Shown piece after piece: positions 1 through 64,000 of a DNA stretch of 64,000 bases (positions are counted from its first letter, which is position 1; each line of letters begins with the position of its first letter). The DNA is from Gemmatimonadales bacterium. GTDB lineage: Bacteria; Gemmatimonadota; Gemmatimonadetes; Gemmatimonadales; GWC2-71-9. Below the pieces are notes generated by a model, which did no database searches, was not told the origin of the DNA, and saw only the letters and a program-made list of their open reading frames with translations. The position numbers and the translations under genes were made by a program. Location of the stretch: the NCBI GenBank assembly GCA_039794085.1, contig JBDIWC010000001.1:96678-160677 (forward strand), written 5' to 3'.

Positions 1-1199
1 GTATCCTGTGGAATCACGAGGTCGGGCACAATGCCCCCCCCGCCACGCACCTCGCGCCCCTGATCCGTGCGAAAGAGGGGACGGGCCGTGATCGCGGTGT
101 CACCCAGCGGCGCGAACCCCGGGGATCCGTTCTCCTCGCCGGGGGACGGCGCCTGGATCGTCCTCCCGCTCGGGGTGAACCAGCGGCCCGTGGTGAGGCG
201 GAGCGCGGCGGAATCTCCCAGGGGGAACACCGACTGGACCACGCCCTTGCCATAGGACGGTTGTCCGATCACCAGGGCCCGATCGTGGTCCTGCAGGGCA
301 CCGGCCACGATCTCCGCCGCACTGGCGGTTCCCTCGTTGATCAGGATCGCCATGGGGAGGTCCCGGTACCGGTCCTGTCCGCTGGCCACATACGTCCGGT
401 TGACCTCGGGGGTGCGTCCCCGCACCGCGACGATCTCCTGTCCCCCCGCCAGGAAAAGATCCGCGATCGACACCCCCTGTTCGAGCACCCCGCCCGGATT
501 GCCGCGCAGGTCCAGGAGCAGGCGGGTCATGCCCAGGGGCTGAAGACTATCCAGCGTTTCCTGCAATTCCGCCGCGGATCGCTCGGTGATGGGGTTGACC
601 GCCACGTACGCCACGCCGGAGTCGAGGAGGGTGACCGCGATCACCGAGGGGCGATGCACCGCCTGTCGGACCAGGGTGACCTCGAAGGGGCGCGCGACCC
701 CGGGGCGGCGCACCTGGAGCCGCACGGCAGAGCCGGCTTCTCCCCGCAGTCGTGCCGAGGCCCCCCGGGTCACCACAGTTCCGTCGATCCGCAGCACCTG
801 GTCCCCGGTTCGCAGTCCGGATTGCTCGGCGGGTGAATTCGGGAGCACGGCCACCACCGTGGCTCCTCCACCCCGCTGGTCCAGCCGCAGACCCACGCCG
901 AAATAGTTGCCCGTGGTCTGCTCGGACAACTGCCGGGTTTCGTCACCCAGGAGCAGCTCGGCGTAGTCATCCTCCAGGCCAGCCAGCACCCCTTCGGCGG
1001 CGAGTTCGTACAGCTCCCCCGGGGCCAGCGAATCGACGGCGTGGCGCCGGATCGTCTCGTAGACATTCTGGAAGAGCCGGTTGGACGCGCCCTCCCCCGG
1101 CCCCGCGGCCTGGCCGGCCCCGGACCGGAGAATGAGTCCCCCACCCAGGAATGCCACCGCCAGAAGCACGGCTCCGGCCCATGGGCGTCCGGAGGTCAT
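1..1199 (-). CDS. S41 family C-terminal processing peptidase with PDZ domain (3' end runs off window)
   Basis: Not in the ORF track. Manual translation from ATG 1199 (ATGA overlap with tmk stop): [21 protein letters not shown]...[10 protein letters not shown]...[19 protein letters not shown]...LDLRGNPGG...[30 protein letters not shown]. Confidence 0.9.
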   Translation of the reverse strand, partial: [399 protein letters not shown]

Positions 1200-1837
1200 C
1201 GAGACACCTCGGCAGCCCGGCGGGCCTCCTGGAGGGCCAGCCAGGCCGCCTCCAACACGGCCTCCGGGGCCTCGGTCCCGTCCAGGTGGATCAGGCCCTC
1301 GCCCTCAGCGCTCCGGTAGAACTCCACCACCCGCGCGTGGAACTCCTCGCTTTCCCGGTCCAGACGATCCCCCGTCTTCCCGGCGCTCAGTTGCCGTCCA
1401 CGCCCCACGGGTGCCTGAAGGTCGAGCACCAGCGTCAGGTCGGGCTGCAGCCCCCCCGTAGCCGCACGGTTCACCCAGTTCAATGGGTCCGGAGAGATCC
1501 CCCGGCCCGCGCCCTGATAGGCTCGCGTGGAGAGATCATATCGGTCGGAGAGCACCAGACGACCGGCCGAGAGGGCGGGCTGGATGACCCGGGCCACCAG
1601 ATCGGCCCGGGCGGTGACAGCATAGAGGAGCTCTCGCTCCGGGGTGAGGTGATCCCCCTCAAGCATGGCGGACCGGAGCGCTTCCGCCACCGGAGTCCCT
1701 CCCGGTTCCCGCACCACAACCGGCTCGACCCCCTCGGCGCGGAGCCGTGTGGCCAGCGCCGACACCAGGGTGCTCTTCCCGGCGCCCTCCGGGCCCTCCA
1801 CGACCACAAAAAAACCCGGCATGCAGGATGCGTTCAC
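1196..1837 (-). CDS. tmk: Thymidylate kinase (start may be ATG 1822)
   Basis: EGPEGAGKST P-loop, REPGGT, SDRY..ST.AYQG, PDLTLVLD. Confidence 0.95.
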   Translation of the reverse strand: MNASCMPGFFVVVEGPEGAGKSTLVSALATRLRAEGVEPVVVREPGGTPVAEALRSAMLEGDHLTPERELLYAVTARADLVARVIQPALSAGRLVLSDRYDLSTRAYQGAGRGISPDPLNWVNRAATGGLQPDLTLVLDLQAPVGRGRQLSAGKTGDRLDRESEEFHARVVEFYRSAEGEGLIHLDGTEAPEAVLEAAWLALQEARRAAEVSR

Positions 1838-2187
1838 TAGAGGGTGATGATGCTGCTGGTGGCGCCCTTTTCGATTCCGGCGCTGATCTGCTGGTTCACG
1901 TGGACCATCAGCTTGTCGAAATTGGCCCGCGCCACCACATAGCTCTGCCCCACCGGACTGAGTTCCAGATCATGGACGGCCTCCTCATACTTCCGGGTCG
2001 TGTCCTCATCGGGCATCCCCCCCTGGTGGATCATGTCGTCCACTTGCCGAGCCAGCGTCTGGATCGCCTCCAGGAGCGCCACCGTCTCGGCGTCGGCCCG
2101 CAGGTCCGTTTCCGCTCTCCGCAGCGCCTTGTACTCCGTGGATTGGCCCAGCAGGCGTCCGAGTTCCCGCGCCTTGTCATCAATCAT
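1837..2187 (-). CDS. YlbF/YmcA-like (Com_YlbF) regulator
   Basis: 116-aa helical protein, KARELGRLLGQSTEYKAL; overlaps both neighbours in the operon. Confidence 0.7.
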   Translation of the reverse strand: MIDDKARELGRLLGQSTEYKALRRAETDLRADAETVALLEAIQTLARQVDDMIHQGGMPDEDTTRKYEEAVHDLELSPVGQSYVVARANFDKLMVHVNQQISAGIEKGATSSIITL

Positions 2188-3038
2188 GGGATCGGTCCTC
2201 GACGCGCGGTGACAAACCGGTCGCGTCCGAAAAGGTCAACATGTACGGCCACGGCACTCCATCCAGCGTCAGAAGCCAGTGTTGCCACCTTGGCCGCGCG
2301 CGAAACATCCACCTCCAGCGCCAGCATCCCACCAGGCACAAGCACGCGCAGGGCATCCTGCACCAGAACACGGTAGGTGAACATGCCATCCACTCCCCCC
2401 ACCAGGGCCAGGCCCGGCTCCCAGTCACGAACACCTGGTTCCAGCAGGCGATGCTCCTCCACCGTCAGATACGGCGGATTGGAGACGACCACGCTCATCG
2501 ATCCCGCCGCGATCGCCGTCGTGAGATCGCCTGCAAGGTATCGCACCGGGAGCCCCAGTGCCACGGCGTTGGCCCGGGCCACGGCGAGAGCCTCGCGCGA
2601 GACATCCACCCCGATCACCGGACCGAGCCGCCCCGCGGATTCCTCGGCCAGGGCCAAGGCCACGCACCCGCTTCCGGTTCCGACATCGAGCACCCGTCCC
2701 CCTCCGGGGGGAGCGTGCGCGAAGACCAGGTCCACCAGCCCCTCGGTCTCAGGTCGGGGAATCAGCACCTGCCGGTTCACCCCGATGCGGAGCCGCCGGA
2801 ACTCGGTCCATCCAGCGATCTGTGCCGCCGGCTCCCCGGCACATCGCCGGGTTATGAGGGCCGTGAAGTGGGCCGCCGTCTCCGGGGCAAGCACCTGGTC
2901 CCCCCGGAGCGCCGCCATTCCCAGCGATTCCTCGAGAAGATCGGCGAGAAGACGTCGCGCCTCCCGCCGGGGATCACTCACTCCCGATCGGGCCAGCGCG
3001 GACGCGGCCTCCGCGATCGCCTCCCGCCGGGTGGTCAC
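2184..3038 (-). CDS. prmC: Release factor glutamine methyltransferase
   Basis: VLIPRPETE, LDVGTGSGC, SNPPY; directly downstream of prfA. Confidence 0.95.
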   Translation of the reverse strand: MTTRREAIAEAASALARSGVSDPRREARRLLADLLEESLGMAALRGDQVLAPETAAHFTALITRRCAGEPAAQIAGWTEFRRLRIGVNRQVLIPRPETEGLVDLVFAHAPPGGGRVLDVGTGSGCVALALAEESAGRLGPVIGVDVSREALAVARANAVALGLPVRYLAGDLTTAIAAGSMSVVVSNPPYLTVEEHRLLEPGVRDWEPGLALVGGVDGMFTYRVLVQDALRVLVPGGMLALEVDVSRAAKVATLASDAGWSAVAVHVDLFGRDRFVTARRGPIP

Positions 3039-4100
3039 TCAGGCGCCTGCCCGTTCCTCCCGGCTGGCCACCCGGAGAGCCGCCATGATCTCCTCGAGAT
3101 CTCCGTCCATGACATCCGGGAGGTTGTGCACCGAGAGATTGATCCGGTGGTCCGTCACCCGGCTCTGCGGAAAATTGTAGGTACGGATCTTGGCCGAGCG
3201 GTCCCCCGTTCCCACCATGGCCTGGCGCTCGGTCCGTCGGGCCGCCTCCTTCTCGGCGATGGCCCGGTCGAGCAGGCGAGCGCGGAGTACCTCCATCGCC
3301 TTGATCTTGTTCTGAAGCTGTGATTTCTGGTCCTGCTGGCTCACGACCGTGCCGGTGGGAAGATGGGTGATCCGCACCGCACTGTCGGTCGTGTTCACAC
3401 TCTGGCCTCCCGGGCCGGAGGAGCGGAACACGTCGATCTTGAGGTCCTGGGGATCAATGGCCACGTCCACGTCCTCCGCCTCGGGGAGGACGGCCACCGT
3501 GGCGGCCGACGTGTGGATCCGACCCTGTGATTCCGTGGCCGGAACCCGCTGCACGCGGTGGACCCCCGATTCCCGCCGCAACAGGCCGTAAGCCCCCGGT
3601 CCCCGGATCGCGGAGATCACCTCCTTGATTCCGCCCGCCGCCCCTTCGCTCACGGAGATCGCCTCGACGCGAAGTCGGTTCCGCTCGCAGAATCGAGTGT
3701 ACATTCGATGGAGTTCCGCGGCGAAGAGGGCCGCTTCCTCGCCTCCGGTGCCGGCCCGGATCTCCAGGATCGCATCCCGGTCGTCCAGGGGATCCCGGGG
3801 AAGGAGAAGGGCGGTGAGCTCGGCGCGGAGGGCATCGATGGTGCCGGGAAGCCGGTCCAGATCGGCCTGGATGAGGGCGAGAAAATCGGGGTCCTCGGTG
3901 TCCTTGGCAAGGTCGCGCGCCTGCCGGAGTTCCCCCTCCAGCTGGGAGACCTGAGCAGCCAGGCGACCAATCGGAGCCAGCCGGGCATGCTCCCGCCCGA
4001 GGGCGGTCAGACGAGCCGGATCTCGGACCGTTCCGGGATCCGCCAGTTCCCGGGCAACCTCCTCCGCCCGCTCCAGCGCCTGGCGGAGCAGGGCGTCCAT
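3039..4100 (-). CDS. prfA: Peptide chain release factor 1
   Basis: GGQ motif (SSGPGGQSVNTTDSAVR), PAT tripeptide (RVPATES), RTYNFPQ. Confidence 0.97.
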   Translation of the reverse strand: MDALLRQALERAEEVARELADPGTVRDPARLTALGREHARLAPIGRLAAQVSQLEGELRQARDLAKDTEDPDFLALIQADLDRLPGTIDALRAELTALLLPRDPLDDRDAILEIRAGTGGEEAALFAAELHRMYTRFCERNRLRVEAISVSEGAAGGIKEVISAIRGPGAYGLLRRESGVHRVQRVPATESQGRIHTSAATVAVLPEAEDVDVAIDPQDLKIDVFRSSGPGGQSVNTTDSAVRITHLPTGTVVSQQDQKSQLQNKIKAMEVLRARLLDRAIAEKEAARRTERQAMVGTGDRSAKIRTYNFPQSRVTDHRINLSVHNLPDVMDGDLEEIMAALRVASREERAGA

Positions 4101-4103
4101 GAC

Positions 4104-4322
4104 TCAGGCCTTGGCGTCGGCCGCGTCGCTGGCGTACTTGCGGCGGAACCGGTCCACCCGACCCGCGGTGTCCAGCATGCGCTGCTTGCCCGTGAAGTAC
4201 GGGTGACAGGCGGAACAAACCTCCACACGGATCGAGTCGGAGGTGGACCGGGTACTGATCGAGTTCCCGCAGGCACAGAGCGCCGTCATGGTCTTGTAGA
4301 CGGGATGAACATTCGGCTTCAC
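4104..4322 (-). CDS. rpmE: 50S ribosomal protein L31 (Zn-binding type)
   Basis: GTG start 4322: KPNVHP.Y...CACGN...EVCSACHPYFTGKQR.LDTAGRVDRF. Confidence 0.95.
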   Translation of the reverse strand: MKPNVHPVYKTMTALCACGNSISTRSTSDSIRVEVCSACHPYFTGKQRMLDTAGRVDRFRRKYASDAADAKA

Positions 4323-4463
4323 GCGCAACTCCTTGGGCAGATGCCCTGACCCGGGGGTCCGGGAACCGGGCAAAAATGGCGATAGCCTTGTATTTTACAC
4401 TGGAATACGGTCTCCAGCAAGGTGTGACGTGGGACACGGCGGGAGACGGGAGGGGGCCCCACC

Positions 4464-5186
4464 TTGGGGGACGTGGTCTCGACCCTGGGCGTCAGGAAGA
4501 CAGTGCCGGTTGCTCCGATCGACGTATTGCGCAACATCCCGCTCTTCGGGGCCCTGCCCGTGGAAGACCTCGCCACGTTCGCCGGCCTGATGCGCGAGCG
4601 CCACGTATCGCGGGGTTCCATGATCCTGATGCAGGGGGACCCGGGGGACGCGCTCTATGTCATCGCACAGGGAAGAGTCAAGATCCTGCTGATCGGCGAG
4701 GACGGCCGGGAGGTCATTCTCTCCGTGATGGAAGAGGGCGCCTTTTTCGGAGACATGGCCCTGCTCGACGATGAACCCCGCTCGGCCCACGTGGTGGCGA
4801 TGACCGACGCTCGACTCCTCCTCCTTCGGCGGGAGGACTTTCAGGCCCGGCTCCGTGCCTCCCCCGACGTGGCCATCGGTCTGTTGCGTGAGCTCTCCCG
4901 GCGGCTTCGCCGGGCCGACGACACCATCGGGAGCCTTGCCCTGCGGGACGTCCAAGGACGGGTCGCCCACCTCATCCTGGAACTGGCCCAGGAGGAGGGA
5001 GGACATCGCATCACCCGGCGCCTCACCCACGCCACGATCGCCCAGATGGTGGGGGCGAGCCGGGAAACCGCCTCGCGTGCCCTCCGATCCCTGGTCACCG
5101 CCGGGGTGATTCAGGTCACCCGCCGTGAGATAACCATCCTTGACCTCGCGGCCCTGAAGGCCACGAGCGAGCGCAGTTCCCGATGA
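4464..5186 (+). CDS. Crp/Fnr family transcriptional regulator
   Basis: cNMP domain (FFGDMALLDDEPRSA) and HTH (THATIAQMVGASRETASRAL). Confidence 0.93.
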   Translation: MGDVVSTLGVRKTVPVAPIDVLRNIPLFGALPVEDLATFAGLMRERHVSRGSMILMQGDPGDALYVIAQGRVKILLIGEDGREVILSVMEEGAFFGDMALLDDEPRSAHVVAMTDARLLLLRREDFQARLRASPDVAIGLLRELSRRLRRADDTIGSLALRDVQGRVAHLILELAQEEGGHRITRRLTHATIAQMVGASRETASRALRSLVTAGVIQVTRREITILDLAALKATSERSSR

Positions 5187-6055
5187 CCCTGAGCCTCGTG
5201 TTCCACGGCACTCGCGGCTCGGTCCCCGTGTCCGGTGTCGGCACCCTCCGTTACGGAGGAAACACCCCGTGCCTGGAAATCCGATCCGCCGAGGGGGGGG
5301 AGGGGGCGGGGCGCGTCATCCTCGACGCCGGAACCGGCATCCGGTGTGTGCCGCCCGCCCCTCCGGGGACCACCGAAACACTCCTCCTGAGCCACACCCA
5401 CTGGGACCACATTCAGGGGTTCCCGTTCTTCCCCTCCCTCCACCAGGAGGGAGTCGCCATCCGCATCCTGGGCCCGGCATCCCCCGATCACTCGGTCCAT
5501 TCCACCCTCTCGGGAATGATGTCCCCCCCGGTGTTTCCCCTTCCCCTCACCTCGGTCCCCGCCGACCTGTCGGTGGAGGATCTGACCACCACTCCCACCC
5601 TCATCACCACTCCGGACCGCTTCGAGATCCTCACCCACCCCCTCCACCACACGGGGCCCACCCTGGGGTTCCGGGTGCGGCACGCGGACGGACCCGCCTC
5701 CGTGACCTATGTCACAGACAATGAACTCGGCTCGGACCTATCGTTATCGCGGCGCGTTGCGCTCGTCCAATTCGTGCGGGGATCGAGTCTGCTGGTTCAT
5801 GACGCGATGTATCGGGACGACGAAATAGGCACCCGGGCAGGGTGGGGACATTCTTCCATTGGTGAGGCAACTCGGCTCGCTCTGGAGGCTGGGTGCCCGA
5901 AGCTGGTACTATTCCATCACGCACCCGACCGGTGCGACCGGGCCATTGATGCCATGGCGGACGAGGCCCGGGCGGTGGCGGAAAACCTCGAGGGGACCAT
6001 CGAGATCATCGCCGCCCATGACACGATGCACCTGACCCTCCAGGAGGGGCCATGA
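5183..6055 (+). CDS. MBL-fold metallo-hydrolase (possible cyclic-nucleotide phosphodiesterase)
   Basis: GTRGS...YGGNTPC, HTHWDH, TDNE, HDA, GHSS, FHH. Confidence 0.88.
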   Translation: MTLSLVFHGTRGSVPVSGVGTLRYGGNTPCLEIRSAEGGEGAGRVILDAGTGIRCVPPAPPGTTETLLLSHTHWDHIQGFPFFPSLHQEGVAIRILGPASPDHSVHSTLSGMMSPPVFPLPLTSVPADLSVEDLTTTPTLITTPDRFEILTHPLHHTGPTLGFRVRHADGPASVTYVTDNELGSDLSLSRRVALVQFVRGSSLLVHDAMYRDDEIGTRAGWGHSSIGEATRLALEAGCPKLVLFHHAPDRCDRAIDAMADEARAVAENLEGTIEIIAAHDTMHLTLQEGP

Positions 6056-6744
6056 CATATCGCGTGACCACATTTTTCCTGCTCTCGGCCCTTGGACTCG
6101 GCGGGGCGCTCCCCGTGGCCGGACAGGACGCCCGTCCGGGACTCGCGGTGCTCCCCTTTGAAAATGGCGGATCCTACGGCAAGAACCGCGAGGATTTCGA
6201 CGCGCTCAGCCGGGGAATCGCCGGCATGCTCATCTCCGATCTCAGCCAGGTGCCCAACCTGCGGATCGTCGACCGCGCCCACACCCAGCGGCTGCTCGAC
6301 GAACAGGATCTGTCCGCGGGGGGACGAGTGGACGCCGCCACGGCAGCCCGGGTGGGGCGTTTGGTGGGGGCCCGGTACATGATCGCCGGAACGTTCATCG
6401 ATCTCTATGGCGAATTTCGGATCGACGCACGGGTCATCGATGTCGAAACCGGAGAAATACTCCGAACCGTGCGCAGTGACCCCCGCCTCACCGAGGCCAA
6501 GGAACTCGACGGAATCATCCGGTCCGTGGCCACCTCGGTGCTCGAGGGCCTTGACCTCCCCGCTCTCGCCCGCCGGTCGGCCCTTGCCGTGCCCTCGGAG
6601 GCGATCACCCTCTATAGCCGCGGTCTCCTCTACGAGGATCGTGGAGACCAGAGACGGGCGGTGGAGTACTACCGGCGAGCGCTCGACCTCTTTCCGGAGT
6701 ACGCCGAAGCCCGCGAAGGACTCCGCAAGGCCGGGAATCGCTGA
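6052..6744 (+). CDS. Secreted CsgG/FlgO (TolB-N-like) domain protein with C-terminal TPR
   Basis: Signal peptide; LAVLPFEN; AARVGRLVGARYMIAG; RIDARVIDVETGEI; TPR-like tail. Confidence 0.8.
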   Translation: MTYRVTTFFLLSALGLGGALPVAGQDARPGLAVLPFENGGSYGKNREDFDALSRGIAGMLISDLSQVPNLRIVDRAHTQRLLDEQDLSAGGRVDAATAARVGRLVGARYMIAGTFIDLYGEFRIDARVIDVETGEILRTVRSDPRLTEAKELDGIIRSVATSVLEGLDLPALARRSALAVPSEAITLYSRGLLYEDRGDQRRAVEYYRRALDLFPEYAEAREGLRKAGNR

Positions 6745-6781
6745 GCCCGGGCAAGCGCCGCCCCCCACAGCTGCGGAAGGT

Positions 6782-8026
6782 TCACTCGCGGTCTGACCCG
6801 GGAGGCGTTGCGCGGGCCGGAGTCGTCCCCACCCGTCGCAGGCTCAGCGCGGTTCCAAGCCACAGGGGAACCGCCAGCGCCGCCACGGAACCCGCGGGTT
6901 GGGACACGACCCCGCTCACCGACAGCAGCGCTCCCAGGAGGGACACCGCGGCTGCCGCGGCCGCCGTCACGCGGGCGGCCTCAACCGCCCCCCGGCGCCC
7001 CCGAATCATCCCGGGAAACAGCCCCAGCAGCACCAACCCCAGCAGATTGGTGTGAAAGAGGTTGGCGTTGCCGTAGGCCACTCGATGGGTGCTCAGGGTC
7101 CAGAGGGCGAGGAGCACGAGACCGGACACGGCGGCGGTCAGAGCCCAGAGTCCCGCCAGCCCGAAGAAAATGCGCTGATGCCCGGCCGTGGCGGCCTGCA
7201 CCATGATTCCGGACGCCAGGACCCCCACCAGCAGAAACCACCGTCCCCAGCGTGGCGGCTCCTCCGGAACCGCATAGCGCGCGTCGCCGACCACCTCCTG
7301 CTCGGCCACCACCAGGGGCACCACCGAGTCGCCGGCGGGCACGGACACCAGGCGCAGGAATCGCTGCAGTTCCTCCGGGAGGAACGACGCCTCCCACGCC
7401 GTGATGGGGTGGTCGGTCGACGGACCGAGCAGAAGGTCAAGACCGAGATAGACTCCCGGATTGTTGGTGACCGAGCGAAGCGAGTGATCCCGGAACGTGG
7501 TCCCCGTGGCTCGGGAGGCCAGTCCCTCATGCAGCGCGCCGCGCAGGACCCGGTCCAGGACGTCGCGGAGCCGAGTGCTGCAGTTGTCGAGATAGTAGTC
7601 GTATGGGTAGGTCCATCCGCCGGGGCTGGTCACCCGGGCCACGTCCGCATCGAGTGCCGCCTGGAGCTCGGCGATCTGGTCCTGGGTCAGGGCCAACTGC
7701 TGGATGCTCACGGAGCGCCCCCGGGCGCCGTATCCCTGCACCACCCGGGTCACCGTGGCCGAGTCCATCGAGTAGGCCATCTCGCCCAGGGCAAAGCGCA
7801 AAAAGAAGCGCTCGGCCCGGAAGTCGAATCGCCCGTAATCGTAGGCGAGGTCGGTGCGCCCGGGGGGCGCCCCGGGATCATGGATCCAGATGGCGTTGTG
7901 CCCGAATCGTTCCCAGACCTCTCGGCCGGGACCGACCGTCACGAGATAGGCGATCCGGTCCGGGGACGAGGCGAGGGAGGGGTCTCCTCCTTGGAGAAGA
8001 GCCGCCAGCGCGGCCGCCGCGATCAC
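6782..8026 (-). CDS. DUF4105 / Lnb-like membrane protein (putative lipoprotein N-acyltransferase)
   Basis: GTG 8026 overlaps the upstream stop; FGHNAIW, YDYGRFDF, YDYYLDNCSTR, FLP; C-terminal TM helices. Confidence 0.8.
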   Translation of the reverse strand: MIAAAALAALLQGGDPSLASSPDRIAYLVTVGPGREVWERFGHNAIWIHDPGAPPGRTDLAYDYGRFDFRAERFFLRFALGEMAYSMDSATVTRVVQGYGARGRSVSIQQLALTQDQIAELQAALDADVARVTSPGGWTYPYDYYLDNCSTRLRDVLDRVLRGALHEGLASRATGTTFRDHSLRSVTNNPGVYLGLDLLLGPSTDHPITAWEASFLPEELQRFLRLVSVPAGDSVVPLVVAEQEVVGDARYAVPEEPPRWGRWFLLVGVLASGIMVQAATAGHQRIFFGLAGLWALTAAVSGLVLLALWTLSTHRVAYGNANLFHTNLLGLVLLGLFPGMIRGRRGAVEAARVTAAAAAAVSLLGALLSVSGVVSQPAGSVAALAVPLWLGTALSLRRVGTTPARATPPGSDRE

Positions 8027-9021
8027 GGAGCGATGTCCCGCCCCGCCTGGTGCGACTGGTAGACCGCCTCCAGCACTCGCAGTACCGTGAGTTGCTCCTC
8101 GAGCGACGGGGCTTCCGCTTCGCCGGCGATGGCCGCGAGAAAGTGGGCCCACTGAGCCCGGAACGAACTGATGAAGAGGTTCTCCCGGCTCCCCGACCCG
8201 GTGGGAGAGACATCATGGGCGACACCGTGCATCTCCTTCCACACCTGGAGCGGGTTGATGCCGGCGGTTCCCTTGCTCCCCCGGATCCCCACCCCGAAGT
8301 GTTCGCCCTGCCCGATGTGCCGCCACGTCACATCGATGAAGATCGAGGGACCTCCCTGGCAGATCACCAGCGCATCCCCCGATTGTTCCACCAGACGTTC
8401 CCGCCCCGCCATGGCGAGGGCGGCGCTCACCCGGGCCGGCGTGGGATGGCCGGCCAACCAGAGACAGAGGTCGATCAGGGTGCTCCCCAGATCGAGCATC
8501 GCTCCCCCGCCCGAGAGTTCGGGTCGTTGCCGCCACCCCAGCTGGGCCCGGGCCGGACGCGCCACATGCCAGCTGGCCCGGACGCTGTCGATGGTACCGA
8601 GCTCCCCGCTGCTCGCGAAACTGTGGATGGTCTGAATGTCGGAACGGTACCGGTGATGCACGCCGACCATCACAAGACGATCGGAGCGCTCCGCGGCCTT
8701 GATCACCCGTCGGGCGCTGGCCGTGTTGATGGCGAGGGGTTTCTCCACCAGCACGTGAGCCCCCGCCGACAGCGCGGCCACGATGTGGGCCTCATGGAGA
8801 TGGTTCGGGGTGCACACCACCAGCGCATCCAGGGGTGTGTTCCCGAGCATTTCCTCGAGATCATCGCTGACCGAGGGAATGCCATGTCGCTGGGCGAGGG
8901 CCCGAGCCTTTTGCAGATCGGAGTCGCAGATGCCGACGACCTCGATTCCCTTCAACCGTTTCATGACCGGGAGATGAGCCACCTGGACGATGGCCCCCGC
9001 CCCGACGATTCCAATACGCAT
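8023..9021 (-). CDS. Gfo/Idh/MocA family oxidoreductase
   Basis: IGIVGAG, HVLVEKP, GGGAMLDLGSTLID. Confidence 0.92.
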   Translation of the reverse strand: MRIGIVGAGAIVQVAHLPVMKRLKGIEVVGICDSDLQKARALAQRHGIPSVSDDLEEMLGNTPLDALVVCTPNHLHEAHIVAALSAGAHVLVEKPLAINTASARRVIKAAERSDRLVMVGVHHRYRSDIQTIHSFASSGELGTIDSVRASWHVARPARAQLGWRQRPELSGGGAMLDLGSTLIDLCLWLAGHPTPARVSAALAMAGRERLVEQSGDALVICQGGPSIFIDVTWRHIGQGEHFGVGIRGSKGTAGINPLQVWKEMHGVAHDVSPTGSGSRENLFISSFRAQWAHFLAAIAGEAEAPSLEEQLTVLRVLEAVYQSHQAGRDIAP

Positions 9022-9057
9022 GCCGCCCCCTCGGAAACTGGTCACCCGCCACCCGAC

Positions 9058-10290
9058 TCACCAGAGTCGTTGAACCACCGTGCCGGGAAAATAAGCCGAC
9101 AGGATCTCACGGTACCCGACCCCGGCCCGGGCCCGGCCCACGGCACCCCACTGACAGAGACCGACCCCGTGCCCCGCCCCGCCACCTTCGGCCACCAGGG
9201 CCACCAGACGATCCCCCTGGCGGGTGGATTGGAGCCGGAACGCGGAACTCCTCAGCGCGCCGCCACCGACTGGCCGCAGCACCTGCCGAACGGAGCGTGC
9301 ATCCACCTCCTCGGCCCCCCCCGCGAGCATGAACTGCAGCCGGGCCACCCGCCCCGATCCGGTCCGCTCCACCACCACGACGTCGCGCAGGTGTTCCGGG
9401 CGCACACGCGCTCCCCGTCCGTTGGGGAGCGTCTCCCTCAGGGTACCGGCGAGGGCCTCGCCCGTCCACGATTCCCTCCAGGTAAAGCGAGGTGAGATGA
9501 CGCACCACGCCGTGCCGGACGGGTCCACGTCGGACTGCGAGGGAAGATAGGCGTGACCCGCCGCCCCGGGGAAAACCTCTCCCCCCGCTGCGGTGCGACC
9601 GCCGCAGGTGGAAGAGAAGAAGGCATCGATCACCGCGCCCGCGAACATCAGCACCTCACCGCGGGTGCTCGCCACCGCACGGCGTCCCTGATCGAGTTCC
9701 GCCCCCACCCCCCCGTAGGCCTGGTCCTGCACCGTCGCCACCACATCATACCCCCGTACTCGGCTCCGGCCGAGGGCACGCACCGCCACGGTTCGGGACA
9801 CGACGGCCTGGGCAGTGAGGGCGGCCTCCTCCCTGGTGCCGCGGCGTCCCATTTCCGCATTCACAACGCCGGCCAGGTACGAGTCGATGTCCATCGCATT
9901 GACCACCGTCACGCCTCGGGCCCCCGGCAACACGGTGATCACCCCTCGATAGTCCCTCCCGTTCACCCGCACCAGCTCTTCCCCCTCGTCGGGAAGCACC
10001 GTGGGGTGCCCCACAGCCACCCGGCCTCCGTTCGGGGGCAGGAGAATCGTATTCCCGTCCCCCGCCTCCAATCGCACCGCGCGCCCGGCCGGGATCCGAA
10101 GAACCACCCGTCCGTCGGGTTCCCGAACGACGAGGGCTCCTCCGCCACCCACCTCGGCACTCCGGACATCCACCGCGAGCCCGACCCGGATCGTGGGGAC
10201 AGTGGGCGCCGCGGGAACCTCGCCCATTTCAATCCGGGCACAGGAACCGGCCAGCACACTCAGGAGGAGCACACCGACCGGGTGTCGCAC
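9058..10290 (-). CDS. SpoIID/LytB domain lipoprotein (lytic transglycosylase-like)
   Basis: GTG 10290, lipobox LAGSC; YL.GVV.AEM, AQAVVSRT, DQAYGG, GHGVGLCQWGA. Confidence 0.88.
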   Translation of the reverse strand: MRHPVGVLLLSVLAGSCARIEMGEVPAAPTVPTIRVGLAVDVRSAEVGGGGALVVREPDGRVVLRIPAGRAVRLEAGDGNTILLPPNGGRVAVGHPTVLPDEGEELVRVNGRDYRGVITVLPGARGVTVVNAMDIDSYLAGVVNAEMGRRGTREEAALTAQAVVSRTVAVRALGRSRVRGYDVVATVQDQAYGGVGAELDQGRRAVASTRGEVLMFAGAVIDAFFSSTCGGRTAAGGEVFPGAAGHAYLPSQSDVDPSGTAWCVISPRFTWRESWTGEALAGTLRETLPNGRGARVRPEHLRDVVVVERTGSGRVARLQFMLAGGAEEVDARSVRQVLRPVGGGALRSSAFRLQSTRQGDRLVALVAEGGGAGHGVGLCQWGAVGRARAGVGYREILSAYFPGTVVQRLW

Positions 10291-10291
10291 C

Positions 10292-10795
10292 CTAACCGCG
10301 GTAATTGCCGAACTGGAGCTCAATGCCGAAGTCCTCCCCCCGGAGGAAGGCGATGACGGACTGCAGCTCATCCCGGGACGGAGCGGTGACCCGAACTTCA
10401 TCGCCCTGGATGGCGGCCTGGACCTTCCGGAAACCCTGGTCCTTGATCGCGCGCACGATCTTCTTGGCGGTGTCAACGGGGATTCCCTGGGTCAGGGTTC
10501 CGGTCTGTCGCACGGACTGTCCCGCCGCCGGCTCCACGTCGCCCAGCACGAGGTTGCGGATCGGGACGCCGCGCTTGATGAGCCGGGATTGCAGCACATC
10601 CACGAGGGCGGTCAGGCGGTAGCTGTCGTCCGCCTCGAGCCGGATCGTGGCCTGGGCTCGATCAAAGTGAATGGAGCAGGCGGTGCCCTTGAAATCGTAG
10701 CGTTGCCCGATCTCTTTCATCGCCTGATTGACGGCGTTGTCGACCTCCTGGAGGTCGGCGCCGGTCGAGATGTCGAAGGAGGAGGGAGTGGCCAT
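10292..10795 (-). CDS. yajQ: YajQ family nucleotide/c-di-GMP-binding protein
   Basis: SFDIS...QEVDNAVNQ..KEI..RYDFKG, QGDEVRV, LQFGNYR. Confidence 0.95.
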   Translation of the reverse strand: MATPSSFDISTGADLQEVDNAVNQAMKEIGQRYDFKGTACSIHFDRAQATIRLEADDSYRLTALVDVLQSRLIKRGVPIRNLVLGDVEPAAGQSVRQTGTLTQGIPVDTAKKIVRAIKDQGFRKVQAAIQGDEVRVTAPSRDELQSVIAFLRGEDFGIELQFGNYRG

Positions 10796-10818
10796 GCCAC
10801 CAGAGTAACGACGGACCC

Positions 10819-11688
10819 CTAGGAGAGGAAGCTCTCCAGGGACTTGGCCCGGCTCACGTGCCGGAGGCGGTTCAGAGCCTTGTCCTTCACCTGGCGCACC
10901 CGCTCCCGCGTGATGCCGAGAAACCCCCCGATCTCCTCGAGGGTCATCGGTTCGGCACCGTCGATCCCGAAGTACAGCCGCAGCACCGTCGCTTCACGTT
11001 CCTTCAGCGTGGTGAGCACCTCCATGATCGACTGGGTCAGCGCGTGTTCGAAGGTCTCCGCGTCACTCCCGGCCCCCTGCGGATCGGGAAGGTAGTCCAC
11101 CAGGCGATTGTTCTCTCCCGGGGTCATCGGGGCATCGAGAGAGAGGTGGCTCTGGCTGATGGAGAGGGTTTTCTGCACTTCCTCGATCTCGATGTCCATC
11201 CCCTCGGCGATTTCCGCCGGGGTGGGTTCGCGTCCGAGCTCCTGCAGCAGGGCCGCCGAGCGCCGGGAGATCCGATGCAAGGTCCCGGCCCGGTTCAAGG
11301 GGACTCGCACGATGCGACTCTGCTCCGCCAGTGCCTGCAGGATCGCCTGGCGGATCCACCAGACGGCATAGCTGATAAACTTGATGTTCTTGGTTTCGTC
11401 GAACTTGTGGGCCGCCCGGATCAATCCCAGGTTCCCCTCGTTGATCAGGTCCGAAAGAGACACACCCTGGTTCTGGTACTTCTTGGCCACCGACACGACA
11501 AAACGGAGATTGCTGCGGACCAGGGTGTCCAGCGCCTCATCGTCCCCGGTCCGGATGCGCTGGGCCAGGGCGACTTCCTCCGACTGCGGAATCAGCGGAT
11601 ACTTGCTGATCTCCTGCAGGTACTGGTCAAGGGAACCGTCATCAGAGACGATGCCGGTTCGAGACTTCCCCACGTGAATGGGTCGCAT
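10819..11688 (-). CDS. RpoD/SigA-family sigma-70 factor (lacks region 1.1)
   Basis: NLRFVVSVAKKY, DLINEGNLGLIRAA.KFD, FISYAVWWIRQAI, TLEEIG..LGITRERVRQ. Confidence 0.93.
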   Translation of the reverse strand: MRPIHVGKSRTGIVSDDGSLDQYLQEISKYPLIPQSEEVALAQRIRTGDDEALDTLVRSNLRFVVSVAKKYQNQGVSLSDLINEGNLGLIRAAHKFDETKNIKFISYAVWWIRQAILQALAEQSRIVRVPLNRAGTLHRISRRSAALLQELGREPTPAEIAEGMDIEIEEVQKTLSISQSHLSLDAPMTPGENNRLVDYLPDPQGAGSDAETFEHALTQSIMEVLTTLKEREATVLRLYFGIDGAEPMTLEEIGGFLGITRERVRQVKDKALNRLRHVSRAKSLESFLS

Positions 11689-11798
11689 CGCTCGGACACC
11701 TCACAAGGCAGAAGCGGAGCTGGCAGATCCGGCCGCCGGGGCGGGACGACCGTTGCTCAAACCTTACCGAAACATCCCCGGCGGGGCAACCACCCCGC

Positions 11799-13286
11799 TC
11801 AATCGTAATTGTCGATCTGGGCCCGCTGCAAAGATCCCGAATAGTCGACGTATCCCACTTTCGTCTCGGAATAGAAATCGAACACTTCCCAGCCACCCTC
11901 CCGGTGCCCGTTCCCCGTTTCCTTGACGCCGCCAAAGGGAAGATGTGCCTCCGCCCCAATGGTCGGCGCATTCACGTATGTGATGCCGGTGTCGAGATCC
12001 TCCAGGGCCCGAAAGGCCAGGTTCACATCGCGGGTATAGATCGAACTGGACAGCCCGTACTTCACGCTGTTGGTGATCCGCACCGCGTCGGCGAAGGTGG
12101 TGAAGCGCAGCACGCTCAGGACCGGACCGAAGATTTCCTCTCGGGCCACCCGGTGGGTGGGACGCACACCCGCCAGGATGGTGGGACGGTGAAAGAACCC
12201 GTGTCGAAGTCGTGCCCCGCCGGGCCGCTTCCCGCCGAGAACACATTCCGCTCCCTCCTCGATCCCCCACGCAACATAACGCTCCACCTTTTCCCGGGCT
12301 GCCGCATGAATGAGGGGCCCCACCTGGGTTCGTGGCTGCCGCCCGTCACCCAGGACCAGGGAACCTGCCGCATCCACCAGGCGCCGGAGAAACCGGTCAT
12401 GCACCGTGCGATGCAGGAGAAGGCGGCTCGTGGCCGTACACCGCTGGCCCGTGGTGCCGAATGCTCCCCAGAGAACCCCATCGAGCGCCAGATCGAGATC
12501 GGCGTCCTCCATCACGATCATGGCGTTCTTTCCACCCATCTCCAGACTCAGACGCTTGTGCATCCGGCCACACGTCTCCCCGATGACGGCCCCCGTGGTG
12601 GTGGATCCGGTGAAGCTGATCACCGGCACCGCGGGATTCTCCACCAGGGCCTGCCCGGCCGCGGACCCTCCATGGACCAGTTGGATGACCTCCGGCGGGA
12701 GCCCCGCCTCGAGAAGGATCTCCACCAGCAAATGCGAGGTGTGCGGCACATCCTCCGAGGGTTTGAGAATGACGGCATTTCCGCACAGAAGGGCGGGGAA
12801 CATCTTCCACGTCGGGATCGCCATCGGGAAATTGAACGGAGTGATGAGACCGGCCACACCGATGGGACGCCGCCACGTCATGGCCCATTTCGACCGAAGC
12901 TCGCTCGGCACGGTGTGTCCGAACAGGCGTCGGCCTTCGGTCGCCGCGTAGTAGGCCGTGTCGATCGCCTCCTGCACATCACCCCGGGTTTCCGCCAGCA
13001 CCTTTCCCATCTCCCGAGTCATGGCCTCGGCGATCGACTCCTTCCGGGCCGTCAGCAGGTCCCCCACCCGGCGGAGAACGTCTCCGCGCGCGGGCGCCGG
13101 TGTCCGGGACCAGAGGGCAAATCCCCGTTGCGCGGCACGCACCGCGCGGGCCACGTCCTGCGGGCCCGAATCGGGGAATCGCCCGATCAGATCCCGGGTG
13201 TCGGCGGGATTGCGGTTTTCGAAGGTCGCGCCACTGGCGGCCGGTTCCCAGGCGCCGTCGATGAAGTTGTGATAGGTCTTTGCCAT
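11799..13286 (-). CDS. Aldehyde dehydrogenase family protein
   Basis: FTGS, LEMGGKN, GQRCTA, EEIFGPV, PFGGVKETG. Confidence 0.95.
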   Translation of the reverse strand: MAKTYHNFIDGAWEPAASGATFENRNPADTRDLIGRFPDSGPQDVARAVRAAQRGFALWSRTPAPARGDVLRRVGDLLTARKESIAEAMTREMGKVLAETRGDVQEAIDTAYYAATEGRRLFGHTVPSELRSKWAMTWRRPIGVAGLITPFNFPMAIPTWKMFPALLCGNAVILKPSEDVPHTSHLLVEILLEAGLPPEVIQLVHGGSAAGQALVENPAVPVISFTGSTTTGAVIGETCGRMHKRLSLEMGGKNAMIVMEDADLDLALDGVLWGAFGTTGQRCTATSRLLLHRTVHDRFLRRLVDAAGSLVLGDGRQPRTQVGPLIHAAAREKVERYVAWGIEEGAECVLGGKRPGGARLRHGFFHRPTILAGVRPTHRVAREEIFGPVLSVLRFTTFADAVRITNSVKYGLSSSIYTRDVNLAFRALEDLDTGITYVNAPTIGAEAHLPFGGVKETGNGHREGGWEVFDFYSETKVGYVDYSGSLQRAQIDNYD

Positions 13287-13333
13287 GCGTCGGTCAGCCG
13301 GGGTGGGGGAAAGAATGGGTCGCGTTGCGCAAT

Positions 13334-13362
13334 CTACGGAAAGTCCGAGTAATTGTCACCGC
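13334..13362 (-). promoter_or_regulatory. Putative sigma-70 promoter of the ALDH gene (approximate coordinates)
   Basis: Minus strand reads GTGACA-N17-TAGATT. Confidence 0.4.
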
Positions 13363-13563
13363 TCTCCCTTCCCCACTCGGCGCAGAGAAACCACGGACAC
13401 CCTCAATGGATCGGCGAGGGGTGCTGGAACCACTCGGGTACGAGTACGTGTACGGGGGAACACGGCCGTCCTTCAGGACCCGTCGTCGCAGGCACCGATC
13501 CCGGGCTTCAGCCCGGGGAGGCCCGGGGATGTCGGAGCGAGAGAGGAAAGGAATGACACCCGG

Positions 13564-14013
13564 TCAGGAGCAGAACCAGGATGCCGCCTCGCGAGCGTAA
13601 CCGATCCGCGGCAGGATCAGGAGCAGAGCCAGGATCACCCCCGTGAGCAGGGTCACGAGAGAGGCCACATGCGCCGCCCCGATCCGGCGACGCCACGACA
13701 CCACCGCGCTCCAGACCCCGGCCACCATCACCATGCCGATGGCCCCGGCGTGAATCATCAGCGGGAACCCACAGGGAGACGCGAAGGGCCACTGCACGAC
13801 CGAGATGGCGAGCGCCACTCCGAAGGCCGTGCGGGCCCAGGTGCCCAGAACCTCCTTCCGGGTCACCCCCCTCCGTTCCGGACCTGCCGCCAAAGCAGGC
13901 TTCCCGACCGGCCGGGATCCCGGCTTCGGGGGGACGGGTCGGGAGCCTCCCGGCTTCTCGATCAGACGGTCAATGTCCGCCAGTTCCTTGTCCCAGTCTC
14001 TCGGCTCTGCCAT
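13564..14013 (-). CDS. Hypothetical membrane protein
   Basis: MAEPRDWDKELADIDRL N-terminus, three hydrophobic segments; 2 bp downstream of the regulator. Confidence 0.7.
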   Translation of the reverse strand: MAEPRDWDKELADIDRLIEKPGGSRPVPPKPGSRPVGKPALAAGPERRGVTRKEVLGTWARTAFGVALAISVVQWPFASPCGFPLMIHAGAIGMVMVAGVWSAVVSWRRRIGAAHVASLVTLLTGVILALLLILPRIGYAREAASWFCS

Positions 14014-14015
14014 CC

Positions 14016-15407
14016 CTACTCCCGGGTCAGTCTGTAGCGCTCGATCTTCTTGTAGAGATTCGAGCGGGGCATGTCCAGTGCCCGCGCCGTTTCCGCCACG
14101 TTCCAGTCGTGCTCCCTCAGTTTCGACACCAGGTACGCCCGTTCCGCCTGTTGCTTGAACTCGTCAAATGTCGCCACTTCCAGAAGGGCGTCATTCCTCC
14201 TCCCACCCCCGCTCCCTGCCCCACCCTCAGAGACCCCGGATCCTTCCGGCAGGAGACGTTGCACATCCGCCGCGGTGATGACCTGGTCGGGCGCCAGGAT
14301 CAGGAGGCGCTCCACGGCGTTCCGGAGCTCGCGGACGTTGCCGGGCCAGAGCCGTTGGCGCAAATCGGCGATGGCCTCGGGCGCGAAGCGGCGTTCGCGG
14401 GCGCCCAACGCCACCAGCTGGGTGCGGAAGTGCTCCACGAGGAGGGGGATGTCCTCGCGCCGGGCCCGGAGCGGTGGCACTTCGATCGGGACCACGTTGA
14501 GTCGGTAGTAGAGATCCTCCCGGAAGCGACCCTCCGTGATCTCGGTCTCGATGTGCTTGTTGGTGGCGGCGAGGACACGCACGTCCACCCGGATCGGCTG
14601 GCTTCCCCCGATGCGGGTCACCAGTCCCTCCTGCAGGACCCGGAGCACCTTGGCCTGGGCGGCGAGGGACATGTCCCCCACCTCGTCGAGAAAGAGCGTC
14701 CCTCCATTCGCCAGTTCAAATTTCCCGGCATGGTCAGTCACCGCACCGGTGAAACTCCCCTTGACGTGCCCGAACAGCTCGCTCTCGATGAGTTCCGAGG
14801 GAATGGCTGCGCAGTTGACCTCGATGAACGGTGCGGCCGCCCGGGGGGAGGCATCGTGGAGCCCCTGCGCCACCAGTTCCTTCCCGCTCCCGTTCTCGCC
14901 GGTGATAAGGACCCGGGCCGGCGTCGGACCTACCCGGGCAATCACATCCAGGAGAACGCGAATGGCCTCGCTCTGGCCCACGATCCGCTGCGACCCGCGA
15001 ACCTCCTCCCGCAGTCGGGCATTCTCGGTGGCCAGCGCCGCCTGGGCCACCGCGTTTCGCACCGTCACCAGCACGCGATCCGCATCCAGCGGCTTCTCGA
15101 GAAAATCGAAGGCCCCTTCCCGTGCGGCCCTCACCGCGGTGGCGATGGTGCCATGACCGGAAATCATGATCACCCGTGCCGTGGGATCGAGTTGGCGCAC
15201 GCGGCCCAGGGTGTCGAGACCATCCAGTCCCGCCATCTTCACATCGAGCAGGACGACATCGGGGCGCAGCGTGGGATAATCGGTCAGGGCCTCTCCGCCC
15301 GAACCCGCCACATGCACCTCAAAGCCCTCGTACTCCAGGACCTGACGCACGGCCTCCCGGATGCCCGGCTCATCATCAACCACCAGAACGCGCGGCCTGG
15401 TGCTCAT
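14016..15407 (-). CDS. Sigma-54-dependent response regulator (NtrC/NtrX family)
   Basis: Receiver domain; GENGSGKE; ESELFGHVKGSFTGA; WPGNVRELRN; Fis-type HTH. Confidence 0.95.
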   Translation of the reverse strand: MSTRPRVLVVDDEPGIREAVRQVLEYEGFEVHVAGSGGEALTDYPTLRPDVVLLDVKMAGLDGLDTLGRVRQLDPTARVIMISGHGTIATAVRAAREGAFDFLEKPLDADRVLVTVRNAVAQAALATENARLREEVRGSQRIVGQSEAIRVLLDVIARVGPTPARVLITGENGSGKELVAQGLHDASPRAAAPFIEVNCAAIPSELIESELFGHVKGSFTGAVTDHAGKFELANGGTLFLDEVGDMSLAAQAKVLRVLQEGLVTRIGGSQPIRVDVRVLAATNKHIETEITEGRFREDLYYRLNVVPIEVPPLRARREDIPLLVEHFRTQLVALGARERRFAPEAIADLRQRLWPGNVRELRNAVERLLILAPDQVITAADVQRLLPEGSGVSEGGAGSGGGRRNDALLEVATFDEFKQQAERAYLVSKLREHDWNVAETARALDMPRSNLYKKIERYRLTRE

Positions 15408-15964
15408 CCGGTCAACATCACTTCGCTGCGCGCGACGTAGGAGGGAGCATGATTCCCGGTGGGGAGGACACTCTCGAAGAGCACAACCCGATCCGCGCGC
15501 ACCGCCGGAATCGGGGTGATCCCCTCGAGGTACTCGCGCGCGCCGGCGGGAAGCCGGTGCCCCTCCCGTACACGACCAAGGGTGATGTGCGGCTGGAAGG
15601 GGCGTCCTTCGGGAGGAAACCCGATCCGTTCCCCCCCCCTCTCGATGCGCTCCTGCAGCACTTCGAGTCCCGACTCGTGCACCAGATCGAGATGCAGAAC
15701 CCGGGGGCGCACCAGATCCGGAAACCCGCCGGCCCCCCGCACGCCGAGGGTGAACGGAGCCACTCCTGCAGCCGCAAACCCCACCATTTCAGCGATCGTT
15801 CCACAGCGCGCCGGAAGGACCTCGCCGAAGAACTTGAGCGTGACGTGCAAACCATCGGAACCGATCCACCGTACCGGCCACCCCAACGACACCAGGCGAT
15901 CGAGAACCGTTCGCACCTCACCGGCGGCGGGTTCGGGAATGGGGACCGCGGCAAAGAGGCGCAT
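15404..15964 (-). CDS. thpR: RNA 2',3'-cyclic phosphodiesterase
   Basis: MRLF.A start and two HxT motifs (LHVTLKF, PHITLGR). Confidence 0.92.
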   Translation of the reverse strand: MRLFAAVPIPEPAAGEVRTVLDRLVSLGWPVRWIGSDGLHVTLKFFGEVLPARCGTIAEMVGFAAAGVAPFTLGVRGAGGFPDLVRPRVLHLDLVHESGLEVLQERIERGGERIGFPPEGRPFQPHITLGRVREGHRLPAGAREYLEGITPIPAVRADRVVLFESVLPTGNHAPSYVARSEVMLTG

Positions 15965-15968
15965 CCAG

Positions 15969-16784
15969 TCACCCCACCCGCTGCAGAACCGGCAGGAGTG
16001 CTCCCCGCCGATATCCCCCCGGGTCCCTGATCACCGTCCGGAAGCCGAGATCCCCAAACGCCGTCACGATTCGGGACCAGGCCCCATCCACCGCATCGAA
16101 CTCCCGGGGAGAGACCTCGATCCGTGCCGAAAGGCCGAGGTGGCGCACCCGGAGGTCACCCGCGATCCCCACCCGGTCGCGGAGGAATGCCTCGGCCCTC
16201 TCGACTTGCCGCAGCCGCTCGACTGTCACGGGAAGCCCGTATTGCACCCGGCTCGCCAGGCAGGGCGCCGCGGGAGCGTCCCAGATCGGCAACCCGAGGC
16301 GGCGAGCCTCGGCTCGCACCATCGCCTTGGTCCACCCCAGATCGGCCAGGGGGCTCCGCACCCCGGCTTCCCGTCCCGCCTGCGTGCCCGGTCGGTGCTC
16401 CCCCGGCGCCAGATCCCCGGCGTGAGTCCCGTCCAGGACCCACGAATAGTTGCCCGCCACTCGGACGCGGTCGAGATGACGCCAGAGTGTGCGCTTGCAG
16501 AAGTAGCAACGATTCTCGGGATTGGACGCATAGCCTGGATCGTCGAGCTCATCGGTGGGGAGAGTCCGCAGCGGGAACCCGAACTGCGCAGCCACCTCCC
16601 GGGCCTGGGCGGTCTGCACCTCCGGCACCGCGGCGGAGAGTCCGAGCACCGCCACCATGTCGTCGGGCCCGAGCACCCGGTGGGCCACCACCGCGAGGAG
16701 AGCGCTGTCCACACCCCCCGAATAGCCGACCACGACCCGCCCATACCGGCGCAGCACCTGTTCGAGAAGGGGCACGGCATCCAT
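15969..16784 (-). CDS. larE: LarE-family ATP-dependent sulfur transferase
   Basis: PP-loop SGGVDS, NPENRCYFCK, RPG, PCLASR. Confidence 0.9.
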   Translation of the reverse strand: MDAVPLLEQVLRRYGRVVVGYSGGVDSALLAVVAHRVLGPDDMVAVLGLSAAVPEVQTAQAREVAAQFGFPLRTLPTDELDDPGYASNPENRCYFCKRTLWRHLDRVRVAGNYSWVLDGTHAGDLAPGEHRPGTQAGREAGVRSPLADLGWTKAMVRAEARRLGLPIWDAPAAPCLASRVQYGLPVTVERLRQVERAEAFLRDRVGIAGDLRVRHLGLSARIEVSPREFDAVDGAWSRIVTAFGDLGFRTVIRDPGGYRRGALLPVLQRVG

Positions 16785-16860
16785 GGACCAAACGTAACGC
16801 GGTTCACCGGCAACCGAAACGCCGGTTGACCCGGCCCCGCCTTCGCGACGAGGTTCCTCC

Positions 16861-17292
16861 ATGGATCATTCCGGCCAGGTCACCCTCGGTCCCGGTGTGC
16901 GGGTGGATCCCGACGAGTTGCGCTATGCCGCCACCCGCGCCGGGGGACCCGGAGGGCAGCATGTGAATCGCAGTGCCACCCGGATCGAACTGGTCTGGTC
17001 GGTGGCCGACAGCCCATCCCTCTCCCCCGGCACGCGGGACCTCCTGCTCGCCCGGCTCGACCCCCGGCTCGACGGCAGCGGCGCGGTCCGGATCGTGTCC
17101 GCGGACACTCGCAGCCAGTACCGGAACCGCCGCATCGCCCTCGATCGGCTCAAGGCCCTCGTGCGGGACGCCCTCGACATTCCCAGGCCCCGCAAGGCCA
17201 CCCGTCCCACGCGCGCCTCCATCGAGCGACGCCTCGCCGAGAAGCAGCACCGTGCGGAGCGGAAGCGGGACAGGAGAGATCCCGAGTGGTGA
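16861..17292 (+). CDS. arfB: Alternative ribosome rescue factor B
   Basis: GGPGGQHVNR, RSQYRNR, basic tail RKATRPTRASIERRL. Confidence 0.93.
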   Translation: MDHSGQVTLGPGVRVDPDELRYAATRAGGPGGQHVNRSATRIELVWSVADSPSLSPGTRDLLLARLDPRLDGSGAVRIVSADTRSQYRNRRIALDRLKALVRDALDIPRPRKATRPTRASIERRLAEKQHRAERKRDRRDPEW

Positions 17293-18218
17293 ACCAGGAT
17301 CCCGATCGGCCACTCCGGCTCCGACTCGTGGTGACCCTCCTGGCGCCGGTGACGGTCATGTCCGTAGCGGTGGCCTTCCGTCTCGGCGGGGGCGTCGCGT
17401 TTCTCGTCGTGATCCCTCTGGGGATCCTGGTCGGCCTCGGCCTCTCGGTACTTCTCTGGAAAACCATCAGCGGAGCCAGCCTGGCGTTCATCCGGACCCT
17501 CTTCAGCACCGGCGGCCCTCCTCCCCCTCCCCCCACGTCCCACATCGAAGCCCTCGAGGTCCGGGGGAGCTACGGTGAGGCCAGCCTCGCCTGGGCCGAC
17601 CACTGCGCCCGATACCCCCACGACACCCGCAGCCATCTGGCCTGGAGCCGACTCGTCTGGCGCCACGAGCGAGATTCGTCCCGCGCCATGGACATTGTCC
17701 TCTCCGCCCGGCGGGGAGCCCGATCACCCGACGACCAGGATGCCGTCTCCAATGCACTCCTCGATCTGTCGGAGGCCACGGGAGATCGGGGCCGGTGGAT
17801 GACGGAGCTGGCCCGGTTTGCGGCGCGCCACCCGGACGACCGGGCGGGCCACGCCGCACGGGACGCGTTGGCGCGGGCCCGCGCAGAGCACGGGGAGAAC
17901 TGGCGCTATTTCGGGACTCGCGAGGTCCTGGAGGCCCGCGCCTGGGCCGCCGAAGGAGGCATCGCGCTCCACGAGAATCTCTTCCCGTCGGGAGGACGAC
18001 GCACCGCGCATCTCCTGGCTCGCGATGAGTCCGCCCTGGTGGCCGCGGCCGTCTCCGTCGGCTGCGACCCCGCCTGGATCCAGCGAACCCGAACCCTCCA
18101 CTTCGACCTGGTCCATCCCATGCTGACCCGTGCGCTGCACAAGTGCGGCGTCGATCCGGTCGCGCCGCCGCGGCGCACGAGCCAACTCCCCCCGACAGAA
18201 CCGGCTACTGCACGGTGA
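17289..18218 (+). CDS. Membrane protein with helical middle region and C-terminal DUF4031-like domain
   Basis: Two N-terminal TM helices; C-terminus TAHLLA..E.AL...A..VG....WIQ.....HFDL. Confidence 0.55.
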   Translation: MNQDPDRPLRLRLVVTLLAPVTVMSVAVAFRLGGGVAFLVVIPLGILVGLGLSVLLWKTISGASLAFIRTLFSTGGPPPPPPTSHIEALEVRGSYGEASLAWADHCARYPHDTRSHLAWSRLVWRHERDSSRAMDIVLSARRGARSPDDQDAVSNALLDLSEATGDRGRWMTELARFAARHPDDRAGHAARDALARARAEHGENWRYFGTREVLEARAWAAEGGIALHENLFPSGGRRTAHLLARDESALVAAAVSVGCDPAWIQRTRTLHFDLVHPMLTRALHKCGVDPVAPPRRTSQLPPTEPATAR

Positions 18219-19356
18219 AGGGGAGGCTCCACCGCGTGTAGTCCCAGCTCAGGACGAGGGTTCCGCTCCGGCCTTCGCCCGGCTCCACCGCGATCGTGAA
18301 GGTCTCGACCGGCTCCCCGAGCTGTTCCACCTGGAGCGGGAGATGCACCAGATCCTGCGACGCATCGTACTCCGTACCCCACTGACCGGTTTGCCGGTTC
18401 ACGATCAGGGTCGCTCCCTCTGCCGTGGGAATCGAAAAGAGCGTGTACATCCCCGCCGGAATGGTATGTTCTCCCACCCGCACGGCACGGGAGAGTCGGA
18501 ACTGGGTCGCCGCGTTGGCACCCGTCCGCCAGACCTCCCCGAACGGAACGACTCGGCCGAAGATGTCCCGGCCCCGTTTCGAGGGCCGGCCGTAGTCCAC
18601 CATGATCTCGGCTCCGGCCACGGTGGCTTCCACCGTGTCCCGCCCCGACAGCACCACCTGCCCCTGGCTCTGGCGCTGGCGCTCCAGGAACGCTGACTCG
18701 ACAGCATCCAGGTCCAGATCAGGGAGACGGGTCGTCGTGGTTTGCATCGTGGTGTGACCGCCGTCCGTCCCCAGCACCCGGCCCTCGGCATCCACCCGGA
18801 TCATGAGGGGACTCCCGAAGGTCAGGATCGACACGGAGTCGGGAGACGTGCGCACCACGGCATTGGGCGATGCCCGGCGGGCTCCCAGGGAGATGAGCGC
18901 CACCGGGAACGAGTCGGAGCGCGCCCGGGCGGCGAGACGCGTGATGAACTCCTGAAGTCCGGCGACTTGGGAAATCGACGGGGCCACAACTCCATTCACC
19001 GGGATCTGGGTGGTGTCCGCCCGTTCCCCTTGGGAAACCACGGACACGGCCACCGTGTCCTCCACGGTGAGTGTCACGTCCCGGGGAGGCCGTGTGGTGT
19101 CGCCGGGTACCGTGATGCGAGCCGTGAAATACCTCAGATCCCCCTCGGGTCCCACCTCACCCCGGTACTCCGTGCGCTGGGTCACCGGGACCCGCTGCAC
19201 CACCTGACCCTCGAATCCCGAGGCGGTCCATGTTATTGTTTCAGCGGTCAGGGTGTCCTGGCCCAGAAGGGTCAGGAACGCCGCGTGGTCCCCGGCAGCG
19301 GGGGTGCCGGTGCAGGCGGCCAGTACGGTGAAGAGCAGGAGGAACGGTATACGCAT
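18205..19356 (-). CDS. DUF2911 domain lipoprotein
   Basis: Lipobox LAAC; VDYGRPSKRGR.IFG.VVPFGEVWRTGANAAT. Confidence 0.85.
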   Translation of the reverse strand: MRIPFLLLFTVLAACTGTPAAGDHAAFLTLLGQDTLTAETITWTASGFEGQVVQRVPVTQRTEYRGEVGPEGDLRYFTARITVPGDTTRPPRDVTLTVEDTVAVSVVSQGERADTTQIPVNGVVAPSISQVAGLQEFITRLAARARSDSFPVALISLGARRASPNAVVRTSPDSVSILTFGSPLMIRVDAEGRVLGTDGGHTTMQTTTTRLPDLDLDAVESAFLERQRQSQGQVVLSGRDTVEATVAGAEIMVDYGRPSKRGRDIFGRVVPFGEVWRTGANAATQFRLSRAVRVGEHTIPAGMYTLFSIPTAEGATLIVNRQTGQWGTEYDASQDLVHLPLQVEQLGEPVETFTIAVEPGEGRSGTLVLSWDYTRWSLPFTVQ

Positions 19357-19552
19357 GGCATCCTCGGAAATGGGACTGAGCTGAGCGGGTCCATCCGAGG
19401 GCCGGACGGACTCGATGACGATCGGATGCATGGAAACTACCGGACGGTACCCTGCGTAGGGAACCCCAAGGGTACTTTTCCCCGGCGGGGTGTGTATGCG
19501 CACCGCAGAGAGGGCGTCCCCTCAAGTGACTCCCCAGCCCCAGAGACGGCAG

Positions 19553-20284
19553 ATGCTTTCTCTTTTTCATGAGGTTCACACCCTGTCCAAGCCGACCGTT
19601 CTGGCCGCCTTGGTCAGCCTCGGCTGCCATGTCGCCCTGTTCGGGATGATCTTCGTCGGGATCACCGCCGACACCACCGAGCGGAATGAGCGGATGATGG
19701 AATTCGTCACCTACCTGGTGCCGCCCGACCAGGTCCGGGGGGGGGACCAGTCCGGAGCCGGGAGCATCGCGTGGGAGGGAGTCGGCCAGGGAGGGGGGGG
19801 AGAGGGCGACACACCCGGAATCACCGAGGGCACCGGGCCCGCGGGCCCTGCAACCGCCCCCGAGGCCGGGGGAGGCCCCCCGGACGACGGACCGACCCTG
19901 CAGGAGCTCCTCGCCGCCATCGCGGGCGACTCCATCCACACCCAGCTCGATGTGGACAGCACGGTGGCTCGGTACCCCGGGAGCGCCGCGCCAGCTTACC
20001 CCCCCAATCTTCTGGCCGAACAGATCGAAGGAAGCGCCTTCGTCCTCTACGTGGTGGACACAACCGGCCTGGTGGACACCTCGTCGGTCAAGGTCATCAG
20101 GACCACTCATCCTGATTTCGTCACCGCGGTCAAGGCGGCCCTTCCCGACATGCTCTTCCGACCCGCCATTCTCCGCGGGACCAAGGTTCGGCAACTCGTC
20201 CAGCAGTCCTTCGCTTTCAGGATAACTCCTCCCACTCCCCCGGCCCCACAGCGTCCTCCGGATTCGCTTCCCCCCACCGTCTGA
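19553..20284 (+). CDS. Energy transducer TonB family protein
   Basis: TM anchor with SxxxH; Pro/Gly linker; P.YP..L....IEG.....YVVDTTG, FRPA...G.KVRQ. Confidence 0.85.
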   Translation: MLSLFHEVHTLSKPTVLAALVSLGCHVALFGMIFVGITADTTERNERMMEFVTYLVPPDQVRGGDQSGAGSIAWEGVGQGGGGEGDTPGITEGTGPAGPATAPEAGGGPPDDGPTLQELLAAIAGDSIHTQLDVDSTVARYPGSAAPAYPPNLLAEQIEGSAFVLYVVDTTGLVDTSSVKVIRTTHPDFVTAVKAALPDMLFRPAILRGTKVRQLVQQSFAFRITPPTPPAPQRPPDSLPPTV

Positions 20285-20378
20285 CGGCCCAACCCGGCAC
20301 CCTTCGCCTCCACCGGTCACGACCTTACAATTGGGGGAATCCACCCTGATCCCGCGAGAACCGACCCCAAGGCGGCCC

Positions 20379-21161
20379 GTGACCCACACTATCGATCTGA
20401 ACGCGGACCTGGGAGAAGGCGCGGGCCCCGGCCGTCTCGCCACGGATGCGGCGCTCCTCCCCCTCGTGAGCAGTGCCAACATCGCGTGCGGCGCTCACGC
20501 CGGAGACCCCCTCCTCATGGCCGAGGTCCTCACCCTGGCCCGGCACCACGGAGTGACTGCCGGAGCTCACCCGGGGTACCCCGACCGCACCGGCTTCGGC
20601 CGACGTGAGCTCGGCGCATCGGCCCCGGAGATCGTCATCGAGGTGCTCGCCCAGGTCGGCTCCCTCCGCGCCCTCGGCCGACACGTCGGCCATCCGATGC
20701 GGTATCTCAAACCCCATGGAGCCCTCTATCATCGGCTGGGACGGGACCAGGAGACCGCTCGCGCTCTGGCCACGGCCCTGGCCGCCCTCTGGCCTGACCT
20801 GGTCGTGCTGACCACCGCCGTCGGCGTCCTCGCCCGGGAAGCCAGGGAGGCGGGGCTCCGAGTGGCCCGCGAGGCCTTCCTCGATCGGGGCTACCAGCCG
20901 GATGGGACCCTGGTGCCTCGCGGGAACGCGGGAGACCTGCTCCACGATCCCACCCTCGTGGCCGATCGCGCGGAGCGAATCGTGTGTGATCGAACAGTGG
21001 AGACGGGGGAGGGAACCCGCATCCCCCTGCAGGCCGATTCCCTCTGTGTTCATGGGGACGGGCCCGCCGCCGTGGCCCTGCTCGAGGCGGTGCGCACGCG
21101 GTTCGCTCAGAGGGGCATCACGGTGGCATCCTTCGCCCCCTCCGCCACGTTCCCCTCGTGA
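20379..21161 (+). CDS. pxpA: 5-oxoprolinase subunit A (LamB/YcsF)
   Basis: IDLNADLGE, ANIACGAHAGD, GAHPGYPD, KPHGALY, CVHGD. Confidence 0.95.
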   Translation: MTHTIDLNADLGEGAGPGRLATDAALLPLVSSANIACGAHAGDPLLMAEVLTLARHHGVTAGAHPGYPDRTGFGRRELGASAPEIVIEVLAQVGSLRALGRHVGHPMRYLKPHGALYHRLGRDQETARALATALAALWPDLVVLTTAVGVLAREAREAGLRVAREAFLDRGYQPDGTLVPRGNAGDLLHDPTLVADRAERIVCDRTVETGEGTRIPLQADSLCVHGDGPAAVALLEAVRTRFAQRGITVASFAPSATFPS

Positions 21162-21793
21162 TCCTCGCTCCTCTCGGCGACTCGGCCCTCACCATCACCG
21201 TGGCCGACCGGATCTCGCCCGAGGCCATCCGGCGCGTCCATTCCCTCACGGCGTCCCTCCGCAGCGCTGCCATACCGGGCATTCAGGATGTGGTGCCGGC
21301 CTACACCGGCCTGGCCGTTTTCTACGACCCGCTCCATCTCGACTACAGCGACCTCGCCGGCGTCATTCGCGGGCAGTGGTCGGACACCAACTCCGCGATA
21401 CAGGACATTCCCCCCCGCTCGTGGACTATCCCCGTCACCTACGACGGCCCCGACCTCCCCGCGGTGGCGAAAGCGACCGGACTCTCGATGGAGGAGGTCG
21501 TCGCCCGGCACAGCGACCGGTGGTACGACGTCTACTTCCTCGGGTTCGTCCCGGGCTTTGCCTACCTGGGCCCCCTCGATCCCGCCCTGGTCCTCCCCCG
21601 TCGCGACACGCCGCGCCCGCGGGTCCCCGCGGGGAGCGTGGCCATCGGCGGGGCCCAGACCGCGGTGTACCCTCTCGTCACCCCGGGGGGGTGGCACCTG
21701 ATCGGCCGCACCGACACGCGTCTCTTCGACCCCGCGAGCGAGGAGCCGGCCCGGCTGGCCGCCGGCGATCGCGTCCGGTTCCTGCCCACGTGA
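21158..21793 (+). CDS. pxpB: 5-oxoprolinase subunit B (KipI)
   Basis: PLGDSAL, GFVPGFAYL, PAGSVAIGG, TPGGWHLIGRT. Confidence 0.95.
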   Translation: MILAPLGDSALTITVADRISPEAIRRVHSLTASLRSAAIPGIQDVVPAYTGLAVFYDPLHLDYSDLAGVIRGQWSDTNSAIQDIPPRSWTIPVTYDGPDLPAVAKATGLSMEEVVARHSDRWYDVYFLGFVPGFAYLGPLDPALVLPRRDTPRPRVPAGSVAIGGAQTAVYPLVTPGGWHLIGRTDTRLFDPASEEPARLAAGDRVRFLPT

Positions 21794-22749
21794 GCCTCAC
21801 TGTCGTTGACCCGCCTCCGTGGGCCACGATCCAGGACACCGGCCGTCCCGCGGTTCGCCATGCCGGGGTCCCTCCGTCCGGGGCCATGGACCCCGACGCC
21901 CTCGCCCTCGTCAACCTCGCCCTCGGGAACCGCGCCGAGGCCGCCGCTCTGGAATGGGCCCTCGGCCCGGGTACGCTCCGGGCCGGATCACCCCTCACGA
22001 TATGTTGCAGCGGCTCGCACCCCCTTACCACCATCGACCACAACCCCCTCCCACCCTGGACCACCCGGTCGGTGCCGGCGGGAGCCACCCTGACTCTGGC
22101 ACCCCCGGCTCCCGAACGGTTCGCCTACCTCGCCGTGCGCGGCGGCCTGGACGTGCCTCCGGTTCTCGGCAGCCGCTCCACCTATCTGCCCGGAGCCTTC
22201 GGCGGACACCAGGGTCGCCTCCTCCGCCGCGGGGATGAGATCCCCACCGGAGCCCCACCGAAGCACCACGCGGATCCATTCACCATCCCCCCCATCCTGC
22301 GACCCCGGGGGGATGAACCCATCCAGCTTCTGCGGGGACCCGATGCCTCCTGCCTCTCGAACGAGCAATGGAGCACCCTCGTCGACAGCGAATGGAAAGT
22401 GGGCCCCGCGAGTGATCGGACCGGACTCCGGCTCGTGGGTCCCTCCCTTCCTCCCATCCTCGCGGACGACTTTCCCTCCGCCCCCGTGTGCCCCGGGACC
22501 GTCCAGATGCCTCCGGGGGGCTCTCCCGTGGTTCTCATGCCCGACGGACCCACCATCGGGGGATACCCTCGGGTGGCCGTGGTGATCAGCACCGATCTCG
22601 GCCGCCTGGCCCTGACCCCGCCCGGACGTCCGGTCCGGTTCGCCGAGGTGGACATCGAGGAGGCGCAGCGACGGTACCGCCGGAGACGGGTGGACTGGCA
22701 CACGCTGGAGCACCTCGTTGGCTTGCACGCCGAGGGAGGATCCGCATGA
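21790..22749 (+). CDS. pxpC: 5-oxoprolinase subunit C (KipA)
   Basis: GTG 21790 (GTGA overlap); IQDTGR, GAMD, YLAVRGG, GSRST, SDRTGLRL, PTIGGYP. Confidence 0.92.
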   Translation: MSLTVVDPPPWATIQDTGRPAVRHAGVPPSGAMDPDALALVNLALGNRAEAAALEWALGPGTLRAGSPLTICCSGSHPLTTIDHNPLPPWTTRSVPAGATLTLAPPAPERFAYLAVRGGLDVPPVLGSRSTYLPGAFGGHQGRLLRRGDEIPTGAPPKHHADPFTIPPILRPRGDEPIQLLRGPDASCLSNEQWSTLVDSEWKVGPASDRTGLRLVGPSLPPILADDFPSAPVCPGTVQMPPGGSPVVLMPDGPTIGGYPRVAVVISTDLGRLALTPPGRPVRFAEVDIEEAQRRYRRRRVDWHTLEHLVGLHAEGGSA

Positions 22750-23939
22750 GATGGCCTCGCGTCGGTCCCGGTGCCCTCGTCGCCGCGGCCTTCATCGGGC
22801 CCGGCACCGTCACCACCTGCATCCTGGCGGGGGTCCGCTTTGGCGACGCGCTCCTCTGGGCCCTTCTCTTCGCCACCCTGGCCACGATCATTCTGCAGGA
22901 AATGTCCGCCCGGATCGGCACCGTCGCCGGACTCGGACTCGGCGAGGCCCTCCGATCGCGCCTCCGCACGCCGGGGCTCCGCCTGGGGGCAGCCATCCTG
23001 ATCACCGCCGCCATCGGCTTCGGCAATGCCGCCTTCCAGACCGGAAACCTGCTCGGCGCGGCACTCGGGGCGGAACTCCTCCTGGGGGGCTCACTCCGGG
23101 GCTGGGCCCTGGCCGTGGCCCTGGTGGCGGCGGTCCTCCTCTGGCGCGGCAACTACCGGATCATCGAACGGGCCCTCGTGGGTCTCGTGATCCTCATGTC
23201 GGGGGTCTTCGTCCTGACCGCCCTTCGCACCGGGGCCTTTTCTCTGCAGACCCTCGCCCCCCTTCTCACTCCCTCCCTCCCGGAGGGGAGCACCCTCGTG
23301 GCCCTGGGTCTGATCGGCACCACGGTCGTACCTTACAATCTCTTCCTGCACGCCTCCGCGGCCCGGGAGCGGTTCCACCGCCAGGGAACCCTGACCGACG
23401 CCCGGGTCGACCTTCTCATCGCGATCGGAGCGGGAGGTCTCGTGAGCATGGCGATCCTCCTCACCGGGGCCCGGGGCGGAGGCGCGGACATCACGTCGGC
23501 GGCCGACATGGCCCGGCATCTCGAACCACTGCTGGGCCGTTGGGCCCGGGGGTTCTTCGCGCTCGGCCTCCTCGCCGCCGGGCTCACCTCCGCCATCACC
23601 GCTCCCCTCGCCGCCGCCTGGGCCGTGGCAGGGGCGTGCGGGTGGGCGGGAGACCTCCGGAGCCCGCGCTTCCGGATGGTGTGGGGGATCGTGCTCGTGA
23701 CGGGGGCGCTTTTTGCCGCCAGCGGCGTGCGTCCCGTCCCCGCCATTCTCTTTGCCCAGGCCGCCAACGGGTTGCTTCTCCCGGTCATTGCCCTCTTTCT
23801 TCTGGCGACCGCGAATGATCGTACCTTGCTGGGCGACGCCCGGAACGGGGTGCTCGCCAACCTGTTCGGATCCGCCATCGTGCTGGTCACCGTGGCTCTG
23901 GGACTCCGAGGGCTTCTGGGGGCCTTCGGAGTCCTCTGA
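22746..23939 (+). CDS. NRAMP-like transporter (YcsG type)
   Basis: GPGALVAAAFIGPGTVTT, QEMSARIG, IGTTVVPYNLFLH; many TM helices; ATGA overlap with pxpC. Confidence 0.88.
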   Translation: MRWPRVGPGALVAAAFIGPGTVTTCILAGVRFGDALLWALLFATLATIILQEMSARIGTVAGLGLGEALRSRLRTPGLRLGAAILITAAIGFGNAAFQTGNLLGAALGAELLLGGSLRGWALAVALVAAVLLWRGNYRIIERALVGLVILMSGVFVLTALRTGAFSLQTLAPLLTPSLPEGSTLVALGLIGTTVVPYNLFLHASAARERFHRQGTLTDARVDLLIAIGAGGLVSMAILLTGARGGGADITSAADMARHLEPLLGRWARGFFALGLLAAGLTSAITAPLAAAWAVAGACGWAGDLRSPRFRMVWGIVLVTGALFAASGVRPVPAILFAQAANGLLLPVIALFLLATANDRTLLGDARNGVLANLFGSAIVLVTVALGLRGLLGAFGVL

Positions 23940-23996
23940 ACCATCGAGCACGCGCTGACGCGGATCGAGCGAGTGAACCATCCAACGGAGAGTCAC

Positions 23997-25358
23997 ATGA
24001 CGGCACGGATTGCCATCGTCGGAGCGGGACCCACCGGCTTCTTCCTGGCCGAACGGCTGCTGAATCAGACCGACGTTCCGGTGGCCGTCGACCTCTTCGA
24101 GCGACTCCCCGCCCCGTACGGCCTGGTCCGCTACGGCGTGGCACCCGACCATGAGAAGATCCGGAACGTCACCCGCGCCTTCGATCGCACCGCCGCCCGC
24201 CCCGGTTTCCGCTACGCCGGCCATGTGAACATCGGCACCGACCTGAGCCTGGACGACCTGCGCGCCTGCTATGACCAGGTTTGCTTCACCACCGGCGCGC
24301 AGACCGATCGCCGCATGGGAATCCCCGGGGAGGACCTCCGGAACTCGCATCCCGCCACCGAGTTCGTGGCCTGGTACAACGGGCACCCCGAGTTCCGGGA
24401 CTGCACCTTTCATCTCGGCGCCCGCCGGGTCGCGGTGATCGGGGTCGGCAACGTCGCGGTGGACGTGGCCCGCATCCTCTGCCGGACGCCGGAGGAACTC
24501 GCCTCGACCGACATCGCCGATCACGCTCTCGAGGCGCTGGCGACGAGTGAGGTCGAGGAGGTCATGTTGCTGGGACGACGGGGACCGGTCCAGGCCGCCT
24601 TCACCACCCCCGAGGTCAAGGAGCTCGGGGAACTCGCGGGGGCCGACGTCCGGGTCCGACCGGAGGAGGTGACCCTCGACCCCGAGAGTGAGATCGATCT
24701 CGCCGCGGGCGACGAGGCCACCCGGCGCAAGGTGGAGATTCTCCAGGCCTATGCCCATCGCATCCCCACCGGAGCGGCGCGCACTCTCACGCTCCGTTTC
24801 CTCGTTTCCCCGGTCGAACTCCTGGGCGACGACACCGGCGCCGTCCGGGCCATTCGCCTGGTCCGCAATGCCCTGGTGCGGAACCCGGACGGGAGCCTGA
24901 GCGCCCGCGCCACCGATGTCGCGGAGGAGATTCCAGTCGGCCTGGTGTTCCGGTCCGTGGGGTACCGCGGCGTGCCGATTCCGGGGATCCCGTTCGACGA
25001 GAAACGAGGAGTGGTGCCCAATGCGGCGGGACGGGTGCTCGATCCCACAACCGGGGCCCCCCTGCCCCGAACCTACGTGGCGGGATGGATCAAGCGGGGA
25101 CCGAGCGGGGTGATCGGAACCAACAAGCCGTGCGCCGCCGAGACCGCCGCCGCCATGCTGGAGGATCTGCGCTCCGGGTCCCTCTCGCGCGTCACCGGCC
25201 CCGACGCGATGGACCTCCTGCGGGAGCGTGGGGTGAGGTATCTCACCTTTCCCGAATGGGAATCGATCCGGAGCACAGAGGAGGCAAGGGGCAAGGCGGC
25301 GGGACGCCCGCGGGTCAAGTTGGTGGACCCCGCGGAGTATCTCCCCTCTCCGATCTGA
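23997..25358 (+). CDS. Ferredoxin--NADP+ reductase (FprA/adrenodoxin reductase type)
   Basis: IVGAGPTG, PYGLVRYGVAPDH, GVGNVAVDVAR, GWIKRGPSGVIGTN. Confidence 0.92.
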   Translation: MTARIAIVGAGPTGFFLAERLLNQTDVPVAVDLFERLPAPYGLVRYGVAPDHEKIRNVTRAFDRTAARPGFRYAGHVNIGTDLSLDDLRACYDQVCFTTGAQTDRRMGIPGEDLRNSHPATEFVAWYNGHPEFRDCTFHLGARRVAVIGVGNVAVDVARILCRTPEELASTDIADHALEALATSEVEEVMLLGRRGPVQAAFTTPEVKELGELAGADVRVRPEEVTLDPESEIDLAAGDEATRRKVEILQAYAHRIPTGAARTLTLRFLVSPVELLGDDTGAVRAIRLVRNALVRNPDGSLSARATDVAEEIPVGLVFRSVGYRGVPIPGIPFDEKRGVVPNAAGRVLDPTTGAPLPRTYVAGWIKRGPSGVIGTNKPCAAETAAAMLEDLRSGSLSRVTGPDAMDLLRERGVRYLTFPEWESIRSTEEARGKAAGRPRVKLVDPAEYLPSPI

Positions 25359-26268
25359 GGAGGGGGCGGATGGGAGGGACCGGTTCCACCCGGAGGGAAG
25401 CCCACCCGTCGGTTCCGGGGGTTCCATAGCGCAGGTCCCCGACCCGCCACCCCCCTCCCGGGAGCGGCTCCGCAAAGGGGGCCCGGGCCCAGTCGAACCA
25501 CGCACGACCCTCGCGGGTGGCTTCCAATGCGTCGAGAACCTCCACCTCCAGTCCCTTGGGCACGGAATCGATCCAGGCCACGGTCACGGGAAACCCCCGG
25601 ACACTCCCCCGGATCCACACCCTGCCCCCGTCCACCAGGATATCCCGTGAGAGTGGACGAAGCGCGAGCGGCACCACGATCACCGGAGCGGCGGCCCCAG
25701 CGGGGGCATCGGCCCGCGCCGTGGTTCGCGCCATTCCCGTCACGCCGAGTTGAGTCGCGATGTACACCGCCGCCAGGGCGAGACCACGGCGCGCCCACTG
25801 GATCCCTCGATCCCGACGGCGCGCCAGGAACCATGTGATGCCAAGGATCAGATAGAGCACCGGATCGATGATGAAGAGGGTGTCCGCCGCGGTCCACGTT
25901 CCGTCGAACGGCATGAGCCACCGCATTCCGTACACGTTCATCCAGTCAAGCAGGGGATGGGTCAGCACCGCCGCGGTGACCAGGACCAGGAGGGGACCGG
26001 CGCGCACCGGCTCCCCCTCGGTCCGGTGCCGCCAGCGTGCCAGCAGGAGAAGTAGTCCGGTCAACAGCAGGGGGAGGATCACCAGGGCCACCACTCCGTG
26101 CGTCCATCCTCTCCGGACTCCGAGCATCGGACCGAGCATCACCGCGAACACGTCGATGTCGGGGAGGTTGGCGCCGATCACTCCCCCCGCGACGGCGAAC
26201 CGCATCCGCCTTCGGGGGCCGCTCTCCGCAAGCACCGCTCCCACGAGAGTATGACAGAGAGGATCCAT
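25315..26268 (-). CDS. Membrane-bound metal-dependent hydrolase (YbcI/YdjM-like)
   Basis: MDPLCHTL, NLPDID, RGWTH, THPLLDWMN.YG, FIIDP; 3' end overlaps the FNR gene. Confidence 0.85.
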   Translation of the reverse strand: MDPLCHTLVGAVLAESGPRRRMRFAVAGGVIGANLPDIDVFAVMLGPMLGVRRGWTHGVVALVILPLLLTGLLLLLARWRHRTEGEPVRAGPLLVLVTAAVLTHPLLDWMNVYGMRWLMPFDGTWTAADTLFIIDPVLYLILGITWFLARRRDRGIQWARRGLALAAVYIATQLGVTGMARTTARADAPAGAAAPVIVVPLALRPLSRDILVDGGRVWIRGSVRGFPVTVAWIDSVPKGLEVEVLDALEATREGRAWFDWARAPFAEPLPGGGWRVGDLRYGTPGTDGWASLRVEPVPPIRPLLRSERGDTPRGPPT

Positions 26269-26311
26269 GAACGCCGCCGCTCCCGGTGGTTGGTCGTCAC
26301 TGAAACCTATC

Positions 26312-26678
26312 GTCATCCCCACGAATGCGGGATCCATCTTGCCGGGCTTCGGGGATGAAAATGGGGCTCTTCAGGGTTTCGTGTAGGTGGGGGGCACCTG
26401 CACCGTGCAGTCCACAGGCTCTCAACGCGTTCGTGGGTTGGCTCTCCGTGGTGCTCCGGGTCGTCCGGCGATGAGGAAAATGGCCACAAGAGGCACAGAA
26501 GGCACAAGAGGCACGCGACTCGGCAGGAAGGGGCCGATGAACCAGCGACACCTGTTTTGTGTCTCTTGTGCTTTTTGTGGCTGGATCGCGGGGGGTGAGG
26601 GGAGGCGCTCCGACCGAACATCAAGCCACGCCAAGGCCGGAAGAGTCCAAAACGGATTCCCGGGTGCGCGGGAATGAC
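26312..26678. repeat. REP-like inverted-repeat pair enclosing a second, 9-nt-periodic inverted pair
   Basis: GTCATCCCCACGAATGCGGGATCC (26312) versus GGATTCCCGGGTGCGCGGGAATGAC (26654-26678); inner GCCACAAGAGGCACAGAAGGCACAAGAG (26483) versus TTGTGTCTCTTGTGCTTTTTGTGGC (to 26581). Confidence 0.75.
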
Positions 26679-26757
26679 GGGCATGGTAGGTCCGTCCACC
26701 GATCAGAGTGTCCCAATGTATCTTTCGTCCGGACTCTCGACCCCATCCGGAGCAGAC

Positions 26758-27204
26758 ATGCCGTCCGCGAAAAACTTCCCTTCCACCGTGGTCGTCCTCG
26801 CGACCGTTCTCCTCTGTCCGCCGGGCGCCGCGGGGCAAGCCCCAGCACCGGCCGACTCCCTCCCCGAGGGCGTCACCCGGGCCATGGTCACCGCGGGCAA
26901 GGAACTCTTCGGCGGCAAGGGGCTCTGCCTCGCCTGTCACGGGCCCGACGCGAAGGGGGGCCTCGGTCCCGACCTGACCGACACCGACTGGCTTCACGGC
27001 GATGGCCGCTTCACCGAGATCGTCACCCGAATCCTCCTCGGCGTTCCCGACGAGGACTCGATCACCGGACAGTCAATGCCGCCCAAGGGAGGGAGCACCC
27101 TCACCGAGGAGGAGATCCGCGCCGTGGCGGCCTACGTGTGGACCCTGAGCCGAGCGGCCTCGTCCCCCGGACAACCGGCCGGAACGAAACCCGGCCGCCG
27201 CTGA
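26758..27204 (+). CDS. Monoheme cytochrome c
   Basis: Signal peptide, CLACH, GPDLTD..WLHG, Met ligand in MPPKG. Confidence 0.9.
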   Translation: MPSAKNFPSTVVVLATVLLCPPGAAGQAPAPADSLPEGVTRAMVTAGKELFGGKGLCLACHGPDAKGGLGPDLTDTDWLHGDGRFTEIVTRILLGVPDEDSITGQSMPPKGGSTLTEEEIRAVAAYVWTLSRAASSPGQPAGTKPGRR

Positions 27205-27249
27205 GAGCGTCCTGAGAGAGTGACCATCCCCGTGCTTCCGGAGAGCCCC

Positions 27250-27948
27250 ATGCCCAGGTTTCCCCACCCCCCGCGCCGCAGCTTCCTCGCCCGTCTCGCG
27301 GGAGGTGCTGCTGCCCTCGCCATGGGTCCCCGTCTCGGCTCCCTGTCGGCCACGGAGCCTCCACCGGTGGCACCGGCCGCACGGCCCGCGGAATGGGACG
27401 ACGGTTGGGTCCGGCGGATCACCGCTCCCCACCGGCAGGTCTTCGATTCCCCCGAAATCGAGGAGGGCGTGGCATTGCATCAGGCCCGCACCTGGATCCA
27501 GGGATACCGGGAGGTCTACAACACGACGGACGCCGACCACAACGCCGTCATCGTCATCCGTCACGCCGCCGTGCCCATGGTCATGGATGACGCCACCTGG
27601 GACCGGTTCGAACTCGGCAAGGCCAACGAGCTCAAGGATCCCGCCACGGGAGAGCCGGCCCGTCGCAATCCCTTCATGAACGTCCACCCGGGGGACCAGT
27701 ACAGCCTCGTGTGGCCCGATGGAGGCCTCGACAAAATGATGGAACGGGGCGCCATCGTGGTCGCCTGCAATCTGGCACTGCAACGCATCGTGCGCCTGAT
27801 CCGGGCCGCCACCCCCTCCACGACCCGGGAGGAAGCCCAGGCCGAGATGCTCTCTCACGTGGTGCCGGGTGTCGTGGTCATGCCCTCGGGGATCTTCGCC
27901 GTGGCCCGCGCCCAGGAGGCAGGGTGCCATTACATCCGGTCGGGGTGA
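27250..27948 (+). CDS. Tat-exported DsrE-like hypothetical protein
   Basis: PRRSFL twin-arginine signal; VIVIRH, RGAIVVACNLAL, ARAQEAGC. Confidence 0.7.
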   Translation: MPRFPHPPRRSFLARLAGGAAALAMGPRLGSLSATEPPPVAPAARPAEWDDGWVRRITAPHRQVFDSPEIEEGVALHQARTWIQGYREVYNTTDADHNAVIVIRHAAVPMVMDDATWDRFELGKANELKDPATGEPARRNPFMNVHPGDQYSLVWPDGGLDKMMERGAIVVACNLALQRIVRLIRAATPSTTREEAQAEMLSHVVPGVVVMPSGIFAVARAQEAGCHYIRSG

Positions 27949-27960
27949 GCCGTCAGCGGA

Positions 27961-28081
27961 GTACGACGTACGACGGAGGACACAGGACGGAGGACACAGG
28001 ACGGAGGACATAGGACGTAGGCATCATGCCCCTCGGATGCGTGAGAGCCCTCGCCCCTATCGCCTATCGCCTACCGCCTAC
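27961..28081. repeat. 7-nt tandem repeat arrays between convergent genes
   Basis: (GACGGAG/GACACAG)n followed by (CCTATCG/CCTACCG)n. Confidence 0.8.
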
Positions 28082-28609
28082 TTACGGCACCGCGATCGGA
28101 ATATCCAGCGCCGTCGTGCCCCAGTGGAAACGCAGCGTGGTCTGACGCGGACCGACCACCGGAAAATAGAACGCCATCGTCTCCATGTGTTCCGCCGTGG
28201 TCGTGGCCACCCGGAGCCGCAACGCGTCCTGGGACTCACCCGGGTACGGATCGTGGAAGATCCCGTGGGCCCGGCTCAGGATGAAGTTCCACCGGGCCCG
28301 GCCCGGCTGCAGCCAGATCGTATAGGTCCCGGCCGGAACCGATTCTCCGGCCACCGTCACCGGTGTCGAGAAGGTGATCGCGGTGGCGGTGTCCGCTCCT
28401 GGATTCCAGATCCGATCCCAGGCGATGATTCCGCCAAACAGGGTCCGCCCCCTCGCCACCGGCCGGTTGTAGACAATGGTGATCTCGGTCTCGTTCACGG
28501 TCTGGCTCACCGTGCCGTGCTGGCTGAGGCGCTGGGCGGAGGCATCTCCCGTGGGAAAGACGCCGGCGAGGCCGAGAAAGAAAAGCACCGATCGGAGAGA
28601 GAGCGACAT
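28082..28609 (-). CDS. DUF2911 domain secreted protein
   Basis: YNRP.ARGR.LFGGII.W..IW.PGAD.AT, VPAGTYTIW. Confidence 0.85.
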   Translation of the reverse strand: MSLSLRSVLFFLGLAGVFPTGDASAQRLSQHGTVSQTVNETEITIVYNRPVARGRTLFGGIIAWDRIWNPGADTATAITFSTPVTVAGESVPAGTYTIWLQPGRARWNFILSRAHGIFHDPYPGESQDALRLRVATTTAEHMETMAFYFPVVGPRQTTLRFHWGTTALDIPIAVP

Positions 28610-29229
28610 CAGGACACTCCAGAGGGACGTTCGGTGAGGGGTTGGTCGCCCGCGGTGGGCAATGCAGGCAGTGTACTCGGGTGGCCATCCACCTCGGCGT
28701 CGAGGAGCTCATCCACGCCGGGATACCGGTAGATCACCGGGGCACCGTGCTGGAAGAGGCCGCCGGTGTCCGCCGTGGGGCCGTAGGTGCTGTAGAGCGA
28801 CACGCCGAGAGCCCGCAGGATCATCGTCATCTGACCCCGGTGATGGCTCGTGTGGGCGATGCGCCGCATCAGGATCCACCCCCGGCTCCGGTCGGTATCG
28901 AAGAAGCGGGCCGTCTCCTCAAACCACTCGTCCGAGCACCCCCGGAGCAGCTCGAGTCGGCGCTCGCTGGCCTCGGCGTAGTGCCGGAGGAAGGCGCCGC
29001 GGGATTCCTCGGCCGGGAGTGCTGGGAGGCCGGTGTCGAGCCCCAGCATCTTCGTCATCCAGGTGTCTTCGGACACGCATTGGTGCACCATGTGCTCGTG
29101 AGGAGTCCGTGCCCGTGGTGCGAGCCGGAACTCCAGGTGCTCCTCCGGAACGTGGGACCAGACCGAGAGGGTCTTGAGCCGCTCCGTGGTCCAGGTATCG
29201 ATCAGAATGGCGGCGAGGGACATCGGCAT
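28609..29229 (-). CDS. DinB family protein
   Basis: Start 29229 after GAGGAG RBS; RTPHEHMVHQ, IAHTSHHRGQ metal-binding His motifs. Confidence 0.85.
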   Translation of the reverse strand: MPMSLAAILIDTWTTERLKTLSVWSHVPEEHLEFRLAPRARTPHEHMVHQCVSEDTWMTKMLGLDTGLPALPAEESRGAFLRHYAEASERRLELLRGCSDEWFEETARFFDTDRSRGWILMRRIAHTSHHRGQMTMILRALGVSLYSTYGPTADTGGLFQHGAPVIYRYPGVDELLDAEVDGHPSTLPALPTAGDQPLTERPSGVS

Positions 29230-29342
29230 CTCCTCTCGGTCTCGGAACGGCGCCGGGCGATGGCCACACCGGGAAACGTCCCCAGGGCAGCGGTGGTTTG
29301 CCTGCCCCGACAATATGACCTTCTCCGCGTCGGAGTACAGGG

Positions 29343-30272
29343 TCATTGCTGCGGTGTGGTCGCCCGGACGAACGCCGACCCGAGGCGGCCACCGACCTCG
29401 GCACTGATCCGCCGAGCATCCAGATCGGTGTCGGCCAGCATCGCCTCCACGTCGGCGGCGCTGTAGACCCGGGTGAACTCGAGGCTCGGGTCCGCAAATC
29501 CTGCTTCGGCCAGCCGGTCGAGGAACTCCTGCTCGGAGAGCGCCCCACCGATGCATCCCGCCAGTGCGTCCACGTCGCGTCTCACCTCCGCCGGGAGACA
29601 CCCACGCACCACGATGTCCGACACCGCCAGCCGCCCGCCCGGCTTGAGCACCCGGAACGCTTCGGCGAGCACCCGGCGCTTGTCCCCGGCCAAATTGATC
29701 ACGCAATTGGAGACGATCACATCCACAGAATTCGTGGGCAGGGGGATCGCATCGATCCGCCCCTGGAGAAACTCCACGTTCGTCACTCCTGCCTCCGCGG
29801 CATTCCGTCGGGCGAGGATCACCATCTCCTCCGTCATGTCGAGCCCGATCGCCCTCCCCGTCGGGCCCACCCGCCGGGCCGAGAGGAGCACGTCGATTCC
29901 GCCCCCCGAGCCGAGGTCGAGCACCACCTCACCGGGGTGGAGTGTCACCAGGGCGGTGGGGTTCCCACAACCGAGCGATGCGTGAAAGGCCGCTTCCGGG
30001 AGACTGCCTGCCTCCTCGTCGGAGTAGAGTCCGCGAGTCACGGGGTCGGACCTCCCGCATCCGGGCCCGCAGCAGGTGGTGGGAGCCAGGGTGCGGTCGC
30101 CTCGACCGGTTGTGTTCTCGCCCTCAAGGAAGGTGCGGGCCAGGGCGCCATACCGGGCGGCCACCGCTTCCTGCAGCGACTCGTCACCCTCGATCGGTGT
30201 GGGTTCGACGACCGGTGTGCAGCATCCCCGGGAGGGGGTGGGGGTGGGGGTGGGGGTGGTGTTTGGAGACAT
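29343..30272 (-). CDS. arsM: Arsenite methyltransferase
   Basis: SLGCGNP, VLDLGSGGGID, IVSNCVINL, GCIGGA; N-terminal CC pairs; downstream of arsR. Confidence 0.92.
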   Translation of the reverse strand: MSPNTTPTPTPTPSRGCCTPVVEPTPIEGDESLQEAVAARYGALARTFLEGENTTGRGDRTLAPTTCCGPGCGRSDPVTRGLYSDEEAGSLPEAAFHASLGCGNPTALVTLHPGEVVLDLGSGGGIDVLLSARRVGPTGRAIGLDMTEEMVILARRNAAEAGVTNVEFLQGRIDAIPLPTNSVDVIVSNCVINLAGDKRRVLAEAFRVLKPGGRLAVSDIVVRGCLPAEVRRDVDALAGCIGGALSEQEFLDRLAEAGFADPSLEFTRVYSAADVEAMLADTDLDARRISAEVGGRLGSAFVRATTPQQ

Positions 30273-30286
30273 GATTTCATCCTTTC

Positions 30287-30302
30287 ATCAAGATATCTTG
30301 AT
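30287..30302. promoter_or_regulatory. Putative ArsR operator upstream of arsM
   Basis: Perfect palindrome ATCAAGATATCTTGAT (ATCAA-N6-TTGAT). Confidence 0.7.
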
Positions 30303-30352
30303 ATATCGCGTACACGAAAAGCCGTTCCTCGGTTCCGATCATTGTTCATTGG

Positions 30353-30643
30353 TCACTGTTCATTGGTCATTCCCAAACGGGCCACGAGTTCCTGCAGCCG
30401 GGCGATGGCGCCGTCGGGAATCCGGTAGTACGACCAGCGTCCCTCCTTCCGGTCCACCACGAGCCCCGCCTCCCGGAGCACCCGGAGGTGGAAGGAGAGG
30501 CGCGACTGGCCCGCGCCGAGACAGTCCTGGAGATCGCATACGCAGCGCTCCCCGTGGCGGAGCATCTCCAGAATCCCGATCCGGGTCGGGTCCGACAAGG
30601 CGTGGAAGCGGCGGGCCGCCTCCCGGGCCAGGCGTGAGGTCAT
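30353..30643 (-). CDS. arsR: ArsR/SmtB family repressor
   Basis: ALSDPTR..IL..L..GERCVCDL, QSRLSFHL..L. Confidence 0.92.
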   Translation of the reverse strand: MTSRLAREAARRFHALSDPTRIGILEMLRHGERCVCDLQDCLGAGQSRLSFHLRVLREAGLVVDRKEGRWSYYRIPDGAIARLQELVARLGMTNEQ

Positions 30644-30648
30644 GACCC

Positions 30649-30678
30649 ACAATACATCAATTTATATTGATCTGTCAA
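30649..30678 (-). promoter_or_regulatory. arsR promoter with embedded operator
   Basis: Minus strand TTGACA-N18-TATTGT-N5-ATG; ATCAA-N6-TTGAT at 30656-30671 lies between the boxes. Confidence 0.65.
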
Positions 30679-30760
30679 CTGCCGGAAAACTGCTACCACC
30701 AGGGTAGCGGTCTATTCCCCCTCAAATCTGTATCCCCAAGCATGGGGCTAGAGTGATTCA

Positions 30761-30872
30761 CATCCTGTTCATCCTGTTCATCAATGTCACCTGCTGTTTT
30801 TTCGCATGCGACACTCGGCACCGAGCCGCCGACGTCGGGAATGGGAACATGGATGAACAGGATGAACAGGAT
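30761..30872. repeat. 9-nt-periodic inverted repeat
   Basis: CATCCTGTTCATCCTGTTCATCAATGT ... ACATGGATGAACAGGATGAACAGGAT. Confidence 0.85.
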
Positions 30873-30890
30873 TCGATCTTCTCGGGACCC

Positions 30891-30990
30891 ACCAATCAAG
30901 GCAGGGCGCCCCGAAGACCGGGGCTGCCCTGTTGATTTGATTGTTCACTGTTCACTGTTCATTGTTCATTGATTGATCATTGATCATTGT
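30891..30990. repeat. Hairpin plus heptamer (TGWTCAY) element, copy 1
   Basis: ACCAATCAAGGCAGGGCGCCCCG-AAGAC-CGGGGCTGCCCTGTTGATT followed by a heptamer array; a related copy starts at 34653. Confidence 0.8.
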
Positions 30991-30992
30991 CC

Positions 30993-31826
30993 CTACCGCG
31001 TCCACATCGACAGCACCCCGCAGTCCGACCCCATCGCATTGAACTCGGGCGGAATCTCCGCAGCGGTTCGGTATACTTCGATCGCTGCCATCTGGTTCAG
31101 GGCAAAGTCATCGAGATTGGGCGGTCTGGACATGCTGTTGGCGTTCCAGATCATGGCGCCGTCGAGATAAACCGACATGTAGCAGGCGAGCGGGGTCCCC
31201 TTCCGCGCCTCTTGCTCAGCCAACGTGGGTTTCACGAACGACAGGTTGCGGTTTCGTGCCGTTCCCGACGCGGCGGCGACGCCGGCCCGGTCGTCGAACC
31301 GGACCAGGTGAATGCCCTGCACCCGGCGCAGGATGTCCCGGAGGGCGCGATTCTCGTTGTCCCGAAGGAAGGCCTCATCGAAGAAGGTTCCCCGACCCTT
31401 TTCCCGCCGCGCGGCCCATCGCTCCAGTTTCTTCGGCACCGGGGTCATGCCCCGGGCCGTCACCTCGATCGTCGGGAGCACCACCTCGGAGGGAGCCATC
31501 CGGACCTCCAGGGTCACCGTGTCCGCCATCAGCGTGCGCATCACATCCAGCGGCTGGTACCCGATCTTCCGGACCAGGATCCGGCGCGATCCCCCCGCCA
31601 CATTGGTGAGGCTGAAATGTCCGCTGCTGTCGGTGAGCACACTCTTGCCGAGCGACGGGAACGCCACCTCCACCCCGGCGATCCCCGCGTCGGTCGTGTC
31701 CACCACCCGTCCTTGGACCACGTGCTGGCCCGCGAGCACCCCGCCGGGGACCACGGAGAGAACCAAAGCCCCGAGCATGGTACGCAGAGTGCCGGCCGTG
31801 GGGAGTAAATAGTTCAAACGCATCAT
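30993..31826 (-). CDS. Secreted carboxypeptidase-regulatory-like domain plus TonB plug-like domain, no barrel (paralogue A)
   Basis: V.GRVVD...G.AGVEV, TDSSG.F.L, VRKIGY.P, VYLDG, AAIEVY, CGVL..WTR. Confidence 0.8.
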   Translation of the reverse strand: MMRLNYLLPTAGTLRTMLGALVLSVVPGGVLAGQHVVQGRVVDTTDAGIAGVEVAFPSLGKSVLTDSSGHFSLTNVAGGSRRILVRKIGYQPLDVMRTLMADTVTLEVRMAPSEVVLPTIEVTARGMTPVPKKLERWAARREKGRGTFFDEAFLRDNENRALRDILRRVQGIHLVRFDDRAGVAAASGTARNRNLSFVKPTLAEQEARKGTPLACYMSVYLDGAMIWNANSMSRPPNLDDFALNQMAAIEVYRTAAEIPPEFNAMGSDCGVLSMWTR

Positions 31827-32006
31827 GACCTCCTGTTACCAGAGTACCAAGCATCACCCGCTGTCCGGGATCGTGGAACCCGCTAAAAGGATAGGGCAGG
31901 CAACCCGGCCAGTCAGAACAGAGAACACCGATCCCTCCAAGAACTGGGGACGATTGTCTCTGTCAACCCGTGCACACCCGATCCGCGACGGACCACGACA
32001 CGACCC

Positions 32007-32636
32007 TCAGTGCGAGACAGGCTCGATCGAGGACTCCCCGCGTTGATCACGCTCCGACGCGGCTAGGAGTGAGGGAAGCCGCTCCGCCAAGGCTCCGATC
32101 GCAACGACCCCCACCGCGGACTCGACCAGAATCTGTTGGGCAACGCGGAGCCTGCCATCGACAAGGTGGATATCTCGCTTGATGACCGCCAACTGCGGGA
32201 GCGCGGGCCTGGTCAGGCCATCATCCCATACAAAGTGAACAATCCCAGTATTCAACCAGTGACCTCCGGCGAGCAGTTCATCGAAGTGCCCCAAGCGGTT
32301 CAGCCACCCGATTCCTTCCCTCGCGTCGCGGTCGACGGCTATCCCCGTCAAAGTCAGATTCTGGCGGCTACTCCGCGCCCTGAACGACTCGATTTTCCGC
32401 ACCGCGCGTCCGAGACGCTCATCATTGGCCCCGTTGCACCAAGTAGCGCCCAATACGACAACGACGAATTCGCTGATAGAGGAGTCTTGGGACGCCGAAA
32501 CAAAACTGGTTAAATCAGCCTCCGTGACCAGTCTCGTCGGTCCCGTTGGACGTAACCCCATGAATCCTCGGTACCCAAAGAATCCAGCTAGAACGGCCAG
32601 CAGAGTAACAATCGCGGCCCCGGGCACCCGAATCAT
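32007..32636 (-). CDS. Membrane-anchored thioredoxin-fold-like protein with a single Cys
   Basis: N-terminal TM helix; VVVLGATWCNGA, LTGIAVD, ALPQLAVI; low-GC DNA. Confidence 0.55.
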   Translation of the reverse strand: MIRVPGAAIVTLLAVLAGFFGYRGFMGLRPTGPTRLVTEADLTSFVSASQDSSISEFVVVVLGATWCNGANDERLGRAVRKIESFRARSSRQNLTLTGIAVDRDAREGIGWLNRLGHFDELLAGGHWLNTGIVHFVWDDGLTRPALPQLAVIKRDIHLVDGRLRVAQQILVESAVGVVAIGALAERLPSLLAASERDQRGESSIEPVSH

Positions 32637-32786
32637 ACTTTTCACAAGTGGTCTTTGCCCTCCGTGACTGAGGTAGACCAAAGTTAGCCCGGCAGTAAAG
32701 AACTGCCAGTTGCTGTGAATGTCACCGCTACAGAACCGTTCTCACGTTCAGTCGAGCACCTGAAGGGGCGCTCCCATTGGATCAGA

Positions 32787-33005
32787 TCAGCATCCGTTAG
32801 AAACGCATTCCTCAAGGGCCGTGATATTGCACGTTATGTTGGGTGCGAACTCACAGCCCTGGCCACCAACACTGCATATCGAGTGGTTGCATTCCTGAAC
32901 TGTGTTCGCCGCGCGTGCTGCCGAAAGCTCCGCAGCTCCGATTCCGGCGATGAGACCGAGAACCACCAGCCCTACAAGCGTAACCACCTTCATCTTGCCG
33001 CGCAT
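32787..33005 (-). CDS. Small secreted cysteine-rich peptide (6 Cys)
   Basis: AGGAGG RBS just upstream of ATG; Sec-type signal; C-x4-C-x6-C-x7-C-x7-C-x4-C ending at the C-terminus. Confidence 0.75.
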   Translation of the reverse strand: MRGKMKVVTLVGLVVLGLIAGIGAAELSAARAANTVQECNHSICSVGGQGCEFAPNITCNITALEECVSNGC

Positions 33006-33269
33006 GCTACCCTCCTGGGTATGAGAAGGATCTCCGTTAGAACAAAGCTCGCATGATTCCGGTCAAGCACACTGCGGTGCTCGGAAGTAAGACCTTGAAC
33101 AACCCCTAGTTGTAAGATTTGCCTTTATGAGCTACGGCAGCACATAATCCCTGCCTTGTCAAGTCAATCGCCAGCCCTCCGCCAGAATCGACGTTTCGAC
33201 TTGCACCCTCCCTTGCTGGTCCATGCCAGAAGCCGAAAAGGCGACGCCCTCTCAATCACTTCGGCGGAC

Positions 33270-34109
33270 CTACCGGGTCCACATCGACAGCACCCCGCAA
33301 TCCGACCCCATCGCATTGAACTCGGGAGGGATCTCCGCGGCGGTGCGGAACACCTCGATCGCCGCCATCTGGTTCAGGGCAAAGTCGTCGAGATTGGGTG
33401 GACGGGCCAGACTGTTGGGACTCCAGATCATGGCGCCGTCCAAGTACACAGCCATATAACAGGCGAGCGGAACACCCTGAGACGCGCGCGGGTTCGGGAC
33501 AAACGACATGTTGCGGTGTCGCGAGGTTCCCGCCGCTGCCGCCACGCCGGCCCGGTCGTCGAACCGGACTAGGTGGATACCCTGCACCTTCCGGAGAATG
33601 TCCCGAAGGGCGCGATTCTCGTTGTCCCGGAGGAAGGCCCCATCGAAGAACGTCCCCCGACCCTGCTCCCGCCGCGCCGCCCATCGCTCCAGTTTCTTCG
33701 GGACAGAGGTCATCCCCCGCGCCGTCACCTCGATCGTCGGGAGCACCACGTCCGAGGGAGCCATCCGGACCTCCAGAGTCACCGTGTCCGCCATCAGCGT
33801 GCGCATCACATCCAACGGCTGGTACCCGATCTTCCGGACCAGGATCCGGCGCGCCCCCCCCGCCACATTGGTGAGCCGGAAATGCCCGCTGCTGTCGGTG
33901 AGCACACTCTTGCTGAGCGACGGGAACGCCACCTCGACCCCCGGGAGCCCGGTGTCGGTCGTGTCCACCACCCGCCCTTGGACCACGTGTTGCGCGCTGA
34001 CCCCTTGGGTGGCCACGAGGAGCAGAAACCCGGTGACCGGGACCAACCATCCCGGGAAAGGGGATCGCCCCGGGACTCCCAAGGCCATGGATCTGGATCG
34101 GTGTGTCAT
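33270..34109 (-). CDS. Secreted carboxypeptidase-regulatory-like domain plus TonB plug-like domain (paralogue B)
   Basis: AGGAGA RBS before ATG 34109; mature region nearly identical to 30993..31826. Confidence 0.8.
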   Translation of the reverse strand: MTHRSRSMALGVPGRSPFPGWLVPVTGFLLLVATQGVSAQHVVQGRVVDTTDTGLPGVEVAFPSLSKSVLTDSSGHFRLTNVAGGARRILVRKIGYQPLDVMRTLMADTVTLEVRMAPSDVVLPTIEVTARGMTSVPKKLERWAARREQGRGTFFDGAFLRDNENRALRDILRKVQGIHLVRFDDRAGVAAAAGTSRHRNMSFVPNPRASQGVPLACYMAVYLDGAMIWSPNSLARPPNLDDFALNQMAAIEVFRTAAEIPPEFNAMGSDCGVLSMWTR

Positions 34110-34265
34110 GATGTCTCCTTCCTGAGCGGAGGGCTCATCAACAAGGGAAGAACCGGCGATGCCCCTCGGGGCACCGGCATCCCTGGCAAGGTACAGGAAA
34201 TATCCGGGAGACGACACCCCGGGCCCCAGTTGCACACCTGGGCCCCCCTACCCCCTCCGCGCGCC

Positions 34266-34514
34266 CTATTCCACTCCCAGGGCGATCCGCAAGGCCACTC
34301 GAAGCTCGACCAGTTTCCGGCGCGAGAGCGCACCGACATAGTTGGTCAGCACCCGCTTGGGAACCAGGATCAACTGGTCGCAGTTGACAAACGAGTCGTG
34401 CTTCAGTCCCTCGTCGACACCCACGGCCACTTCCGTGGACCGCCCGTCCGCATTGCTGTTGACCGGCGCACAGATCACCTTGTCCGCCCGGGGGTCGCAC
34501 AGCGCCTGCCGGCT
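34266..34514 (-). pseudogene. mazF: 5'-truncated PemK/MazF toxin
   Basis: SRQALCD....VICAPV.S......TEV.VG..EGLKHDS.VNCDQL..V.K..L...VG.L; N-terminal residues absent and no antitoxin seen. Confidence 0.75.
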
Positions 34515-34652
34515 GGGAGAATTCCCTTTTTCCCGGGGCTTTCGCCCCGGGCTCGGCGGCGTGGGGCCGTTGACACGGCCGGGTGTTCGTCCCTGTTCTT
34601 GATGGCGCCAGCCACCCCATTGGCCGAGCAAGGCGCGTCAGCCCCGGGAAAC

Positions 34653-34730
34653 ACCAATCAAGGCCGAGCGCCCCGAGGACGCGGGCAGTACTGTTGATTG
34701 ATCATTGATCATTGGTCATTGATCATTGGT
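34653..34730. repeat. Hairpin plus heptamer element, copy 2
   Basis: ACCAATCAAGGCCGAGCGCCCCGAGGACGCGGGCAGTACTGTTGATTG(ATCATTG)n. Confidence 0.75.
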
Positions 34731-34748
34731 CCTACCCCACCCCACCCC

Positions 34749-36302
34749 TCACCCAACCCTGACCCCCTCCACCCGCCTTCCCCGGTCCAGCGTCCGGTAC
34801 TGGATCGCCTCCGCCACATGCGGCGGCGCAATGTCCACCGACTCGGCGAGATCGGCGATGGTCCGGGCAATCTTGAGTATCCGGTGATATGCCCGCGCCG
34901 AGAGGCCGAGCCGGGTCAGGGCGGACCGGAGGAGCTTCTCGGCTTCGGAGGTGACCTGGCAGTGGGTCCGGAGGTCGCGGGAACTCATGTGGGCGTTGGC
35001 GTGGATCCCGGGCCGAGCCTGGAAGCGGCGCCGCTGGCGTTCCCGGGCCCGCTCCACCCGAGCCCGGATCGCGGCACTCGACTCCTCCACCCCGGTGCCG
35101 GCCAGGTCCCGATAGGCCACCGCCGGCACCGCCAGGTGGATGTCGATTCGGTCCATGAGAGGGCCCGACACCCGGGAGAGATACCGCTCCACCTGGATCG
35201 ATCCGCAGCGGCACTCGCGGCTGGTGTCCCCGTGCCAGCCGCAGGGACAGGGGTTCATCGCCGCTGCGAGCATCAGCCTGGCCGGGTAGGTCAGACTCAC
35301 CGCCGCTCGGCTCAGCGTGACCATCCCGTCCTCCAGCGGTTGCCGCAGCACCTCCAGCACCTGCTTGCGGAACTCCGGCAGTTCATCGAGAAAAAGCACC
35401 CCCCCGTGCGCCAGACTCACCTCCCCGGGCCGGGGATTCGACCCGCCCCCGATGAGCCCGGCGTCACTCACAGTATGATGCGGCGCCCGGAAGGGCCGAG
35501 TGGTGCAGAGGGAGCTTCCGGGACGCAGGGTCCCCGCGACGCTGTGGATGCGGGTCGTTTCCAGCGCCTCCTCCAGGGTCATCCCCGGCAGGATGGTGGG
35601 GAGACGGCGCGCCAGCATGGTCTTTCCGGCGCCTGGAGGCCCTATCATCAGAATGTTGTGGGCTCCGGCGGCCGCAATCTCCAGGGCCCTCTTGGCCGCG
35701 GCCTGACCCCGGACGTCGGCAAAGTCCGCGGTGTCGTCCCGGCTGGCCAGCATAAGCGACGCCAGGTCCACCGTCGTGGGAGGAATCGGGTACTCCCCAT
35801 TGAGGTGGGCGCAGACCTCCAGCAACGTGCGCGCTCCATGCACCGTCACCCCATCCACCACCGCCGCCTCCGCCACATTGGCCTGGGGCAGCACGATCCC
35901 CCGGATACCTCCCTTCCGGGCCGCCAGCGCCATCGAGAGGGCTCCCCGGACCGGCCGGAGATCCCCTTCGAGACCGACCTCACCGCAGAGAATCTGATCG
36001 GCCAGGCCCTCTCCCGACACCTGACCACTCGCCACCAGAATCCCGACGGCGATCGGCAGGTCGAACGCCGACCCATCCTTCCGCACATCCGCCGGGGCAA
36101 GGTTGACAGTGATCCGCTTGAGGGGAAAGGTGAGCTTCGCGTTGTGAATCGCGGCATTGACCCGTTCCCGTCCCTCCTTCACCGCCCCGACCGGGAGACC
36201 GACCGTGGAGAACGAGGGAAGGCCGTTGGTGATGTCCACCTCGACATCCACCGGGTAGGCATCGATACCCAGGACTGCGGCTGACCGAACTCGGGCGAGC
36301 AT
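34749..36302 (-). CDS. comM: YifB/ComM Mg-chelatase-like AAA+ ATPase
   Basis: VNLAPAD..KDGS.FDLPIA, GPPGAGKT, PFRAPHHT, LFLDELPEF, AMNPCPCG. Confidence 0.95.
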   Translation of the reverse strand: MLARVRSAAVLGIDAYPVDVEVDITNGLPSFSTVGLPVGAVKEGRERVNAAIHNAKLTFPLKRITVNLAPADVRKDGSAFDLPIAVGILVASGQVSGEGLADQILCGEVGLEGDLRPVRGALSMALAARKGGIRGIVLPQANVAEAAVVDGVTVHGARTLLEVCAHLNGEYPIPPTTVDLASLMLASRDDTADFADVRGQAAAKRALEIAAAGAHNILMIGPPGAGKTMLARRLPTILPGMTLEEALETTRIHSVAGTLRPGSSLCTTRPFRAPHHTVSDAGLIGGGSNPRPGEVSLAHGGVLFLDELPEFRKQVLEVLRQPLEDGMVTLSRAAVSLTYPARLMLAAAMNPCPCGWHGDTSRECRCGSIQVERYLSRVSGPLMDRIDIHLAVPAVAYRDLAGTGVEESSAAIRARVERARERQRRRFQARPGIHANAHMSSRDLRTHCQVTSEAEKLLRSALTRLGLSARAYHRILKIARTIADLAESVDIAPPHVAEAIQYRTLDRGRRVEGVRVG

Positions 36303-36555
36303 GCCACCTCCTTACGAGAAGGTGACATGCTATCGGAAGCGGACTCGGAGGTGACAACCGGAATGACGCCGAGCGGGTCACGAAAACGCGGGTACCTTGA
36401 GGCTGGTCACCCCACACGCGTGGGGCGCCAATACCCGTCTTTCCCGCGAACGCGGGACCTCCCGATCTCGGCGCGCCACGCGTGGAGCGACGGGAATCAT
36501 TCGGAGACCCTCCGTGTCCTCCGCGGCCTCTGCGGTGACCCCGCCCAACACCGGA

Positions 36556-37250
36556 TTGAACCACAGAGAGCACGAAGGACGCAGAGGGATGACGGCTCCC
36601 ACGACACTTCCCGATCTCGCGTGGCGGGCATCGGCAAGGTGGGGTGGCCTTACCCCCCCCCACAAAAAAGCACTTGATCCCAGCCGCCCCAAGCGTGGAG
36701 TTACGGAAATCACGCGGAGACCCTCCGCGACCTCCGTGTTCTCTGTGGTGAGTTCTTCCACCGTCCCGATCCCGACCCCCGGGCATTGGCAGATGGGGGA
36801 GCCCTTCCACCCCTAACGATAAGACCGGGTCCTGGTGCGCAAACCCCGCCTCTCCCCGGTTTGAACCACAGAGAGCACGGAGGACACAGAGGGTTGACGG
36901 CTCCCACGACACTTCCCGATCTCGCGTGGCGGGCATCGGCAAGGTGGGGTGCCCTTCCCCCCCCCACAAAAAAGCACTTGATCCCAGCCGCCCCAAGCGT
37001 GGAGTTACGGAAATCACGCGGAGACCCTCCGCGACCTCCGTGTTCTCTGTGGTGAGTTCTTCCACCGTCCCGATCCCGACCCCCGGGCATTGGCAGATGG
37101 GGGAGCCCTTCCACCCCTAACGATAAGACCGGGTCCTGGTGCGCAAACCCCGCCTCTCCCCGGTTTGAACCACAGAGAGCACGGAGGACACAGAGGGTTG
37201 ACGGCTCCCACGACACCTTCCTCATCTCGCGTGGCGGGCATCGGCAGGGA
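36556..37250. repeat. Tandem repeat with ~304-bp unit (about 2.3 copies), non-coding
   Basis: TTGAACCACAGAGAGCAC recurs at 36556, 36861 and 37165; units nearly identical. Confidence 0.92.
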
Positions 37251-37445
37251 GGGGGGCCCTTCCTGGGGCCCTTCCCCCCCCCAGAAAGCAACTCCTCATC
37301 TCGACGTACGCGGCCTCTCTGATGACCTTCACGTCCTTCGCGTCCTTTGCGGTGATTCCTCCCACCGGGGCATTGAACCGCAGAGGTCGCACAGGGTTGA
37401 CGGATGCCGCGACGGGGGACGGGATTCCACACGTCCCAAGGGGCA

Positions 37446-37823
37446 TCACAGGGTGCCGCGAGTGAGGGAGACGTATATCAGGTACCCCAGCACCAGGGAC
37501 AACAGGAGGGGGGGAATGACCATCGGCCCCTCCTTGCGGCGCCGGTGGGTCCCGATGGCTCCGAGCATGATCACCAGGAGACCCGCGGCCGCCACCGGAG
37601 CGAGCAGGGGCGCCACACCAGTCACCCGTGGCAGAATCAGACCGAGTCCACCCGCCACCTCAGCCAGACCGAGAAACCGGACAAATCCCGGCGAGTACGC
37701 CTTGACCCAGTCCGACTTCGGATCGGCCGCCATGGTGGCGTACGGCGTCCGGAGCTTCATGAGGCCAACACCGACAAAAGCCAGCGCTGTCACACCCTGC
37801 GCGATCAACAGGACCGTTTCCAT
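37446..37823 (-). CDS. DoxX family membrane protein
   Basis: F..VG.MKL, G.AEVAGGLGLILP, M.GAI..H; GGAGG RBS. Confidence 0.85.
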   Translation of the reverse strand: METVLLIAQGVTALAFVGVGLMKLRTPYATMAADPKSDWVKAYSPGFVRFLGLAEVAGGLGLILPRVTGVAPLLAPVAAAGLLVIMLGAIGTHRRRKEGPMVIPPLLLSLVLGYLIYVSLTRGTL

Positions 37824-38056
37824 CAGGCACCTCCTGTGGGGATATGTGTAACAATAGCGAGCGTTCGACGTCTCCCGGAATAGTCTCACCCCGGTGAAGA
37901 GCATGCCCCGGAGGTCAGATGTCGGCCGAGTCTCTTCTGGAGGGGACGTGGAATGTCGGAGTCATGACACACCATCGTGTTCTACCACGACCCGTTGCCG
38001 TTCGCGCTGGCCCATGCCAGCTTGCGTCCCATGATCCCCTTTGCCTCGAGGAATCG

Positions 38057-38623
38057 ATGAAATCGACCGCACTCTTCTCCGCACTCCTGACCCTGGCCCT
38101 GGTGGTTCCCGCGGCCCATGCGCAGCAACGCGGGGTTCTGATCGGCACGGAGGATCCTATCCGGGTTCTGTATGACACACTCGGTAACTCCGCCACGATT
38201 TCTGCTCCTCCGACCCGGGTCATCTCCGCCCTGCGGGAGGTCTTCAAGGACCTGGGTGTGGAGGTGAAGCACGACAACCCCGCCGCGGGGGAGCTCGGCA
38301 ACGTCAACTTCTGGAAGATGCGGCGTTTTGCCGGGAGTCCGATGTCGGCCTGGATGGACTGCGGTTTCAACGCCACGGGCCAGAACGCCGACAGCCGGCG
38401 GATCTACATGAATCTGCTCACCCGGACGCGGCCCGCGGCGAACAAGGGCTCCGCCGCCCAGGTCGTTCTGCGCGCCACGGCGGTGGAGGTGGCCGGAGGG
38501 TCGACCGATCCGATGGATTGCACCAGCAACGGGCGTCTGGAGCTCCACATCCTCAGGCTCCTCGAGACCAAGCTCATCGAGACCCAGCTCCTCGAGGCCA
38601 AGCGCCAGCAGCTACCACAGTGA
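38057..38623 (+). CDS. Secreted hypothetical protein
   Basis: Signal peptide ending AHA; Cys pair (MDCG, DCTS.G.LE). Confidence 0.7.
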   Translation: MKSTALFSALLTLALVVPAAHAQQRGVLIGTEDPIRVLYDTLGNSATISAPPTRVISALREVFKDLGVEVKHDNPAAGELGNVNFWKMRRFAGSPMSAWMDCGFNATGQNADSRRIYMNLLTRTRPAANKGSAAQVVLRATAVEVAGGSTDPMDCTSNGRLELHILRLLETKLIETQLLEAKRQQLPQ

Positions 38624-39041
38624 GGGCGGTCCGGGCGGCACTCATTCCCGCACCCGGTGCCCCGGTACGCTTGGAGGAGTTCCCCGTACCGGGACTCGCC
38701 CCGGGCGCGGCCCTGTTGACCACGCTGTACTCGGAGGTCTGCGGCACCGATGTGCACCTGCACCACGGTCGTCTCGCGGGAGTTCCGTCTATCCACTGAT
38801 CCCGGGTCACGTGTCGGTCGGTGCGGTGACCGAAATGCGCGGACCCATCGCCAACATCGAAGGACGACCAATCCGGGGGGGAGACATTGTCACCGTCCTC
38901 GACGTCCACGAGACCTGCAACGCGTGCCATCACTGCCTGGTCACGAAACAGACCACCCGGTGCCCCTCACGCAAGGTGCACGGCATCACCTACGGTCTCG
39001 CCCCGGAGACCTTCATGGGCGGCGGATGCGGGCTGATCACG
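38620..39041 (+). pseudogene. Zn-dependent alcohol dehydrogenase remnant (frameshift, internal deletion, truncation)
   Basis: EVCGTDVH, frameshift near 38789, then YPLIPGH...CNACHHC...C; jumps to PETFMGGGCGL and ends at a heptamer run. Confidence 0.8.
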
Positions 39042-39083
39042 GACTCCCGACTCCCCGCTCCCCCTTCCCCCCTTCCCCCCCGC

Positions 39084-39121
39084 TTGACTCCTCGGTATCA
39101 ATATGATATCATTTTGATACC
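39084..39121 (+). promoter_or_regulatory. Sigma-70 promoter overlapped by a 28-bp palindromic operator
   Basis: TTGACT-N17-TATCAT; GGTATCAATATGATATCATTTTGATACC at 39094-39121. Confidence 0.75.
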
Positions 39122-39139
39122 CCTTTCCCGGAGATCTCC

Positions 39140-40009
39140 ATGATCCGCGAAATTCGCCGTTCCGCCGTCCCCGGCCTCATGGCCCTGTTCTTCATCCTGG
39201 CCGGGATGGTCCTCCTCGGCGCCATGTTCGTGTCCGGGGTCCGCGAGCAGGCGGCCCCGCGGATCGTGATGTCGATCCTGCTCTTCAGCACCCTGGCGTT
39301 TCTGCTGAACGGGGTCTTCGTGGTGAACCCGAACGACGGGCGCGCGCTGACGCTGTTCGGGAAGTACGTGGGGACGGTGAAGACTCCCGGGATCTGGTGG
39401 GTCAATCCCTTCATGGTGAAGCAGAGGGTGTCGCTCCGGGTCCGGAACTTCGAGACCACCAAGCTCAAGGTGAACGACAAGGAGAGCAACCCGATCGAGA
39501 TCGCCGCGGTGATCGTGTGGCGGGTGGTGGACACCGCCGAGGCGCTCTTCGAGGTGGACGACTACGAGAACTATGTCCGGGTGCAGAGCGAGTCCGCGGT
39601 CCGCACCCTCGCCTCGGGATACCCCTACGACGCGCATCAGGAGGGACAGATCGCCCTGAGCTCCCACACGGCGGAGGTATCGAAAGGACTCCTGGTCGAG
39701 GTGCAGGAGCGGCTCGGCAAGGCGGGAGTGGAGGTCACGGAGGCGCGGATCAGCCACCTGGCCTACGCCCCGGAGATCGCCTCCGCCATGCTGCAGCGGC
39801 AGCAGGCCAGCGCCATCATCGCCGCTCGGCAGAAGATCGTGGAGGGCGCCGTGGGGATGGTGGAGAACGCACTCCAGTTGCTCTCGGAGAAGTCGATCCT
39901 GGAGCTGGACGGCGAACGCCGGGCCTCGATGGTGAGCAACCTGCTGGTGGTGCTCTGCGCCGAGCGGGGCACCCAACCGGTGATCAACACCGGCACCCTG
40001 TACCAGTAG
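39140..40009 (+). CDS. SPFH (band 7) domain membrane protein
   Basis: Two TM helices; [41 protein letters not shown]. Confidence 0.92.
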
Positions 40010-40206
40010 TGGCCCGCAAGGCCTTTCTGCTCCGCCTCGACCCCGCGCTGCACGACGCGCTGCAGCGCTGGGCCGAGGATGATCTGCGCAGCCTGAATGG
40101 CCAGATCGAGTATCTTCTTCGGGATGCGCTGCACCGCCGGGGCCGGCATCCGAGGCTCCCTCCCCCTCGCTCCCAGGACCCCGGAGCCCCCGGGAGCGGG
40201 AAGTAG
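40009..40206 (+). CDS. Arc/ribbon-helix-helix DNA-binding protein
   Basis: GTG overlaps the SPFH stop; RKAFLLRLDPALHDALQRWAEDDLRSLNGQIEYLL. Confidence 0.85.
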   Translation: MARKAFLLRLDPALHDALQRWAEDDLRSLNGQIEYLLRDALHRRGRHPRLPPPRSQDPGAPGSGK

Positions 40207-40315
40207 CCGGTTTGGGGTCTGTTCGGTACCTTTCCCGGCGACAATGTGCGTCTTTCATCTGATGTGGCGTCACCAACGAGTACGTGTGAATTCCCCTCTC
40301 CAAGGAATCGGGACA

Positions 40316-40735
40316 ATGCTCGGCGCGATCCCACCGCGGGCCGCCCTTGGGATCCTCCTCCTCGTGGGGGTGGCAACACCCTCCACCGGTGGCGCCCTCC
40401 ACGCCCAAGGTACCGATTCGAGCCGGATCACGCGGGCGGAGATCGCCACCCAACCGCGGGTGTCGGACGCCCTCGCCCTGATCAAACAGCTCCGACCCCG
40501 CTTCCTCACGGGTCGGCCGGAGCCGGTGGTCTTCATCGATACCACGCGGGCTTTCAGCATCGACGACCTGAGCACGGTGCCCGCGCTCAACGTTCAGGAG
40601 ATCCGATTCCTCACCGGGGCCGACGCGGCCGCCCGATCCGGAACGGGGAAAGCCGCCGAAGTCGTCATCCTGGTGAGAACCCGGCGACAGGCGACACCAC
40701 CGGGAAATTCCACCGCCGTCACGAGAAAACCATGA
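40316..40735 (+). CDS. Secreted stand-alone TonB-plug-like protein
   Basis: Signal peptide; ITRAEI...DAL..I..LRP, PVVFID, VQEIRFL.G.DA, VILVRT. Confidence 0.65.
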   Translation: MLGAIPPRAALGILLLVGVATPSTGGALHAQGTDSSRITRAEIATQPRVSDALALIKQLRPRFLTGRPEPVVFIDTTRAFSIDDLSTVPALNVQEIRFLTGADAAARSGTGKAAEVVILVRTRRQATPPGNSTAVTRKP

Positions 40736-41184
40736 GAAAGCTTCGCTGGGCCCTGACCGCCGTCCTTCTTCTTCCCCTCGTCGCACCCGTGTCGGCTTTT
40801 GCCCAGGGTGACACGTCGAGCGCCCAAAAGAAGGTTGAGAAGAAGAAGATCAAACGGGATCCGCTCCGCATCACGGCGGAAGAGATCGCCCTCCTCCCCG
40901 AGGTGGGAGACGCCTACGATGCGATCCAGCGTCTCCGGCCCCGGTTTCTGCAGACCCGGGGCGTCAACCGGATTCTGTCCTCAGACCCTCCCCAACCGGT
41001 CGTCTACCTCGACGAGGTCAAGCGCGGTCAGATCGACTTCCTCCGGACGGTTCCAGTGCGCACCATCGGGGAGATCCGGTATCTCCGGGGAGTGGATGCC
41101 ACCACCCGGTGGGGAATCGGACACGAGGCGGGGGCGATCATGATCTACACCCTCAAGAAGAACGACCCTCCGGACGGGCCCTGA
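40732..41184 (+). CDS. Secreted stand-alone TonB-plug-like protein (paralogue)
   Basis: ATGA overlap; ITAEEI...DAYDAIQRLRP, PVVYLD, EIRYL...DATTRWG...AGAI.I.T. Confidence 0.75.
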   Translation: MRKLRWALTAVLLLPLVAPVSAFAQGDTSSAQKKVEKKKIKRDPLRITAEEIALLPEVGDAYDAIQRLRPRFLQTRGVNRILSSDPPQPVVYLDEVKRGQIDFLRTVPVRTIGEIRYLRGVDATTRWGIGHEAGAIMIYTLKKNDPPDGP

Positions 41185-41191
41185 CCGGGAG

Positions 41192-41533
41192 TCAGGACCG
41201 GGTCCGTAATTCGCGGGAGAGCGCAGCCGAGGAACCGGCGAGCAGCACACCGAAGCCCAGCGTGATCACAAGGGGCCCGGCGGCGGGCATTCCGAGCAAT
41301 CGGCCCAGCCGGTGGGCGATGGGCGCCACCGGCCCCGATAGCGCCGCCACCAGCAGCAGAGCACCCCACGCCAGGCCGCCAGCCAGGGCCACTTGGAGCG
41401 CCCCCCAACGCTGCCGGTGCGTGGTGGCACCGGCGACCATCCCCAGGGCCGCCACCGCCCACCACCCCAGAAGCCAGGTTCCCACCGCCATTCCGAGCCC
41501 GACCGCCAGGGTACGCAGCATCGCGGAGCGCAT
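41192..41533 (-). CDS. Small hypothetical membrane protein
   Basis: Hydrophobic 113 aa; 1-bp overlap with the acylase stop. Confidence 0.65.
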   Translation of the reverse strand: MRSAMLRTLAVGLGMAVGTWLLGWWAVAALGMVAGATTHRQRWGALQVALAGGLAWGALLLVAALSGPVAPIAHRLGRLLGMPAAGPLVITLGFGVLLAGSSAALSRELRTRS

Positions 41534-43995
41534 CAGGGAACCCTCCCTTTCCCCGAACGGAAGGTCAGGCGGGACTCGACCTCACCGGGTGCGAGCCCCT
41601 CGATATCCCTCGGAAAGAGAAGCGGGTCGAGCTTTCCTGCTTGCCACAGGGGAACCCGGTCCGCATACCGAGGGCTCGCCGGATTCCCCGACTGGCCCCC
41701 GGGGTAGGTGCCCCAGGCGCGAATCTCCGGCCCCAGTTCAACCACCATTCTCCAGCTCGCTCCGTGGGTGCCGCGGCCGAACGAGGGAGCGATGGTGGAC
41801 GGGCCGCTCGTCACCGGAAGGCCCAACTCGGAGAGGGCGGGCAGTCCGAGCAGGTGATAGAGATTGGCGTGCTGTACCTCCCTCCACTCCCACCGGGGAC
41901 CGGGCGGCCCCCGTTCGTCCACGACGCGCTGCCACGCAGCCGTAAGGCTCGCCCCCACGACCGCCTCCCGGTCTTCCCGTTCCGGGGTGTCCCGGTCATC
42001 CCACCAAATGCTTCCCTGGTCTTCCAGTGCGGCGAGAAGGAGAGTGCCGTCCGGGGTGGCCAGCCGGCGCCCCGCGCTCGCTCCCGGGGGAACCAGCTCG
42101 TCCCACAGGCGAACGTTGACCTCATCCACAACCGCTTCGAACAGGACCGCCTCCCGGGTCGCGAGGGTGTAGCGGCCATCCCATTCCCGCAAGCGATCGA
42201 GGACGATCCGCGCAATCGAGTCGGTGGAACCGGCCCCCTCACCTGCCGCCAGGATCCGGGGGAGCAGCTCCTCGACCCGGGCGCTCCCCGGATCGGTCTG
42301 GAGGAGTCGCATCGCCTCCGGTGTCACGCTGCTGTCGCGGCGAAGCAGCGCGTTGATGCGCATCGCACGCCACGGAGCGGGCCAGAGAGCGCCCCGATAC
42401 GCGGAGTCCACCCGGGGGTCGATCGGTTCCTGATTGGCCGAGGCCAGGAATCCCTGGCGGGGCGCCCGGGCAAAGGGGACCCGGTCCGCGGAGAGCACCC
42501 CGCTCCAGTCATGGGCCGAGGAGGTGCCATCCTGGATGGTGTCGCCCCGGGCACCGTTGGGCCGGATCGGGTAGCGTCCGCTGGCCCGGATCGCGATGGT
42601 CCCGCTCCGGTCCGCCACGAGTCCATTCTGGATGGGGGCCACGAAGGAGTCCATCGCATCCAACCAGTCGTCCACGGTCTGCGCGGTTTGAATGCGGAGA
42701 AAGGTGCCGAGGTCGTCGGCGGGATCGTGGACGGTCCAGCGGAGGGAGTACCAGGCACTGTCGACCTGGAGCATCGGCCCCCGGTGGGTGTAACGGAGAG
42801 TATCGATCCGAAGGAGGGTGCCCCCGGGCCCCCGATAGGCGGTCGGCTCGAGCTGGAGATCCCGCCATGCGCCATCAAGCCAGTACAGCGTGGGGGACTC
42901 CTCGTGATCCACCCGTTCCCGGTACCAGTCGAGCACGTCACTTCCACCGTTCGTGAAGGTCCAGGCCACATCGCGGTTGAATCCGATCACGACTCCTGGC
43001 GCCCCGGCGAAGGTGACCCCGGCCACGTCGAGGGAATCGGGGACCATCAGATGGACCTCATACCAGATCGAGGGAAGCGTCAATTGGAGGTGAGGGTCTC
43101 CGGCCAGCAGTGCGTGGCCGTCCCGGGTCCTGCCGGGGGCCACGGCCCAGTTGTTGGATCCGACCCGATCGTCCCCCCACTCCGGTCCCCCGGGGAGGCC
43201 GGGGTCCGTCCCGGCGGAGAGAACCCGCACGGAGGACGGAGGAGGAAGGACCGGCAGGGCCAGGCGGGGTGTGGGCCACGGGGCCGGTTGCACCGGTTCC
43301 TGGATCGGCGCATGCACCGGGAAGAGCACCTCGGTGGCTTCCGCCCCGATCAAGTCCACGATCCGGGGACGGCGGAGTTCGGAGCTGCTGGAGGCCAGGG
43401 TGCGCCCCATTTCCGCCATGAAATAGAGGGTGAACCTCGGCTCCCATCGCAGGGGACGGGCGTCGAGCAGGCGATACTCGAAGGGGAGGTCACGCGGGGC
43501 GAGCTGGTCTATCCATGCATTGACCCCCTCGGCGTACGCGGTTACCGCCTGCCAGGTGGGTCCCCCCGTCTCGAGAGCGGCCCAGTCCCGTTCGGCGGCC
43601 CAGGGAAGCCCCATCGCCCTCGTCCGGCGGTCGCTCTCGACCGCGCGGGCTCCGGCCCATTCCGAGAGCCGGCCCGCCGCCGCCCTTACCTGGGCTTCCA
43701 TCTGGAAGAGACGGTCCCGCGCCACCAGGTATCCCTGGACCCGGTAGGCGTCGGCGAGTGTGGTCGCGAAGATGTGGGGGACCCCGCGCACGTCCACCCG
43801 CACCTCCACCGGTGCCGTGAGCGTGGAAATCGATGCGACGGAGACCGGAGGGAGAGTCACCGCGGACGTGGCCCACACTCCATGTACCGGATCGAGGAGC
43901 GGGCCGAGAGGGGGGAGATCCCCGGCGCCGCGAGACCCCAGCGCGATGAGTCCCGTGAGAAGGAGAGCTGTGACACCGAGTCGAAGAACGCGCAT
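41533..43995 (-). CDS. Penicillin acylase family (S45) Ntn-hydrolase
   Basis: GVPHI, RDRLFQM, GSNNW nucleophile, DPHL, PGGQSG. Confidence 0.93.
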   Translation of the reverse strand: MRVLRLGVTALLLTGLIALGSRGAGDLPPLGPLLDPVHGVWATSAVTLPPVSVASISTLTAPVEVRVDVRGVPHIFATTLADAYRVQGYLVARDRLFQMEAQVRAAAGRLSEWAGARAVESDRRTRAMGLPWAAERDWAALETGGPTWQAVTAYAEGVNAWIDQLAPRDLPFEYRLLDARPLRWEPRFTLYFMAEMGRTLASSSSELRRPRIVDLIGAEATEVLFPVHAPIQEPVQPAPWPTPRLALPVLPPPSSVRVLSAGTDPGLPGGPEWGDDRVGSNNWAVAPGRTRDGHALLAGDPHLQLTLPSIWYEVHLMVPDSLDVAGVTFAGAPGVVIGFNRDVAWTFTNGGSDVLDWYRERVDHEESPTLYWLDGAWRDLQLEPTAYRGPGGTLLRIDTLRYTHRGPMLQVDSAWYSLRWTVHDPADDLGTFLRIQTAQTVDDWLDAMDSFVAPIQNGLVADRSGTIAIRASGRYPIRPNGARGDTIQDGTSSAHDWSGVLSADRVPFARAPRQGFLASANQEPIDPRVDSAYRGALWPAPWRAMRINALLRRDSSVTPEAMRLLQTDPGSARVEELLPRILAAGEGAGSTDSIARIVLDRLREWDGRYTLATREAVLFEAVVDEVNVRLWDELVPPGASAGRRLATPDGTLLLAALEDQGSIWWDDRDTPEREDREAVVGASLTAAWQRVVDERGPPGPRWEWREVQHANLYHLLGLPALSELGLPVTSGPSTIAPSFGRGTHGASWRMVVELGPEIRAWGTYPGGQSGNPASPRYADRVPLWQAGKLDPLLFPRDIEGLAPGEVESRLTFRSGKGRVP

Positions 43996-44034
43996 GGTCG
44001 CCGTGGGTGGGTGGGAAGTGGTGGCCAGGAGTTA

Positions 44035-44193
44035 AGGACGTAGGACGTAGGACGTAGGACGTAGGACATAGGACTCAGGACCCAGGACTTGGGGGACCCA
44101 GGAGCTTGAGGGCATTGGACTTGATCCCTGTCCTATGTCCTATGTCCTATGTCCTATGTCCTAGGTCCTGTGTCCTGTGTCCCCCTGTCCTAC
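44035..44193. repeat. Inverted pair of heptamer arrays
   Basis: (AGGACGT/AGGACAT)n ... (TGTCCTA)n. Confidence 0.88.
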
Positions 44194-44470
44194 CCAGATG
44201 CAACAACCTGCGCTCTACTGTAACAGCTTCGGTCAGAGTGCCCCCTGGGAACCCGGTGGAAACTCCCCGAACTCCAATTGGTTCTTGCGGTTCACCGTTT
44301 TTCAACATATATTGTCCCTGTTCGCACTTAATACTCTTCAAATTTGTTTTCTGGGTGACGAAAGCCCGGAGCCGCTACCCGGCGATCGGGGGAGTTTTCC
44401 CCCGCTCAAGCCAGCCAGGTACCCTCCGCCAGGCGTCACCCCCGGATCCAGGGTCCGGGAGGATCGTTTC

Positions 44471-44644
44471 ATGCGCCGTCGATCGCACAACCCAGCCGAC
44501 CAGATCGTCCAACTCCGTCAGGTTGCGCTGCGCGTGGCCATCCTGCTCGGTGCCTTGATTCTGCTGGCGCGAGCCCTTCCTGCCCTGAGCCCCTCTGCAG
44601 AGTACTCACTCCCCGCCCCGGTCGCCACCGCCACAACTCCCTGA
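44471..44644 (+). CDS. Possible small single-TM protein (57 aa)
   Basis: GGAGG upstream of ATG; VALRVAILLGALILLA hydrophobic stretch. Confidence 0.4.
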   Translation: MRRRSHNPADQIVQLRQVALRVAILLGALILLARALPALSPSAEYSLPAPVATATTP

Positions 44645-44693
44645 GTCCAGGTTAACCGGTTTCATCCAAGCGATTTCAGTCCGTCCAATGCCA

Positions 44694-44709
44694 GCAAGCA
44701 GTCACTTGC
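44694..44709. promoter_or_regulatory. Putative TetR operator
   Basis: GCAAG-N6-CTTGC about 30 bp upstream of the tetR start. Confidence 0.5.
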
Positions 44710-44741
44710 ATGCATGACATGTCGTCGGTATCATTTCCGGG

Positions 44742-45341
44742 ATGGATCCCAGGCCACTGACCGATCACCGTGCCCGCATCCTCCGCGCCGCCGTGGAGGT
44801 CTACTCCGAATTCGGTTTCCGTGGTGCGACCACCCGGCGCATCGCTCAGAAGGCCGAGGTCAACGAGGTCACCCTCTTCCGGCATTTCGGCAGCAAGGCC
44901 TCCCTTCTCCGGGAGGCCATCGAGTGCCAGGGATTCGAGATTCACTTCCAGCACCTTCCGGACATCCCGGCTCATCCCCGGGAAGAGCTGCTCGACTGGT
45001 GTGGCCGACACATGGAGGAGCTCCGGGCCCGCCGCTCCCTGATCCGGACCTGCATGGGAGAGATCGAGGAACATCCCGAGATTCTTCCCGCCGGGAGTCC
45101 CACAATCCAGGCCGCTGCCGTGCTGACCGAGTACCTGAGGCGACTCCAGCACCGGGGACTCGCCCGGGCCGATTTCGACCCCGCCCTGGCGGCCCCGATG
45201 CTGATGGGCATCCTCTTTGCCGACGCCATGGGCCGGGACATCATGCCCGACCTCTACCCCGGCACTGCCGCCAACGCACTGGAACAGTACGTCACCCTCT
45301 TCCTGCGTTCCATCGGCGCTGCGGGAGGTGACGCCCCGTGA
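44742..45341 (+). CDS. TetR/AcrR family regulator
   Basis: RILRAA...GFRGATTRRIAQKAEVNEVTLFRHFGSK. Confidence 0.93.
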   Translation: MDPRPLTDHRARILRAAVEVYSEFGFRGATTRRIAQKAEVNEVTLFRHFGSKASLLREAIECQGFEIHFQHLPDIPAHPREELLDWCGRHMEELRARRSLIRTCMGEIEEHPEILPAGSPTIQAAAVLTEYLRRLQHRGLARADFDPALAAPMLMGILFADAMGRDIMPDLYPGTAANALEQYVTLFLRSIGAAGGDAP

Positions 45342-46420
45342 GCCGCTCACCTGCCCTGTTTCCCGTGGTTCTCCTCCTCCTCGGATGTCGCGGGGCCGCG
45401 GGAACGCCGGCCAGCCCCGATCTCCCTCCCGTCACCGTGGCGGCGGATCAGGTCATGGTGGCGGATCTCGTGGCCCTTGCCTCGGGGCCCGGCCTCTCCG
45501 GCACCCTCGTCCCGTCCCGCCAGGCCGCCCTCCGGGCGGAAGTGGCCGGCATGGTCATGGCCCTGGAGGTGGAGGAGGGGACCCGCGTGCGCGCGGGAAC
45601 CCTCCTGCTGCGCATCGACGATGCGGTCCTGCAGGACCAGGTGAGGTCCGCCGAGTCATCGCTACGGGTGGCGGAGGAATCACTCGCGCTGGCCCGGCGG
45701 AATCTGGAGCGGACCGAGCGGCTGGCGGCCGCCGGCGCGATGGCCGAGCAGGAAGCGGAAACCATGCGGGTGCAGGCCACCAGCGCCGAAGCCAATCAGG
45801 CGGATGCCCGTGCGCGGCTGGCGGCGGCGCGCACGCAGCTGGCGCGCACCCTGGTCCGGGCGCCGTTTGCGGGGGTGGTGAGTGAGCTCCCGGTCCACGC
45901 CGGCGACGTGGTGCAGGTGGGGGCCGCACTGGTGACGCTGGTGGACCCGGGATCTCTCCGCCTGGAAGCGATGGTGCCGGTACAGGCGCTCCCCACGCTG
46001 TCGGTCGGAACCCCGGTGGATTTCGATCTCGTGGGTGCCCCCGGCCGGCAATTCGTGGGGCGGGTCGAACGCATCAACCCCGCCGTGGATCCCGCCACCG
46101 GCCAGGTGCGGCTGGTGATCGGTATCGACAACCGCGAGGGGCGCCTGGTGGCCGGGCTCTTTGCCCGCGGCCGGGTGACGACCCACCAGGAAACGGTGCT
46201 GGCGGTCCCGGCCAACGCGGTCAACCTGACCGGTCCCACCCCCGTCGTCCGCCGGCTTCGCGGAGGGCGGGTGGAGGAAGTCGCCGTGCGCACGGGGTTG
46301 ACCGATGCCGTCCGGGAGTTCGTGGCCATCACGGCGGGCCTCGCCCCGGGCGACACGGTGCTGGTCGGATCGGCCCAGTCCATCGCGGTGGGTACTCCGG
46401 TCCGGATCCGGAAGGAGTAG
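45338..46420 (+). CDS. RND efflux periplasmic adaptor (lipoprotein)
   Basis: Lipobox LLGC; lipoyl halves (AEVAG.V, RAPFAGVV); INPAVDPAT. Confidence 0.92.
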   Translation: MSRSPALFPVVLLLLGCRGAAGTPASPDLPPVTVAADQVMVADLVALASGPGLSGTLVPSRQAALRAEVAGMVMALEVEEGTRVRAGTLLLRIDDAVLQDQVRSAESSLRVAEESLALARRNLERTERLAAAGAMAEQEAETMRVQATSAEANQADARARLAAARTQLARTLVRAPFAGVVSELPVHAGDVVQVGAALVTLVDPGSLRLEAMVPVQALPTLSVGTPVDFDLVGAPGRQFVGRVERINPAVDPATGQVRLVIGIDNREGRLVAGLFARGRVTTHQETVLAVPANAVNLTGPTPVVRRLRGGRVEEVAVRTGLTDAVREFVAITAGLAPGDTVLVGSAQSIAVGTPVRIRKE

Positions 46421-46423
46421 CCG

Positions 46424-49400
46424 GTGTTCCTCGCCGACAACGCCATCCGGCGACCGGTCCTGACCATCGTGGCCATGGTGTCGCTCGTCGGGTTCGGCTT
46501 CTTCTCGCTGATCACCCTCCGCACCGACGAGTTCCCCGATGTCGCTCCTCCCTACGTCACCGTGGGCCTGGTCTATCCGGGAGGTGCCCCCGACGTGGTC
46601 GAGACCGAAGTGCTCGACATCGCCGAGGAGGCGATCGCGGGAATCTCCGGCGTCAAGAAGGTCATTGGAAAGGCGGAAGACGGATTCGCCTCGATCCAGG
46701 TGGAGTTCGAATTCGCCAAGTCGGTGAGCGAGGCCACCCAGGACATCCGGGATGCGCTCTCCGAAGTGCGCAATGAGTTTCCACCCGAGATGGAAGAGCC
46801 GATCATCCGCAAGCTCAACGATACCGATCGGCCGATCGTGTCCCTCGCCCTGTCCTCCACGGTCCTCGGGCCTCGCGAGCTGACCCGCATCGCCGATCCC
46901 GGGATCACCCGGGAACTGCGTTCCCTCCCCGGGGTCGCCGAGGTGCTGGTGTCGGGACAGCAGGAGCGGGAGATGACCGTGGAACTCTTCCCCGACGCGC
47001 TCCAAAGCGCCGGGGTGAGCGTGGCGCAGGTGGTGCAGGCGCTGGAAGCGCAGAACCTGGCGGCCCCGGTGGGCCGGATCGACGGTGCCCTGGACGAGCG
47101 CTCGATTCGGCTGCAGGGGCGCCTCCGCACCCCGGACGAGTTCGAATCCCTCGTCGTGGCGTCGCGCGGGGGAACGTTGATTCGCCTCGGCGACCTGGGG
47201 CGCGCCCGGGACGGCGCCGAGGAGCCTCGATCCCTCGCCCTGTTCAACGACCGGGAGGCGATCGGGATCGACGTCAAGAAGTCCAAGGGCTACAGCACCA
47301 CCGCCGTGGCGGACCTGATCCTGGAGCGCCTCGACGTGGTGCGCTCGGGCCTGCCCGCCAACGTGGAGCTGAACCTGGTCCGGAACGCGGGCGACCGGGT
47401 GGCGGCGTCGGTGGCCAACGTGCAGAAGGCCCTCCTGGAGGGAGCCATTCTGACCGTTCTCGTGGTCTTCCTCTTCCTGAACAGTTGGCGCTCGACGGTG
47501 ATCACCGGGCTGGCCCTCCCGGTGTCGGTGCTCGCCTCGTTCATCGCCGTCTGGGTGTTCGGCTTCACCCTCAACACCATGTCCTTGCTGGGGCTCTCCC
47601 TCGCCATCGGCATCCTGATCGACGACGCGATCGTGGTGCGCGAGAACATCGTCCGGCATGTGGCGATGGGAAAGGACCATCGCACCGCGTCGCACGACGG
47701 CACCGACGAAATCGGTCTCGCCGTCACCGCCACGACCTTCTCCATCCTGGCCGTCTTCATCCCGATCGCCTTTCTTCCGGGGGTCGGGGGCCAGTGGTTC
47801 AAGCCTTTCGCCCTGACGATCGCGGTGTCGGTACTCGTCTCCCTGCTCGTCTCCTTCTCGCTCGATCCGATGCTCTCCGCCTACTGGCCCGATCCGCACC
47901 TTCCGATGGAGAAACGGTCCTGGATCTCGCGCCGCCTCGACCATTTCAACGTCTGGTTCGATCACCAGGCGGGGCGCTACCGTCGTGTGATCGCCTGGGC
48001 GCTGGATCACCGGGTGGCGGTCGTCTCCCTGTCGCTGGCCTCCTTCGCCCTCGCCCTGGCCCTGCCGGCCTTCCGTCTGGTGGGCGTCGGCTTCATGCCC
48101 CTCGACGACCGGGCGGAGGTGAACGTGCAGATCGAAACTCCGCCCGGGTCCAACCTCGCCTACACGCGCCGGCAGGCCGAGGCGGCCGCGGCGATCATGC
48201 GGTCACGACCGGAGGTGCTGTACACCTACACCACCCTGGGCGGGGGAATCTCCGAGGCGGTCGATGAGGGAAACATCTTCGTGCGACTCACGCCGAAGGA
48301 TGAGCGCTCTCTGTCCGCCGAAGACTTTGCCGCGTGGGTGCGGAGGGAAGCGGCGGCGATCCCCGGAGCAACGCTCGCAGTCTATACCAACGATTTCGGG
48401 GGTCGCCGGAAGCAGCTGCAACTCGAGGTGCGCGGGACCGATCTCGCCGCCCTCTCCTCCCTCGCCGAGCAGATCCGGGCGGAGGCCGCTCAGGTGCCGG
48501 GGGTGGTGGACCTGGCCCTCTCCTCCAAGGGGCAGAAACCTGAACTGACCGTGGTGCTCAACCGCGGTCTGGCCGGCACCCTGGGCATCACCGCGGGACA
48601 GGTGGCCCAATCGCTCCGCCCCGCCTTTGCGGGCATCGACGCCGGCGACTGGATCGACCCGTCCGGTGAATCCCGTGACGTGATGGTCCGTCTCGCCCCC
48701 GAGGCCCGGCGGCGAGCCCGGGACCTGGCCCAGATTCCTCTCGTCCTCCCCACCTCTCCCGCCGGCGCCACGGGCCAGGCGCCGGTCACCATCCCGCTCG
48801 GCCAGATCGCCGAGATCACCGAGGGTCTCGGCCCCGCGGTCATCGATCACCTGAACCGCGATCTGGTGGTCATTGTCGGATGGAACGCCTCGGGGCGGCC
48901 CACCGACCCCGTCATGGAGGACGTGCAGGCGCGCGTCGCCGGACTGGCCCTGCCGGCCGGAGTGACCGTCTCCGTTGGGGGCGATGCCGAGCAGCAGGCG
49001 GAGGTGTTCGGCAGCATATTCCTGGCTCTCGGCGTGGCCGCGATGCTGATGTACCTGATCCTGGCCATGCAGTTCGGATCGTTCCTCGATCCCTTCGCGA
49101 TCATGCTCTCCCTGCCGCTGTCGATGATCGGGGTAATGCTGAGCCTCGCGATCACCGGCCTCACGATCAACATCATGAGCCTGATCGGTGTCATCCTGCT
49201 CATGGGGATCGTGGCCAAGAACGCCATTCTCCTCATCGACTTTGCCAAGTGGGCCCATGAGCGGGATGGTCTCCCGCTTCGGGAGGCCCTGATCGAGGCG
49301 GGCGCCATCCGCCTCCGGCCGATCCTCATGACCACGTTTGCCCTGATTGCCGGCATGATCCCGATCGCCCTGGGAAGCGGCGAGGGGGCCCAGTTCCGTT

Positions 49401-49582
49401 CGCCCCTCGGAGTTGCGGTGATCGGCGGTGTCATCACCTCGACACTGCTGACCCTCGTGGCCATCCCGACGTTCTACGAGATTCTGAGCCAATGGCGGGA
49501 GGCCTGCCTCGCCATGGCACGGCGCCTCGGAGCGGCGGATCCTCCCGCCGTCGTGGGCACAGAACCCGCCGACGCCGGATAG
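46424..49582 (+). CDS. RND efflux permease (AcrB/AcrD/AcrF family)
   Basis: IRRPV, GILIDDAIVVRENI, KNAILLIDF, RLRPILMTT. Confidence 0.95.
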   Translation: MFLADNAIRRPVLTIVAMVSLVGFGFFSLITLRTDEFPDVAPPYVTVGLVYPGGAPDVVETEVLDIAEEAIAGISGVKKVIGKAEDGFASIQVEFEFAKSVSEATQDIRDALSEVRNEFPPEMEEPIIRKLNDTDRPIVSLALSSTVLGPRELTRIADPGITRELRSLPGVAEVLVSGQQEREMTVELFPDALQSAGVSVAQVVQALEAQNLAAPVGRIDGALDERSIRLQGRLRTPDEFESLVVASRGGTLIRLGDLGRARDGAEEPRSLALFNDREAIGIDVKKSKGYSTTAVADLILERLDVVRSGLPANVELNLVRNAGDRVAASVANVQKALLEGAILTVLVVFLFLNSWRSTVITGLALPVSVLASFIAVWVFGFTLNTMSLLGLSLAIGILIDDAIVVRENIVRHVAMGKDHRTASHDGTDEIGLAVTATTFSILAVFIPIAFLPGVGGQWFKPFALTIAVSVLVSLLVSFSLDPMLSAYWPDPHLPMEKRSWISRRLDHFNVWFDHQAGRYRRVIAWALDHRVAVVSLSLASFALALALPAFRLVGVGFMPLDDRAEVNVQIETPPGSNLAYTRRQAEAAAAIMRSRPEVLYTYTTLGGGISEAVDEGNIFVRLTPKDERSLSAEDFAAWVRREAAAIPGATLAVYTNDFGGRRKQLQLEVRGTDLAALSSLAEQIRAEAAQVPGVVDLALSSKGQKPELTVVLNRGLAGTLGITAGQVAQSLRPAFAGIDAGDWIDPSGESRDVMVRLAPEARRRARDLAQIPLVLPTSPAGATGQAPVTIPLGQIAEITEGLGPAVIDHLNRDLVVIVGWNASGRPTDPVMEDVQARVAGLALPAGVTVSVGGDAEQQAEVFGSIFLALGVAAMLMYLILAMQFGSFLDPFAIMLSLPLSMIGVMLSLAITGLTINIMSLIGVILLMGIVAKNAILLIDFAKWAHERDGLPLREALIEAGAIRLRPILMTTFALIAGMIPIALGSGEGAQFRSPLGVAVIGGVITSTLLTLVAIPTFYEILSQWREACLAMARRLGAADPPAVVGTEPADAG

Positions 49583-49633
49583 CTCATCATCTCCCCTCGA
49601 CGCGACCCCGGTGGAACGGCGTTATCTTCCGCT

Positions 49634-51559
49634 GTGCCCAACACCCCCCCACCCCGTGCAGCATCTCCTCCCGCCGCCGAGGCGGCCGGCATGACCCCAC
49701 CCCCGGTTCTCACCACGGCCAAGCGGTCCCTCTCTCTGTCGGCCGTCTGGCGCGAGGCCCGCGAGCTGATCTGGACCTACCGTCGGCGGCTCGCCCTCGG
49801 CATGGCGCTCATGGTGGTGAGCCGTCTCGCAGGGCTCGTGATGCCGTTCAGTTCGAAGTACTTGATTGACGACGTGGTGGGTATGGGACGGGAACATCTT
49901 CTCCTTCCCATCGCCCTGGCCGTCATGGTCGCCACCGTCATCCAGGCGGTTACGTCCTTCTCGCTGTCCCGGATACTCGGCGTCGCGGCCCAGCGCGCCG
50001 TGACCGACATGCGCCGCCGGGTGGAGGCCCACGTCGTCCGGCTACCCATCCGGACCTTCGACGCTACGCAGACCGGGATCCTCATCTCGCGCATCATGAC
50101 CGACGCCGAGGGGATCCGGAACCTGGTCGGAACCGGTCTGGCACAGCTCACGGGCGGGTTGCTCACGGCGGCGATCGCGGTCGGGGTGCTCTTCTACCTG
50201 AACTGGCAACTAACGCTGTTCACATTCCTCCTGCTCGCCCTGTTCGGCGGGGGGATGGCCTTTGCCTTCACACGGCTCCGGCCGATCTTCCGGGAGCGGA
50301 GCAAGCTCCAGGCAGCCGTGACCGGACGGCTGGCTGAATCCCTCGGTGGCATCCGGATCGTGAAATCCTATGTGGCCGAGCGTCGCGAGGACCTGATCTT
50401 TGCGAAGGGGGTTCACCAGCTCTTCCGAAATATCGCCACCTCAATCATCGGCGTGGCCGGACTCGGGGCCCTGTCGGTGGTGGTGGTGGGGGCCATCGGC
50501 ACCGTGATGATCCTGGTGGGGGGACGCGCCATCCTCGACGGGTCCATGACCCTGGGCGACTTCGTGACCTATGTCTTCTTCACCGGGTTGATGGCGGCAC
50601 CGCTCGTCCAGATCGCCTCGATCGGCACCCAGATCTCCGAGGCCTTTGCCGGTCTCGACCGGATCCGTGACCTGCTGAGCCTGCCGACCGAGGACGATGA
50701 GGACGCCTCGCGCGGCCCGGTCCCCGACCTGGCGGGTGCAGTGGGGTTCGAGCACGTCTCCTTCGCGTACACCCCGGGAGTTCCGGTGCTGAGGGACATC
50801 ACGTTCGAAGCCCCCGCGGGATCCACCACCGCGCTCGTGGGATCGAGCGGCTCGGGCAAGAGCACCCTGCTCAGCCTCATCACCGCCTTCAACCGTCCGG
50901 ACACCGGGCAGGTGAGAGTCGACGGTCACGACATCGCCGCCCTCCGACTCCGGGACTACCGGAGCCATCTCGGGATCGTATTGCAGGACAATTTCCTTTT
51001 CGATGGAACCGTGGCCGACAACATCCGGTTCTCCCGGCCCGACGCCACGCGGGACGAGGTGATCCGGGTGAGCCGGATCGCCCATTGTGATGAGTTCATC
51101 CGGGACTTCCCCGATGGGTATGATACGGTGGTGGGTGAACGCGGCGTGCGTCTCTCCGGGGGGCAGCGCCAGCGCGTCGCCATCGCGCGGGCCATCCTGG
51201 CCGATCCCGCCATTCTCCTCCTCGACGAGGCCACCTCCAGCTTGGACAGCGAGAGCGAGGCCCTGATTCAGGACGGTCTGCAGGCACTCCGCGCGGGACG
51301 GACCACCTTCGTGATCGCCCACCGGCTCTCCACCATCATGAGCGCGGACCAGATCCTGGTGCTGGAGGAGGGGGCGATCGTGGAGAGGGGGACGCATGAG
51401 GAGCTGCTGGCCCTGGACGGCCGGTACCGCGAACTCTACGATCGCCAGTTCCGGATCGAACGCAACCGGTTCATCAACCCCGGGGAGGATTTCACCCCCG
51501 AGCTTCCCATCCCGGTCCCGAGCGGGTCGCCCCGGGGGCGAGGACCCGGCGCCGACTGA
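49634..51559 (+). CDS. ABC exporter, fused permease/ATPase
   Basis: GSSGSGKST, LSGGQRQR, LLLDEATSSLD, IAHRLST. Confidence 0.95.
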   Translation: MPNTPPPRAASPPAAEAAGMTPPPVLTTAKRSLSLSAVWREARELIWTYRRRLALGMALMVVSRLAGLVMPFSSKYLIDDVVGMGREHLLLPIALAVMVATVIQAVTSFSLSRILGVAAQRAVTDMRRRVEAHVVRLPIRTFDATQTGILISRIMTDAEGIRNLVGTGLAQLTGGLLTAAIAVGVLFYLNWQLTLFTFLLLALFGGGMAFAFTRLRPIFRERSKLQAAVTGRLAESLGGIRIVKSYVAERREDLIFAKGVHQLFRNIATSIIGVAGLGALSVVVVGAIGTVMILVGGRAILDGSMTLGDFVTYVFFTGLMAAPLVQIASIGTQISEAFAGLDRIRDLLSLPTEDDEDASRGPVPDLAGAVGFEHVSFAYTPGVPVLRDITFEAPAGSTTALVGSSGSGKSTLLSLITAFNRPDTGQVRVDGHDIAALRLRDYRSHLGIVLQDNFLFDGTVADNIRFSRPDATRDEVIRVSRIAHCDEFIRDFPDGYDTVVGERGVRLSGGQRQRVAIARAILADPAILLLDEATSSLDSESEALIQDGLQALRAGRTTFVIAHRLSTIMSADQILVLEEGAIVERGTHEELLALDGRYRELYDRQFRIERNRFINPGEDFTPELPIPVPSGSPRGRGPGAD

Positions 51560-51583
51560 CGGCCGCGGACCGACCGGTTGTGC

Positions 51584-52075
51584 TCAGGAGTCGCGCGGGG
51601 CCGGTGCATCCTGAACCGGGACGGGGGAACGATCAGTGGTTGCGTGATGCTCCACCATCCGCCACCGACCCTGCATCCGGCGCCACTGCGTGACGTACCG
51701 CCCCACGTCGTGGAGAACCAGACCTCCGGGTGGGGCAAACTCCATCAGGTATCGCCCGCGTTCCAGGGCCAGGGTATCCTGGATGTCGAGGGATTCCATG
51801 GTCAGTTCCACCCGCGCCCCCAGGCTCTCCAATCCGCGCACCCGTTTGCGGATCTCCTCGGTGCCGCTGATCGTCGGGTTGGCGGGCGCGATCCACCGTC
51901 CATCGGGGGCGAAGAGCGCAGCCACGGAATCGGCCTGGCCGGTGCTGTACCAGTAGCTGAACCACCCCGACGAGCGGACGATCGCCTCCCGGTCCTTTCC
52001 GGATCCACAGGCACTGGCCAGGAGCACCAGGGCGACAATCCCTTTCAGGTACGTGAGCCCGGGACCATCCCGCAT
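51584..52075 (-). CDS. NTF2-like (DUF4440/SnoaL) lipoprotein
   Basis: Lipobox ASAC; VAALFAPD, ALERGRY, GRYVTQWRR..G.WR. Confidence 0.8.
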   Translation of the reverse strand: MRDGPGLTYLKGIVALVLLASACGSGKDREAIVRSSGWFSYWYSTGQADSVAALFAPDGRWIAPANPTISGTEEIRKRVRGLESLGARVELTMESLDIQDTLALERGRYLMEFAPPGGLVLHDVGRYVTQWRRMQGRWRMVEHHATTDRSPVPVQDAPAPRDS

Positions 52076-52482
52076 CAGCGGCGCACCGTCACAGCCCGGC
52101 CCGCCGGATCGAGCAGGGCAAAGGTGGCCCCGTCGGCCACCTGCTCGATCACCACGCTGTAGTCCCCGGCCGCACCGACATCAGGCACTCGAATCCGGGC
52201 GATATCCCCGTTCACCAGGGTTCCGGTCACGACCGCCCGGAACTGGGCGCCCCCGGCCACCAGAGTCCCCTCCGCGGTGAGCGCTCCCCCGGGCGTGATT
52301 CCCTCCACGGGCCCCCCGCTGATTCGGAGCAGCACCGCTCCATCCGTGGAGCCGCTCCCGGACAGAACCAGGGTGATCTCACCGGCAAGGGCCGGTGGAG
52401 GGCCGGTCCGGGTGTCATCACCCCCGCAGCCGGTCACACTGGCAATCAGGCCCAGGGCCATCAACCGCCACGCGGATCTCAT
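52075..52482 (-). CDS. Small all-beta lipoprotein, cohesin-like (hypothesis)
   Basis: Lipobox VTGC; alternating beta-strand pattern; ATGA overlap with the M6 protease. Confidence 0.7.
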   Translation of the reverse strand: MRSAWRLMALGLIASVTGCGGDDTRTGPPPALAGEITLVLSGSGSTDGAVLLRISGGPVEGITPGGALTAEGTLVAGGAQFRAVVTGTLVNGDIARIRVPDVGAAGDYSVVIEQVADGATFALLDPAGRAVTVRR

Positions 52483-54755
52483 CGGCCCCCTCGCGGAGGA
52501 TCGCTTGGGGGGGGGACCGTGGGGGTCGCAGTCACGCCTCGTCTCACCAGAGCCAGGTAGTCACCCAGGTCAAACGCACCATTGCGATTGCCCAGGAGGT
52601 CGAGGAAGGCACTTTGGGCCTCGGAGAGCGTGGAGCCCCCGAGCACGGCCTGGAGGGCATCGGCCGCTGTGACAACCACCGTGGGCGTGAACGTCGCCAC
52701 CAGGTCGAATGGACGGCTCACGGCCAGGGTCAGGACCGGCGCGATCGCGGTCGTGTCGCCGGTCCAGCCCGCAAAGGTCATCCCCGCCGCCGGACTGGCC
52801 GTCAGGGTGAGGGGTGCACCCTCCGGAAGAAAGGACCCCGATTGCAGGGAGCCCTCGGCACTGGCGACCACAGCACCGCTGCCCAGCCCGGAGAGCGTGA
52901 CCTTGACCCGATGATCGAGGGCGAAACGGGCCAGCACCGTGTCGGGCGGACCACTGCGCGAGATCACGGTGTGGTTCCGAGGTTGTCCGTTGGTCCATTC
53001 GAGAAACCGGGCGATGCTCCGCCCATTGTTGAAGGACACGATCGAATCGGACTCGAGAGTCACCGTGTCGCCCGGAGGGACGAGGTCTTCCAGAAGGAAC
53101 CGGCTCAGCCCGTTCACCCGGACTGTCGGGCCGTTCCGCTCCACTCCGAATCGGGAAGGGGCACGGCGGGTGAACCGGAACCGTATGTCCTGACCGGGGA
53201 GGCGTTCGATCTGATCCACAATGAAGCCGAGAAACCGGCCATCATCCCCGCGAGCGGAAGGGAGCGTGGTGAGGGTGAGCCGATTGCGGCCGCCGAGAAA
53301 CGGATAGCTGTCCCCCTGGTCCCCGCGATTGACGCGCCGCCGGAGATCGTCCCGGCCGTCGGCCTGGAGCAGGACCAGACCATTCGGCTGGGCCGAGTTG
53401 ATCGTGGCGAGCCGGCTGGAGACCACGTTCTGATTCACGCGCCAGAGAAGAAGTCCCGGGGCCTTGGCCTTGGCGAAGGCTGGATTCATTTGTGCGGTGT
53501 CGCTCTGGACAGCCTGACGATTCTCGATCAGCAGGTGCGTCGAGGGATCCTCGGTGGACTCGGCGAGGAAGATGGTGTCGGTGAGTTGTCTCGGGCCCGT
53601 AATGATCACCCGATCCTCGGTCAGAGGGGCCACCGTGATCCAGCCGAGCTGCATCAGGGACCACGCTTCGTAGGTTGCGGGGCTGTGGGGAAGCGCAAAG
53701 TTGCCGCTCCCCATCAATCCCCATTCACCGATGCCGCTCGTGGCCAGCGTCAGATCGTACAGATCGGGCAATCCAAAGGCGTGCCCCGTTTCGTGCGCTA
53801 TCGTCCCGACCGGGAGGATGTCCTCGCCGCTGCAGGCGGTATCTCCACCGAGCTGGCTCTGAATCGTGTAGTCCTGGATCTCGAGGAAGGCGCCCGGGAT
53901 GGCCTGGCCCGCGCTGTTCCGGCGAGGCGTTCGGGTCACATAGGCGGGCCCGCCGGTCAAGCCGGACAGCACCCAGCGGTGGGACCAGATTCCCGTCGCC
54001 CCCTGTCGACACTCCCCCCCGACGTTCGGCTGGAGGAAGGTCACGAAGTCCACGCGTCCGTCGTCATCCCCGGAATTGGGAATGCCGTCGGGTCCGTCGT
54101 TGTCGAACCGGTTCCAGAGGGTGTCACCCCCGGGGGCATTGGAGAGCTTGTCCAGAACCGACGTGAGCAGGAGTCCGAGCCGGTTGACGGGACGCACCGG
54201 GCAGGTCGTTCCTCCGGTCACGCTGATACCGTTGCACCCATCCTCATAGAAGAAAGCGGTGCTGTCCGCCGTGACGGGTGAAAAGACGCTGCCATTGAGG
54301 GTGATTCTCCCTCCCGAGAGTTCCTCGTAGAAGGTCTTCAACGAGTAGGCGCGCCCCATCGGTTGCGGGGAAAAGAGGACGTCGGTGAACTGGGCGGGAG
54401 TGAACCGGACCGACACGTCAGAGTAGCCGATCAGGACGACCGGCACGAAGAAGGGTCCCGCAACCACCGTGGCCGAGCCGACCAGCGGGACGACCCTCTG
54501 AAAAAGGAGCCGGGGATCGGTGTTGAGACTCGGATAGTCCCGCGCGCGCAGCAGGGATTCCCGGCGGAGACGTACCGCCTCGGCCCGGCGCCGCCACGCA
54601 CCATCGGGCCCGAAATCGAGTCCGGGTATCTCATGGCGAACGGGCTCCTGCCCCTCCAGGGGAGCCACGGCGAATGGGGCAGTCCCCCCGACTGCCATGG
54701 CGACAACGAGGGCAACCACGGTGTACCACGGGGAGAACCGGAAGCGTCTGGGCAT
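52479..54755 (-). CDS. M6 family (immune inhibitor A-like) metalloprotease with C-terminal beta-repeat and dockerin-like tail
   Basis: Start 54755 with signal peptide; DNDGPDG.PNSGDDDG.VD; IWSHRW; HETGHAFGLPDLYD; LIENRQ; F.GWTGD. Confidence 0.9.
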   Translation of the reverse strand: MPRRFRFSPWYTVVALVVAMAVGGTAPFAVAPLEGQEPVRHEIPGLDFGPDGAWRRRAEAVRLRRESLLRARDYPSLNTDPRLLFQRVVPLVGSATVVAGPFFVPVVLIGYSDVSVRFTPAQFTDVLFSPQPMGRAYSLKTFYEELSGGRITLNGSVFSPVTADSTAFFYEDGCNGISVTGGTTCPVRPVNRLGLLLTSVLDKLSNAPGGDTLWNRFDNDGPDGIPNSGDDDGRVDFVTFLQPNVGGECRQGATGIWSHRWVLSGLTGGPAYVTRTPRRNSAGQAIPGAFLEIQDYTIQSQLGGDTACSGEDILPVGTIAHETGHAFGLPDLYDLTLATSGIGEWGLMGSGNFALPHSPATYEAWSLMQLGWITVAPLTEDRVIITGPRQLTDTIFLAESTEDPSTHLLIENRQAVQSDTAQMNPAFAKAKAPGLLLWRVNQNVVSSRLATINSAQPNGLVLLQADGRDDLRRRVNRGDQGDSYPFLGGRNRLTLTTLPSARGDDGRFLGFIVDQIERLPGQDIRFRFTRRAPSRFGVERNGPTVRVNGLSRFLLEDLVPPGDTVTLESDSIVSFNNGRSIARFLEWTNGQPRNHTVISRSGPPDTVLARFALDHRVKVTLSGLGSGAVVASAEGSLQSGSFLPEGAPLTLTASPAAGMTFAGWTGDTTAIAPVLTLAVSRPFDLVATFTPTVVVTAADALQAVLGGSTLSEAQSAFLDLLGNRNGAFDLGDYLALVRRGVTATPTVPPPSDPPRGGR

Positions 54756-54977
54756 CGTCCTAATGCTAATGGCTGAGACTTCCTGGCGGGAGGACCTGGG
54801 CGATTGGCGGTGAAAGTCTTTGGGGCGCAACATCTTGCCAGTCTTGTCCGAACGGCGACTCGCACCTGACTTACCGGAAAAACGCTTGTCGAACCGGATC
54901 GAAACGATTAAATATAGGCCGTTCCCCACCAGGGCGTTGGGACGTGTTCCTCGCCCGCTCCTTCGCATCGAGGGCCT

Positions 54978-56186
54978 GTGGCTCAGATCACTGCTCAAGA
55001 CGTGGCACTGTTCGCCAAGTGCTCGCAGTTCACCCGCGCCGATGAGATCAAGACGGCGGGCCTCTATCCATTTTTCAAGCCCATCACGGAATCCGAGGAC
55101 ACCACCGCAGTGGTGATCGAGGGGACCAAGCGGATCATGATGGGCTCGAACAACTACCTTGGACTGACCCATCACCCCAAGGTGATAGAGGCTGCCGAGG
55201 CGGCGCTTCGCCGGTACGGGTCGGGCTGCACCGGGAGCCGGTTCATGAACGGCACGCTCGATCTGCACGAGCGCCTGGAACGGGCCCTTGCCGAGTTCCT
55301 CGGCAAGGAGGACTGCATGGTCTTCTCCACCGGGTATTCGGCCAACTTGGGCATGATCTCCGGTCTGGTGGGCCGCGGCGAAGCGGTCTACCTCGACAAG
55401 CTGGACCATGCCTGCATCGTGGATGGCGCGAAACTCTCCTACGGGGAAACCTACCGCTTCAACCATGGGGACCTCGACGGCCTCCGGCGCCTGCTCGACC
55501 GGAAAAGTTCGGCCCAGGGCGCCTTGGTGGTGGTCGACGGGGTCTACTCGATGGAGGGCGACATCGCGGACCTTCCCGAGCTGTCGCGGATCTGTCACCG
55601 GTACGGGGCGGCCCTGGCCGTGGACGACGCCCACTCGCTCGGAGTGCTCGGCCCGCGCGGCGACGGGACCGCGGCCCATTTCGGTCTCCAGGACGAGGTC
55701 GACATCATCGCCGGTACTTTCTCCAAATCCCTGGCCTCGGTGGGTGGTTTCGTGGCCGCACGGGAGCGGGTGATCAACTTCCTCCGGCACCATAGCCGTC
55801 CCTTCATCTTCACCGCGTCGCTCCCCCCCTCGAGCACGGCGGGCGTGTTGGCGGCGCTCCAGGTCCTCCAGGCGGAGCCGGAACGACGGGTTCGCCTCTG
55901 GGAAAACACCCGGCGCCTGCACGAGGGATTCCGGAGCCTGGGCTTCGATATCGGTCCGACGGAAACCCCGATCGTCCCGGTCGTCATCGGTCCCCTCGAC
56001 ACCACCATGCTGATGTGGCGGAAGGTTTTCGATGCCGGCGTGTTCACTAACCCGGTGGTGCCACCGGCGGTGCCAGCCACGCAATGCCGGCTCCGGACCT
56101 CCCTGATGGCCACCCACACGACCGACCAGATCGATCAGGTGCTGGAGGTCTTCGGTCGGATCGGTCGGGAGCTGGGGGTCATCTGA
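54978..56186 (+). CDS. spt: Alpha-oxoamine synthase, probable serine palmitoyltransferase
   Basis: GSNNYLGL, GCTGSRFMNGT, DDAHSLG, GTFSKS (PLP Lys); operon context. Confidence 0.8.
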   Translation: MAQITAQDVALFAKCSQFTRADEIKTAGLYPFFKPITESEDTTAVVIEGTKRIMMGSNNYLGLTHHPKVIEAAEAALRRYGSGCTGSRFMNGTLDLHERLERALAEFLGKEDCMVFSTGYSANLGMISGLVGRGEAVYLDKLDHACIVDGAKLSYGETYRFNHGDLDGLRRLLDRKSSAQGALVVVDGVYSMEGDIADLPELSRICHRYGAALAVDDAHSLGVLGPRGDGTAAHFGLQDEVDIIAGTFSKSLASVGGFVAARERVINFLRHHSRPFIFTASLPPSSTAGVLAALQVLQAEPERRVRLWENTRRLHEGFRSLGFDIGPTETPIVPVVIGPLDTTMLMWRKVFDAGVFTNPVVPPAVPATQCRLRTSLMATHTTDQIDQVLEVFGRIGRELGVI

Positions 56187-57310
56187 GCGACGGAATAACT
56201 GTGCGCCCGGTCCGCACGGGCAGAGATCTGCGGCGCTTCATCGACCTTCCATACCGGTTGCATCGGGGGGACCCCATGTGGGTCCCCCCGTTGCGTCGGG
56301 ACGTGAAGGCCCTGCTCTCGCGCACCCGGAACCCCTTCTTCGACCACGCCGAGGCCGAGTACTTTCTCGCCCTGCGGGAGGGGAAGGTCGTGGGCCGTGT
56401 CGCAGGCATCGTCAACCGGCTGCATAACGAGACCCACAACGATCGGACCGGCTTTTTCGGGTTCTTCGAAACCGAGCAGGACCCGGCGATCGCCCAGGCC
56501 CTGACCGACACCGCTGCGGCCTGGGTGCGGGAGCGGGGCATGACTGTCCTCCGCGGCCCGGCGTCTTTTTCGGTCAATGACGAGTGCGGCCTGCTGGTGG
56601 ATGGTTTCGACACACCGCCCACCGTCATGATGGCGCACAATCCCCCCTGGTACGAGTCCCTTCTCGTCTCGGCGGGATTTTCCCCCGTGAAGAATCTCCT
56701 CGTTTTCCAGGGGGACCATCGAAGCGGAGTCCCCGAGCGACTGACCCGGGCCATCGACCTCATCAAGAAACGACAGGGTCTCACTGTTCGCCCGATCAAC
56801 ATGAAACGGTTTGCCCACGAGGTGGAGACGATCAAGGAGCTCTACAACCGCGCCTGGGAGCGCAACTGGGGCTTCGTTCCGATGACGGATCGCGAGATCG
56901 ACCACGCGGCCTCCCGGTTCCGGCCGATCGTGGTTCCCGAACTGGCCCCGATCGTCGAGGTGGATGGACGCCCCATCGCCTTCGGGTTGGCCCTCCCGGA
57001 TGTGAATGTGCCGCTGCGATCGAATCGGTCGGGGTACTTTCTCCCCGCCCTGCCGAAACTCCTGTGGTCACTCCGGCGTGGAGGAAACTCCCGGATTCGA
57101 ATCCTCCTTCTGGGCATCACCCCCGAGTACCGGGGCAAGGGAATCGATGCCGTCCTCTACTACCATCTGTGGAAGGACAGCACCGACGTGGGGTTCTTCT
57201 GGGGTGAGGCAGGATGGATCCTGGAGGACAATCCGGCGATTCGCGCCGGGATGGAGAAGATCGGGTTCTCGGTCTACAAAACCTACCGGCTCTACGATCG
57301 GGACACATGA
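56183..57310 (+). CDS. GNAT-fold protein, probable bacterial ceramide synthase (start uncertain: CTG 56183 or GTG 56201)
   Basis: WVPPL, VGRVA, GFFGFFE, LRGP, MMAHNPPWY, NWGFVPMT, WILEDN, YKTYRLY. Confidence 0.75.
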   Translation: MSDGITVRPVRTGRDLRRFIDLPYRLHRGDPMWVPPLRRDVKALLSRTRNPFFDHAEAEYFLALREGKVVGRVAGIVNRLHNETHNDRTGFFGFFETEQDPAIAQALTDTAAAWVRERGMTVLRGPASFSVNDECGLLVDGFDTPPTVMMAHNPPWYESLLVSAGFSPVKNLLVFQGDHRSGVPERLTRAIDLIKKRQGLTVRPINMKRFAHEVETIKELYNRAWERNWGFVPMTDREIDHAASRFRPIVVPELAPIVEVDGRPIAFGLALPDVNVPLRSNRSGYFLPALPKLLWSLRRGGNSRIRILLLGITPEYRGKGIDAVLYYHLWKDSTDVGFFWGEAGWILEDNPAIRAGMEKIGFSVYKTYRLYDRDT

Positions 57311-58275
57311 AGGCGCTCGTCACCGGAGCGAGCGGGTTTGTCGGATCCCACCTGGTGGAGACCCTGCAGAGGGCGGGGTGGTCGGTGACCGTGCTGGTGC
57401 GCACCCCGGGGAAGCTCGAGAGGATCGGCATTCACGGGGTGCACTCCGTCGTGGGCGACCTCGCGAACCTGGAAACCCTGGGCCACGCCTGCCAGGGTCA
57501 GGATGTGGTGTTCCATGTGGCCGGCCTGGTGGCTGCCCGCACTCCCGAGGAGTACCTTGACGTCAACCGGGACGGCACCGCCCGCCTGGTGAGGGCGGCG
57601 GAATCGGCCGGGATCGGACGCCTGGTGCTGGTCTCTTCCCTTGCCGCCGCAGGCCCGAGCCAGGTCGGCGCTCCCCGCACCGAGGATCTCGTCCCCGCGC
57701 CCGTGACCGCCTACGGCCGAAGCAAGCTTGCCGCGGAGGACGTGGTGCGACGCTCCTCCCTCCCCTGGACCATCCTGCGGCCGCCCACCATCTACGGTCC
57801 GAGGGACCGGGAACTCCTCACCGCCTTCAAGGCGGCCCGCCTCGGGATCGCTCCCGTGTTCGGCGATGGCAGCCAGGAACTCTCGGTGATCCATGCCACC
57901 GATCTCGCCGAGGCCCTTCTCGCCTCGGCCACCGCCCCCGGGGCCGTCGGCCTCACCGCCTTCGCCTCCCATCCCGACGTCATGACCAGCGCTTCTCTGC
58001 TCCACACGATCGGCAGGAGTCTGGGACGAACCCCCTGGATCCTTCCCATCCCCCGCCCTGTCGGGACCCTGCTCCTCCGCATCACCGGAGCCGTCGCGGC
58101 GCTTGCGGGACGGGCCACGATCCTGAACCCCGACAAGGCCAACGAATTCTTTCAACCGGCTTGGACCTGCTCCCCCGACCGACTGGCCAAGGCGACGGGG
58201 TGGCGCGCTCGTATCGCCGTGGCCGAGGGGATCCCCGCAACGACTGCGTGGTACCGATCCTCCGGGTGGCTCTGA
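57307..58275 (+). CDS. Extended SDR (NAD-dependent epimerase/dehydratase), candidate ceramide reductase
   Basis: TGASGFVG, YGRSK, RPPTIYGP; ATGA overlap. Confidence 0.8.
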   Translation: MKALVTGASGFVGSHLVETLQRAGWSVTVLVRTPGKLERIGIHGVHSVVGDLANLETLGHACQGQDVVFHVAGLVAARTPEEYLDVNRDGTARLVRAAESAGIGRLVLVSSLAAAGPSQVGAPRTEDLVPAPVTAYGRSKLAAEDVVRRSSLPWTILRPPTIYGPRDRELLTAFKAARLGIAPVFGDGSQELSVIHATDLAEALLASATAPGAVGLTAFASHPDVMTSASLLHTIGRSLGRTPWILPIPRPVGTLLLRITGAVAALAGRATILNPDKANEFFQPAWTCSPDRLAKATGWRARIAVAEGIPATTAWYRSSGWL

Positions 58276-58324
58276 AGACAAGCTTTCGCTTTTCCGCGTC
58301 CGTTTCGGTGGTTCATGGTCGTGG

Positions 58325-58363
58325 AAAAACAGATGGCGCCGGATCCCGAGGGACCCGGCGCCA
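58325..58363 (-). terminator. Intrinsic terminator of the copper-protein gene
   Basis: TGGCGCCGG...CCGGCGCCA stem followed on the minus strand by TCTGTTTTT. Confidence 0.7.
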
Positions 58364-58383
58364 CAGGCAATGAGCGTTCGAGC

Positions 58384-58845
58384 TTACTGGACCGTGATCT
58401 TGCCGTGCATGCCAAGCGCCATGTGCGGCAGGCAGGTAAACTTGTACTCGCCCGATGGGGTGCCGACGAAGGTGATGCTGTACACCGCATTCGGCTCGGC
58501 GAGAAGCGGGCCCTGGAGAGGACCGAGCTTGTCGCCCGGCATCCCGGCATCGAGCGCCTCGGCGGACCCGGCGGGAATGCTGTCCGCATAGAACTGCACG
58601 TTGTGAGGACCACCGCTCACATTGTGGAAATTGACCGCGTCCCCCGTGGCAATAGTGAGCTCGGCCGGCACGAAGAGGTACGCGGTCCCCTCCTGAACCA
58701 TGTTCACGTCGTGGGTGGCTCCGGTGGCCGTCGGAGTGGCCGCCGGGGCGGGCTCGGCGGCGGCGGGGGCCTCGGCGGCGGGTTCACCGCCTCCACAGGC
58801 GGCGAGGATGAGGGCCAGACCGGCAAACTTCGAAACGTTCCGCAT
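58384..58845 (-). CDS. Plastocyanin-like type-1 blue copper lipoprotein
   Basis: Lipobox LAAC; GGPHNV and CLPHMALGM (His, Cys, His, Met ligands). Confidence 0.92.
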   Translation of the reverse strand: MRNVSKFAGLALILAACGGGEPAAEAPAAAEPAPAATPTATGATHDVNMVQEGTAYLFVPAELTIATGDAVNFHNVSGGPHNVQFYADSIPAGSAEALDAGMPGDKLGPLQGPLLAEPNAVYSITFVGTPSGEYKFTCLPHMALGMHGKITVQ

Positions 58846-58939
58846 GTGTACTGCCTCCAGAAGGGTCGACGAATGGGACAAGAGACGCACCGAGCCACCT
58901 CCAGCATCCGAAGCTCGGCCATTGCCCCGGATGCCAGCT

Positions 58940-58955
58940 TGTGAATAAGTTCACC
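58940..58955. promoter_or_regulatory. CRP/FNR-type binding site in a divergent intergenic region
   Basis: TGTGA-ATAAGT-TCACC, 9/10 match to TGTGA-N6-TCACA. Confidence 0.6.
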
Positions 58956-59023
58956 AAACATATCGAGATATCTCCCGAAAAGCCACCCGACCCGACGGCA
59001 CCCCGTCCCCGGAACTGAACCCG

Positions 59024-59812
59024 ATGACTCCACACCTCCCCCCTCCCTGCAGTCGCATGGGGGTGCATTGCGACTCCCTCTCCGTGGTCCTCCGTGTGTC
59101 CCACATCGAGGGGGGGCTCGAGACGACTGATGACGAGGCGACCTGGCTCCTCGGGCACACCGAACGCATCACCTTCGGGGACCTCTGGCGCGATGAGGAG
59201 GACCTCTACGTGGACGCGACGCTCCATGTCCCGTGCAAGTACCTTCAATCATCGGCTCACGGAGTGTCCTGCCGGGCTCACGGTCACAGCGCACCCTCTA
59301 TTCGGCACCGGCCCCGGCCGGTTCAGGGAAGACGATTGGGCGGCGAACAGTTTCGGGTCGCCGACCAGGGACGCCTGAAGGCGCGACGGCTTCCCATGTC
59401 CCCGGAGCCCCCCCGCAAGAGGGGACTTCCGGTCATCGAGGAGAACCCCTGCGCCACGGCGGCCTGCCGCACTTCGGACAACCGGCAGGGAGCGGCGTGC
59501 TGCCGGGATCTTCAGGTCGAGATCATGTGTACCCGGTCGGAGGCCCGGCTGGAATCCCTGCTCCGCTCCCGACGGAGCCCGTACCTGTGCAAGGTCACCC
59601 GGACCGGGGACTTCACGGTGGACGCCGAGGTGCTGTCAGCGTGTGGGTACCTGGGAGACGATTCGGTGAGCTGCAGCCTTCATGGGCGGAAGCGACCCGA
59701 CGGACGGCCCGCCAAACCGAAGCTCTGCTTCACGTGGCCCCCCAAGCGGGAGGTCCTGCATTTCGGGTGTGTTCTGGGACCCCGGAACCGGCGCCGGACC
59801 CGTCGGCCGTGA
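59024..59812 (+). CDS. Cys-rich YkgJ-like (zinc/Fe-S cluster) protein
   Basis: AACCRD, CGYL....SCSLH...KPKLC..WP, plus an N-terminal degenerate copy (PCKYL...CRAH). Confidence 0.6.
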   Translation: MTPHLPPPCSRMGVHCDSLSVVLRVSHIEGGLETTDDEATWLLGHTERITFGDLWRDEEDLYVDATLHVPCKYLQSSAHGVSCRAHGHSAPSIRHRPRPVQGRRLGGEQFRVADQGRLKARRLPMSPEPPRKRGLPVIEENPCATAACRTSDNRQGAACCRDLQVEIMCTRSEARLESLLRSRRSPYLCKVTRTGDFTVDAEVLSACGYLGDDSVSCSLHGRKRPDGRPAKPKLCFTWPPKREVLHFGCVLGPRNRRRTRRP

Positions 59813-59893
59813 GCCCGGTGTGCACCATTGGGAGGTTCGGAGCGTCTTATCAGGGAAGACCAGGCTCCGGAAACTCCTCGGGGGGGTACCAGC

Positions 59894-60415
59894 ATGGATG
59901 ACATCGAGCGCCTGTACCAGACCATGTATGGGTCGGTCGTCCGGTTCCTCTACCGGAAGGTGTGGGATGAGGACCGGGCCGAAGACCTGGCCCAGGAGGT
60001 GTTCATTCGGGCCATGGCCCACCGGCCCGAGAAGCCTCGCGCCTGGATCTTTGCCGTCGCGGCCAATCTGGCGCGAGACGAGGCCCGGGCCGCCATCCGT
60101 CGCCGGAAACACCTGACCCTGCTGACCAACGACCCGGTTCCCCTCTCCAGTCCCGACCGGTCGGCCGAGGAAAGCGTCGAACGGCAGGAGCAAATGGCCC
60201 AGGTCCAGCAGGCACTCGGAACCTTGTCCCCGCGGGACCGGGACGTCCTGCTTCTCTGGGATGCGGGGATGAGCTATCCTGAGATTGCGCAGCAAACCGG
60301 GCTCGCAGTGGGTGCCGTGGGGACCACTCTGGCACGGGCCCGCAAGAGATTGGTCGAGGCCCACGACCGAAATGATCACGGGACGGACGAGGCGAGACAT
60401 GCGGCGCATTCCTGA
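59894..60415 (+). CDS. ECF sigma factor
   Basis: AEDLAQEVF, AWIFAVAANLARD, L..RDR.VLLL...GMSY.EIA, L.RARKRL. Confidence 0.92.
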   Translation: MDDIERLYQTMYGSVVRFLYRKVWDEDRAEDLAQEVFIRAMAHRPEKPRAWIFAVAANLARDEARAAIRRRKHLTLLTNDPVPLSSPDRSAEESVERQEQMAQVQQALGTLSPRDRDVLLLWDAGMSYPEIAQQTGLAVGAVGTTLARARKRLVEAHDRNDHGTDEARHAAHS

Positions 60416-61418
60416 TCCGACCATGAGGCACATCCCTGAGGAGGAGCTGCACGCCTACCTGGACCAGGCACTCAGCCGGAATCAGTGCGTGGAAATCGAA
60501 TGTCATCTGGCCGTCTGCCCGTGGTGCCGGGAGGAACGGGACGCCATCGCCTCGCTGCGGGACCGGACCACCGCCCTCCTGGGGATTCTCGGACCTCGGC
60601 GGATTCCCGTCCTCCCTCCGATCGAGACCCTGGCCCGCCGGAAACCAGCCATTCACATCCCTTCCCCCTGGTCTCGCCGGGGCCGGTGGGCCGCCATGGT
60701 GGCCGGGGCGGTCCTGTCCGGGTATGGGATTCACTCCTTCCTCGACCGCCAGGCCGCCCGGGGCAGTGTCCCGGTGGCGGCCGCTGACAGCGCGGCCCCG
60801 GTCGCCGCGCCCCCGATGACCGTCCCTCTCGTCGTCCCCCCGACTCTCGTGGATTCGGACCTGCGGGAGAGCGAGGGAGGCCCTCCGGGCACCCTGTCCA
60901 CTCAGACGGTCACCCATCGCCCCGACGCACCGCCCCCCCTCCCCAACCGCGTCTCCGACTCTCCGGTCCGCACTCTCGACATCCGGTCGGTGCGCGGGGG
61001 AAGCGACGCCAACGAGCTGGCCCTGGGCGGCCTCTGGAAGACGGTCCCCTGGGAGGAGGCCGAGGGACTGACCAGCAACATGCTCCCCCGGATCGAGGGG
61101 CTCCCGGTCCTCGAGGTCCGTGTCCAGCAGCGGTCCCCCGAGGAGCGCCCCCTGGTGATCGTCACCCAGCAATACCCCGGGGGAGAAACGGTCCGGACGA
61201 TCGAGGGCCCCGTGGAGGCGGTGGCGAGCCTGGTGACCCAGCAGATCGATGTGGCCGGGACCGAATGGCGCACCAGCGACCCGACGCGGACCCCCCCGGA
61301 ATACATCGGAACCGCCGGGGGGAGCCTCCCTCGCCGCAGCATCCGGGCGATGACCGTGATCGGGCGACTCCCGGCCGACACGCTGAACGCGCTCCGCCGA
61401 AGGCTGGCGCTCAGGTAG
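60399..61418 (+). CDS. Zinc-binding (zf-HC2) transmembrane anti-sigma factor
   Basis: H..EEELHAYLD...HLAVCPWC; single TM helix; extracytoplasmic tail. Confidence 0.85.
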   Translation: MRRIPDPTMRHIPEEELHAYLDQALSRNQCVEIECHLAVCPWCREERDAIASLRDRTTALLGILGPRRIPVLPPIETLARRKPAIHIPSPWSRRGRWAAMVAGAVLSGYGIHSFLDRQAARGSVPVAAADSAAPVAAPPMTVPLVVPPTLVDSDLRESEGGPPGTLSTQTVTHRPDAPPPLPNRVSDSPVRTLDIRSVRGGSDANELALGGLWKTVPWEEAEGLTSNMLPRIEGLPVLEVRVQQRSPEERPLVIVTQQYPGGETVRTIEGPVEAVASLVTQQIDVAGTEWRTSDPTRTPPEYIGTAGGSLPRRSIRAMTVIGRLPADTLNALRRRLALR

Positions 61419-61427
61419 GGACGGGCA

Positions 61428-61628
61428 GGGAATCGGGAATAGGGAGTCGGGAACAGGGAGTCGGGAATAGGGGGGAGAGGGGGAGGGTGTAGATAGTGGG
61501 TGGCCAGCCCAGGGCTGGGCCACGCCATTATTGTCGCACGCGGCGAACCGTTCCCCGCTGTCCCCCAAGCGGGGCTGACCATCGCAGGGGCATCAGCAGT
61601 CCCCTGCTCCCCACTCCCCACTCCCTAC
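61428..61628. repeat. Heptamer arrays between convergent genes
   Basis: (GGGAATC/GGGAGTC/GGGAATA)n at 61428-61472; (CCCCACT)n near 61601-61628. Confidence 0.75.
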
Positions 61629-61987
61629 GTGAGCGCCCTCCGCTCCTCCTCCGTGAAGAGCCGGGACCGGGTCAGGAACCGCACCCCTTCGGGGGCCTCC
61701 AGGGAGAAGCCCGCCCCGCGGCCCGGCACCACGTCGATGGTGAGGTGGGTGTGCGCCCAGTATTCGAATTGCCGGCCACCGATATAGACCGGAGTTCCCG
61801 CCACCGTGCCCAGGAGCACGTCCTGCGCTCCGATCCGGAATTCGTTCCGAGGGTAGCACATCGGGGACGATCCGTCACAGCACCCTCCGCTCTGGTGCAA
61901 CAGAAGCGGCCCATGGGTCGCCTCGAGCGCCCGGAGTAACGCCGCCGCCGCATCGGTGATCTCGACGCGGCGGACGGCGGACGGCAT
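61625..61987 (-). CDS. DUF779 family protein
   Basis: HQSGGCCDGSSPMCY, QFEYWAHT, GRGAGFSLEAPEG.RF. Confidence 0.9.
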   Translation of the reverse strand: MPSAVRRVEITDAAAALLRALEATHGPLLLHQSGGCCDGSSPMCYPRNEFRIGAQDVLLGTVAGTPVYIGGRQFEYWAHTHLTIDVVPGRGAGFSLEAPEGVRFLTRSRLFTEEERRALT

Positions 61988-61995
61988 CTCCGGGC

Positions 61996-63540
61996 TCAAA
62001 AGAACCCCAGGGCCTTGGGACTGTAGGACACCAGCAGGTTCTTGGTGTTCTGGTAATGATCCAGCATCATCTTGTGGTTTTCCCGGCCGATGCCGGACTG
62101 CTTGTATCCTCCGAAGGCGGCGTGCGCCGGGTAGAGATGGTAGCAGTTGGTCCAGACCCGGCCGGCCCGGATGCCGCGCCCCATTGCGTAGCAGGTGTTC
62201 ACGTCGCGACTCCACACTCCGGCGCCGAGACCATAGAGGGTATCGTTGGCGATGGTGAGGGCGTCATCAGCATCCGTGAACCGGGTGACCGCGAGGACCG
62301 GCCCGAAGATCTCCTCCTGGAAGATGCGCATCCGGTTGTGACCCTCGAACACCGTCGGCTCCACGTAATACCCGTCGGCCAGGTCTCCTCCGAGCGAAGC
62401 GCGTTCCCCTCCGGCCAGGATCCGGGCACCTTCGGCCTTTCCGATGTCGATGTAGCTCAGGATCTTCTCCAGTTGGTCGTTGGACGCCTGGGCGCCGATC
62501 ATCGTGGCCGGATCGAGGGGATCACCCTGCACAATCTTCTCCACCCGCGCAATCGCGCGCTCCATGAACCGGTCATAGATGGAATCCTGCACCAGCGCAC
62601 GCGAGGGGCAGGTACAGACCTCACCCTGGTTCAGGGCGAACATGGCGAAACCCTCGAGGCACTTGTCGAAGTAGTCGTCGTCGGCGGCCATCACATCGGC
62701 GAAGAAGACGTTGGGGCTCTTTCCCCCCAGTTCCAGCGTGACCGGAATGAGGTTTTCCGAGGCGTACTGACTGATCAGGCGGCCGGTGGTCGTCTCACCG
62801 GTGAAGGCGATCTTGGCGATCCGGGGGCTCGAGGCCAGCGGCTTTCCCGCCTCGACCCCGAAGCCCTGCACCACGTTGACGACTCCGCTCGGCAGGATGT
62901 CGGCGATCAGTTCCATGAAGGCCATGATCGACACCGGCGTCTGCTCGGCGGGTTTGATCACGACACAGTTTCCCGCGGCCAGGGCCGGCGCCAACTTCCA
63001 CACGGCCATGAGGAGCGGAAAGTTCCAGGGGATAATCTGGCCGACCACACCCAGGGGCTCATGGAAGTGATACGCCACGGTCTCCTCATCGATCATTCCG
63101 ATCGAGCCCTCCTGGGCCCGGATCACCCCGGCGAAATACCGGAAGTGGTCCACCGCCAGCGCCATGTCGGCATGGATCGACTCGCGGATCGGCTTGCCAT
63201 TGTCGATCGTCTCGATCGCCGCCACGGCCTCCAGATTCTGCTCCAGACGATCGGCGATGCGATTCAGGATGTTGGCGCGCGTGGTCGTGGAGGTCTTGTT
63301 CCAGTGGATCGCGGCGGCGTGGGCGGCGTCGAGTGCCCGGTCCACATCCTCATGGGTGGAGCGAGCCACCTCACAGAGTGGCTTGCCGTTCACCGGGGAC
63401 GGGTTGACGAAGTACTGCCCCCGCACCGGCGGAGCGTACTCCCCGCCGATCCAGTTGTCGTACCGGGGGCGAATCGGGATCGGGAGGGATGTGGCGGACG
63501 CGGGAAGCTGTTGCGAAGGGCTGGGGGCGGTGTGGGTCAT
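61996..63540 (-). CDS. Acetaldehyde dehydrogenase (ExaC/AldB type)
   Basis: [46 protein letters not shown]; adjacent to DUF779. Confidence 0.95.
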
Positions 63541-63830
63541 GACAACGACTCCCTCACATGATGCCAGACGGACGGCTGGAAACGGGACGGACCCCTGTGA
63601 ACTAAGGCGTAATCATGTGGATTGGCAAGGAGGGCGGTCAGGAGCGAGTTCGCGGCCCGTCACACCGTCATTCGGTCCGGTCACATTCACCGCGGGTGAA
63701 CATGGAGCCCGGCTTCGCCAGGGTGTTATCTCCCAAGGGGCCTGACCCCGGTCGCCGGGGTGACGTCCCCTATGAGGCCCGCCCCCCTGAGCCATCGACG
63801 GGACGGATTCTCAGGATCCCTTCCTCCCTC

Positions 63831-63858
63831 CAACTTCAAACTTCAAACTTCAAACTTC
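63831..63858. repeat. Heptamer array (AACTTCA)x4
   Basis: CAACTTCAAACTTCAAACTTCAAACTTC. Confidence 0.9.
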
Positions 63859-64000
63859 GGTTCTTCTCCAATTTAGGTGCAGGATCGGCCCGGGAACGCC
63901 TGCTTGACCCTGGGGGCGAAGTAGTCCGGATGGTGGAATCCGTCCGCTTTGCGCGTGATCGCCTGGATGCGGGTGTTCACTCTTTCGCTTCTTCTCCAGT
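63859..64000 (-). mobile_element. ISL3-family transposase 3' remnant with right end
   Basis: Minus frame ERVNTRIQAITRKADGFHHPDYFAPRVKQAFPG..* (stop 63873) resembles ISL3 C-termini; terminus GGTTCTT at 63859. Confidence 0.6.

Follow-up and report, generated by a model that had tools for sequence, protein, structure and literature searches.

What connects an exported M6 metalloprotease to the small lipoprotein whose gene overlaps its own? An earlier note on the window, the entire 64,000-nucleotide stretch of Gemmatimonadales DNA analysed here, proposed that the protease ends in a dockerin, that the lipoprotein is its cohesin and that the two form a cellulosome-style protease anchoring system. 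The three open reading frames concerned, all on the minus strand, are confirmed from the DNA, and both the quoted tail (residues 695-739, 52539-52673) and the ATGA overlap read directly from it. The features of the locus are as follows.

51584..52075, minus strand: predicted SnoaL/DUF4440 (NTF2-like) lipoprotein, 163 aa (PF13577, E 8e-10)
52075..52482, minus strand: lipoprotein gene, 135 aa, with one small predicted cohesin-like beta-sandwich (open reading frame, structure model)
52141-52143, minus strand: Gln114 of the lipoprotein, the column co-varying with the tail
52426-52428, minus strand: lipobox Cys19 of the lipoprotein, after a hydrophobic stretch
52479..52482, minus strand: ATGA overlap of protease stop and lipoprotein start (read from the DNA)
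52479..54755, minus strand: M6 zinc metalloprotease gene, 758 aa (open reading frame, PF05547 and TIGR03296 matches)
52533..52673, minus strand: dockerin-like tail, residues 695-741, about 47 aa, three helices, loop 1 truncated and loop 2 kept (model pLDDT 83.8, structural matches, conservation)
52560..52604, minus strand: predicted single calcium loop L-D-x-x-G-N-x-N-G-x-x-D-x-G-D, residues 718-732
52575-52577, minus strand: Ala727 in the tail loop, the column co-varying with the lipoprotein
52683..52871, minus strand: Flg_new_2 (InlB B-repeat-like) spacer, residues 629-691, immediately before the tail (PF18998, E 1.7e-7)
53694..54407, minus strand: Peptidase_M6 catalytic domain, residues 117-354 (PF05547, E 5.8e-18)
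53763-53795, minus strand: zinc motif HExxH...D, residues 321-331 (motif position)

The protease consists of an N-terminal signal peptide (recognized by eye), the catalytic domain, beta-rich linker domains and the dockerin-like tail. Its profile scores exceed the family cut-offs (PF05547, 65.6 bits against 22; TIGR03296, 123.9 bits against 110.8) and, with the intact zinc motif, assign it by sequence to peptidase family M6. The ATGA overlap likely couples translation of protease and lipoprotein; of the 166 separate lipoprotein genes that begin with ATG, 130 share this 4-base overlap. A genome search found one tail and one lipoprotein in total in the window's genome. The downstream NTF2-like gene is present as the earlier note described, but as a third component it was rejected: among loci with enough downstream DNA to be informative, it lies near the pair solely in the same-genus loci L001 and L032.

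Structure prediction bears out both proposed folds. The lipoprotein model (pLDDT 92) is a jelly-roll beta-sandwich of cohesin topology, and its best 17 VIA-align matches among 48,161 chains are all cohesins (Z 9.4-6.2), led by 2w1n (Z 9.4, rmsd 2.3 over 93 residues), with the first non-cohesin at Z 6.2. Foldseek ranks cohesin-containing entries in the first ten places at E 0.02-0.06, no match reaching E 0.001. Several alignments start only after the opening 15-25 residues of the target, a sign that the lipoprotein probably lacks the first cohesin strand. In the tail model, helices at 5-12, 20-29 and 38-47 form the three-helix dockerin fold, in which a third helix connects two antiparallel binding helices. 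The best nine VIA matches of the tail are all dockerins (2ccl_B, Z 5.4, modest for a small helical domain; rmsd 1.8 Å over 47 residues), and the predicted model aligns with 1ohz_B at probability 0.98 and rmsd 1.6 over 45 columns. The Foldseek comparison suggested in the earlier note thus returned cohesin and dockerin folds, neither accompanied by a Pfam match: PF00963 (cohesin) matches 0 of 40 lipoproteins, PF00404 (dockerin) matches 0 of 41 tails, and both are without a match in the window's genome. Profile comparison by hhalign with canonical cohesins and dockerins of the same order gave probabilities of 1.7 for the lipoprotein and 0.2 for the tail, and Pfam, NCBIfam and PDB sequence searches of the two returned nothing relevant, including no PDB dockerin or cohesin. 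An Atlas search with the lipoprotein returned unnamed Gemmatimonadota clusters, the nearest named one being a cohesin at 0.84, which serves as a lead only. The models predict a reduced dockerin and a reduced cohesin.

The calcium loop, which had been called intact, departs from the dockerin pattern. Dockerin calcium ligands occupy N, N+2, N+4, N+6 and N+11 according to PMC12270676. The tail loop lacks this canonical spacing: Asn at N+2 (150/150 representatives), Asn at N+4 (143/150) and Asp at N+11 (150/150) are retained, while position N is mostly L/Q/I/V and an invariant Asp (150/150) stands two residues earlier. Two duplicated calcium repeats are not present; the tail has the second loop only, and loop 1 survives as its end alone, whose final Asp is present in 63 of 150 representatives.

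Several known systems can be compared with the pair. Like the Clostridium thermocellum type I pair (1OHZ, 2CCL), it combines by predicted structure a three-helix dockerin with a cohesin sandwich and uses a C-terminal plug on varied cargo. By contrast with that pair, its tail has one calcium loop with the first Asp shifted, its sandwich is smaller (about 100 aligned residues against 135-155), its partner is predicted to be lipid-anchored and is dedicated to and translationally coupled with each cargo, its host is diderm, and neither part has a Pfam or profile match to dockerin or cohesin. OlpA and OlpC (3UL4, 4DH2) are single-cohesin cell anchors, a role resembling that proposed for the present lipoprotein. 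Non-cellulosomal cohesins and dockerins were reportedly surveyed in 2009. Non-cellulosomal cohesins from C. perfringens glycoside hydrolases (2W1N, 2VO8, 2O4E) and Archaeoglobus fulgidus (2XDH) are the best lipoprotein matches (Z 8.1-9.4, at 11-13% identity), sharing with it the lack of any link to cellulose breakdown; judged by entry titles, the C. perfringens cohesins are modules within enzymes, whereas the present cohesin-like domain is a stand-alone lipoprotein. A natural dockerin with one calcium loop has a precedent in the group-2 truncated dockerins of Ruminococcus flavefaciens, which still bind cohesin and, according to PMC12270676, have one binding helix plus an extra helix, bind as two copies and retain canonical ligands; the present tail instead has all three helices, a loop 1 without its front part and a shifted first ligand. 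The canonical two-repeat dockerin and cohesin clusters of the same order (L136, L137; 12 and 10 of 61 genomes) are a separate family, without a profile match to tail or lipoprotein and not found in the window's genome.

The co-occurrence predicted for the two genes holds across the phylum. Of 59 tail places in 61 relatives, 58 lie next to a lipoprotein gene and the remaining one is cut off by the end of its contig; 41 places served as seeds, and held-out places were paired in 17 of 18 cases. Searched from the other side, lipoprotein matches other than the own one have a tail gene directly upstream in 40 of 41 cases, the 41st matching neither profile. A scan of 201 genomes of the phylum found the lipoprotein adjacent or in the same reading frame for 135 of 150 listed tails; exceptions include three tails without an intact lipoprotein of their own, five with it 6-10 kb upstream and one with a fragment 1.8 kb downstream. 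Metagenome loci chosen by the tail motif alone carry the lipoprotein directly downstream in 69 of 80 cases, and one metagenome tail with room downstream has none there. Pairing at the level of genes is far beyond chance. The tail is present in about half of the sampled phylum genomes and in 1,394 clusters at 50% identity; a scan of genome contigs with a single protein query found one relative, and the motif was not found in viral contigs. One locus, L070, was removed as a false lipoprotein match, and the L062 lipoprotein, which has an aberrant N-terminus, was omitted from alignment A2.

Adjacency could also arise if the genes travelled as a cassette without direct binding, the tail being a calcium-stabilized cap and the lipoprotein binding another target such as a glycan; chitin- and carbohydrate-binding sandwiches do appear lower in its fold list (Z 5-6). 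We analysed co-variation in 227 protein pairs, 11 of 238 having been removed (nine too gapped, two duplicates). The top column pair, selected after the scan, joins a tail-loop Arg/Lys (column 727) with a lipoprotein Asp/Glu (column 114) at z 11.4, against a maximum of 8.74 in 37 relatedness-matched, within-cluster shuffles, with a basic-with-acidic table of 58/11/24/134. Residues common to kin can mimic co-variation; on independent tree pairs the top pair changed the same way in 5.8 cases and the opposite way in 0.1 (median p 0.031), three control column pairs were flat, and column pairs 47x97 and 39x60 were not significant (median p 0.5, 0.375 and 1). When 164 genome pairs and 63 metagenome pairs are analysed separately, their lists of the eight strongest column pairs have three in common, but among the metagenome pairs by themselves the top pair ranks only sixth. 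The coupled lipoprotein residues Leu51, Val84, Thr86, Gly87, Gln114, Phe121 and Leu123 lie on strands that appear to make up the four-stranded face, an assignment taken from the strand pattern since the complex prediction returned no interface coordinates.

Complex prediction of tail and lipoprotein, proposed in the earlier note, scored 0.52 against 0.02 for the best of three controls, with runs agreeing in at least 96% of contacts and partner pLDDT of at least 79. In calibration, 116 of 157 solved pairs and 2 of 215 mismatched ones attained this mark; the score is weak because the range at or below 0.60 includes just 18 of the 157 solved pairs together with both mismatches, and it may stem from likeness to solved cohesin-dockerin complexes. 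This weakness would suit genes that merely travel together, but the co-variation is stronger than in relatedness-matched shuffles and couples complementary charges, the pair persists through gene-order changes, cargo swaps and fusion, and independent searches arrived at two folds that are a known binding pair, making an absence of direct binding very unlikely. None of the three findings named in the earlier note as counting against the proposal (a fold unlike cohesin, no confident interface or binding, no co-occurrence) materialized, although the complex prediction is weak.

The search for other tail-bearing proteins recommended in the earlier note found them: besides M6 proteases, which are most of the cargoes in the window's order, the tail ends propeller, RCC1, subtilase and adhesin-like proteins, so protease anchoring is too narrow a description. 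Many cargoes carry long Ig-like stalks between working domain and tail. A role for the lipoprotein as inhibitor or folding chaperone of the M6 domain, shielding the periplasm, might be suggested by this prevalence of proteases, and some secreted metalloproteases are known to have small inhibitors encoded next to them. The same lipoprotein nevertheless follows many proteins without a detected protease domain, and the sole complete tail-less M6 gene seen (L132; n=1) is in a genome without a lipoprotein match, both of which leave such a role barely plausible. The term cellulosome-style is likewise overstated, because no multi-cohesin scaffold was found: 0 of 241 lipoprotein-domain open reading frames carry a second such domain, a lipoprotein gene of its own usually accompanies each cargo gene, and none of 53 cargo proteins scanned contains a cellulase or hemicellulase catalytic family. 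A search of longer proteins scored 7,992 candidates and gave a single protein, a fused one with one domain, which is weak evidence of absence.

Gene order, overlap, tail portability over unrelated cargo, near-strict pairing and inter-protein co-variation, all read from sequence, lead us to a model in which the tail probably binds the lipoprotein one-to-one and holds the exported protease at a membrane through the lipid anchor. Both chains would be made in about equal amounts via translational coupling and each exported by its own signal peptide, the lipoprotein being lipidated at Cys19. Calcium would order the single remaining loop, with invariant Asp719 replacing the missing first ligand, and the loop and last helix (positions 7, 10, 13, 14 and 18) would dock on the four-stranded sandwich face, the broken first repeat probably restricting them to a single orientation. 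Residues 727 and 114 would contribute to a pairing code in which Arg/Lys goes with Asp/Glu and the other combinations are mostly a neutral residue with Gln. Of the two candidate locations, periplasm and cell surface, the latter is favoured by the adhesin-like cargo of relatives.

One-to-one coupling and co-variation would equally suit a transient escort, in which the lipoprotein takes its cargo across the periplasm, or delivers it to secretion machinery, before setting it free, and the genome encodes LolA and two secretins. Of the type IX secretion markers, PorV was not found in the window's genome, yet was matched in a control genome; SprA_N and Por_Secre_tail searches are uninformative because they matched nowhere, including the control. 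Long Ig-like stalks are expected of tethered proteins, and solved cohesin-dockerin pairs are high-affinity assembly modules (PMC12270676), both of which make escort unlikely. Lasting attachment to the lipid anchor remains our preferred reading. A literature search found no description of this tail and lipoprotein system, which likely ties exported proteins to a membrane in a one-to-one manner not described before. If true, this would assign a role to two families that are abundant but unannotated, provide a sequence tag for recognizing tethered exported proteins in a phylum that is widespread and mostly uncultured, and bring cohesin-dockerin chemistry to the diderm envelope in the form of one-to-one, lipid-anchored pairs. 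Its size, below that of known pairs, and the natural orthogonal variants that it may include are useful for protein assembly and display.

Tail and lipoprotein are fused at 24 places in 11 genomes, and in two families both parts are joined around an internal lipoprotein signal. A start codon (ATG/GTG/TTG) 14-40 codons before the Cys is absent in 12 of 21 fused genes against 2 of 191 separate ones, and an in-frame internal start, fitting a minority only, was rejected as a general account. More speculatively, with a chance we put somewhat below even, a portable tag and private lipoprotein would form a display system, a minimal dockerin-cohesin pair choosing partners by a charge code, that hangs proteases and giant adhesins on the Gemmatimonadota surface, the two fused families making from one gene a single polyprotein of cargo, tag, internal lipoprotein signal and anchor that is cut, lipidated internally and re-joined non-covalently from its own halves. 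Such forms raise the question of whether the lipoprotein pathway can process a signal lying over 1,000 residues deep within a protein. In several of them, the stretch preceding the Arg-rich linker has at best a weak first membrane segment.

The M6 protease, the 135-aa lipoprotein and the third, NTF2-like gene proposed in the earlier note lie on the minus strand at the coordinates first given, and the stop of the protease gene shares ATGA with the start of the lipoprotein gene. The protease and the features within it are as follows.

52479-54755, minus strand: M6 protease, 758 aa
Protease residues 321-331, minus strand: zinc motif
Protease residues 629-691, minus strand: Flg_new_2 spacer

By eye, the protease N-terminus carries a hydrophobic signal; the M6 domain is matched by PF05547 (E 5.8e-18) and by TIGR03296 above its cut-off, and the protein ends in a dockerin-like tail of about 47 aa. 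The window's genome holds a single tail and a single cognate-type lipoprotein. A Gemmatimonadales relative encodes a lipoprotein 93% identical to that of the window, and the NTF2-like gene was seen at same-genus loci only. On the plus strand, three adjoining genes (window 54978-58275) have putative products of the serine palmitoyltransferase-like aminotransferase, GNAT and NAD-dependent reductase types, the set of bacterial ceramide synthesis.

Predicted structures agree with the proposed cohesin-like and dockerin-like identities. With the lipoprotein model (pLDDT 92), Foldseek ranks 1-10 are cohesin-containing entries, none reaching E < 0.001, and in a comparison with 48,161 chains cohesins fill rows 1-17, with the first non-cohesin at 6.2; the best structural match is 2w1n (Z 9.4, rmsd 2.3 over 93 residues). 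The tail is modelled as three helices (pLDDT 83.8) with dockerin 1ohz_B as top match (probability 0.98, rmsd 1.6 over 45, E 0.29), and rows 1-9 of a wide structural search are all dockerins, including 2ccl_B (Z 5.4, rmsd 1.8 over 47). Separate structure searches thus reached the halves of one known binding pair. At the sequence level, the Pfam dockerin family matched 0 of 41 tails and the Pfam cohesin family 0 of 40 lipoproteins, PDB sequence searches with tail and lipoprotein gave no relevant match, and the pair falls outside PF00404 and PF00963 by both sequence and repeat structure. Of 61 related genomes, 12 have canonical dockerins and 10 have canonical cohesins, and neither kind was found in the window's genome; profiles of these canonical proteins did not match the tail and lipoprotein (probabilities 0.2 and 1.7). 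Two Gemmatimonadales loci (G044:C4:173000-183000 and G032:C1:446000-461500) contain clusters of canonical two-repeat dockerins and cohesins, including several cohesin-dockerin tandems within one protein, and are a family separate from the pair described here.

The tail reads as a reduced dockerin. Among the best 150 of 1,394 clusters matching it, the loop D-x-x-G-N-x-N-G-x-x-D-x-G-D hardly varies, with the first and last Asp, Gly and the first Asn each at 150/150, the middle Asp at 148 and the second Asn at 143, and of loop 1 the end alone remains, with Asp in 63/150. According to PMC12270676, dockerin calcium ligands occupy positions N, N+2, N+4, N+6 and N+11; in the tail, a hydrophobic residue usually stands at position N, and Asp719, which is invariant, sits two residues before it. 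With loop 1 mostly gone and the first ligand shifted, the tail has one non-canonical loop, so that of the 'one intact Ca loop' suggested earlier the single loop stands and the canonical spacing does not. Natural single-loop dockerins still bind cohesins, according to the same paper; those have a single binding helix and dock as two copies, whereas the window tail is modelled with three helices.

Tail and lipoprotein genes are consistently paired, in counts that are not independent events because the genomes are kin: in 61 genomes, a tail gene lies directly upstream of 40 of 41 lipoprotein matches other than the window's own, and of 18 tail places outside the seed set, 10 have the lipoprotein directly downstream, 7 have it directly upstream (two scoring weakly) and 1 runs into a contig edge. 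The 41st match was set aside, as neither profile matched at that locus. A phylum sample of 201 genomes, overlapping the 61, bears out the expected co-occurrence, with tails in 104, lipoproteins in 98 and both in 97. The lipoprotein domain is adjacent to or in frame with the tail at 135 of 150 places listed (151 found), nine of the 135 depending on weaker profile matches; of the other 15 places, 5 have it 6-10 kb upstream, 1 has a fragment 1.8 kb away, 6 are truncated by contig ends and 3 have none of their own. Eighty metagenome loci picked by tail motif alone have a lipoprotein downstream in 69, too little room in 4 and none in 1; the remaining 6 are of a short-tail type, whose lipoprotein would fall upstream, outside the DNA covered. 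Separate downstream lipoprotein genes carry Cys at the lipobox position in 191/199 cases, and the 4-base overlap is kept in 130/166 separate genes with an ATG start. Counting separate genes alone (L002-L337), an acidic residue lies ≤4 positions past the Cys in 161/191 and residue +2 is mostly Gly/Ser, possibly a sorting signal. In a second arrangement (loci L071, L072, L074-L078, L148 and L149), the lipoprotein gene is upstream of the M6 protease, and the tails stop at or just past the last helix and have Arg at helix position 14. Two S8 subtilases with a BACON stalk and tail (L156, L157) have the lipoprotein gene 3-5 kb upstream, with other DNA intervening.

Tail and lipoprotein residues also co-vary. 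Direct-coupling analysis of 227 unique pairs (effective number 201) gave the strongest inter-protein coupling, z 11.4, between tail column 36 (Ala727, loop position 7) and lipoprotein column 90 (Gln114), followed by 738/121 (8.0), 730/84 (6.8), and then 734/121, 734/87 and 733/86 (protease/lipoprotein numbering); shuffle maxima were 4.7-5.8 globally (6 runs) and 8.74 within clusters of relatives (37 runs). Tail Arg/Lys pairs with lipoprotein Asp/Glu (58/11/24/134), and each of the four subsets shows this. When a tree was built with the coupled columns left out, independent pairs changed in the same direction 5.8 times and in the opposite direction 0.1 times (median p 0.031, optimistic for a top pair chosen after the scan), with three control column pairs flat; the second and third coupled pairs did not reach significance in it. 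When the data were split, the top 8 couplings of the 164 genome pairs and those of the 63 metagenome pairs had three in common, the leading one standing sixth in the metagenome set; 11 of the 63 share >80% identity with one of the genome pairs. Loop/helix positions 7, 10, 13, 14 and 18 hold the coupled residues of the tail, and in dockerins positions 14 and 18 serve in cohesin recognition. PMC12270676 describes dockerin positions 10 and 11 as cohesin-recognising. Judging from strand order and intra-domain couplings, the coupled residues of the lipoprotein map to strands that probably build the four-stranded binding face.

Complex prediction lends weak support to binding: tail plus lipoprotein scored 0.52 (best of 3 controls, 0.02), with contacts agreeing at least 96% between runs and partner pLDDT at least 79. 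Solved pairs attained the mark in 116 of 157 cases and mismatched pairs in 2 of 215; at scores ≤0.60, it was attained by just 18 of the 157 solved pairs yet by both mismatched ones. The score may owe something to a resemblance to cohesin-dockerin complexes already solved. That the two proteins do not bind directly is, in view of the couplings, very unlikely.

Pairing with the lipoprotein tracks the tail, not the protease. Other proteins carry the tail as well: PPC-plus-propeller, Vps10-like propeller, RCC1, S8 subtilase and CARDB proteins, and adhesin-type Calx-beta/fn3/cadherin/LRR/PKD proteins. The single complete tail-less M6 gene seen belongs to a genome without the lipoprotein; four further tail-less M6 matches are truncated by contig ends. 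That the lipoprotein acts as inhibitor or chaperone is, given this range of cargo, highly improbable. We consider it probable that the tail docks on its cognate lipoprotein, perhaps in a calcium-dependent manner, and that the lipoprotein, once lipidated, would hold exported cargo at a membrane, much as non-cellulosomal cohesin-dockerin anchors may do. We regard transient escort of the cargo as unlikely relative to lasting anchorage. Genes for LolA and for two secretins are present in the window's genome and a search of it for PorV gave no match, a combination compatible with periplasm and surface alike. The 'cellulosome-style' label was abandoned: 0 of 241 ORFs have two lipoprotein domains and a multiple-domain search of longer proteins, weak evidence of absence, gave one fused single-domain case alone, which argues against a cellulosome-like scaffold. 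No description of the system was found in the largely non-subscription literature covered on Gemmatimonadota dockerins and cohesins, or in passages of PMC11557425 and PMC12484212. Two related beta-rich secreted proteins of ~830-860 aa (L058:2925-5516, L073:2806-5295) have the tail and no Pfam match. At another locus (L135, G003:C16), a frameshift, either a real break or an assembly error, splits the M6 gene into frames of 1,014 and 471 codons, with the tail on the second.

Tail and lipoprotein domain share one frame at 24 places (11 genomes, two other families), several of these genomes being assembled in 1-3 contigs; P0036, P0052 and P0154 are further fused cases. The interval between the two domains holds an Arg-rich stretch, a hydrophobic stretch and a lipobox-like Cys, and ATG/GTG/TTG is absent 14-40 codons before the Cys in 12/21 fused forms versus 2/191 separate genes. 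This arrangement suggests a polyprotein that carries a lipoprotein signal inside it, although a non-standard start may be used instead. Giant adhesin-like proteins (L158-L175, families f6 and f7; for example G222:C1:2694000-2725000) show the C-terminal order tail, Arg-rich linker, hydrophobic stretch, lipobox-like Cys and cohesin-like domain in a single frame, with up to five copies per genome, a conserved Cys pair after the tail and the in-frame start before the lipobox-like Cys mostly missing. One small lipoprotein (L144:3042-4121, G139:C3) consists of a cohesin-like domain and then a tail without other cargo, and could close on itself or chain head to tail.
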